Positions 1-13,133 of a stretch of 13,133 nt of DNA are shown here, one piece after another. The notes under the pieces were generated by a model that made no database searches, had not been told where the DNA came from, and saw only the letters and a list, made by a program, of their open reading frames with translations. The position numbers were made by a program, and so were the translations under genes. Source of the DNA: a virus; the UHGV virus genome UHGV-1722641; one strand, written 5' to 3'. Each line of letters starts with the position of its first letter. Positions within the stretch are counted from its first letter, which is position 1.

Positions 1-931
1 GTTCGGCGGCGCTGGCGCGTCCCCGGTTGAACAGTTCACCCGACCAGAACGGGTAGGCGTCGTGCGCCAGCGTGGACGGGGTGGAGAAATAGGTCGAGCG
101 CAGGTGACTCTGTGAGGCCATACCTGATGCCACCTTACGCAGTACCTGAAAATTCGGGATCCAGAAAATCTCGTCGACGTACAGGTCGCCGTTATGGCTC
201 TGCGCGGTGTTGGAGTTGGTGCCGAGAAAAATCAGTTTTGCGCCGTTATTGCCCAGGACAATCGGGTCACCGGTCAGGTCAACGTCAACCAGCCGGGCAA
301 AGGCGATGATGTATTCGCGGAACACATACGCCTGCGTTTTACTGGCCGACAGAAAAATCTGGTTATGACCGGTTTTCAGGGCGCGCAGCAGCGCCTCGCG
401 GGAAAAATAAAACGTCGCGCCAATCTGGCGGGATTTCAGGATATCGCGGATGCGGTGCTCAAGCCCGGCGCGATACCAGTGCAACTGATAGTCGAAAGAC
501 TGCTCAAAGAAAATCTGCTCCAGCTTTTCGATGGCCTCGTCACTGAAAAAATTCTTTTTCGGTTTGCGACGCCCGCCTTTGTTGCGGTTAGCGACGTTCG
601 GATTAAGGTCTGCCTCGTTGCCGGTCTGGCTGTAGCGGTTGACCCGTGCCAGTCGTTCAATCTGGCGTCCCAGCAGGTCAATTTCCTTGAAGTCACCGCC
701 GGTTTTCTGCGGTTTGATGATGAGCTGGGTCAGCCGCGCTTCCAGACTCATTTCGACACGGCTGATGGGGGCAACGCTGTCCCAGCCGTCGCGCTGTTTC
801 CAGCTCTGCACCGTCGGGCGTTTCATCTGCAACATGGCGGCAATCTGCGGCACGGAAAACCCCTGCCAGTACAGCAGCGCCGCCTGACGACGCGGGTCGT
901 GTAAAAGAGTGGTGTCTGTGGTGATGGTCAT
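1..931 (-). CDS. P: Terminase large (ATPase) subunit gpP, N-terminal ~310 codons; 3' end of the gene lies beyond the window start
   Basis: Minus-strand ORF with ATG at 931..929 stays open to position 2. Translation begins MTITTDTTLLHDPRRQAALLYWQGFSVPQIAAM and ends ...FWSGELFNRGRASAAE at the edge, matching my recollection of P2 gpP. It is missing from the ORF track only because it is truncated. It sits divergent from O, as in P2. Confidence 0.9.
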   Translation of the reverse strand, partial: MTITTDTTLLHDPRRQAALLYWQGFSVPQIAAMLQMKRPTVQSWKQRDGWDSVAPISRVEMSLEARLTQLIIKPQKTGGDFKEIDLLGRQIERLARVNRYSQTGNEADLNPNVANRNKGGRRKPKKNFFSDEAIEKLEQIFFEQSFDYQLHWYRAGLEHRIRDILKSRQIGATFYFSREALLRALKTGHNQIFLSASKTQAYVFREYIIAFARLVDVDLTGDPIVLGNNGAKLIFLGTNSNTAQSHNGDLYVDEIFWIPNFQVLRKVASGMASQSHLRSTYFSTPSTLAHDAYPFWSGELFNRGRASAAE

Positions 932-1104
932 GAATACCTCGCCGTGATGAATACACGGCAAGGCTACTGAGTCGCGCCCCGCGATTCGCTAAGGTGCTGT
1001 TGTGTCAGTGATAAGCCATCCGGGACTGATGGCGGAGGATGCGCATCGTCGGGAAACTGATGCCGACATGTGACTCCTCTAATCACTATTCAGGACTCCT
1101 GACA
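932..1104. promoter_or_regulatory. Divergent intergenic region expected to carry the activator-dependent late promoters for P (leftward) and O (rightward)
   Basis: 173-bp gap between divergent P and O starts. In P2 this region holds the Ogr-dependent late promoters, whose upstream element is TGT-N12-ACA. I find only an imperfect TGT-N12-CCA at 1001..1018, so exact sites are not assigned. Confidence 0.45.
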
Positions 1105-1959
1105 ATGGCAAAAAAAGTCTCAAAATTCTTTCGTATCGGCGTTGAGGGTGACACCTGTGACGGGCGTGTCATCAGTGCGCAGGATATTCAGGAAATGGCC
1201 GAAACCTTTGACCCGCGAGTCTATGGTTGCCGCATTAACCTGGAACATCTGCGCGGCATCCTGCCTGACGGTATTTTTAAACGTTATGGCGATGTGGCCG
1301 AACTGAAGGCCGAAAAGATTGACGATGATTCGGCGCTGAAAGGCAAATGGGCGCTGTTTGCGAAAATCACCCCGACCGATGACCTTATCGCGATGAACAA
1401 GGCCGCGCAGAAGGTCTACACCTCAATGGAAATTCAGCCGAACTTTGCCAACACCGGCAAATGTTATCTGGTGGGTCTGGCCGTCACCGATGACCCGGCA
1501 AGCCTCGGCACGGAATACCTGGAATTCTGCCGCACGGCAAAACACAACCCCCTGAACCGCTTCAAATTAAGCCCTGAAAACCTGATTTCAGTGGCAACGC
1601 CTGTTGAGCTGGAATTTGAAGACCTGCCTGAAACCGTGTTCACCGCCCTGACCGAAAAGGTGAAATCCATTTTTGGCCGCAAACAGGCCAGCGATGACGC
1701 CCGTCTGAATGACGTGCATGAAGCGGTGACCGCTGTTGCTGAACATGTGCAGGAAAAACTGAGCGCCACTGAGCAGCGCCTCGCTGAGATGGAAACCGCC
1801 TTTTCCGCACTTAAGCAGGAGGTGACTGACAGGGCGGATGAAACCAGCCAGGCATTCACCCGCCTGAAAAACAGTCTCGACCACACCGAAAGTCTGACCC
1901 AGCAGCGCCGCAGCAAGGCCACCGGCGGTGGCGGTGACGCCCTGATGACGAACTGCTGA
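1105..1959 (+). CDS. O: Capsid scaffolding protein gpO
   Basis: Translation MAKKVSKFFRIGVEGDTCDGRV... (284 aa) matches recalled P2 gpO. The track ORF starts at 1039, but the ATG at 1105 gives the P2-length product. Position is directly upstream of the capsid gene. Confidence 0.9.
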   Translation: MAKKVSKFFRIGVEGDTCDGRVISAQDIQEMAETFDPRVYGCRINLEHLRGILPDGIFKRYGDVAELKAEKIDDDSALKGKWALFAKITPTDDLIAMNKAAQKVYTSMEIQPNFANTGKCYLVGLAVTDDPASLGTEYLEFCRTAKHNPLNRFKLSPENLISVATPVELEFEDLPETVFTALTEKVKSIFGRKQASDDARLNDVHEAVTAVAEHVQEKLSATEQRLAEMETAFSALKQEVTDRADETSQAFTRLKNSLDHTESLTQQRRSKATGGGGDALMTNC

Positions 1960-2017
1960 CCGGCGTCAGTCAGTCCGGGAAAACCTTCACGATTAACCCT
2001 TAATTTCAGGAAAAACT

Positions 2018-3091
2018 ATGCGCCAGGAAACCCGCTTTAAATTTAATGCCTACCTGTCCCGTGTTGCCGAACTGAACGGCATCGACGCCGGTGATGTGTC
2101 GAAAAAATTCACCGTTGAACCGTCGGTCACCCAGACCCTGATGAACACCATGCAGGAGTCCTCTGACTTTCTGACCCGCATCAACATTGTGCCGGTCAGC
2201 GAAATGAAAGGGGAAAAAATTGGTATCGGTGTCACCGGCTCCATCGCCAGCACCACCGACACCGCCGGTGGCACCGAGCGTCAGCCGAAGGACTTCTCGA
2301 AGCTGGCGTCAAACAAGTACGAATGCGACCAGATTAACTTCGATTTTTATATCCGCTACAAAACGCTGGACCTGTGGGCGCGTTATCAGGATTTCCAGCT
2401 CCGTGTCCGTAACGCCATTATCAAACGCCAGTCCCTTGATTTCATCATGGCCGGTTTTAACGGCGTGAAGCGTGCCGAAACCTCTGACCGCAGCAGTAAT
2501 CCGATGCTGCAGGATGTGGCGGTCGGCTGGCTGCAGAAATACCGCAATGAAGCCCCGGCGCGCGTGATGAGCAAGGTTACTGACGAGGAAGGTCACACGA
2601 CCTCTGAGGTCATCCGCGTGGGTAAGGGCGGTGATTATGCCAGCCTCGATGCACTGGTGATGGATGCGACCAACAACCTGATTGAGCCGTGGTATCAGGA
2701 AGACCCTGACCTTGTGGTGATTGTGGGGCGTCAGCTACTGGCGGACAAGTATTTCCCCATCGTCAACAAGGAGCAGGACAACAGCGAAATGCTGGCCGCT
2801 GACGTCATCATCAGCCAGAAACGCATCGGTAACCTGCCGGCGGTACGCGTCCCGTACTTCCCGGCGGATGCGATGCTCATCACGAAGCTGGAAAACCTGT
2901 CCATCTACTACATGGATGACAGCCATCGCCGCGTGATTGTGGAAAACCCGAAACTCGACCGCGTGGAGAACTACGAGTCAATGAACATTGATTACGTGGT
3001 GGAAGACTACGCCGCCGGTTGTCTGGTGGAAAAAATTAAGGTCGGTGATTTCTCCACACCGGCTAAAGCGACCGCAGAGCCGGGAGCGTAA
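2018..3091 (+). CDS. N: Major capsid protein gpN
   Basis: 357-aa ORF MRQETRFKFNAYLSRVAELNGIDAGDVSKKF... with an AGGA ribosome-binding site upstream. Length and sequence match recalled P2 gpN. Confidence 0.92.
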   Translation: MRQETRFKFNAYLSRVAELNGIDAGDVSKKFTVEPSVTQTLMNTMQESSDFLTRINIVPVSEMKGEKIGIGVTGSIASTTDTAGGTERQPKDFSKLASNKYECDQINFDFYIRYKTLDLWARYQDFQLRVRNAIIKRQSLDFIMAGFNGVKRAETSDRSSNPMLQDVAVGWLQKYRNEAPARVMSKVTDEEGHTTSEVIRVGKGGDYASLDALVMDATNNLIEPWYQEDPDLVVIVGRQLLADKYFPIVNKEQDNSEMLAADVIISQKRIGNLPAVRVPYFPADAMLITKLENLSIYYMDDSHRRVIVENPKLDRVENYESMNIDYVVEDYAAGCLVEKIKVGDFSTPAKATAEPGA

Positions 3092-3094
3092 CCG

Positions 3095-3838
3095 ATGACG
3101 AGTCCCGCACAGCGCCACATGATGCGGGTCTCGGCAGCGATGACCGCGCAGCGGGAAGCCGCCCCGCTGCGACATGCAACTGTCTATGAGCAGATGCTGG
3201 TCAAGCTGGCCGCAGACCAGCGCACACTGAAAGCGATTTATTCAAAAGAGCTGAAGGCCGCGAAAAAACGCGAACTGCTGCCGTTCTGGTTGCCGTGGGT
3301 GAACGGCGTGCTGGAGCAGGGCAAAGGTGCACAGGATGACATTCTGATGACGGTCATGCTGTGGCGTCTGGATACCGGCGATATTGCCGGTGCGCTGGAG
3401 ATTGCCCGTTATGCCCTGAAGTACGGTCTGACCATGCCGGGTAAACACCGCCGCACCCCGCCGTACATGTTCACCGAGGAGGTGGCGCTCGCGGCCATGC
3501 GCGCCCACGCTGCCGGTGAGTCTGTGGATACCCGCCTGCTGACGGAGACCCTTGAACTGACCGCCACGGCTGACATGCCTGATGAAGTGCGCGCAAAGCT
3601 GCACAAAATCACCGGTCTGTTTCTGCGTGACGCTGGTGATGCCGCCGGTGCGCTGGCTCACCTGCAACGTGCGACACAGCTCGACTGTCAGGCAGGCGTC
3701 AAAAAAGAGATTGAACGACTGGAGCGGGAGCTGAAACCGAAGCCGGAGCCGCAACCCAAAGCGGCCACCCGTGCCACGCGTAAGACCCGGAGCGTGACAC
3801 CGGCAAAACGTGGACGCCCGAAAAAGAAAGCCAGTTAA
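3095..3838 (+). CDS. M: Terminase small (endonuclease) subunit gpM
   Basis: 247-aa ORF MTSPAQRHMMRVSAAMTAQREAAPL... with a basic C-terminal tail (KRGRPKKKAS). It starts 3 nt after the N stop, as in P2. Confidence 0.9.
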   Translation: MTSPAQRHMMRVSAAMTAQREAAPLRHATVYEQMLVKLAADQRTLKAIYSKELKAAKKRELLPFWLPWVNGVLEQGKGAQDDILMTVMLWRLDTGDIAGALEIARYALKYGLTMPGKHRRTPPYMFTEEVALAAMRAHAAGESVDTRLLTETLELTATADMPDEVRAKLHKITGLFLRDAGDAAGALAHLQRATQLDCQAGVKKEIERLERELKPKPEPQPKAATRATRKTRSVTPAKRGRPKKKAS

Positions 3839-3867
3839 CAACCGAATGCGCCCCGCGCCAGGGCGGC

Positions 3868-3910
3868 ACGCCGGTCAGTGACGGTGAATCACCTGACACT
3901 GCACCGGCGT
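3868..3910 (+). other. GC-rich imperfect dyad symmetry in the M-L intergenic gap
   Basis: acgccggt (3868..3875) pairs with accggcgt (3903..3910); nested cagtg/cactg (3876..3880 / 3896..3900) and ggtga/tcacc (3883..3887 / 3890..3894). No T-tract follows. Confidence 0.3.
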
Positions 3911-3937
3911 CCACCGCCCGACTTTTCAGAGGTAGTC

Positions 3938-4447
3938 ATGATGACGCTGATTATTCCGCGAAAGGAGGCTCCCGTGTCCGGTGAGGGTACGGTGGTCATC
4001 CCGCAACCGGCAGGCGACGAGCCGGTGATTAAAAACACGTTCTTTTTTCCCGATATCGACCCGAAGCGCGTCCGGGAACGTATGCGCCTTGAGCAGACCG
4101 TCGCCCCCGCCCGTCTGCGTGAGGCCATCAAGTCAGGCATGGCTGAAACGAATGCGGAGCTGTACGAGTACCGCGAACAGAAAATTGCTGCCGGTTTTAC
4201 GCGTCTGGCGGACGTCCCGGCGGACGACATCGACGGTGAAAGCATCAAAGTTTTTTACTACGAGCGCGCCGTGTGTGCGATGGCGACCGCGTCGCTTTAT
4301 GAGCGTTATCGCGGCGTGGATGCCAGTGCGAAAGGCGACAAGAAGGCTGACAGCATTGACAGCACCATTGATGAACTGTGGCGGGATATGCGCTGGGCAG
4401 TGGCGCGCATCCAGGACAAGCCGCGCTGCATCGTGAGTCAAATCTGA
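3938..4447 (+). CDS. L: Head completion/stabilisation protein gpL
   Basis: Track ORF 3878..4447; P2-like start MMTLIIPRKEAPVSGEGTVVIP at ATG 3938, with GAGG a few bases upstream, giving 169 aa. Confidence 0.88.
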   Translation: MMTLIIPRKEAPVSGEGTVVIPQPAGDEPVIKNTFFFPDIDPKRVRERMRLEQTVAPARLREAIKSGMAETNAELYEYREQKIAAGFTRLADVPADDIDGESIKVFYYERAVCAMATASLYERYRGVDASAKGDKKADSIDSTIDELWRDMRWAVARIQDKPRCIVSQI

Positions 4448-4650
4448 TGAAGACCTTTGCGCTACAGGGCGACACGCTCGACGCCATTTGTGTCCGGTAT
4501 TACGGGCGCACTGAGGGCGTGGTTGAGACCGTGCTCGCCGCAAATCCGGGACTGGCTGAACTGGGTGCGGTGCTGCCGCACGGCACCGCCGTCGAACTGC
4601 CCGACGTTCAGACCGCGCCCGTGGCTGAAACTGTCAATCTGTGGGAGTAA
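4447..4650 (+). CDS. X: Tail protein gpX
   Basis: 67-aa product MKTFALQGDTLDAICVRYYGRTEGVVETVLAANPGLAELG...; its ATG overlaps the L stop (ATGA at 4445..4449). The track ORF from 4378 is an in-frame upstream extension. Confidence 0.85.
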   Translation: MKTFALQGDTLDAICVRYYGRTEGVVETVLAANPGLAELGAVLPHGTAVELPDVQTAPVAETVNLWE

Positions 4651-4653
4651 CGC

Positions 4654-4935
4654 ATGACAGCAGAAGAAAAAAGCGTCCTGTCGCTTTTCATGATTGGGGT
4701 GCTGATTGTTGTCGGCAAGGTGCTTGCCGGTGGTGAACCCATCACCCCGCGTCTGTTTATCGGGCGCATGTTGCTCGGTGGTTTTGTCTCGATGGTTGCC
4801 GGTGTTGTTCTGGTGCAGTTTCCTGACCTGTCACTGCCTGCGGTGTGCGGTATCGGCTCCATGCTGGGTATCGCCGGTTATCAGGTGATTGAGATTGCCA
4901 TTCAGCGCCGCTTTAAGGGCAGGGGGAAACCGTAA
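4654..4935 (+). CDS. Y: Holin gpY
   Basis: 93-aa hydrophobic protein MTAEEKSVLSLFMIGVLIVVGKVLAGG... with a charged C-terminus (RRFKGRGKP), immediately upstream of the endolysin gene. Confidence 0.88.
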   Translation: MTAEEKSVLSLFMIGVLIVVGKVLAGGEPITPRLFIGRMLLGGFVSMVAGVVLVQFPDLSLPAVCGIGSMLGIAGYQVIEIAIQRRFKGRGKP

Positions 4936-5432
4936 TGCCGGTAATTAACACGCATCAGAATATCGCCGCCTTTCTCGACATGCTGGCCGTGTCCGAAGGG
5001 ACGGCGAATCATCCGCTGACGAAAAACCGGGGCTATGACGTGATAGTCACCGGACTGGACGGGAAGCCGGAAATCTTCACCGACTACAGTGACCACCCGT
5101 TCGCACATGGCCGACCGGCGAAGGTGTTTAACCGTCGCGGTGAAAAATCCACGGCCTCCGGTCGCTATCAGCAGCTTTACCTGTTCTGGCCGCATTACCG
5201 CAAACAGCTTGCCCTGCCGGATTTCAGTCCGTTGTCACAGGACAGACTTGCCATTCAGTTGATCCGCGAACGCGGTGCACTGGATGACATCCGGGCGGGA
5301 CGCATTGAGCGCGCCATTTCACGCTGTCGCAATATCTGGGCGTCCCTGCCGGGTGCCGGTTACGGTCAGCGTGAGCATTCACTGGAAAAACTGGTCACCG
5401 TCTGGCGTACCGCTGGCGGCGTACCGGCTTAA
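4935..5432 (+). CDS. K: Endolysin (lysozyme) gpK
   Basis: 165-aa ORF MPVINTHQNIAAFLDMLAVSEGTANHPLTKNRGYDVIVTG..., matching recalled P2 gpK. The start overlaps the Y stop by one base (TAATG). Confidence 0.9.
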   Translation: MPVINTHQNIAAFLDMLAVSEGTANHPLTKNRGYDVIVTGLDGKPEIFTDYSDHPFAHGRPAKVFNRRGEKSTASGRYQQLYLFWPHYRKQLALPDFSPLSQDRLAIQLIRERGALDDIRAGRIERAISRCRNIWASLPGAGYGQREHSLEKLVTVWRTAGGVPA

Positions 5433-5446
5433 ACGGAGTAAACACC

Positions 5447-5872
5447 ATGAAGAAATTATCCCTTTCACTGATGCTGAACGTGTCGCTGGCGCTGATGCTG
5501 GCACTGTCCCTGATTTACCCGCAGAGCGTGGCCGTCAGTTTTGTCGCTGCCTGGGCGATTCTGGCGACGGTTATCTGTGTGGTTGCCGGTGGTGTCGGCG
5601 TGTATGCCACTGAGTATGTGCTGGAACGCTACGGGCGGGAGCTGCCGCCGGAATCGCTGGCCGTGAAGATTGTCACGTCGCTGTTTTTGCAGCCGGTGCC
5701 GTGGCGCAGACGGGCGGCGGCTCTGGTGGTGATGGTGGCGACGTTTATCTCGCTGGTCGCTGCCGGGTGGATTTTTACCGCGCTGATTTATCTTGTGGCG
5801 TCGGTGTTCTTCCGGCTGATTCGTACGGCCTGCCGTCAGCGTTTTGAGGGGCGGGAACCATGTCAAAGCTGA
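5447..5872 (+). CDS. lysA: LysA, membrane protein of the lysis cassette (putative antiholin)
   Basis: 141-aa highly hydrophobic protein MKKLSLSLMLNVSLALMLALSLIYPQ... with several predicted transmembrane segments and a GGAG ribosome-binding site upstream. Position after K matches P2. Confidence 0.85.
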   Translation: MKKLSLSLMLNVSLALMLALSLIYPQSVAVSFVAAWAILATVICVVAGGVGVYATEYVLERYGRELPPESLAVKIVTSLFLQPVPWRRRAAALVVMVATFISLVAAGWIFTALIYLVASVFFRLIRTACRQRFEGREPCQS

Positions 5873-6285
5873 TGATTGTGCTGGTCGTGTTGTTATCGCT
5901 GGCGGTGGCGTGGCTGTTTCTGGCGAAGCATGAAAACGCCAGCCTGCGCGCCTCACTGGACAGGGCGAACAGCGTCGCCAGCGGGCAGCAGACGACCATC
6001 ACCATGCTGAAAAATCAGCTTCATGTTGCGCTCACCAGGGCAGACAAAAACGAGCTGGCGCAGGTGGCACTGCGTCAGGAACTGGAGAACGCCGCGAAGC
6101 GTGAAGCACAGCGCGAGAAAACCATCACGAGGTTACTTAATGAAAACGAGGATTTTCGCCGCTGGTACGGTGCTGACCTGCCTGATGCTGTGCGCCGGTT
6201 GCACCAGCGCCCGGCCTGCGCCGACGCCAGTGATTGTCCACAACGCCTGCCCGAAAGTGAGCCTTTGCCCGATGCCGGGCAGTGA
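5860..6285 (+). CDS. lysB: LysB, Rz-like inner-membrane spanin
   Basis: 141-aa ORF with an N-terminal transmembrane segment (MSKLMIVLVVLLSLAVAWLFLA) followed by a charged, likely coiled-coil region. Start overlaps the lysA 3' end. Confidence 0.85.
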   Translation: MSKLMIVLVVLLSLAVAWLFLAKHENASLRASLDRANSVASGQQTTITMLKNQLHVALTRADKNELAQVALRQELENAAKREAQREKTITRLLNENEDFRRWYGADLPDAVRRLHQRPACADASDCPQRLPESEPLPDAGQ

Positions 6286-6430
6286 CCCGGAGACGAACGG
6301 CGATTTAAGTGCCGATATCCGGCAGCTTGAGAACGCGCTGGCACGCTGTGCCAGCCAGGTAAAAATGATTAAACACTGTCAGGACGAAAACGATGCTCAA
6401 ACCCGACAGCCTGCGCAGGGCGCTGACTGA
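6140..6430 (+). CDS. lysC: LysC, Rz1-like outer-membrane lipoprotein spanin, in the +1 frame relative to lysB
   Basis: Internal ATG at 6140 of track ORF 6023..6430, with ACGAGG a few bases upstream. Product MKTRIFAAGTVLTCLMLCAGCTSARPAPTPV... has a signal peptide, a lipobox-like CAGC and a Pro-rich mature region. It overlaps the lysB 3' end and the R start. Confidence 0.75.
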   Translation: MKTRIFAAGTVLTCLMLCAGCTSARPAPTPVIVHNACPKVSLCPMPGSDPETNGDLSADIRQLENALARCASQVKMIKHCQDENDAQTRQPAQGAD

Positions 6431-6860
6431 TGCCGTCACGGTGCTGAAAACTAACCCCGATATGCTGCGGATATTCGTGGATAACGGGAGTATTGCCTCC
6501 ACACTGGCGGCGTCGTTGTCATTCGAAAAGCGTTACACGCTCAATGTGATTGTGACCGACTTTACCGGTGATTTTGACCTGCTCATCGTGCCGGTGCTGG
6601 CGTGGCTGCGGGAAAATCAGCCCGACATCATGACCACCGACGCAGGCCAGAAAAAGGGCTTCACGTTTTATGCGGACATCAACAATGACAGCAGCTTTGA
6701 TATCAGCATCAGCCTGATGCTGACCGAGCGCACGCTGGTCAGTGAGGTGGACGGCGCGCTGCATGTGAAGAATATCCCGGAACCTCCGCCGCCGGAGCCG
6801 GTCACCCGCCCGATGGAGCTGTATATCAATGGCGAACTGGTGAGCAAGTGGGATGAATGA
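6393..6860 (+). CDS. R: Tail completion protein gpR
   Basis: 155-aa ORF MLKPDSLRRALTDAVTVLKTNPDMLRIFVDNGS..., matching recalled P2 gpR. Confidence 0.88.
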   Translation: MLKPDSLRRALTDAVTVLKTNPDMLRIFVDNGSIASTLAASLSFEKRYTLNVIVTDFTGDFDLLIVPVLAWLRENQPDIMTTDAGQKKGFTFYADINNDSSFDISISLMLTERTLVSEVDGALHVKNIPEPPPPEPVTRPMELYINGELVSKWDE

Positions 6861-7305
6861 GTTTAAGCGTTTTGAAGACCGGCTGACCGGACTGATTGAA
6901 TCGCTGTCACCGTCAGGGCGTCGGCGACTGAGTGCCGAACTGGCGAAACGTCTGCGGCAGAGTCAGCAGCGCCGGGTGATGGCACAGAAAGCCCCGGACG
7001 GCACACCCTACGCGCCACGCCAGCAGCAGAGCGCCAGAAAAAAGACCGGTCGTGTTAAGCGAAAAATGTTTGCGAAACTTATCACCAGTCGTTTTTTGCA
7101 TATCCGCGCCAGCCCGGAACAGTCATCAATGGAGTTTTACGGCGGGAAGTCACCGAAAATCGCCAGTGTGCATCAGTTCGGTCTGTCGGAAGAAAACCGG
7201 AAAGACGGTAAGAAAATTGATTATCCGGCGCGTCCTCTGCTCGGCTTTACCGGTGAGGATGTGCAGATGATTGAAGAGATTATCCTGGCTCACCTCGACC
7301 GTTAG
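6853..7305 (+). CDS. S: Tail completion protein gpS
   Basis: 150-aa ORF MNEFKRFEDRLTGLIESLSPSGRRRLSAELAKRL...; overlaps the R 3' end by 8 nt. Confidence 0.88.
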   Translation: MNEFKRFEDRLTGLIESLSPSGRRRLSAELAKRLRQSQQRRVMAQKAPDGTPYAPRQQQSARKKTGRVKRKMFAKLITSRFLHIRASPEQSSMEFYGGKSPKIASVHQFGLSEENRKDGKKIDYPARPLLGFTGEDVQMIEEIILAHLDR

Positions 7306-7371
7306 TTGTGCCATTCCTGACACCTCATCGTCACATTGCCGCCGGTATGACCCGGCGGCATCCTTCCCGTT
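7306..7371 (+). promoter_or_regulatory. Putative late promoter region upstream of V, with TGT-N12-ACC at 7307..7324 and a GC-rich hairpin at 7337..7360
   Basis: 66-bp S-V gap. The TGT...ACC element is one mismatch from the P2 late-promoter dyad TGT-N12-ACA. A 9-bp perfect inverted repeat tgccgccgg / ccggcggca with a 6-nt loop is followed by a pyrimidine-rich tccttcccgtt. Confidence 0.35.
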
Positions 7372-8007
7372 ATGAACACTCTCGCAAATATTCAGGAACT
7401 CGCGCGCGCACTGCGCAACATGATTCGCACCGGCCTTGTCGTCGAAACCGACCTTAACGCCGGTCGCTGCCGTGTGCAGACCGGCGGCATGTGCACCGAC
7501 TGGCTTCAGTGGCTGACCCATCGCGCCGGACGTTCGCGCACATGGTGGGCACCTTCCGTGGGGGAACAGGTGCTGATTCTGGCCGTGGGCGGTGAACTCG
7601 ACACGGCGTTCGTTCTGCCGGGGATTTATTCCGGCGATAACCCCGCGCCGTCTGCGTCGGCGGATGCCCTGCATATCCGTTTCCCTGACGGGGCGGTGAT
7701 TGAGTATGAACCCGAAACCAGTGCACTCACGGTAAGCGGAATTAAAACGGCCAGCGTGACGGCTTCTGATTCTGTTACTGCCACGGTGCCGGTGGTCATG
7801 GTGAAAGCATCAACCCGCGTCACCCTGGACACACCGGAGGTGGTCTGCACCAACAGGCTGATTACCGGCACGCTGGAAGTGCAGAAGGGCGGGACGATGC
7901 GCGGCAACATTGAACACACCGGCGGTGAACTCTCATCAAACGGTAAGGTACTGCATACCCATAAACACCCCGGCGACAGCGGCGGCACAACCGGGAGTCC
8001 TCTATGA
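7372..8007 (+). CDS. V: Baseplate spike / assembly protein gpV
   Basis: 211-aa ORF MNTLANIQELARALRNMIRTGLVVETDLNAGRCRVQTGG..., matching recalled P2 gpV. Confidence 0.9.
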   Translation: MNTLANIQELARALRNMIRTGLVVETDLNAGRCRVQTGGMCTDWLQWLTHRAGRSRTWWAPSVGEQVLILAVGGELDTAFVLPGIYSGDNPAPSASADALHIRFPDGAVIEYEPETSALTVSGIKTASVTASDSVTATVPVVMVKASTRVTLDTPEVVCTNRLITGTLEVQKGGTMRGNIEHTGGELSSNGKVLHTHKHPGDSGGTTGSPL

Positions 8008-8351
8008 CAGCGCGTTATCTCGGAATGAATCGCAGTGATGGCCTGACTGTCACTGACCTTGAGCATATCAGCCAGAGTATCGGCGATATCCTGCGCACAC
8101 CGGTCGGCTCACGGGTGATGCGTCGTGATTACGGCTCGTTGCTGGCGTCAATGATTGACCAGCCGCAGACCCCGGCGCTTGAGTTGCAGATTAAGGTCGC
8201 CTGTTACATGGCGGTGCTGAAATGGGAACCCCGCGTCACCCTGTCATCCGTCACCACGGCGCGCAGCTTTGACGGGCGAATGACGGTCACGTTAACCGGC
8301 CAGCACAACGACACCGGCCAGCCACTTTCGTTAACCATCCCTGTGAGTTGA
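8004..8351 (+). CDS. W: Baseplate wedge protein gpW
   Basis: 115-aa ORF MTARYLGMNRSDGLTVTDLEHISQSIGDILRTPVGSRV...; ATGA overlap with the V stop and GGGAG upstream. Confidence 0.9.
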   Translation: MTARYLGMNRSDGLTVTDLEHISQSIGDILRTPVGSRVMRRDYGSLLASMIDQPQTPALELQIKVACYMAVLKWEPRVTLSSVTTARSFDGRMTVTLTGQHNDTGQPLSLTIPVS

Positions 8352-8355
8352 AACC

Positions 8356-9264
8356 ATGCCGATTATCGACCTGAACCAGCTACCCGCACCGGATGTGGTC
8401 GAGGAGCTGGACTTTGAAACCATTCTCGCCGAACGCAAGGCGACACTGATTTCCCTTTACCCGGAAGACCAGCAGGAGGCGGTCGCCCGTACCCTGACGC
8501 TGGAATCTGAGCCTCTCGTCAAACTGCTGGAGGAAAATGCTTATCGTGAGCTTATCTGGCGTCAGCGTGTGAATGAGGCCGCACGGGCGGTGATGCTGGC
8601 CTGTGCCGCCGGTAATGACCTTGATGTGATTGGTGCCAATTACAACACCACGCGCCTGATTATCACCCCGGCAGATGATTCGACTATCCCGCCGACACCG
8701 GCAGTGATGGAGTCTGACACCGATTATCGTCTGCGTATTCAGCAGGCGTTTGAGGGCTTAAGCGTCGCCGGGTCGGTGGGAGCCTATCAGTATCATGGTC
8801 GCAGTGCCGACGGGCGTGTCGCGGATATCTCTGTCACCAGTCCGTCTCCGGCCTGCGTCACCATCTCTGTGCTGTCACGTGAAAATAACGGTGTCGCATC
8901 CGAAGACCTGCTGGCGGTGGTGCGTAACGCCCTTAATGGCGAGGACGTCAGGCCGGTGGCCGACCGCGTGACCGTGCAGTCTGCCGCCATCGTTGAATAC
9001 CAGATAAACGCCACGCTTTACCTTTACCCTGGTCCCGAAAGCGAACCCATCCGCGCTGCCGCCGTGAAAAAACTGGAAGCGTATATCACGGCACAGCACC
9101 GGCTGGGGCGCGACATCCGTCTGTCTGCCATTTATGCCGCTTTGCATGTGGAAGGCGTGCAGCGTGTCGAACTGGCTGCACCACTGGCCGACATCGTGCT
9201 CAACAGTACGCAGGCGTCTTTCTGTACCGAATACCGCGTCGTGACCGGAGGCTCGGATGAGTGA
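8356..9264 (+). CDS. J: Baseplate protein gpJ
   Basis: 302-aa ORF MPIIDLNQLPAPDVVEELDFETILAERKATLISLYPEDQQ..., matching recalled P2 gpJ. Confidence 0.9.
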   Translation: MPIIDLNQLPAPDVVEELDFETILAERKATLISLYPEDQQEAVARTLTLESEPLVKLLEENAYRELIWRQRVNEAARAVMLACAAGNDLDVIGANYNTTRLIITPADDSTIPPTPAVMESDTDYRLRIQQAFEGLSVAGSVGAYQYHGRSADGRVADISVTSPSPACVTISVLSRENNGVASEDLLAVVRNALNGEDVRPVADRVTVQSAAIVEYQINATLYLYPGPESEPIRAAAVKKLEAYITAQHRLGRDIRLSAIYAALHVEGVQRVELAAPLADIVLNSTQASFCTEYRVVTGGSDE

Positions 9265-9787
9265 TTCGCGCCTGCTGCCGACCGGCTCATCACTGCTTGA
9301 AGTCGCTGCCGCAAAAGCCTGTGCGGAAATTGAAAAAACGCCGGTCAGTATTCGTGAGCTGTGGAACCCGGACACCTGCCCGGCAAATCTGCTGCCGTGG
9401 CTGGCGTGGGCGTTTTCGGTCGACAGGTGGGATGAAAAGTGGCCGGAAGCGACAAAACGCGCCGTTATCCGCGATGCCTATTTCATCCACTGTCATAAAG
9501 GCACTATAGGCGCAATCCGGCGTGTGGTGGAGCCGCTCGGCTATCTCATCAACGTGACGGAGTGGTGGGAAAACAGTGACCCGCCCGGCACCTTCCGGCT
9601 TGATATTGGTGTACTGGAAAGCGGTATCACAGAGGCAATGTATCAGGAAATGGAACGGCTGATTGCTGATGCCAAACCTGCAAGCCGCCACCTTATTGGC
9701 CTGAACATTACCCGGGACATTCCCGGCTACCTGTTCGCCGGTGGTGTGGCTTACGACGGCGATGTAATTACGGTTTACCCCGGATAA
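9257..9787 (+). CDS. I: Baseplate protein gpI
   Basis: 176-aa ORF MSDSRLLPTGSSLLEVAAAKACAEIEKTPVSIRELWNPD...; GGAGG upstream; overlaps the J 3' end by 8 nt. Confidence 0.9.
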   Translation: MSDSRLLPTGSSLLEVAAAKACAEIEKTPVSIRELWNPDTCPANLLPWLAWAFSVDRWDEKWPEATKRAVIRDAYFIHCHKGTIGAIRRVVEPLGYLINVTEWWENSDPPGTFRLDIGVLESGITEAMYQEMERLIADAKPASRHLIGLNITRDIPGYLFAGGVAYDGDVITVYPG

Positions 9788-9797
9788 GTGAGGAATA

Positions 9798-11795
9798 ATG
9801 AGCACAAAATTCAGAACCGTTATCACCACTGCCGGTGCAGCAAAGCTGGCAGCGGCAACCGCGCCGGGAGGGCGGAAGGTCAACATTACCACGATGGCCG
9901 TCGGGGATGGCGGTGGTAAATTGCCTGTCCCGGATGCCGGACAGACCGGGCTTATCCATGAAGTCTGGCGACATGCGCTGAACAAAATCAGCCAGGACAA
10001 ACGAAACAGTAATTATATTATCGCAGAGCTGGTTATTCCGCCGGAGGTGGGCGGTTTCTGGATGCGTGAGCTTGGCCTGTACGATGATGCGGGAACATTA
10101 ATTGCCGTGGCGAACATGGCCGAAAGTTATAAGCCAGCTCTTGCCGAAGGCTCAGGGCGTTCGCAGACCTGTCGCATGGTCATCATCGTCAGCAGTGTGG
10201 CCTCAGTGGCGCTGACCATTGACACCACAACGGTGATGGCGACGCAGGATTACGTTGATGACAAAATTGCAGAGCATGAACAGTCACGACGTCACCCGGA
10301 CGCCTCGCTGACCGCAAAAGGTTTTACTCAGTTAAGCAATGCGACCAACAGCACGTCTGAAACACTGGCCGCAACGCCGAAAGCGGTTAAGGCCGCATAT
10401 GACCTTGCTAACGGGAAATATACTGCGCAGGATGCCACCACAGCGCGAAAAGGTCTTGTCCAGCTCAGTAGTGCCACCAACAGCACGTCTGAAACGCTCG
10501 CCGCAACACCAAAAGCGGTAAAGGCAGCATATGACCTTGCTAACGGGAAATACACTGCACAGGACGCCACCACAGCGCGAAAAGGTCTTGTCCAGCTCAG
10601 TAGCGCCACCAACAGCGATTCTGAAACGCTTGCGGCAACGCCAAAGGCGGTTAAGACAGCGTATGACCTTGCTAACGGAAAATACACTGCACAGGACGCC
10701 ACCACGGCGCGGAAAGGTCTTGTTCAGCTCAATAGTGCCATCAACAGCGATTCTGAAACGCTGGCTGCAACACCAAAAGCGGTGAAGTCTGCCTATGACA
10801 ATGCTGAAAAACGTCTTCAGAAAGATCAAAATGGCGCGGATATTCCTGATAAAAGATTATTCCTGCGCAATATTGGAGCAACAAATTCAACAACCATGTC
10901 TTTTAGTGGTGGTACAGGATGGTTCAGGCTGGCAACTGTAACCATGCCACAGGCCAGTTCCGTGGTTTACATAAGTCTGATTGGTGGTGCTGGATATAAT
11001 GTTAACTCCCCTATGCAGGCTGGTATATCTGAACTTGTTCTTCGTGCGGGAAATGGAAATCCAAAAGGTCTTACTGGTGCGTTATGGCGACGGACATCGG
11101 TTGGATTTACTAATTTTGCATGGGTGAATACATCCGGTGATACCTATGATGTTTATGTTGAAATAGGTAATTACGCCACAGGTGTTAATATTCAGTGGGA
11201 TTATACCAGTAACGCCAGCGTAACGATTCATACATCACCAACTTATACAGCGAATAAACCAACAGGTCTTACAGATGGAACTGTATATGTAATTTACAGT
11301 TCGCACATTAAACCGACTGCTGCTGATGTTGGGGCGTTGTCATTATCTGGAGGTCAATTGAATGGTGCACTGGGCATCGGAACATCCAGTGTTCTTGGTG
11401 GTAACTCAATTGTTTTGGGTGATAATGACACGGGCTTTAAACAAAATGGTGACGGTAATCTGGATGTTTATGCTAATAACGTTCATGTTATGCGCTTTGT
11501 CTCCGGTAGCATTCAAAGTAATAAAACCATAAATATTACGGGTCGTGTTAATCCCACAGATTACGGTAACTTTGATTCCCGCTATGTCCGGGATATCCGG
11601 CTTGGTGGTGCTGCCACATACAAACCTGCGAACAATGGCATGACATGGACACATCAGGCACCGTCCGGGTGTGTATATTCCGGCATTATTATTCAGGATA
11701 CCGGCTCAAACTCTGCCGATAACATTGGTGGCGTATATTACAGACCGGTGCAGAAATACATTAACGGGACATGGTATAACGTGGCGCAGGTATAA
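9798..11795 (+). CDS. H: Tail fiber protein gpH, mosaic: P2-like N-terminus, expanded internal repeats, divergent low-GC C-terminal receptor-binding region
   Basis: 665-aa ORF with GTGAGGA upstream. N-terminus MSTKFRTVITTAGAAKLAAATAPG... resembles P2 gpH; the middle holds about 3.7 tandem 44-aa repeats (KGLVQLSSATNSTSETLAATPKAVKAAYDLANGKYTAQDATTAR). The C-terminal half is low GC but keeps the conserved patch VLGDNDTGFKQNGDGNLDVYAN and the C-terminal QKYINGTWYNVAQV. Confidence 0.88.
   Translation: MSTKFRTVITTAGAAKLAAATAPGGRKVNITTMAVGDGGGKLPVPDAGQTGLIHEVWRHALNKISQDKRNSNYIIAELVIPPEVGGFWMRELGLYDDAGTLIAVANMAESYKPALAEGSGRSQTCRMVIIVSSVASVALTIDTTTVMATQDYVDDKIAEHEQSRRHPDASLTAKGFTQLSNATNSTSETLAATPKAVKAAYDLANGKYTAQDATTARKGLVQLSSATNSTSETLAATPKAVKAAYDLANGKYTAQDATTARKGLVQLSSATNSDSETLAATPKAVKTAYDLANGKYTAQDATTARKGLVQLNSAINSDSETLAATPKAVKSAYDNAEKRLQKDQNGADIPDKRLFLRNIGATNSTTMSFSGGTGWFRLATVTMPQASSVVYISLIGGAGYNVNSPMQAGISELVLRAGNGNPKGLTGALWRRTSVGFTNFAWVNTSGDTYDVYVEIGNYATGVNIQWDYTSNASVTIHTSPTYTANKPTGLTDGTVYVIYSSHIKPTAADVGALSLSGGQLNGALGIGTSSVLGGNSIVLGDNDTGFKQNGDGNLDVYANNVHVMRFVSGSIQSNKTINITGRVNPTDYGNFDSRYVRDIRLGGAATYKPANNGMTWTHQAPSGCVYSGIIIQDTGSNSADNIGGVYYRPVQKYINGTWYNVAQV
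10317..10803 (+). repeat. Tandem 132-bp direct repeats (about 3.7 copies) inside gpH, encoding a 44-aa fiber repeat
   Basis: Unit boundaries read directly at 10317, 10449, 10581 and 10713, in frame with H. Units differ at scattered positions, mostly third-codon, but are clearly the same sequence. The minus-strand track ORFs 10328..10705 and 10332..10829 are mirror artefacts of this repeat. Confidence 0.9.
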
Positions 11796-11798
11796 TTT

Positions 11799-12326
11799 AT
11801 GCAGCATTTGATAAATATAACGGCGGGTAATCCAAAAACGGTTGAACAATATCAATTGACAAAGGACTTTGATGTTGTCTGGTTTTTTTCAGAAGATGGT
11901 AAGAACTGGTACGAAGAACAAAAGTATTTTGCTGATGACACGATAAAAATAGCGTACGACAAAGATAATATTATCCGCTATGTGGAAAAGGATGTGACAG
12001 CTATCAGACCGGATGGATTAAGTGTTGTTGAAGTGGCGGATATTACTGCTAACCGACGGGCGGACATTTCAGGGGGCTGGATGTTTAAGGACGGCAAAGT
12101 GATTAAACGCATTTATACGGCAGAGGAATTGCAGCAGCAGGCAGAAATTCGGAAAGCCAGACTTCTTGCAGATGCTGAATCCGTGATTTTGCCGCTGGAG
12201 CGCGCGGTCAGACTGAACATGGCAACAGATGAGGAGCGTAGCCGACTGGAAGCATGGGAACGCTACAGCGTTCTGGTCAGTCGTGTGGATCCTGCAAATC
12301 CTGAATGGCCGGAAATGCCGCAATAA
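11799..12326 (+). CDS. G: Tail fiber assembly chaperone gpG
   Basis: 175-aa ORF starting 3 nt after the H stop. The C-terminal part (...[37 protein letters not shown]...EWPEMPQ) is the conserved fiber-assembly domain; the N-terminal half is low GC like the 3' half of H. Confidence 0.85.
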
Positions 12327-12595
12327 GTTGTATGAACTCTGGTGTGAGCTTACATATCTATGGCACAGAGTAAAGCCTAATCTGACAGTCCGCTCTGTGC
12401 CAGAAGCGGACGTTGCGGGACGTCAGATATCTAAAAAAACTAATGGTCCGCTTGGATAGATACTTACACAGGATGCAATAAAGAGTTTCTATTTCTTTGT
12501 GGTAGCAAACTTTGATTTCTGAAGGATAATACCTCCAATAAGTTGAAATCACATATATCGCTAAAGACTCTATACAACAACCAAGAGAGACCGCA
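12327..12595 (+). promoter_or_regulatory. AT-rich non-coding spacer upstream of the cargo ORF; likely carries its own promoter
   Basis: 269 bp with no convincing ORF, a strong composition drop relative to the phage core, a -10-like GATAAT at 12525..12530 and TTGAAA at 12543..12548. I could not pair a convincing -35/-10 by eye. Confidence 0.3.
12361..12402 (+). other. 10-bp perfect inverted repeat (stem-loop) just downstream of the G stop, at the core/cargo boundary
   Basis: tggcacagag (12361..12370) and ctctgtgcca (12393..12402) with a 22-nt loop; followed by a GGACGT direct repeat (12408..12413 and 12418..12423), the palindrome AGATATCT (12425..12432) and an A7 run. No U-tract, so not a classical intrinsic terminator. 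Confidence 0.3.
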
Positions 12596-13133
12596 ATGGA
12601 TAGTGTCAGTAGTGTTGAGCGTTTAAGAACAAAAGCTTTTTATCAGTTGCTTGTGGATAGGCTTGGAACTGAGGCCTGGGCTGCTCGCAAAGCTGCATAT
12701 TTCAAGCGCATAAGAGAGAAGGAGGCTAAGTTTAACATCAATCTGCCGATAGAGCCCCAGCTCTTCATACCAGCAGAAGATGACATCGACTGGTACATTC
12801 TGGCGTCGTATCTGTCTCATGATTTTCCATATAGTGATGCTACTTACAGCAGCAGACGTATCTACCCCTATGCTATGGCCATCGGAGCTGTTGCAGACCA
12901 GCTTCGCAAAGTCCCATACGTCGATGATGTTCTGGACAAAATGCTAGCAAATAACAATAAACCAGAAACTCAAATTTTTGAGCTGCTGACGGCATCGTTC
13001 TACCTAAAGAACGGCTATGAGGTTGCCTTCATCCCAGAAAGCAGCATTGTTTGGCCCGATGGAAAGACCAAAAAATCACCGGATATGCTTGTCAAGTTAG
13101 GTGATCTGGAGTTCTACGTTGAGTGCAAAAGGT
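12596..13133 (+). CDS. Hypothetical cargo protein, 5'-partial view (179 codons, open to window end); possible PD-(D/E)xK-like nuclease motif; candidate accessory/defence gene
   Basis: ATG at 12596 preceded by a purine-rich stretch (AGAGAGA) 6 nt upstream; no stop before 13133. The line 12601..12660 counts 22/60 GC against 41/60 for the first 60 bases of the window. Translation MDSVSSVERLRTKAFYQLLVDRLG...ETQIFELLTASFYLKNGYEVAFIPESSIVWPDGKTKKSPDMLVKLGDLEFYVECKR has an acidic helix, PD, then E-C-K 14 residues later. No resemblance to any P2 structural protein I know. Confidence 0.6.
   Translation, partial: MDSVSSVERLRTKAFYQLLVDRLGTEAWAARKAAYFKRIREKEAKFNINLPIEPQLFIPAEDDIDWYILASYLSHDFPYSDATYSSRRIYPYAMAIGAVADQLRKVPYVDDVLDKMLANNNKPETQIFELLTASFYLKNGYEVAFIPESSIVWPDGKTKKSPDMLVKLGDLEFYVECKR

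Follow-up and report, generated by a model that had tools for sequence, protein, structure and literature searches.

The 13,133-nt stretch of viral DNA analysed here (UHGV-1722641, hereafter the window) carries a tandem array of 132-bp units inside a tail fibre gene, and it raises the question of whether this array is an expansion that lengthens the fibre shaft, as a first-pass annotation had proposed, or the ordinary state of such fibres. The late genes of a P2-like prophage make up the window, which extends from those for the terminase and capsid to the tail fibre and stops 1.3 kb past the end of the fibre gene. Over positions 1-12415 the window aligns colinearly to E. coli chromosomes, with identities of up to 98.7%, and the annotation of the matching E. 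coli loci follows the P2 gene order V-W-J-I-H-G. The fibre gene is flanked upstream by the baseplate genes V, W, J and I and directly downstream by a gene of the PF02413 gpG type, which is annotated as tail fiber assembly protein in the matching E. coli loci. This gene order, the N-terminal PF12571 tail-collar fibre domain and a nucleotide identity of about 94.5% to P2 H over the matched 5' part identify the gene as a P2-type tail fibre gene H, in agreement with the name first given to it. The counterpart of gene H at the locus of E. coli KOr024, which is 99.5% identical at the nucleotide level over the 3' 1,679 nt of the gene (window 10117-11795), is annotated as 'tail fiber protein'. An Rfam search of the entire window at the gathering threshold gave zero matches.

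Tandem Repeats Finder reported the array at positions 10340-10799 with a period of 132 (3.5 copies, 89% matches, 0 indels, score 682), and a separate repeat search placed copies at 10316, 10448 and 10580, again with a spacing of 132. The array consists of three full units and one truncated unit of 132 nt, all four in frame with gene H (Table 1). Within the array, the identity at an offset of 132 was 0.87 over 355 positions, compared with a mean of 0.26 (sd 0.023, maximum 0.34) in 2000 shuffles, which places the array at a z of about 27; the best offset-132 identity outside the array, in the rest of the window, was 0.35. The in-frame 132-bp tandem array with three full copies and one partial copy was therefore borne out by Tandem Repeats Finder, by the unit HMM and by the shuffles. 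The 44-aa peptide that had been quoted for it is unit 2, letter for letter, and the array end that had been set at 10803 was right to within 2 nt, since the unit HMM match ends at 10805. The units had also been described as near-identical, and this part did not hold: pairwise, the three full units share 79.5-89.4% nucleotide identity and 89-93% protein identity.

Table 1. Features of the fibre locus in window positions, with the evidence for each
Feature	Position	Strand	Evidence or remark
Tail fibre gene H (gpH homologue)	9798..11795	+	ORF, 665 aa; Pfam PF12571 + PF03406 x4
N-terminal, putative baseplate-attachment domain, aa 1-173	9798..10316	+	PF12571 over aa 1-151, E=1.8e-58
Repeat unit 1, aa 174-217, KGFTQLSNATNSTSETLAATPKAVKAAYDLANGKYTAQDATTAR	10317..10448	+	94-98.5% nt identity to unit 1 in other phages
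Repeat unit 2, aa 218-261	10449..10580	+	nt identity 86.4% to unit 1, 89.4% to unit 3
Repeat unit 3, aa 262-305	10581..10712	+	100% identity to unit 3 of E. coli KOr024
Terminal truncated unit 4, aa 306-336, KGLVQLNSAINSDSETLAATPKAVKSAYDNA	10713..10805	+	unit HMM positions 1-31 of 44
Conserved linker EKRLQKDQNGADIPD, mosaic joint between proximal and exchangeable distal module	10806..10850	+	homology boundaries
Distal (putative receptor-binding) part	10851..11795	+	no P2 gpH similarity across most of region
Tail fibre assembly protein (gpG homologue), partner of distal part	11799..12326	+	PF02413 Caudo_TAP, E=6.3e-34

The four units correspond to four separate stretches of PF03406 (Phage_fiber_2, 'phage tail fibre repeat'), matched at 264.7 bits against a cut-off of 22 and located in the same ORF as the PF12571 domain, and the unit motif matches 4676 protein cluster representatives at E <= 0.001. 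The array is thus an already known Pfam repeat in its commonest configuration. The same 44-aa motif occurs with other N-terminal domains in lambdoid side tail fibres and in giant proteins; some PF03406 fibres of about 800 aa have 11-12 copies, for example in the form of a 100-aa super-repeat in P0124, and giant PF03406 proteins of more than 3000 aa have up to 22 matched stretches, so that four copies are unremarkable. Two other kinds of variable locus were considered and rejected. Simple-sequence contingency loci have units of 1-9 nt, the gain or loss of which alters the frame or the spacing of the promoter, whereas the units here are 132 nt long and 11-20% diverged, and the frame is kept in every allele examined. 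For an invertible tail-fibre segment of the Mu G or P1 C type, the window held no gix-like site, second fibre cassette or invertase ORF: a search of the window for the Mu gix sequence that tolerated as many as 3 mismatches gave no match, and neither an invertase ORF nor a second pair of fibre and assembly genes was seen in the window, in which a single pair is present.

From their position and the family name, the units probably belong to the proximal shaft of the fibre trimer. An AlphaFold2 monomer model of aa 1-360, built on an 18-sequence alignment, had a mean pLDDT of 50 and a pTM of 0.36 and was too poor for use, and when the PDB was searched by sequence and by profile for a structure of the unit, Mu S constructs were the only matches. 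The Mu tail fibre S, or gp49 (PDB 5yvq, 9ki1, 8ju3), has one copy of the motif with a linker of the same kind behind it, KGLVQLTSATDSPSETLAATAKAVKIAMDNANARLAKDRNGADIPNK, and its C-terminal tip is related to that of the window's fibre; it is unlike the window's fibre in having a single unit, another N-terminal domain and an invertible G segment. The N-terminal domain of the window's fibre shares 99-100% amino acid identity with its counterparts in 80 IMG/VR loci, and its role would be attachment to the baseplate, by analogy with the homologous N-terminus of Mu gp49. The latter docks on a baseplate wedge protein, as described in the Mu cryo-EM paper, where gp49 was built at the N-terminus only and the residue limits are unstated (PMC11915804).

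The proposal of an expansion had started from the statement that P2 gpH has fewer copies. This statement was right, since P2 gpH (AF063097, AAD03286.1) shows two PF03406 stretches in the same scan that gave four for the window, and both reference P2 and Wphi have one full and one truncated unit. P2 gpH occupies the same slot between genes I and G, its array likewise starts at aa 174, nearly all residues of its aa 1-173 match those of the window's fibre, and its unit 1 is orthologous to window unit 1 (94.7% nucleotide identity). It leaves the array inside unit 2, after KAVK, for a different and longer distal part that is unlike the window's and similar to it only at the extreme C-terminus; the second unit of Wphi gpH is also broken off after KAVK. 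The term 'expanded' is nevertheless not appropriate, because a four-unit array with the same boundaries is found in vB_EcoM-12474II (MK907236) and in the 'Escherichia virus P2' isolate OU784750. Their gpH proteins have units at aa 174, 218, 262 and 306, a terminal unit and the QKDQNGADIP linker, and match the window over gene nt 1-1049 at 96-97% identity, after which another distal module begins (GKDTFTKNIGACRAYS...) that resembles Mu S'. About ten more phage records gave colinear matches over gene nt 1-1049 with 95.5-97% identity. Nor is the fibre lengthened in total, with 665 aa against 669 aa in P2 gpH, because its distal part is shorter (335 aa versus 427 aa after the last KAVK).

Units were counted with the unit HMM in 107 gpH loci. 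In every counted locus the array started at aa 173 or 174 and comprised n-1 full units and one terminal unit; a terminal unit of 25-36 aa closed the array in every gpH homologue examined, and array lengths among homologues differed by multiples of 44 aa. Among the 75 complete nearest IMG/VR loci, 54 had four units, 14 had five, 6 had two, 1 had three and none had one. Numbers were lower in the 22 loci counted for species representatives of other enterobacterial genera, with one unit in 7, two in 8, three in 6, four in 1 and five in none. Homologues with six units are also present in the protein database, and the overall range is 1-6. Four units are the modal state among P2-like E. coli prophages, and reference P2, with two, lies at the low end.

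When the loci were grouped by their post-array sequence, 16 had the distal type of the window, and among these five units (12 loci) were commoner than four (3 loci, including the window) or three (1 locus). The window's fibre type is present in 67 complete E. coli genomes; among the best 60 of these 67, 19 had exactly the window's length and 15 were 132 nt longer, and 8 of the 19 equal-length genomes showed at least 99.3% nucleotide identity to the window gene. In some genomes the alignment started at the array (query nt 197), and both genes fetched from this group encode 709 aa with five units; the other rows with this pattern were taken as five-unit genes by inference, megablast coordinates alone being ambiguous for unit number. 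The fibre of KOr024 (WP_096943563.1) shares with the window the N-terminal domain, the linker, the distal module and the number of four units, and the five-unit and three-unit alleles of this fibre type differ from it only by the gain or loss of 132-nt units. The five-unit alleles, of 709 aa, include those of EC21 (WP_087525644.1), JNE170426 and NCTC9008, and the three-unit alleles, of 621 aa, are found in 22 protein-database cluster representatives, several of them from Mb-scale contigs. The further suggestion that copy number may vary between lineages is therefore confirmed, with 1-6 units among homologues and with 3, 4 and 5 units, in steps of 132 nt, within one fibre type.

The units were also compared with one another and with their positional counterparts. 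Differences fell at third codon positions in 13/18, 19/27 and 11/14 cases for the three pairs of full units, and the ratios of synonymous to non-synonymous codon changes were 12:3, 15:5 and 10:2. Between each unit of the window and its positional counterpart in other fibres of four units, the nucleotide identity was 92-100%: window units 3 and 4 were 100% identical to those of KOr024, and units 1 and 2 were closest (98.5%) to those of L008, a locus with another distal type. Since paralogous units are 80-89% identical while positional orthologues are 92-100% identical, the array is old and did not expand recently, and the pattern of codon changes suggests that it is kept by purifying selection on the peptide.

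These data bear directly on a lineage-specific and fairly recent expansion that would lengthen the shaft relative to normal P2-like fibres. It would explain why reference P2 and Wphi gpH have only one full and one truncated unit, and yet we regard it as very unlikely, because the identical four-unit architecture is common to many phages and prophages and modal among the nearest loci (54/75), the units resemble their positional orthologues more than each other, the protein is no longer than that of P2, and most of the nearest fibres with this distal type have five units. This last observation, together with the fact that the window is a whole ENA assembly contig, the single record in which its exact fibre protein occurs, could instead point to a true five-unit array that was collapsed to four in a short-read assembly, and a metagenome contig, L074, does differ from a complete genome only by a clean two-unit deletion. 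Such an artefact is nonetheless highly improbable for the window, given the 19 complete E. coli genomes of exactly its length (8 of them at 99.3% nucleotide identity or more) and the perfect match of units 3 and 4 to KOr024. Moreover, the units differ by 11-20% and adjacent units are identical over no more than 38 nt in a row, so that reads of at least 100 nt can separate them, and the window's array does not equal any sampled five-unit array minus one unit, with 22-36 mismatches left.

If the repeat were instead the trace of a gene encoded on the other strand, the candidates would be two mechanically listed minus-strand ORFs, 10328-10705 and 10332-10829, of 125 and 165 aa. However, the differences between units lie at third positions of the plus frame, in which the peptide is conserved and PF03406 is strongly matched, and the 165-aa ORF is without a Pfam match; the codon-position pattern of the plus frame and the absence of a family match thus exclude an antisense gene with near certainty. 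Overall, the array is very probably the ordinary PF03406 array of a P2-type gpH, with the modal number of four units, old and variable in steps of one unit.

How an ordinary array of this kind changes in length was considered from the alleles of the window's fibre type. The IMG/VR contig L074, with three units, equals NCTC9008, with five, at every base of the gene except for a clean in-frame deletion of 264 nt, which can be positioned to within a 30-nt stretch of identity; this deletion is either a very recent event or an assembly collapse in a metagenome contig. In a neighbour-joining tree of the flanks, the four-unit pair of the window and KOr024 and the three-unit allele each nest among five-unit alleles, which suggests independent losses from a five-unit state, in a small sample and a tree open to confounding by recombination. 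Between alleles, the mismatch density is 5-6% in the array compared with 1.5-1.7% in the flanks. The window's array has 22-36 mismatches in 487 positions to all sampled five-unit arrays, which makes it uncertain when and in which direction the one-unit difference arose, and the corresponding indel falls at different points of units 2-4 according to the allele compared.

Adjacent units have 38 nt in common, an exact match that spans the boundary between them, and this length is enough for homologous recombination in E. coli, given its minimal homology requirements. Unit number changes in whole steps of 132 nt, and from these shared runs and the pattern of the alleles we infer that the likely cause is in-register unequal homologous recombination or replication slippage between units, to which exchange between the arrays of different phages may add. 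No description of unit-number polymorphism in PF03406 or P2 gpH repeats was found in the searchable literature, although earlier descriptions may exist. Since three-, four- and five-unit alleles of one fibre, alike in their attachment and receptor-binding modules, coexist in E. coli prophages, it could be imagined that unit number is a selectable setting of fibre length and not neutral variation, with the alleles generated recurrently and kept because the best reach would vary with the depth of the host O-antigen or capsule, but we consider this rather doubtful.

The sequence that follows the array marks a change in relationship. Matches to phages of the 12474II type end at query nt 1049 (window 10846), and matches to distal parts of the vB_YpM_5 type begin at query nt 1021 (window 10818). 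The linker precedes at least six different distal types and is also found in Mu S, and the C-terminal ~70 aa of the window's distal part resemble Mu S and the 'short tail fiber' of PDB 9cuy. Since homology switches at the linker and one linker stands before at least six distal types, the array and linker are the constant proximal part of the fibre, onto which different receptor-binding modules are joined. This accords with the long-established picture of tail fibre genes as mosaics, for which Haggard-Ljungquist et al. 1992 is said to be the founding paper.

In addition to their putative part in the shaft, and without excluding it, the array and linker may act as a block of homology for swapping distal receptor-binding modules, a role that we put forward only tentatively. 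It would account for the finding that one N-terminal domain and array (92-98.5% nucleotide identity per unit) is joined to at least 8 distal types, that the two sets of relatives overlap only in the ~30-nt linker (10818-10846), that mismatches between alleles are denser in the array than in its flanks, and that the window combines units 1-2 nearest to L008 with units 3-4 identical to KOr024. Unit DNA moreover occurs in 2504/5426 E. coli genomes, where lambdoid side tail fibres and plasmids are among its carriers. On the other hand, selection acting on rare illegitimate events could equally give mosaic joints, recombination is read here from sequence patterns, and the P2-type joint lies inside unit 2, away from the linker.

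The array itself is ordinary, with a near-identical gene in RefSeq (that of KOr024), and the modest interest of the locus lies in the series of three-, four- and five-unit alleles within one fibre type. Reference P2 is unrepresentative of P2-like fibres in unit number, and comparison with P2 alone is therefore misleading. Since one fibre type varies by whole 44-aa units, a difference in gene length alone does not indicate another type of fibre, and unit counts taken from draft assemblies may be wrong. The array and the QKDQNGADIP linker could serve engineers of P2 or R-pyocin-type fibres as natural points for splicing and for tuning length. If unit number affects adsorption, the series of three-, four- and five-unit alleles would be a ready-made natural experiment.

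When the gpH sequences of the IMG/VR metagenome contig L074 (3300045988_117647) and of E. coli NCTC9008 were compared, all bases were the same except for one deletion, a single clean in-frame loss of 264 nt in L074 that corresponds to two of the repeat units. The two units were lost very recently, or else the contig collapsed during short-read assembly. Two side-tail-fiber-like proteins in the representative library, P0124 (778 aa) and P0123 (846 aa), carry 11-12 copies of the 44-aa motif. Reading the sequence of P0124 revealed about five almost identical super-repeats of ~100 aa, each consisting of a 44-aa unit and a 56-aa unit, the latter containing an HTHPW motif, and the same alternating 44/56 spacing was found in P0123.

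The exact fiber protein of the window is on record from one ENA assembly contig only, a contig of 13,133 bp of which the window is the whole; the cluster that holds this protein is represented by a fragment of 46 aa. A large share of the E. coli tail fiber homologues in the database are labeled "partial" and end inside the distal part of the gene, as exemplified by P0001 (404 aa; 358 member sequences); therefore, draft assemblies often break in the fiber gene, and the breaks seem to fall past the array rather than within it.

Downstream of the array, a short linker of ~30 nt encoding the peptide QKDQNGADIP is the sole overlap between two sets of phage relatives, one matching the N-terminal part and the array and the other matching the distal part. 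This peptide was found ahead of several different distal modules, and it is shared with Mu S, where it lies just ahead of the region holding the G-segment crossover site. No gix-like sequence was found in the window. The C-terminal tip of gpH is similar to the C-terminus of the "short tail fiber" in PDB 9cuy (E=2.4e-18) and also to that of Mu S. The distal module is itself mosaic.

Features from the linker of the fiber gene to the 3' end of the window
Feature	Window position	gpH residues	Strand	Basis
Linker	10818-10846			QKDQNGADIP
Trimerization-like segment		551-597		weak match to gp37 trimerization region
C-terminal tip	11580-11795	595-665		PDB 9cuy
Hypothetical 461-aa gene, 5' part	12596-13133, continues past window end		+	match to EcPF40 WP_001774109.1

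In P2, Z/fun occupies the slot that follows the fiber assembly gene and precedes the one for the tail sheath; in the window, this slot holds a hypothetical 461-aa gene. The part within the window is 99.5% identical in nucleotide sequence to the E. coli EcPF40 gene, which is followed by a DUF3800 gene. The sole match of the 461-aa gene was a sub-threshold one to an AHJR-like restriction-endonuclease Pfam family, and there was no PADLOC match. Because the E. coli genome KOr024, whose fiber gene is 99.5% identical to that of the window, carries a DUF2971 gene in this slot and not the 461-aa gene, the slot is a variable cargo site.

Follow-up and report, generated by a model that had tools for sequence, protein, structure and literature searches.

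The question raised by this locus is whether an AT-rich stretch at 10810-12060, covering the 3′ half of the tail fibre gene H and the 5′ half of the adjoining gene G, is a host-range cassette that moved as one unit and gave the phage a receptor specificity different from that of P2, as the first-pass annotation proposed. We analysed the window, which is the whole 13,133-nt stretch of the virus genome UHGV-1722641. In our view, it is highly probable that the window comes from a P2-like (Peduovirus) phage or prophage, whose late operon it contains, and that the flagged part is the distal, receptor-recognising end of H together with the chaperone gene G, a modular patchwork exchanged at linkers. 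This is an ordinary swappable P2-like fibre end with its assembly-chaperone gene, of a kind that is already known.

Directly 5′ of H, Baseplate_J and Tail_P2_I are encoded, and the gene order is that of the P2 record (late operon V-W-J-I-H-G); P2 is 97.5% identical to the window at the nucleotide level over 8298-10523. The N-terminus of H consists of a Pfam tail-collar domain (PF12571, aa 1-151, E 1.8e-58), and its shaft contains four copies of the fibre repeat PF03406 (E 1.8e-80). Gene G starts 3 nt past the stop codon of H, harbors a Caudo_TAP domain (PF02413, E 6.3e-34), and matches Mu U (5yvq_B) along its full length (phmmer E 2.3e-82). The mid part of H has matches in the fibres of Mu-like, T-even, FelixO1-like, T5-like and ST64B phages. 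These homologies and the clustered breakpoints described below support the view that a P2-type fibre ends here in a variable receptor-binding part, which is exchanged horizontally and accompanied by a chaperone of the Tfa family.

The H protein is nearly identical to P2 gpH up to aa ~242 (nt 10523), and beyond this point the identity is 10-40% outside the conserved motifs. The patches that are kept are VLGDNDTGFKQNGDG.LDVYAN, GNFDSRYV.D.RLG and the last 14 aa, QKYINGTWYNVAQV, which agrees with the earlier description of H as divergent save for short patches. The divergence had been placed just past the repeat array, at the GC drop; it is real, but it begins ~290 nt upstream of the drop, within the array. 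A global alignment of H with P2 gpH is 50% identical and not collinear over its full length, and such non-collinearity is usual within the family, in which H spans 621-919 aa (91 loci). In contrast, G aligns with P2 G collinearly from end to end (75% aa identity). The PHROG families split G at aa ~92/101, one covering aa 1-92 and another aa 101-175, and G has a variable N-terminal and a conserved C-terminal part, in agreement with the structure of Mu S-U (5YVQ) and with the two-domain Tfa model, which PMC9608196 describes with a citation of North et al. 2019. The low GC does continue into the N-domain of G (~11799-12083, 0.38) and ends at the C-domain (~12099-12323, 0.52). However, the halves are 68% and 84% identical to those of P2 G; therefore, what had been described as a C-terminal half that is conserved again amounts to a modest difference.

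The low GC of the stretch itself is evident. The GC content is 0.574 at 1-10809, 0.423 at 10810-12060, 0.523 at 12061-12326, and 0.436 at 12327-13133, where the cargo region downstream of G is low again. The lowest value of all 1251-nt sliding windows in the sequence (0.419) belongs to the one starting at 10794; those located before 9500 have a mean of 0.577, an sd of 0.019 and a minimum of 0.534, so the trough at 10810-12060 lies more than 8 sd below the mean. Likelihood change points were placed at ~10712, ~12052 and ~12426. The trough is uneven, with the terminal tip (11574-11792) at 0.50. However, the low GC does not set this phage apart from P2. The equivalent parts of P2 have GC contents of 0.562, 0.448, 0.370 and 0.504, and the means over 91 P2-like loci are 0.558, 0.456, 0.382 and 0.513 (sd <= 0.014). 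Because P2 and all of the sampled P2-like relatives have the same profile, AT-richness is not specific to UHGV-1722641. The low GC of H and G is a family trait and no mark of import relative to P2, and a GC trough in these genes should not be taken as a sign of recent, phage-specific acquisition.

The boundaries of exchange were located by comparison with related loci, in panels comprising the best 80 matches of each query, out of 363-538 relatives, in a single viral collection (IMG/VR), so rare chimeras could be missed. The breakpoints cluster at 10840-10859, where backbone similarity is lost in 46 loci, at 11310 (11 loci), at 11560-11579 (63 loci), and at a 3′ end of 12390-12419, where the similarity blocks of 78 loci stop. 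Upstream of these clusters, the backbone blocks of related loci stop at the repeat-unit boundaries 10390, 10520, 10660 and 10790. The nearest relative changes along the region: it is phage 12474III up to 10846 (97.9%, compared with P2 only up to 10523), vB_YpM_5 over 10818-11605, P2_4C9 over 11310-12419 (94.6%, beginning exactly at 11310), and fiAA91-ss over 11557-12410. The resulting features are collected in Table 1.

Table 1. Coordinates of the fibre and chaperone features in the window.
Feature	Position	Strand	Basis
Gene H, tail fibre protein, 665 aa	9798..11795	+	ORF, Pfam domains, J and I homologues upstream as in P2
Tandem repeat array, 132 nt x 3.5 copies; encodes shaft repeats, closes the GC-normal P2 backbone	10340..10799	+	TRF
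Junction J1, linker motif LQKDQNGADIPDK(RL), 'QNGADIP'; 5′ edge of the exchangeable region	10815..10859	+	Backbone similarity stops there
Mid domain, aa ~355-504, compact all-beta module	10860..11309	+	AlphaFold model, nt/aa similarity
Neck, opening with junction J2 (KPTAADVGAL, 11310-11339)	11310..11573	+	P2_4C9 identity, breakpoints
Junction J3 (GNFDSRYV), ahead of the tip	11565..11588	+	Similarity breaks, motif shared by different contexts
Distal tip, aa 593-665, presumed receptor-binding domain	11574..11795	+	Breakpoints, Mu S homology
Gene G, tail fibre assembly protein, 175 aa	11799..12326	+	Pfam, phmmer, P2 G identity
Conserved trailer past G, 3′ boundary of the tip+G exchange unit	12327..12419	+	Similarity ends, GC change point 12426

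The J1 motif is shared with Mu S 151-175 and also occurs at the start of the variable module in the Mu-like phage vB_YpM_5, just inside the gix-encoded FIQNLGLQE. No part of H is more AT-rich than the mid domain that follows (GC 0.415). AlphaFold predicts only strands at aa ~362-499 (pLDDT 70-90), whereas the rest of the monomer model of the H C-terminal region is of low quality (mean pLDDT of the model, 59.9). A Foldseek comparison of this model with the PDB returned weak matches only, to tailspike-like proteins (WceF 6tgf, TM 0.33), and no fold was assigned. At the nucleotide level, the domain is 93% identical to the Mu-like Yersinia phages vB_YpM_5/6 and 91% identical to the 108-kb phage CMS-2020a; at the protein level, it is 30-61% identical to fibres of T-even, FelixO1-like, T5-like and ST64B phages. 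Only four of the 80 loci having the same G contain it. In the neck, the first of the patches shared with P2, also given as VLGDNDTGFKQNGDGNLDVYAN, occupies 11412-11477 (aa 539-560), and a blastn patch with P2 spans 11394-11476; the neck also shows a weak match to the gp37-trimerisation family PF20744 and a match to the S16 gp37 fragment 6f45_A. At J3, the (F/S)DSRYV motif is preceded by at least four distinct sequence contexts. The tip beyond it is homologous to the Mu S tip that is bound by Tfa (5yvq_A 424-503, E 7.2e-16), and phiTE has a homologous C-terminus in its short tail fibre (E 8.5e-19).

On the 3′ side, similarity to P2, P2_4C9, fiAA91-ss and E. coli prophages stops at 12410-12419. 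Scans downstream of G found no terminator-like site and a single promoter-like match, which is fewer than expected by chance; the folded trailer (12324-12450) did not exceed shuffled sequences in stability (z = -0.9), and Rfam yielded no match at E <= 1 within 10700-13133. Only short ORFs and one + strand cargo ORF lie 3′ of G; for the latter, PADLOC gave no match and Pfam gave only a sub-threshold hint of an AHJR-like nuclease.

The proposal that the tip and the chaperone domain recognising it move together is borne out in an enlarged form. The tip type agrees with the type of the G N-domain in 78/78 and 80/80 cases (158 IMG/VR and reference loci), although the two panels concerned were ranked on whole-G similarity and are thus biased against G chimeras. 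In a third panel, the best 80 loci ranked by the N-half of G alone, every locus (80/80) has both the window-type tip and the window-type C-half of G. No chimeras between the two halves of G were found in any panel, including the third, and no breakpoint was seen in mid-G or near 12060 in the sampled loci; therefore, 12060 is a compositional and not a recombinational boundary. The smallest unit that is always inherited as one consists of the 73 C-terminal residues of H and all of G (11574-~12415), so that it is the whole of G, not its N-terminal domain alone, that travels with the tip.

Nevertheless, the class of the chaperone is not strictly tied to that of the tip. In five loci, a tip of the window class (70-72% identity) is paired with a G N-domain of the P2/Mu class (90-93% identical to P2). 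Phage 899 was considered as a combination of a window-like tip and a P2-type G and was rejected; this phage has a P2-type tip, and its 70% match falls within the neck. The five mixed loci suggest that the N-domain of Tfa may be promiscuous across tip classes, and co-inheritance may therefore reflect the adjacency of the two genes rather than their functional specificity. We regard this explanation as a possible but rather unlikely one. If the N-domain is promiscuous, tips could be swapped, in nature or by engineering, with the chaperone left unchanged.

A different view is that one low-GC cassette was imported as a unit, that its ends are the GC boundaries, and that the part of the chaperone moving with the tip is limited to the N-terminal domain. 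The change points at ~10712 and ~12052 fit ends at 10810 and 12060, and the N-half of G is less conserved than its C-half relative to P2. However, the same GC profile is found in P2 and the 91 relatives, the GC is patchy inside the region, the breakpoints divide the region internally and continue past G with none near 12060, and the mid domain is present in so few of the loci that share the tip and G. A single cassette is thus improbable, and we consider this reading to be largely refuted by the observations.

We find it very improbable that the AT-richness is a by-product of the amino acids of a fibre, namely, beta structure rich in Asn, Thr, Ser, Gly, Tyr and Ile, and says nothing about foreign origin or exchange. 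The amino acids do contribute in the N-half of G, for which the expected GC is 0.488 compared with ~0.55-0.59 elsewhere. However, synonymous positions show the drop as well: GC3 falls from 0.552 in the 5′ part of H to 0.275 at 10810-11310, is 0.401 at 11311-11795, and within G rises from 0.368 in the N-half to 0.517 in the C-half. Moreover, the observed GC is 0.10-0.14 below that expected for the same amino acids with the codon usage of the backbone (mid domain and neck, 0.415-0.417 observed vs. ~0.55 expected), and over 788 nt (10818-11605, spanning the mid domain and neck) there is 92% identity with Sv′ of vB_YpM_5, a variable fibre module that lies within the invertible segment of that phage and adjoins its invertase gene. 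Least probable of all is that an invertible host-range segment of the Mu/P1 type (Gin/Cin/Hin system) left the region behind as a remnant fixed in one orientation: the similarity to Sv′ does start just inside the inverted repeat of that phage, but the search of the window revealed no gix-like site within 3 mismatches, no inverted-repeat partner of the junction and no invertase ORF, an unrelated cargo ORF instead of opposite-strand fibre and chaperone genes follows G, and the P2-family fibres of the panel share the simple H-G layout.

According to the favoured interpretation as a patchwork, the distal part of H and G consist of small modules arranged in a row, with short linkers between them that are conserved across fibre types, namely, QNGADIP, KP(T/S)A(A/G)DVGA, (N)FDSRYV(R/K)D(I/V)RLG and the C-terminal motif shared with P2. 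In this interpretation, the patches serve as homology anchors at which recombination swaps pieces among P2-, Mu-, P1-, T-even- and FelixO1-type phages, and it is this exchange that keeps the region richer in AT than the P2 backbone throughout the family. Homology with the Mu S-U complex suggests that the N-domain of G binds the distal tip and that the conserved helical C-domain drives trimerisation. The tip, in turn, would set the surface receptor that is recognised, most likely LPS. P2 has been reported to bind LPS (PMC9594776), and in a P2-like fibre, host range has been mapped experimentally to a 31-aa stretch near the C-terminus (PMC5285337). The last 73 aa of H are 40% identical to the P2 tip, from which a receptor specificity unlike that of P2, as originally suggested, is a plausible and reasonable inference, as is a host range different from that of P2. 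It is also possible, though rather unlikely, that the beta-rich mid domain, which is shuttled widely, acts as an additional, lateral site for glycan binding, which would give the fibre two specificities. The practical value of the analysis is modest and lies in the exact module boundaries for this fibre type (10815-10859, 11310, ~11574 and ~12415) and in the identification of the co-inherited piece (the last 73 aa of H with G), both of which could help to plan the swapping of fibres in R-type tailocins or P2-based phages and to predict host range from prophage sequences.

Compared with P2, the window has H and G in the same operon position after V-W-J-I, a near-identical N-terminal 242 aa of H, the same three motifs, the same GC profile and a collinear G. 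The window H has four shaft repeats, whereas that of P2 has two; the mid region of P2 is entirely different, and the tip and the G N-domain are considerably diverged. The tip+G cassettes of P2_4C9, 11W and fiAA91-ss are 94-95% identical to that of the window at the nucleotide level, but the mid regions of P2_4C9 and fiAA91-ss are longer and unlike that of the window (their H proteins have 919 and 692 aa, respectively), and the cargo past G is also different. The E. coli KOr024 prophage and similar genomes carry the whole of H-G at 98.9% identity, annotated as tail fibre and assembly protein; in all, 2,628 E. coli genomes have a match. With Mu S-U (PDB 5YVQ), the window shares the full-length match of U and G, the homology of the tip to S 424-503 and the QNGADIP linker. 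However, it has no invertase, gix site or S′/U′ genes of a Mu-like invertible G segment, and the N-terminal attachment domain of its H is P2-type, not Mu-type. The T-even distal long tail fibre gp37 and the FelixO1-like, T5-like and ST64B fibres have the mid beta domain and the gp37-type neck motif in common with the window. The fibre chaperones of T-even phages are gp38 and gp57A. All four groups differ from the window in fibre architecture, chaperones and attachment domains, and what they share with it are individual modules.

The window comes from a P2-like (Peduovirus) phage or prophage and covers its late-gene block; the megablast matches include P2, Wphi, fiAA91-ss, pro147, 12474II-V and many further Peduovirus records. 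The entire pair of the tail fibre gene H and the assembly chaperone gene G is found at 98.8-98.9% identity in several complete E. coli genomes, e.g., strain KOr024, and these copies already bear the annotations tail fibre protein and tail fibre assembly protein. The H-G region is a textbook case.

Tail genes of the window and the parts of H
Feature	Coordinates	Pfam
Baseplate J	8356-9264	Baseplate_J
I	9257-9787	Tail_P2_I
H, 665 aa	9798-11795	Tail-collar + fibre repeats
H shaft repeat array	10340-10799	
H mid domain	10860-11309	
H neck	11310-11573	
H tip	11574-11795	
G, 175 aa	11799-12326	Caudo_TAP

The first-pass annotation had proposed that 10810-12060, which covers the 3′ half of H and the 5′ half of G, is one exchangeable low-GC cassette. 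This proposal of a single unit limited by GC steps is contradicted by the breakpoints in a panel of 160 IMG/VR loci (the best 80 for the window G and the best 80 for P2 G) plus reference phages, with a similarity block defined as at least 88% identity to the window. The 5′ blocks stop at 10840-10859 (46 loci) or at repeat-unit boundaries. The block with G has its 5′ end at 11310 (11 loci) or 11560-11579 (63 loci) and its 3′ end at 12390-12419 (78 loci). These positions coincide with the short motifs QNGADIP, KPTAADVGAL and GNFDSRYV, and the same tip is joined at (F/S)DSRYV by at least four unrelated upstream contexts. Among the 80 loci sharing the window G, the last 73 aa of H are present in all (92-100% identity), the mid domain in just four, and the window's neck (at least 93% identity) in fewer than one quarter. 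The constantly co-travelling unit is 11574 to ~12415. Chimeras combining the G N-half of one type with the C-half of the other numbered zero in the panel ranked by whole-G similarity. Because this ranking is a possible source of bias, the test was repeated with loci ranked by the G N-half alone, and 80 of 80 had the window-type G C-half (at least 93.6% nt identity) and tip (at least 87%). With no mid-G chimera in either panel, 12060 is a compositional and not a recombinational boundary inside G. Over 78 loci, the window-class tip hardly varies in its 72 residues from DSRYV through to its end, with one or two variant positions per variant; the two nucleotide sub-variants (at least 90% and ~88% identical to the window) both stand behind G N-halves that are 97-98% identical.

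The low-GC stretch itself is real. GC is 0.574 in 1-10809, 0.423 in 10810-12060 and 0.523 in 12061-12326, and it is low again 3′ of G (0.436 in 12327-13133). The lowest-GC 1251-nt window of the entire sequence begins at 10794, windows of this size upstream of 9500 have a mean of 0.577 (sd 0.019), and likelihood change points fall at ~10712, ~12052 and ~12426. Within the trough GC is uneven, reaching 0.50 in the tip (11574-11792). An explanation purely by amino-acid content is contradicted by GC3, with values of 0.552 (5′ part of H), 0.275 (10810-11310), 0.401 (11311-11795) and 0.368 (G N-half), and by a codon-usage control, in which the mid domain and neck have an observed GC of 0.415-0.417 versus ~0.55 expected for the same amino acids under backbone codon usage; the drop is larger than amino-acid content accounts for. 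The trough had also been taken to distinguish the window from P2. In P2, GC is 0.562 over the first 1012 nt of H and 0.448 over its remainder, then 0.370 and 0.504 over the N- and C-halves of G, and the equivalent means of 91 P2-like loci, restricted to those with complete H, are 0.558, 0.456, 0.382 and 0.513 (sd at most 0.014). The AT-rich trough is a family trait of the H-G region, P2 included, and therefore it is no mark of an acquisition separating the window phage from P2.

The nearest relative changes segment by segment: phage 12474III to 10846 (97.9% identity), a module of the Mu-like Yersinia phage vB_YpM_5 over 10818-11605 (92.4%), P2_4C9 over 11310-12419 (94.6%) and fiAA91-ss over 11557-12410 (94.3%). 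In vB_YpM_5, a Muvirus of Yersinia pestis (matching module at 2979-3766 of locus L165), the counterpart is the variable fibre part within an invertible segment adjoining a hin/gin invertase gene, and the match starts at LQK(N/D)QNGADIP, immediately inside the inverted repeat after the gix-encoded FIQNLGLQE. This indicates that Mu-like and P2-like phages exchanged the module recently. A fossil invertible segment is contradicted, with no gix-like sites, inverted repeats, invertase or opposite-strand fibre genes found in the window.

Fibres of T-even, FelixO1-like, T5-like and ST64B phages share the mid domain (aa ~355-504) with 30-61% aa identity, and one 108-kb E. coli phage has it at 91% nt identity. 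A search of 5.8 billion proteins placed the H C-terminal region behind varied N-termini in thousands of E. coli and Salmonella "phage tail proteins". One 376-aa E. coli protein (P0028), annotated as baseplate assembly protein V (PF04717), covers 79% of this query at 98% identity, which probably reflects a gene fusion or an error in assembly or annotation. A monomer AlphaFold model of the region is confident only in the mid domain, a compact all-beta unit with weak fold matches in the PDB. The neck weakly matches the gp37 trimerisation family and also matches the S16 gp37 fragment 6f45. For the last ~70 aa, matches are the Mu S tip of 5YVQ and, in the phiTE short tail fibre, the unmodelled C-terminus. 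The analysis shows a modular layout: junctions cluster at conserved linkers, and modules are common to different phage families at nt identities of up to 92-95%. The modules are probably shuffled by homologous recombination at these linkers, an idea that reportedly underlies the 1992 work of Haggard-Ljungquist et al.

Tip type equals G N-domain type in 78 of 78 and 80 of 80 panel loci, and tip and G are shown to be co-inherited. The earlier suggestion that tip and chaperone move together is thus upheld, except that the whole of G travels and that the N-domain coupling is mixed in five loci. Pairwise tip identity correlates almost equally with the G N-domain and C-domain (Spearman 0.80 and 0.73), a pattern expected from simple adjacency. 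In the five loci, a window-class tip (70-72% identity) stands beside a G N-domain of the P2/Mu class, whose identity is 90-93% with P2 but only 63-67% with the window; this suggests that chaperone-tip specificity is relaxed; the fit may be looser than first assumed. These loci are the IMG/VR contigs L146, L149, L151, L153 and L162, and the chaperone terminus of L149 resembles Mu U (ANPEWPQKPE). G aligns with Mu U (5yvq_B) over its full length (E 2.3e-82). By analogy with the Mu structure, specific co-adaptation of the G N-domain to the tip is plausible; the N-domain would bind the tip and the C-domain would promote trimerisation (PMC9608196).

Downstream of G, in the position of P2 Z/fun, an ORF on the plus strand (12596-13133, GC 0.45) encodes at least 179 aa and runs past the window end. 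Its product opens with MDSVSSVERLRTKAFY and has a PD...E.K-like motif (PDMLVKLGDLEFYVECKR) at the end. In Escherichia phage 899 the homologue is a hypothetical protein of 461 aa, and a DUF3800 protein comes after it. PADLOC gave no match, and a sub-threshold Pfam hint of an AHJR-like nuclease (E 0.0066) is the sole family signal. This ORF may be a cargo gene, of an uncharacterised defence or nuclease type, that occupies the variable slot between G and FI.

Compared with P2 gpH, the window H is near-completely identical to aa ~242 and 10-40% identical beyond, except for the motifs VLGDNDTGFKQNGDG.LDVYAN, GNFDSRYV.D.RLG and the terminal QKYINGTWYNVAQV. The divergence from P2 outside short patches was therefore described correctly, although its onset is at nt 10523, within the repeat array and not just after it. 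The array has 3.5 copies of a 132-nt (44-aa) shaft repeat, four units versus two in P2 H. Similarity blocks in related loci stop at its unit boundaries (10390, 10520, 10660 and 10790), and across 91 loci H is between 621 and 919 aa long, so that the number of repeats and the modules inserted are both free to vary. The C-half of G, said to be conserved again, is indeed closer to P2 than the N-half (84% vs. 68%), but G is collinear with P2 G throughout (75%). Reading the region as the fibre's host-range end was correct. The tip would set receptor choice; in the P2-like phage P88, swapping a 31-aa stretch near the fibre C-terminus altered the host range (PMC5285337), and P2 has been reported to adsorb to LPS (PMC9594776). 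Because the window tip is only 40% identical to the P2 tip, a receptor specificity unlike that of P2 is likely.

Follow-up and report, generated by a model that had tools for sequence, protein, structure and literature searches.

A nuclease-fold protein of putative anti-phage function in a hairpin-bounded cassette at the G/FI hotspot of P2-like phages

What does a P2-like phage carry in the slot between its tail fibre assembly gene G and its sheath gene FI, and could that cargo serve to defend the host? The question is raised by the right-hand end of the window, by which we mean the whole stretch of 13,133 nt from virus UHGV-1722641 that was analysed here. A late region of the P2 type fills the window, extending from the capsid genes past H (9798-11795) to G, which is the last conserved late gene and forms the left border of the hotspot. 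As originally predicted from the sequence, G stops at 12326 and is followed by a 269-nt spacer and then by a long ORF, whose ATG lies at 12596 and which is still open after 179 codons (12596-13132) when the window ends.

The hotspot itself is already known from P2, where the slot holds Z/fun. A second defence-enriched P2 locus, containing fun, was described by Vassallo et al. (2022; PMC9519451), the tail-gene hotspot has been found to account for 16% of P2 defence systems (Moura de Sousa, 2026; PMC13586616), and the same hotspot also appears in the iLund4u preprint (10.1101/2024.10.15.618418). The locus is variable among relatives and is reported to hold several validated PD systems besides fun. 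The original prediction had treated the G/FI junction as a variable, defence-bearing site, and our own comparison of the junction across P2-like loci agrees with the three publications on its variability: the 59 anchored G-to-FI intervals range from 1115 to 6164 bp and fall into 43 classes by length and hairpin pattern.

The ORF occupies the same slot as Z/fun but is not a version of them. Specifically, the P2 slot contains two unrelated genes on the opposite strand, whereas the ORF lies on the strand of the late operon (V-W-J-I-H-G), and BLASTP of the ORF protein against both P2 Z/fun-locus proteins gave nothing better than E = 3. The protein also has no similarity to any upstream protein of the window, in keeping with the expectation that it would be unlike phage structural proteins.

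Two details of the original prediction have to be revised. The cargo was placed from 12327 onward, directly after G, but 12327-12414 (88 nt) are conserved with P2, whose homology to the window ends at approximately 12414-12417, so that the cargo must start later, at approximately 12388-12415 (Table 1). Base composition was also said to drop sharply from 12326. GC falls earlier than that, within H near 10700: it is 0.577 in the backbone (1-9797), 0.549 in the N-terminal part of H (9798-10700) and 0.441 in its C-terminal part (10701-11795), and the visible ORF (0.452) is very close to G (0.455). The whole spacer (12327-12595) has a GC of 0.405, and the sole segment that is distinctly AT-rich is the cargo-specific leader (12415-12595, 181 nt), at 0.37. 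Composition is a weak argument for a cargo island.

Table 1. Features at the right-hand end of the window, in window coordinates
Feature	Position	Strand	Basis or remark
Tail fibre assembly gene G, 175 aa	11799..12326	+	ORF list; annotation in 97.8%-identical E. coli prophage and P2
Post-G backbone, P2-conserved, non-cargo	12327..12378	.	alignment with P2, phage 899 and HCP5S3_I4
Half-site AATCTGACA, backbone directly left of cassette	12379..12387	+	inverted-repeat search
Hairpin A, left end of cassette: GTCCGCT-CTGTGCCAGA-AGCGGAC, 7-bp stem, 10-nt loop	12388..12411	+	pattern scan
Cassette leader, 184 nt	12412..12595	+	shared GTTGC first, then cargo-specific AT-rich sequence
Codons 1-120, all-helical N-terminal domain	12596..12955	+	translation; AlphaFold2 pLDDT 80-97; alignments A1, A4
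Codons 121-179, first half of PD-(D/E)xK nuclease domain	12956..13133	+	window ends at codon 179
Catalytic E129	12980-12982	+	
Catalytic P162-D163	13079-13084	+	
Catalytic E176	13121-13123	+	
Catalytic K178	13127-13129	+	

The part of the gene that lies beyond codon 179, amounting to 282 codons, is known from relatives only. Escherichia phage 899 encodes a 461-aa protein whose residues 1-179 match the 179 encoded in the window without a single difference, and in a prophage of E. coli HCP5S3_I4, which matches the window at 97.8% identity over 11700-13133, the ORF encodes a 461-aa 'hypothetical protein'. Both of these closest relatives have the new gene between G and FI, in one of two arrangements. 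In HCP5S3_I4 the FI sheath gene begins 326 nt past the ORF stop, which makes a one-gene island, while in phage 899 and in Yersinia phage GMG73 the gene is followed first by that of a 348-aa DUF3800 protein and then by FI. Over 12415-13133 the window has 2 nt differences from a one-gene relative and likewise 2 from a two-gene relative. A literature search on phages 899 and GMG73 found no papers, and an Rfam search of the phage 899 island found nothing relevant. The gene is present in 42 of 5426 complete E. coli genomes, where all copies are intact and at least 99% identical, and in none of 56 sampled viral-contig G-FI intervals. Judged by the identity with the phage 899 protein and by 132 full-length homologues, the ORF is a real gene.

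Those homologues, found at 53% identity or more, come from Enterobacterales, Pseudomonas, Aeromonas, Stenotrophomonas, Comamonas and others. An exhaustive profile search (E<=1e-3) extended the family to 504 representatives of 50%-identity clusters, nearly all of them 430-480 aa long and matched from end to end, and the full-length family covers Gammaproteobacteria and at least one betaproteobacterium (Collimonas).

The family is unnamed. Profile, structure and PADLOC searches, the check proposed with the original prediction, returned no named family for the protein and, in its model, a central nuclease fold; its description as unfamiliar therefore stands. Pfam has no match above threshold (the best, the AHJR-like restriction endonuclease on residues 133-204, scores 16.5 bits where 26.1 are required) and NCBIfam has no match. 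For the full-length protein PADLOC-DB v2.0.0, which covers the PD-T4, PD-T7 and PD-lambda systems, Shedu, Hachiman, Lamassu and the PDC and HEC candidates, gives 0 families at E<=1; for ten distant members it gives just two matches, both at chance level (E 0.015 and 0.048). PHROGs contains the protein as an unannotated family only, and every database source calls it 'hypothetical'. Searching PDB sequences with the family profile produced 0 matches at E<=10, and Foldseek against PDB and BFVD found no whole-chain match at E<=1e-3.

To see how the protein is built we turn to an AlphaFold2 model, computed for a representative that is 98% identical to the window protein (P0001; pLDDT 85.8, pTM 0.86). 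It has three domains: a helical domain of residues 1-120, a central alpha-beta-beta-beta-alpha-beta domain of residues ~121-257 that contains the PD-(D/E)xK core fold, and a C-terminal alpha/beta domain of residues ~258-461. The best local Foldseek matches include the PD-(D/E)xK homing endonuclease I-Ssp6803I (probability 0.89). In the close alignment A1, E129, P162-D163 and E176-C177-K178 are invariant, and E129, D163, E176 and K178 stay invariant in the distant alignment A4, down to ~20% identity, as do W28, E190, Q351, H361 and E415. In the N-terminal domain R31, D62, Y67, R88 and P91 show almost no variation within the superfamily, and the level of conservation is even over all three domains. 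The window shows the entire N-terminal domain together with E129, PD163 and E176-x-K178, its final three codons falling in the region of the ExK motif. The confident model and the invariant residues, taken together, show the central domain to have the PD-(D/E)xK nuclease fold with an intact E-D-ExK set, and we consider the protein likely to be an active nuclease.

Two other assignments were considered and rejected. Matches to AAA_21/AbiEii on residues 5-142 (E 0.04-0.13) are sub-threshold, and the region is all-helical in the model and has no Walker A motif. The C-terminal domain, which no library recognises, might have arisen by duplication within the protein or be a second nuclease that has degenerated, but the inter-domain hhalign probability is below 1%.

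FI does follow directly in HCP5S3_I4, an arrangement which the original prediction, for the case of a short ORF with homology to a structural or Z/fun-type protein, had counted against itself. The cargo reading nevertheless stands, because the protein is neither structural nor Z/fun-like and carries a nuclease domain typical of defence effectors.

Where does such a protein belong among the known nucleases? The best sequence resemblance, at residues 133-204, is to catalytic domains of the archaeal Holliday-junction-resolvase-like and the Mrr-type restriction endonuclease kinds, namely AHJR-like (PF18743), Hjc (PF01870), Mrr_cat (PF04471) and NERD (PF08378), all of which have the same fold and the E...PD...ExK motif. 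However, all scores lie below the curated cut-offs (11.8-17 bits vs 21-26). For example, in distant members Hjc reaches 17.0 bits against 21.1 and Mrr_cat 16.4 against 21, and NERD and AHJR-like are also sub-threshold on this same segment. Moreover, these families are domains of ~100-120 aa, whereas the core studied here sits within a conserved three-domain protein of 461 aa. The protein also differs from Shedu (SduA, DUF4263): the nuclease is central in the 461-aa protein but C-terminal in Shedu, an extra C-terminal domain of ~200 aa is present here, no DUF4263 Pfam match is found even at E<=1, and the structural match to Shedu is no better than that to any PD-(D/E)xK core.

The protein also resembles the orphan DNase-only proteins. 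In a functional selection from E. coli, Vassallo et al. (2022; PMC9519451) recovered five single-protein defence systems in which a distant PD-(D/E)xK DNase motif is all that can be recognised, and several of the five come from P2 prophages. An example of the orphan class is PD-T4-8, with its Shedu-like central domain. As in the DNase-only systems, a single gene on a mobile element is found here with no methyltransferase partner, and only a short restriction-endonuclease-fold motif can be read from the sequence, large parts of the protein having no recognisable domain. The 461-aa protein differs from them in that it is not HMM-homologous (none of the PADLOC models, including those for PD systems, matches it at E<=1) and in that its defensive role is putative. 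As for a restriction-modification system, no cognate methyltransferase adjoins the gene and the nuclease is the sole G-FI gene in HCP5S3_I4; the methyltransferases seen in two contexts are not conserved partners.

The neighbourhoods of the homologues also bear on what the protein does. A conserved partner gene was sought among the neighbours in seven contexts and none was found, the neighbours being without homology to one another. In P. aeruginosa the homologue lies in an integrase island, preceded by a Lamassu-like pair (LmuB_C, MC3) and followed by AbiTii; in Pantoea it is carried by a prophage of a type other than P2, directly past the tail genes; in Stutzerimonas it is accompanied by a small integrase, a PIN protein and an SMC-like ATPase; and in Stenotrophomonas it adjoins a type IIG restriction-modification gene. 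The gene is also found in Klebsiella, where an F-type plasmid has it between a TacA/TacT (TacAT) toxin-antitoxin pair and other cargo and where IncFIB plasmids of ~111 kb carry it as well. We then counted neighbours at 14 species-representative loci, for which the locus search was run with the close alignment A1, A4 being too divergent. Among the 134 neighbours there are 6 phage-type integrases (a raw count) and PADLOC matches to LmuB, CapP/CapH, mad3, AriA, RmrA/RmrT, AbiLi, PDC-M68A and PDC-S50. By these raw counts at 14 loci, the neighbourhoods look typical of defence islands.

The cargo has sharp ends, formed by two related 24-nt hairpins. Hairpin A is in the window, and its counterpart, hairpin B (GTCCGCT-CCTCGCTCAA-AGCAGAC), is seen in the relatives ~187 nt upstream of FI. 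Between them lie the 184-nt leader, the 461-codon gene and a 108-nt tail, which with the hairpins make a cassette of ~1.73 kb. The half-site AATCTGACA on the backbone directly left of the cassette has its reverse complement, TGTCAGATT, directly right of it in the relatives, and if the cargo were removed the two would give a perfect 18-bp palindrome. On the backbone, GGCACAGAG (12362-12370) is complementary to CTCTGTGCC (12394-12402) inside hairpin A. Position and boundaries thus show the end of the window to be the left end of a discrete cargo cassette in the G/FI (Z/fun) hotspot.

The same hairpins recur at other P2-type loci. We surveyed 59 P2-type loci, each anchored on the end of G and the start of FI, and with a strict pattern found one or both hairpins in 43 of the intervals; 37 have an A-type hairpin on the left, and in all cases detected A is on the left and B on the right. 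The G-FI intervals contain 65 hairpins in 131 kb, compared with 1 in 528 kb outside. The cargo had seemed to be inverted between the arms in some phages, but the pattern written for the left arm fits the right arm too once that arm is reverse-complemented, and the effect was gone after anchoring. Between the two cargo genes of phage 899 lie B, then an 18-nt linker, then A, so that each gene looks like a cassette of its own.

Nor is the cassette confined to phages. The sequence from A to B, 1728 bp, is found at 98.7% identity in the Klebsiella F-type plasmid and in the ~111-kb IncFIB plasmids, and homology stops at the hairpin ends, within 2 nt of them in the IncFIB copies. The B-18 nt-A composite matches 391 Enterobacterales plasmids and occurs in 1116 of 5426 E. 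coli genomes with 1-3 copies in each, and in a Lelliottia plasmid at least seven of these sites form an array, with small genes between them. The nuclease loci outside Enterobacterales have no such hairpins.

With position, boundaries and fold established to this extent, we can ask what the protein is for. The site is known for anti-phage genes, which makes a nuclease cassette found there a good candidate for a putative single-gene defence protein, and the original suggestion of hotspot cargo with an unrecognised gene and a plausible defence role is thereby strengthened: position, unnamed protein and nuclease domain all support it. On balance we favour the reading in which the protein is an autonomous single-gene anti-phage nuclease that the prophage carries for its host. 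The flanking N- and C-terminal domains would hold the nuclease inactive or confer specificity, and on infection the nuclease would cut the invader's DNA. Such cutting could be a direct cleavage of foreign DNA, similar to type IV restriction or to Shedu, or an indiscriminate, abortive cleavage; both modes are possible.

The main rival to the defence reading is a nuclease that is expressed late and benefits the phage itself, degrading the DNA of the host or of a competitor, or countering a host defence, during P2 lytic growth. The signals around the gene are what make this conceivable. A strict scan found neither a promoter in the leader nor an intrinsic terminator after G, and the best candidate in a relaxed promoter scan of the leader has 8 of 12 matches, none being convincing; only weak sigma-70-like hexamers are present, e.g., GTAGCA-17-GATAAT at 12502-12530, along with a purine-rich AGAGAG (12585-12590) ahead of the ATG. 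With such a leader, no canonical terminator before the gene, and an orientation that follows the late genes where P2's own Z/fun genes oppose them, the gene could be a late-expressed lytic function. However, the leader accompanies the gene into the Klebsiella plasmids, where a nearly identical cassette has no late operon upstream, and homologues are found in integrase and defence islands that are not phages. Since the leader moves with the gene, it may carry the gene's own expression signals, and we infer expression from the leader during lysogeny. Taken together, these observations make a phage-benefit nuclease unlikely.

The remaining readings are less likely than this one. The nuclease could be a selfish mobility enzyme, i.e., an endonuclease of the homing type, or one that mobilises cassettes, whose cuts at or close to the hairpins would spread its own cassette. 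Exact cassette boundaries in three replicon types would fit such an enzyme, as would the presence of I-Ssp6803I among the best local Foldseek matches. But where hairpins A and B are detected in other intervals (about two-thirds of the 59) they flank unrelated cargo, the homologues outside Enterobacterales do without hairpins, the 461-aa protein is absent from all 56 sampled viral-contig intervals, and a separate 200-aa tyrosine recombinase, described below, is a better candidate for the mover. We therefore consider a mobility enzyme quite improbable. Still harder to uphold is the reading as a toxin, belonging to an addiction or toxin-antitoxin-like module, that would keep the carrier element stable and play no part in phage defence: a nuclease-fold protein found on mobile elements could be such a toxin, and the Klebsiella F-type copy does adjoin TacA/TacT, but no small partner or antitoxin gene is conserved in any context, the gene stands by itself between G and FI in HCP5S3_I4, and 461 aa in three co-conserved domains are unlike typical toxins. 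Finally, the gene might be cargo that is inert or in decay and at present does nothing. Its rarity in the E. coli genomes and viral-contig intervals sampled would suit this reading, but the reading is hardly credible given full-length conservation, even over the three domains and with invariant catalytic residues, from Gammaproteobacteria to Collimonas and down to ~20% identity, and given that 42 of 42 E. coli copies are intact.

A second question is how the cargo moves. A candidate for the moving enzyme is a tyrosine recombinase of 200 aa that consists of the catalytic domain only, encoded 2-3 kb from the sites in the Lelliottia plasmid, in an island of E. coli Nissle and in a lambdoid prophage of E. 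coli YJ1. The copies at these three loci share 95-96% identity, a homologue with 57% identity is encoded near the nuclease homologue in Stutzerimonas, and the gene occurs in 863 of 5426 E. coli genomes; at three other inspected loci the recombinase was not seen within ~8-10 kb.

The arrangement recalls the attC cassettes of integrons, and defence cassettes do occur in sedentary chromosomal integrons (preprint 10.1101/2024.07.02.601686). In both systems a discrete cassette lies between imperfect palindromes, and the cargo here looks defence-like; the B-18 nt-A composites part successive cassettes in arrays, and a tyrosine recombinase is encoded near several loci. There are also clear differences. 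The composite sites, when their sequences are read, have no RYYYAAC/GTTRRRY core boxes, the boundary runs between two hairpins and not inside an R' box, and the catalytic-domain-only recombinase falls far below the Xer and IntI cut-offs (58 bits against the Xer/integron-integrase model, where the cut-off is 220). Among palindromic units of the REP/BIME kind, the sites differ from REP in having just 1-3 copies per E. coli genome. Because attC core boxes are missing and the recombinase was unseen at three loci, we treat an integron-like exchange system as a hypothesis.

The two proposals can be combined into a joint claim, in which single-protein anti-phage nucleases gain a new family, founded by the 461-aa protein, and the G/FI cargo consists of integron-like exchange cassettes. 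The family would comprise ~500 clusters at 50% identity, and in its conserved N- and C-terminal domains it would have an apparatus for sensing or regulation that has not been seen before. The cargo would be organised in A/B-bounded units, joined into arrays through attC-like or BIME-like B-18 nt-A sites, and not as the result of haphazard insertion; such cassettes would be common to P2-like prophages and two kinds of Klebsiella plasmid, and the widespread 200-aa recombinase may move them. We put this combination forward tentatively, and rather doubt that both halves hold together.

Should neither the defence nor the cassette reading hold, the gene would be another hypothetical accessory gene in a known hotspot. 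If the protein does defend, an unnamed and fairly widespread family, reaching from Enterobacterales to Pseudomonas, Aeromonas, Stenotrophomonas and Collimonas, would join the single-gene nuclease defences. How orphan nucleases tell phage from self is a question raised by Vassallo et al. (PMC9519451), and the two conserved, unclassified domains that flank the nuclease would be obvious places to look for such discrimination. Recent work reports that the defence loci of P2 and P4 are swapped extremely fast and leaves the mechanism unstated. If the cassette hypothesis is true, ends defined by hairpins, tandem composite sites and a small tyrosine recombinase would provide a concrete and testable mechanism for this swapping, and the cassette system would tie the hotspots of phages to the cassette arrays of plasmids and chromosomes.

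Two related 24-nt hairpins, A (left) and B (right), flank the cargo at the G/FI junction. They share the stem GTCCGCT/AGCGGAC, and the pair is enclosed by inverted backbone half-sites, AATCTGACA and TGTCAGATT. P2-type sequence has 65 such hairpins inside G-FI intervals and 1 in the 528 kb outside them. The two cargo genes of phage 899 are kept apart by a composite in which B is followed by an 18-nt linker and A (B-18-A). The second cassette of this phage, with a GC content of 0.364, specifies a DUF3800 protein of 348 aa (Pfam E 1.4e-5), which PADLOC matches weakly to the candidate PDC-M04A (E 7e-4).

The cassette with the 461-aa gene, a predicted PD-(D/E)xK nuclease, measures 1728 bp from A to B. 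A 98.7%-identical copy lies on a Klebsiella F-type plasmid, near TraM, TraJ and TraY genes and an anti-restriction gene, and the cassette is also found on Klebsiella IncFIB plasmids of ~111 kb. Homology to the plasmid copies goes no further than the outermost base of each hairpin (to within 2 nt for the IncFIB copies), so the cassette moves as a discrete unit. A nuclease homologue of 74% identity lies inside an integrase-bounded island in P. aeruginosa (GCA_900706875.1), with a Lamassu-like pair, whose domains are MC3 and LmuB_C, on one side and a 114-aa ORF and an AbiTii protein on the other; this island adjoins the rml dTDP-rhamnose genes.

GC content falls from ~0.55 to ~0.44 within the tail fibre gene H, near nt 10700 of the window, and stays low through G; since the drop lies inside H and persists, the receptor-binding end of H together with G looks, from composition, like a separately acquired module adjoining the cargo hotspot. 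In hairpin A, CTCTGTGCC extends across the end of the 5' stem and the loop; its complement, GGCACAGAG, lies in the backbone. The resulting alternative 9-bp pairing competes with the hairpin and is almost fully preserved in P2, where there is one mismatch. No T-run follows this pairing, which is therefore not a canonical terminator.

Coordinates of the features discussed (nt)
Feature	Sequence	Positions
Low-GC part of H, and G	window	10700-12326
GGCACAGAG	window	12362-12370
CTCTGTGCC	window	12394-12402
Hairpin A and left half-site	window	12379-12411
Hairpins and half-sites	L001, E. coli HCP5S3_I4 prophage	9668-9702; 11379-11413
Hairpins/composite	L002, phage 899	6725-6760; 8436-8505; 9912-9947
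DUF3800 cassette gene (beyond window)	L002, phage 899	8607-9653
Hairpins and half-sites	L003, further G/FI locus	4182-4215; 5784-5817
A-to-B cassette	L010/L151, Klebsiella F-type plasmid	9793-11520
A-to-B cassette	L153, Klebsiella IncFIB plasmid	8999-10726
Integrase-bounded island	L004, P. aeruginosa GCA_900706875.1	4135-10773
Recombinase; B-18-A sites	L154, Lelliottia plasmid	5066-5668; 8003-14823
Recombinase; B-18-A site	L156, E. coli Nissle island	3343-3945; 6004-6069
Recombinase; B-18-A site	L157, E. coli YJ1 prophage	8047-8649; 6001-6066
Recombinase homologue	L009, Stutzerimonas	3105-3725

Composite sites also occur 2-3 kb away from the gene for a 200-aa tyrosine recombinase consisting of the catalytic domain only. 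The Lelliottia plasmid, E. coli Nissle and the E. coli YJ1 prophage carry copies that are 95-96% identical; of 5426 E. coli genomes, 863 have the gene. Three further loci that were inspected had composite sites but no sign of the recombinase nearby. The Lelliottia plasmid has at least seven B-18-A sites arrayed between small genes, and in Stutzerimonas a 57%-identical recombinase homologue lies near a nuclease homologue. The recombinase and the B-18-A sites may together constitute an integron-like cassette system.

Follow-up and report, generated by a model that had tools for sequence, protein, structure and literature searches.

The Z/fun slot of P2-like phages has been cited as a defense locus (PMC13586616). 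The gene analyzed here compares with P2 Z/fun cargo and with the P2/P4 defense hotspots (Rousset et al. 2022, PMC9122126) in lying in the G/FI slot, flanked by the inverted repeats of the P2-EC67 Z-region record. Its 461-aa product resembles Mrr_cat (PF04471), which shares both its fold class and its E...D...ExK layout and is the commonest weak Pfam match of the family (19 of 108 homologs); both Mrr and the 461-aa gene are solitary nuclease genes without a methyltransferase. However, no family member reaches the Pfam threshold for Mrr_cat (best E 0.0025), and neither the helical N-terminal domain nor the alpha/beta domain at the C terminus is, as far as this can be tested, related to the DNA-binding domain of Mrr. 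Hjc and the AHJR-like REases (PF01870, PF18743; PDB 1gef, 2wcw) are also similar, but Hjc proteins are stand-alone housekeeping dimers of ~120 aa, whereas the 461-aa protein embeds its core in a three-domain chain, is carried on mobile elements and has only sub-threshold sequence scores. AF1548 (PDB 1y88, structural genomics; 8% identity, 184 residues) has no equivalent of the C-terminal domain, and the match is uninformative on function, since AF1548 itself has none known. Shedu SduA, Hachiman HamA, CBASS/type III CRISPR NucC, Cap4 and Can2/Card1 are PD-(D/E)xK effectors of described defense systems; the 461-aa protein differs from these in its accessory domains, and it lacks a helicase, cyclase or CARF/SAVED component, be it as a partner or as part of its own chain. 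By analogy, the predicted core may work like Mrr_cat/Hjc-type nucleases and the Shedu, Hachiman and CBASS nuclease effectors, for all of which the sequence-model tests fail.

What is new is a nuclease family that lacks annotation and has an accessory domain of its own, found in a type of locus that is already well known. We found no anti-phage test of the 461-aa protein in the literature and no paper on it by accession, locus tags or PHROG number, later naming (post-2023) being possible; it is also absent from the text and the accessible supplementary tables of PMC9122126, tables that appear to cover a different P2 hotspot. From its genomic context we lean towards a role in defense.

Position of the gene in a P2-like prophage

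The window, i.e. the whole 13,133-nt stretch of UHGV virus genome UHGV-1722641 that was analyzed, corresponds to the late genes of a P2-like prophage (Peduovirus). Hundreds of E. coli prophages of the P2-like type match its long plus-strand ORFs with their capsid, terminase, lysis, baseplate, tail-fiber and tail-fiber-assembly genes. Near the right end an ORF opens at ATG 12596 (plus strand) and continues without a stop through base 13133 (179 codons). It was assigned to the G/FI (Z/fun) slot because the equivalent of P2 G adjoins it (Table 1). Similarity to other P2-like prophages ceases at 12415, at the end of a direct match (12330–12415) to the ‘left inverted repeat’ of the P2-EC67 and P2-EC48 Z-region records, and G+C content falls from 0.55–0.59 in sampled baseplate and proximal tail fiber genes to 0.42–0.45 in the ORF, which together identify the gene as cargo of this slot.

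The last 804 bases of the window match several E. coli chromosomes, Escherichia phage 899 and Yersinia phage GMG73 over their whole length (99.5% identity). The sequence-only reading had been made on the partial ORF and called for the complete one, which these copies supplied: a gene of 1386 nt encoding 461 aa, found in phage 899 and as WP_001774109.1 in E. coli EcPF40, where it is annotated ‘hypothetical protein’. The order in E. coli and phage records is tail-fiber assembly gene, 461-aa gene, a gene encoding a DUF3800 protein (348 aa) and tail sheath gene.

Two further features were seen in this part of the window. G+C content drops from ~0.54 to ~0.42 near 10600–10800, inside the tail fiber gene (9798–11795), and the tail fiber is 665 aa in the window versus 909 aa in phage 899, which has the same cargo, suggesting that a receptor-binding module has been exchanged here independently of the cargo. 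Just past the stop of the tail-fiber assembly gene, a perfect 10-bp inverted repeat (TGGCACAGAG / CTCTGTGCCA; 12361–12402) overlaps the hairpin at the cassette border; this region folds better than shuffles (z -2.9) and does not fit a terminator pattern.

Table 1 Features of the cargo locus in the window and in related records.
Feature	Record	Position	Strand	Remarks
Tail fiber assembly gene (P2 G equivalent)	Window	11799–12326	+	
P2 backbone flank	Window	12299–12411	+	Equivalent of ‘left inverted repeat’ annotated in P2-EC67 Z-region record
Left-border hairpin repeat, GTCCGC-N12-GCGGAC-GTTGC	Window	12388–12416	+	Klebsiella homology begins at 12388
Conserved cassette upstream region	Window	12417–12595	+	90–99% identical in four genera
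461-aa gene, part in window	Window	12596–13133	+	First 179 of 461 codons; translation identical to phage 899 protein, aa 1–179
N-terminal helical domain (aa 1–120)	Window	12596–12955	+	AlphaFold2 helices 3–23, 25–44, 64–73, 84–117
Predicted PD-(D/E)xK core, visible part	Window	12956–13133	+	alpha1 with E129, beta1, D163 heading beta2, E176-C177-K178 (13121–13129) in beta3
E129 codon	Window	12980–12982	+	
D163 codon	Window	13082–13084	+	
E176 codon	Window	13121–13123	+	
K178 codon	Window	13127–13129	+	
461-aa gene, complete	Phage 899 (L001)	6942–8327		1386 nt
Shared cassette	Phage 899 (L001)	6734–8471		
Shared cassette	Klebsiella (L030)	5793–7530		
Hairpin copies	Phage 899 (L001)	6734–6762, 8438–8466, 8480–8508		
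Hairpin copy, inverted	Phage 899 (L001)	9912–9947		
DUF3800 gene	Phage 899 (L001)	8607–9653		Equivalent of WP_001774110.1; beyond window
424-aa gene	Pseudomonas/Stutzerimonas (L010)	9445–10719		Peptidase_C92 (YaeF/YiiX-like)
424-aa gene	Pseudomonas/Stutzerimonas (L019)	11447–12721		
424-aa gene	Pseudomonas/Stutzerimonas (L020)	5079–6353		
Locus of distant family member P0155 and downstream MethyltransfD12	Conjugative element (L035)	9511–10467		24% identity

Predicted nuclease core

The sequence-only reading had proposed a nuclease signature from two peptides, ETQIFELLTASFYLKNGYEVAFIPE and SPDMLVKLGDLEFYVECKR, which are indeed aa 124–148 and 161–179 of the ORF translation. The motif residues (E129, P162-D163, E176-C177-K178) and their spacing (13 residues from D163 to E176, 14 if counted from P162) are present, but the string by itself does not exceed chance: when these 179 residues are shuffled, PD-x(8-25)-[DE]xK turns up in 12% of cases and the version including the upstream E in 8.4%, and of the 16 P2 structural proteins encoded in the window, 4 also contain PD...[DE]xK. 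It is the placement of the motif in secondary structure, the fold matches and the conservation in distant homologs, not the string, that lift it above chance.

An AlphaFold2 model built from a 31-sequence alignment (pLDDT 86.3, pTM 0.86) shows the alpha-beta-beta-beta-alpha-beta core for which structure prediction had been suggested (helix 123–138, strands 142–145, 164–168 and 171–179, helix 188–208, strand 212–218). E129 lies in the first helix, D163 directly before strand 164–168 and E176 and K178 in strand 171–179, while the second helix, with E190, and the last strand lie past the window. Fold matches to the core include Hjc (PDB 1gef, 2wcw) and AF1548 (1y88), and also Can2, HamA, SduA, McrC, FokI, MspJI and Vsr. 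Whole-chain Foldseek searches of the PDB gave nothing below E 0.047, with short local matches to Hjc and I-Ssp6803I only, and profile searches of PDB sequences with close and diverse alignments returned nothing meaningful.

Conservation was assessed in 108 homologs with 17–55% identity, the columns of the alignment averaging 26%. E129 is the sole invariant column (108/108), K178, E176 and E190 are each found in 107 (the one exception at K178 being R), and position 163 is D in 105 and E in three; all five fall within the seven best-conserved columns, and 104 members have the complete E/D/E/K tetrad. The motif, whose loss among homologs had been named as grounds for abandoning the nuclease reading, is thus retained, and that reading is supported by fold core, motif placement and catalytic-residue conservation. 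The core very probably has the PD-(D/E)xK fold and, because the catalytic residues are near-invariant, is probably also an active enzyme.

Sequence libraries gave only sub-threshold matches. Pfam matched the 461-aa protein to AHJR-like REase at aa 133–204 (16.4 bits, cut-off 26.1), and scanning the 108 homologs one by one (E <= 0.1) gave more than one match for Mrr_cat (19), Hjc (6), AHJR-like (2) and NERD (2), the others listed being single matches; the best Hjc score (E 5.4e-4) is, like that of Mrr_cat, below threshold. All four are nuclease families of the PD-(D/E)xK clan. No model in Pfam, NCBIfam or PADLOC-DB 2.0 (2023) covers the family. The 461-aa query matched none of the PADLOC-DB 2.0 system models (Shedu, Hachiman, CBASS effectors, PD-T4/T7/lambda, HEC and PDC included), and 67 family members gave seven scattered single matches (E above 7e-4).

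Accessory domains

Conserved positions in the N-terminal helical domain are W28, R31, D62, P91 and G97. The C-terminal alpha/beta domain (residues ~240–430) carries Q351 and H361, each present in 107 of 108 homologs, on a par with the nuclease residues, accompanied by conserved E365, E415, R376, K/R337 and H/N400. A profile search with this domain found same-family fragments only and no other architectures, and a fold search found no fold relative, with matches too weak for any enzyme class. Comparison of N-terminal, nuclease and C-terminal sub-alignments by hhalign gave probabilities <1%, i.e. no detectable internal duplication.

The family could be a modification-dependent (type IV-like) solitary enzyme of Mrr type, with the extra domains recognizing modified phage DNA and with no need for a methyltransferase or immunity gene, which would be a sub-case of defense. 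Mrr/type IV enzymes would be recognized by Mrr_cat above threshold plus a modification reader domain, a combination that is lacking here, as Pfam, NCBIfam and the C-terminal fold search recognized no reader domain for modified DNA, and we regard this variant as unlikely. It is very unlikely that the nuclease-like fold is dead or only binds nucleic acid, with activity residing in the C-terminal domain (Q351/H361/E365/E415) or elsewhere: near-invariance of the four canonical catalytic residues and E190 over 17–55% identity is unexpected for a degenerate site, and no enzyme class can be given to the C-terminal domain from matches as weak as those obtained.

A hairpin-bounded single-gene cassette

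The unit common to E. coli P2 and Klebsiella extends from 208 nt before the ATG to 144 nt beyond the stop (~1.74 kb) at 98.6% nucleotide identity, and is shared with Buttiauxella and Pantoea at 90–92%. The Klebsiella locus is not P2-like, the cassette there adjoining a TacA/acetyltransferase toxin-antitoxin pair and preceding an unannotated 453-aa gene, and such identity between an E. coli phage and Klebsiella implies a recent intergenus transfer, as judged from sequence comparison. On the left, homology begins at a hairpin repeat for which 0.01 occurrences per window are expected by chance (alignments to Buttiauxella and Pantoea start 4 and 8 bases further in, respectively). In phage 899, the right breakpoint is just beyond the second copy of this hairpin, a third copy lies 5′ of the DUF3800 gene and an inverted copy adjoins the tail sheath gene, so that each Z/fun cargo gene is flanked by hairpin repeats. 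A shared unit with breakpoints coinciding with repeats identifies the 461-aa gene as a self-contained, horizontally exchanged single-gene cassette, and the repeats look like the borders of stacked, recombination-site-bounded cassettes that are used outside P2 too. The conserved region upstream of the ATG is presumed to hold the cassette's own promoter and 5′ UTR; a simple scan of 12250–12700 detected no sigma-70 consensus and no terminator, and Rfam gave only a chance snoRNA match there (E 0.25).

Such precise borders, near-identity of the cassette across genera and the resemblance of the core to Hjc-type junction resolvases and to the PD-(D/E)xK homing endonuclease I-Ssp6803I might indicate a selfish or structure-specific nuclease (homing-endonuclease-like or resolvase-like) serving mobility of the cassette, not host defense. 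However, the same repeats flank unrelated, nuclease-free cargo (the DUF3800 cassette, P2-EC67 ORF1), the pattern is missing from less closely related homologs (those of P. aeruginosa, Stenotrophomonas and Aeromonas among others) and the protein is 3–4 times larger than homing endonucleases or resolvases, leaving this explanation most improbable.

Distribution and neighboring genes

The gene is present in 42 of 5426 E. coli genomes, which hold most of the terminal 804-base stretch, and among the isolates listed for this match are several of urinary origin or with UPEC in their names. At least 1000 contigs carry the protein with exactly this sequence, and a search restricted to the close family located members in 13 of 185,579 species genomes. 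A word-indexed search gave 132 close relatives (~460 aa, all ‘hypothetical’), the 120 listed ones being 53% identical or more, and an exhaustive profile search gave 518 cluster representatives, mostly full length (430–470 aa). In PHROGs the protein belongs to a family of unknown function. Distribution is patchy, and by operational class the gene is defense-island/MGE cargo.

Neighbors vary by locus, with no conserved partner gene. In P. aeruginosa the homolog is accompanied by Lamassu genes and AbiTii, preceded by an integrase; in a metagenome island by a Gabija-like OLD-TOPRIM/UvrD pair together with a KAP NTPase; and in Stenotrophomonas by a restriction-modification gene of type IIG. Stutzerimonas has an SMC-like ATPase, PIN protein and integrase next to it, Aeromonas HipBA on a conjugative element, Pantoea the end of the tail region of another prophage and Klebsiella TacAT, while two distant members are in conjugative-element or RES-toxin contexts. 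A descriptive census of three ORFs on each side in 12 further genomes identified integrases (5), CapP/CapH, Cap4 nuclease, LmuB-like ATPases, RmrTA, HamA, AbiLi and Schlafen-AlbA as well as ordinary metabolic and regulatory genes.

In three Pseudomonas/Stutzerimonas loci a 424-aa gene lies directly downstream of the homolog. It is identified as Peptidase_C92 in one of them, as are two ORFs of the neighbor census, and may be a lineage-specific partner or merely share the island. P0155, on a conjugative element, has a Dam-like MethyltransfD12 gene 200 nt downstream plus a DUF6996/6997/7226 protein, and in this lineage the nuclease might be part of a restriction-modification-like pair.

The DUF3800 gene (Pfam E 1.4e-5; weak PADLOC PDC-M04A match) was considered and rejected as an obligatory partner, the neighbor being unconserved and a cassette border lying between both genes. 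That the 461-aa protein and the DUF3800 protein form a toxin-antitoxin or addiction pair, with the former as toxin, stabilizing the prophage or cassette, has in its favor that in phage 899 and E. coli EcPF40 the DUF3800 gene comes 280 nt further downstream with the same orientation, and that DUF3800 is associated with retron defense systems (PMC7736814), but is scarcely credible, being largely refuted by missing co-occurrence: the DUF3800 gene is in its own repeat-bounded cassette, the shared cassette stops 144 nt past the stop with a hairpin repeat between the two genes, and the partner occurs only in E. coli P2 copies and is missing at ~20 other loci (Pseudomonas, Stenotrophomonas, Stutzerimonas, Aeromonas, Pantoea and a 98% identical Klebsiella copy included).

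Proposed function

The reading we favor, with somewhat better than even confidence, is that the 461-aa protein is a single-gene anti-phage (superinfection-exclusion) nuclease of the lysogen, with a metal-dependent DNA-cutting core and flanks that gate it. The ~1.74-kb cassette, made up of upstream region, gene and short tail, is inserted between G and the tail sheath gene FI, and the nuclease would be expressed from the lysogen. The protein is predicted to have three domains: a helical one at the N terminus, an Mrr/Hjc-like PD-(D/E)xK core in the middle (E129, D163, E176, K178, E190), which would cut DNA in a metal-dependent manner, and a C-terminal alpha/beta domain with an invariant polar site of its own (Q351, H361, E365, E415). 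Gating by the accessory domains is speculative: these might hold the core inactive, or limit its substrate, until an invading phage brings the target or trigger.

More tentatively, this could be an undescribed single-protein immune system in which the C-terminal Q351/H361/E365/E415 domain acts as sensor or as a second catalytic center licensing the Mrr/Hjc-like nuclease, carried by a hairpin-bounded cassette that moves among P2 phages, conjugative elements and genomic islands by site-specific exchange at the P2 Z-region repeats; we regard this fuller version as possible rather than probable.

That P2 cargo should include a PD-(D/E)xK nuclease will not surprise a specialist; of more interest are the C-terminal site, which is unexplained, and the clean limits of the cassette, whose precise hairpin borders provide a handle on cargo exchange at the P2 Z/fun slot and beyond P2. 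Annotation with Pfam, NCBIfam and PADLOC 2.0 misses the family entirely. If not protective, it would still be a clearly delimited family of nucleases that is widely transferred and has no function assigned to it; if protective, a compact single-gene nuclease system would be added to the defense catalog. Its accessory domains, the C-terminal one above all, could point to a novel means by which infection is sensed or nuclease activity restricted.
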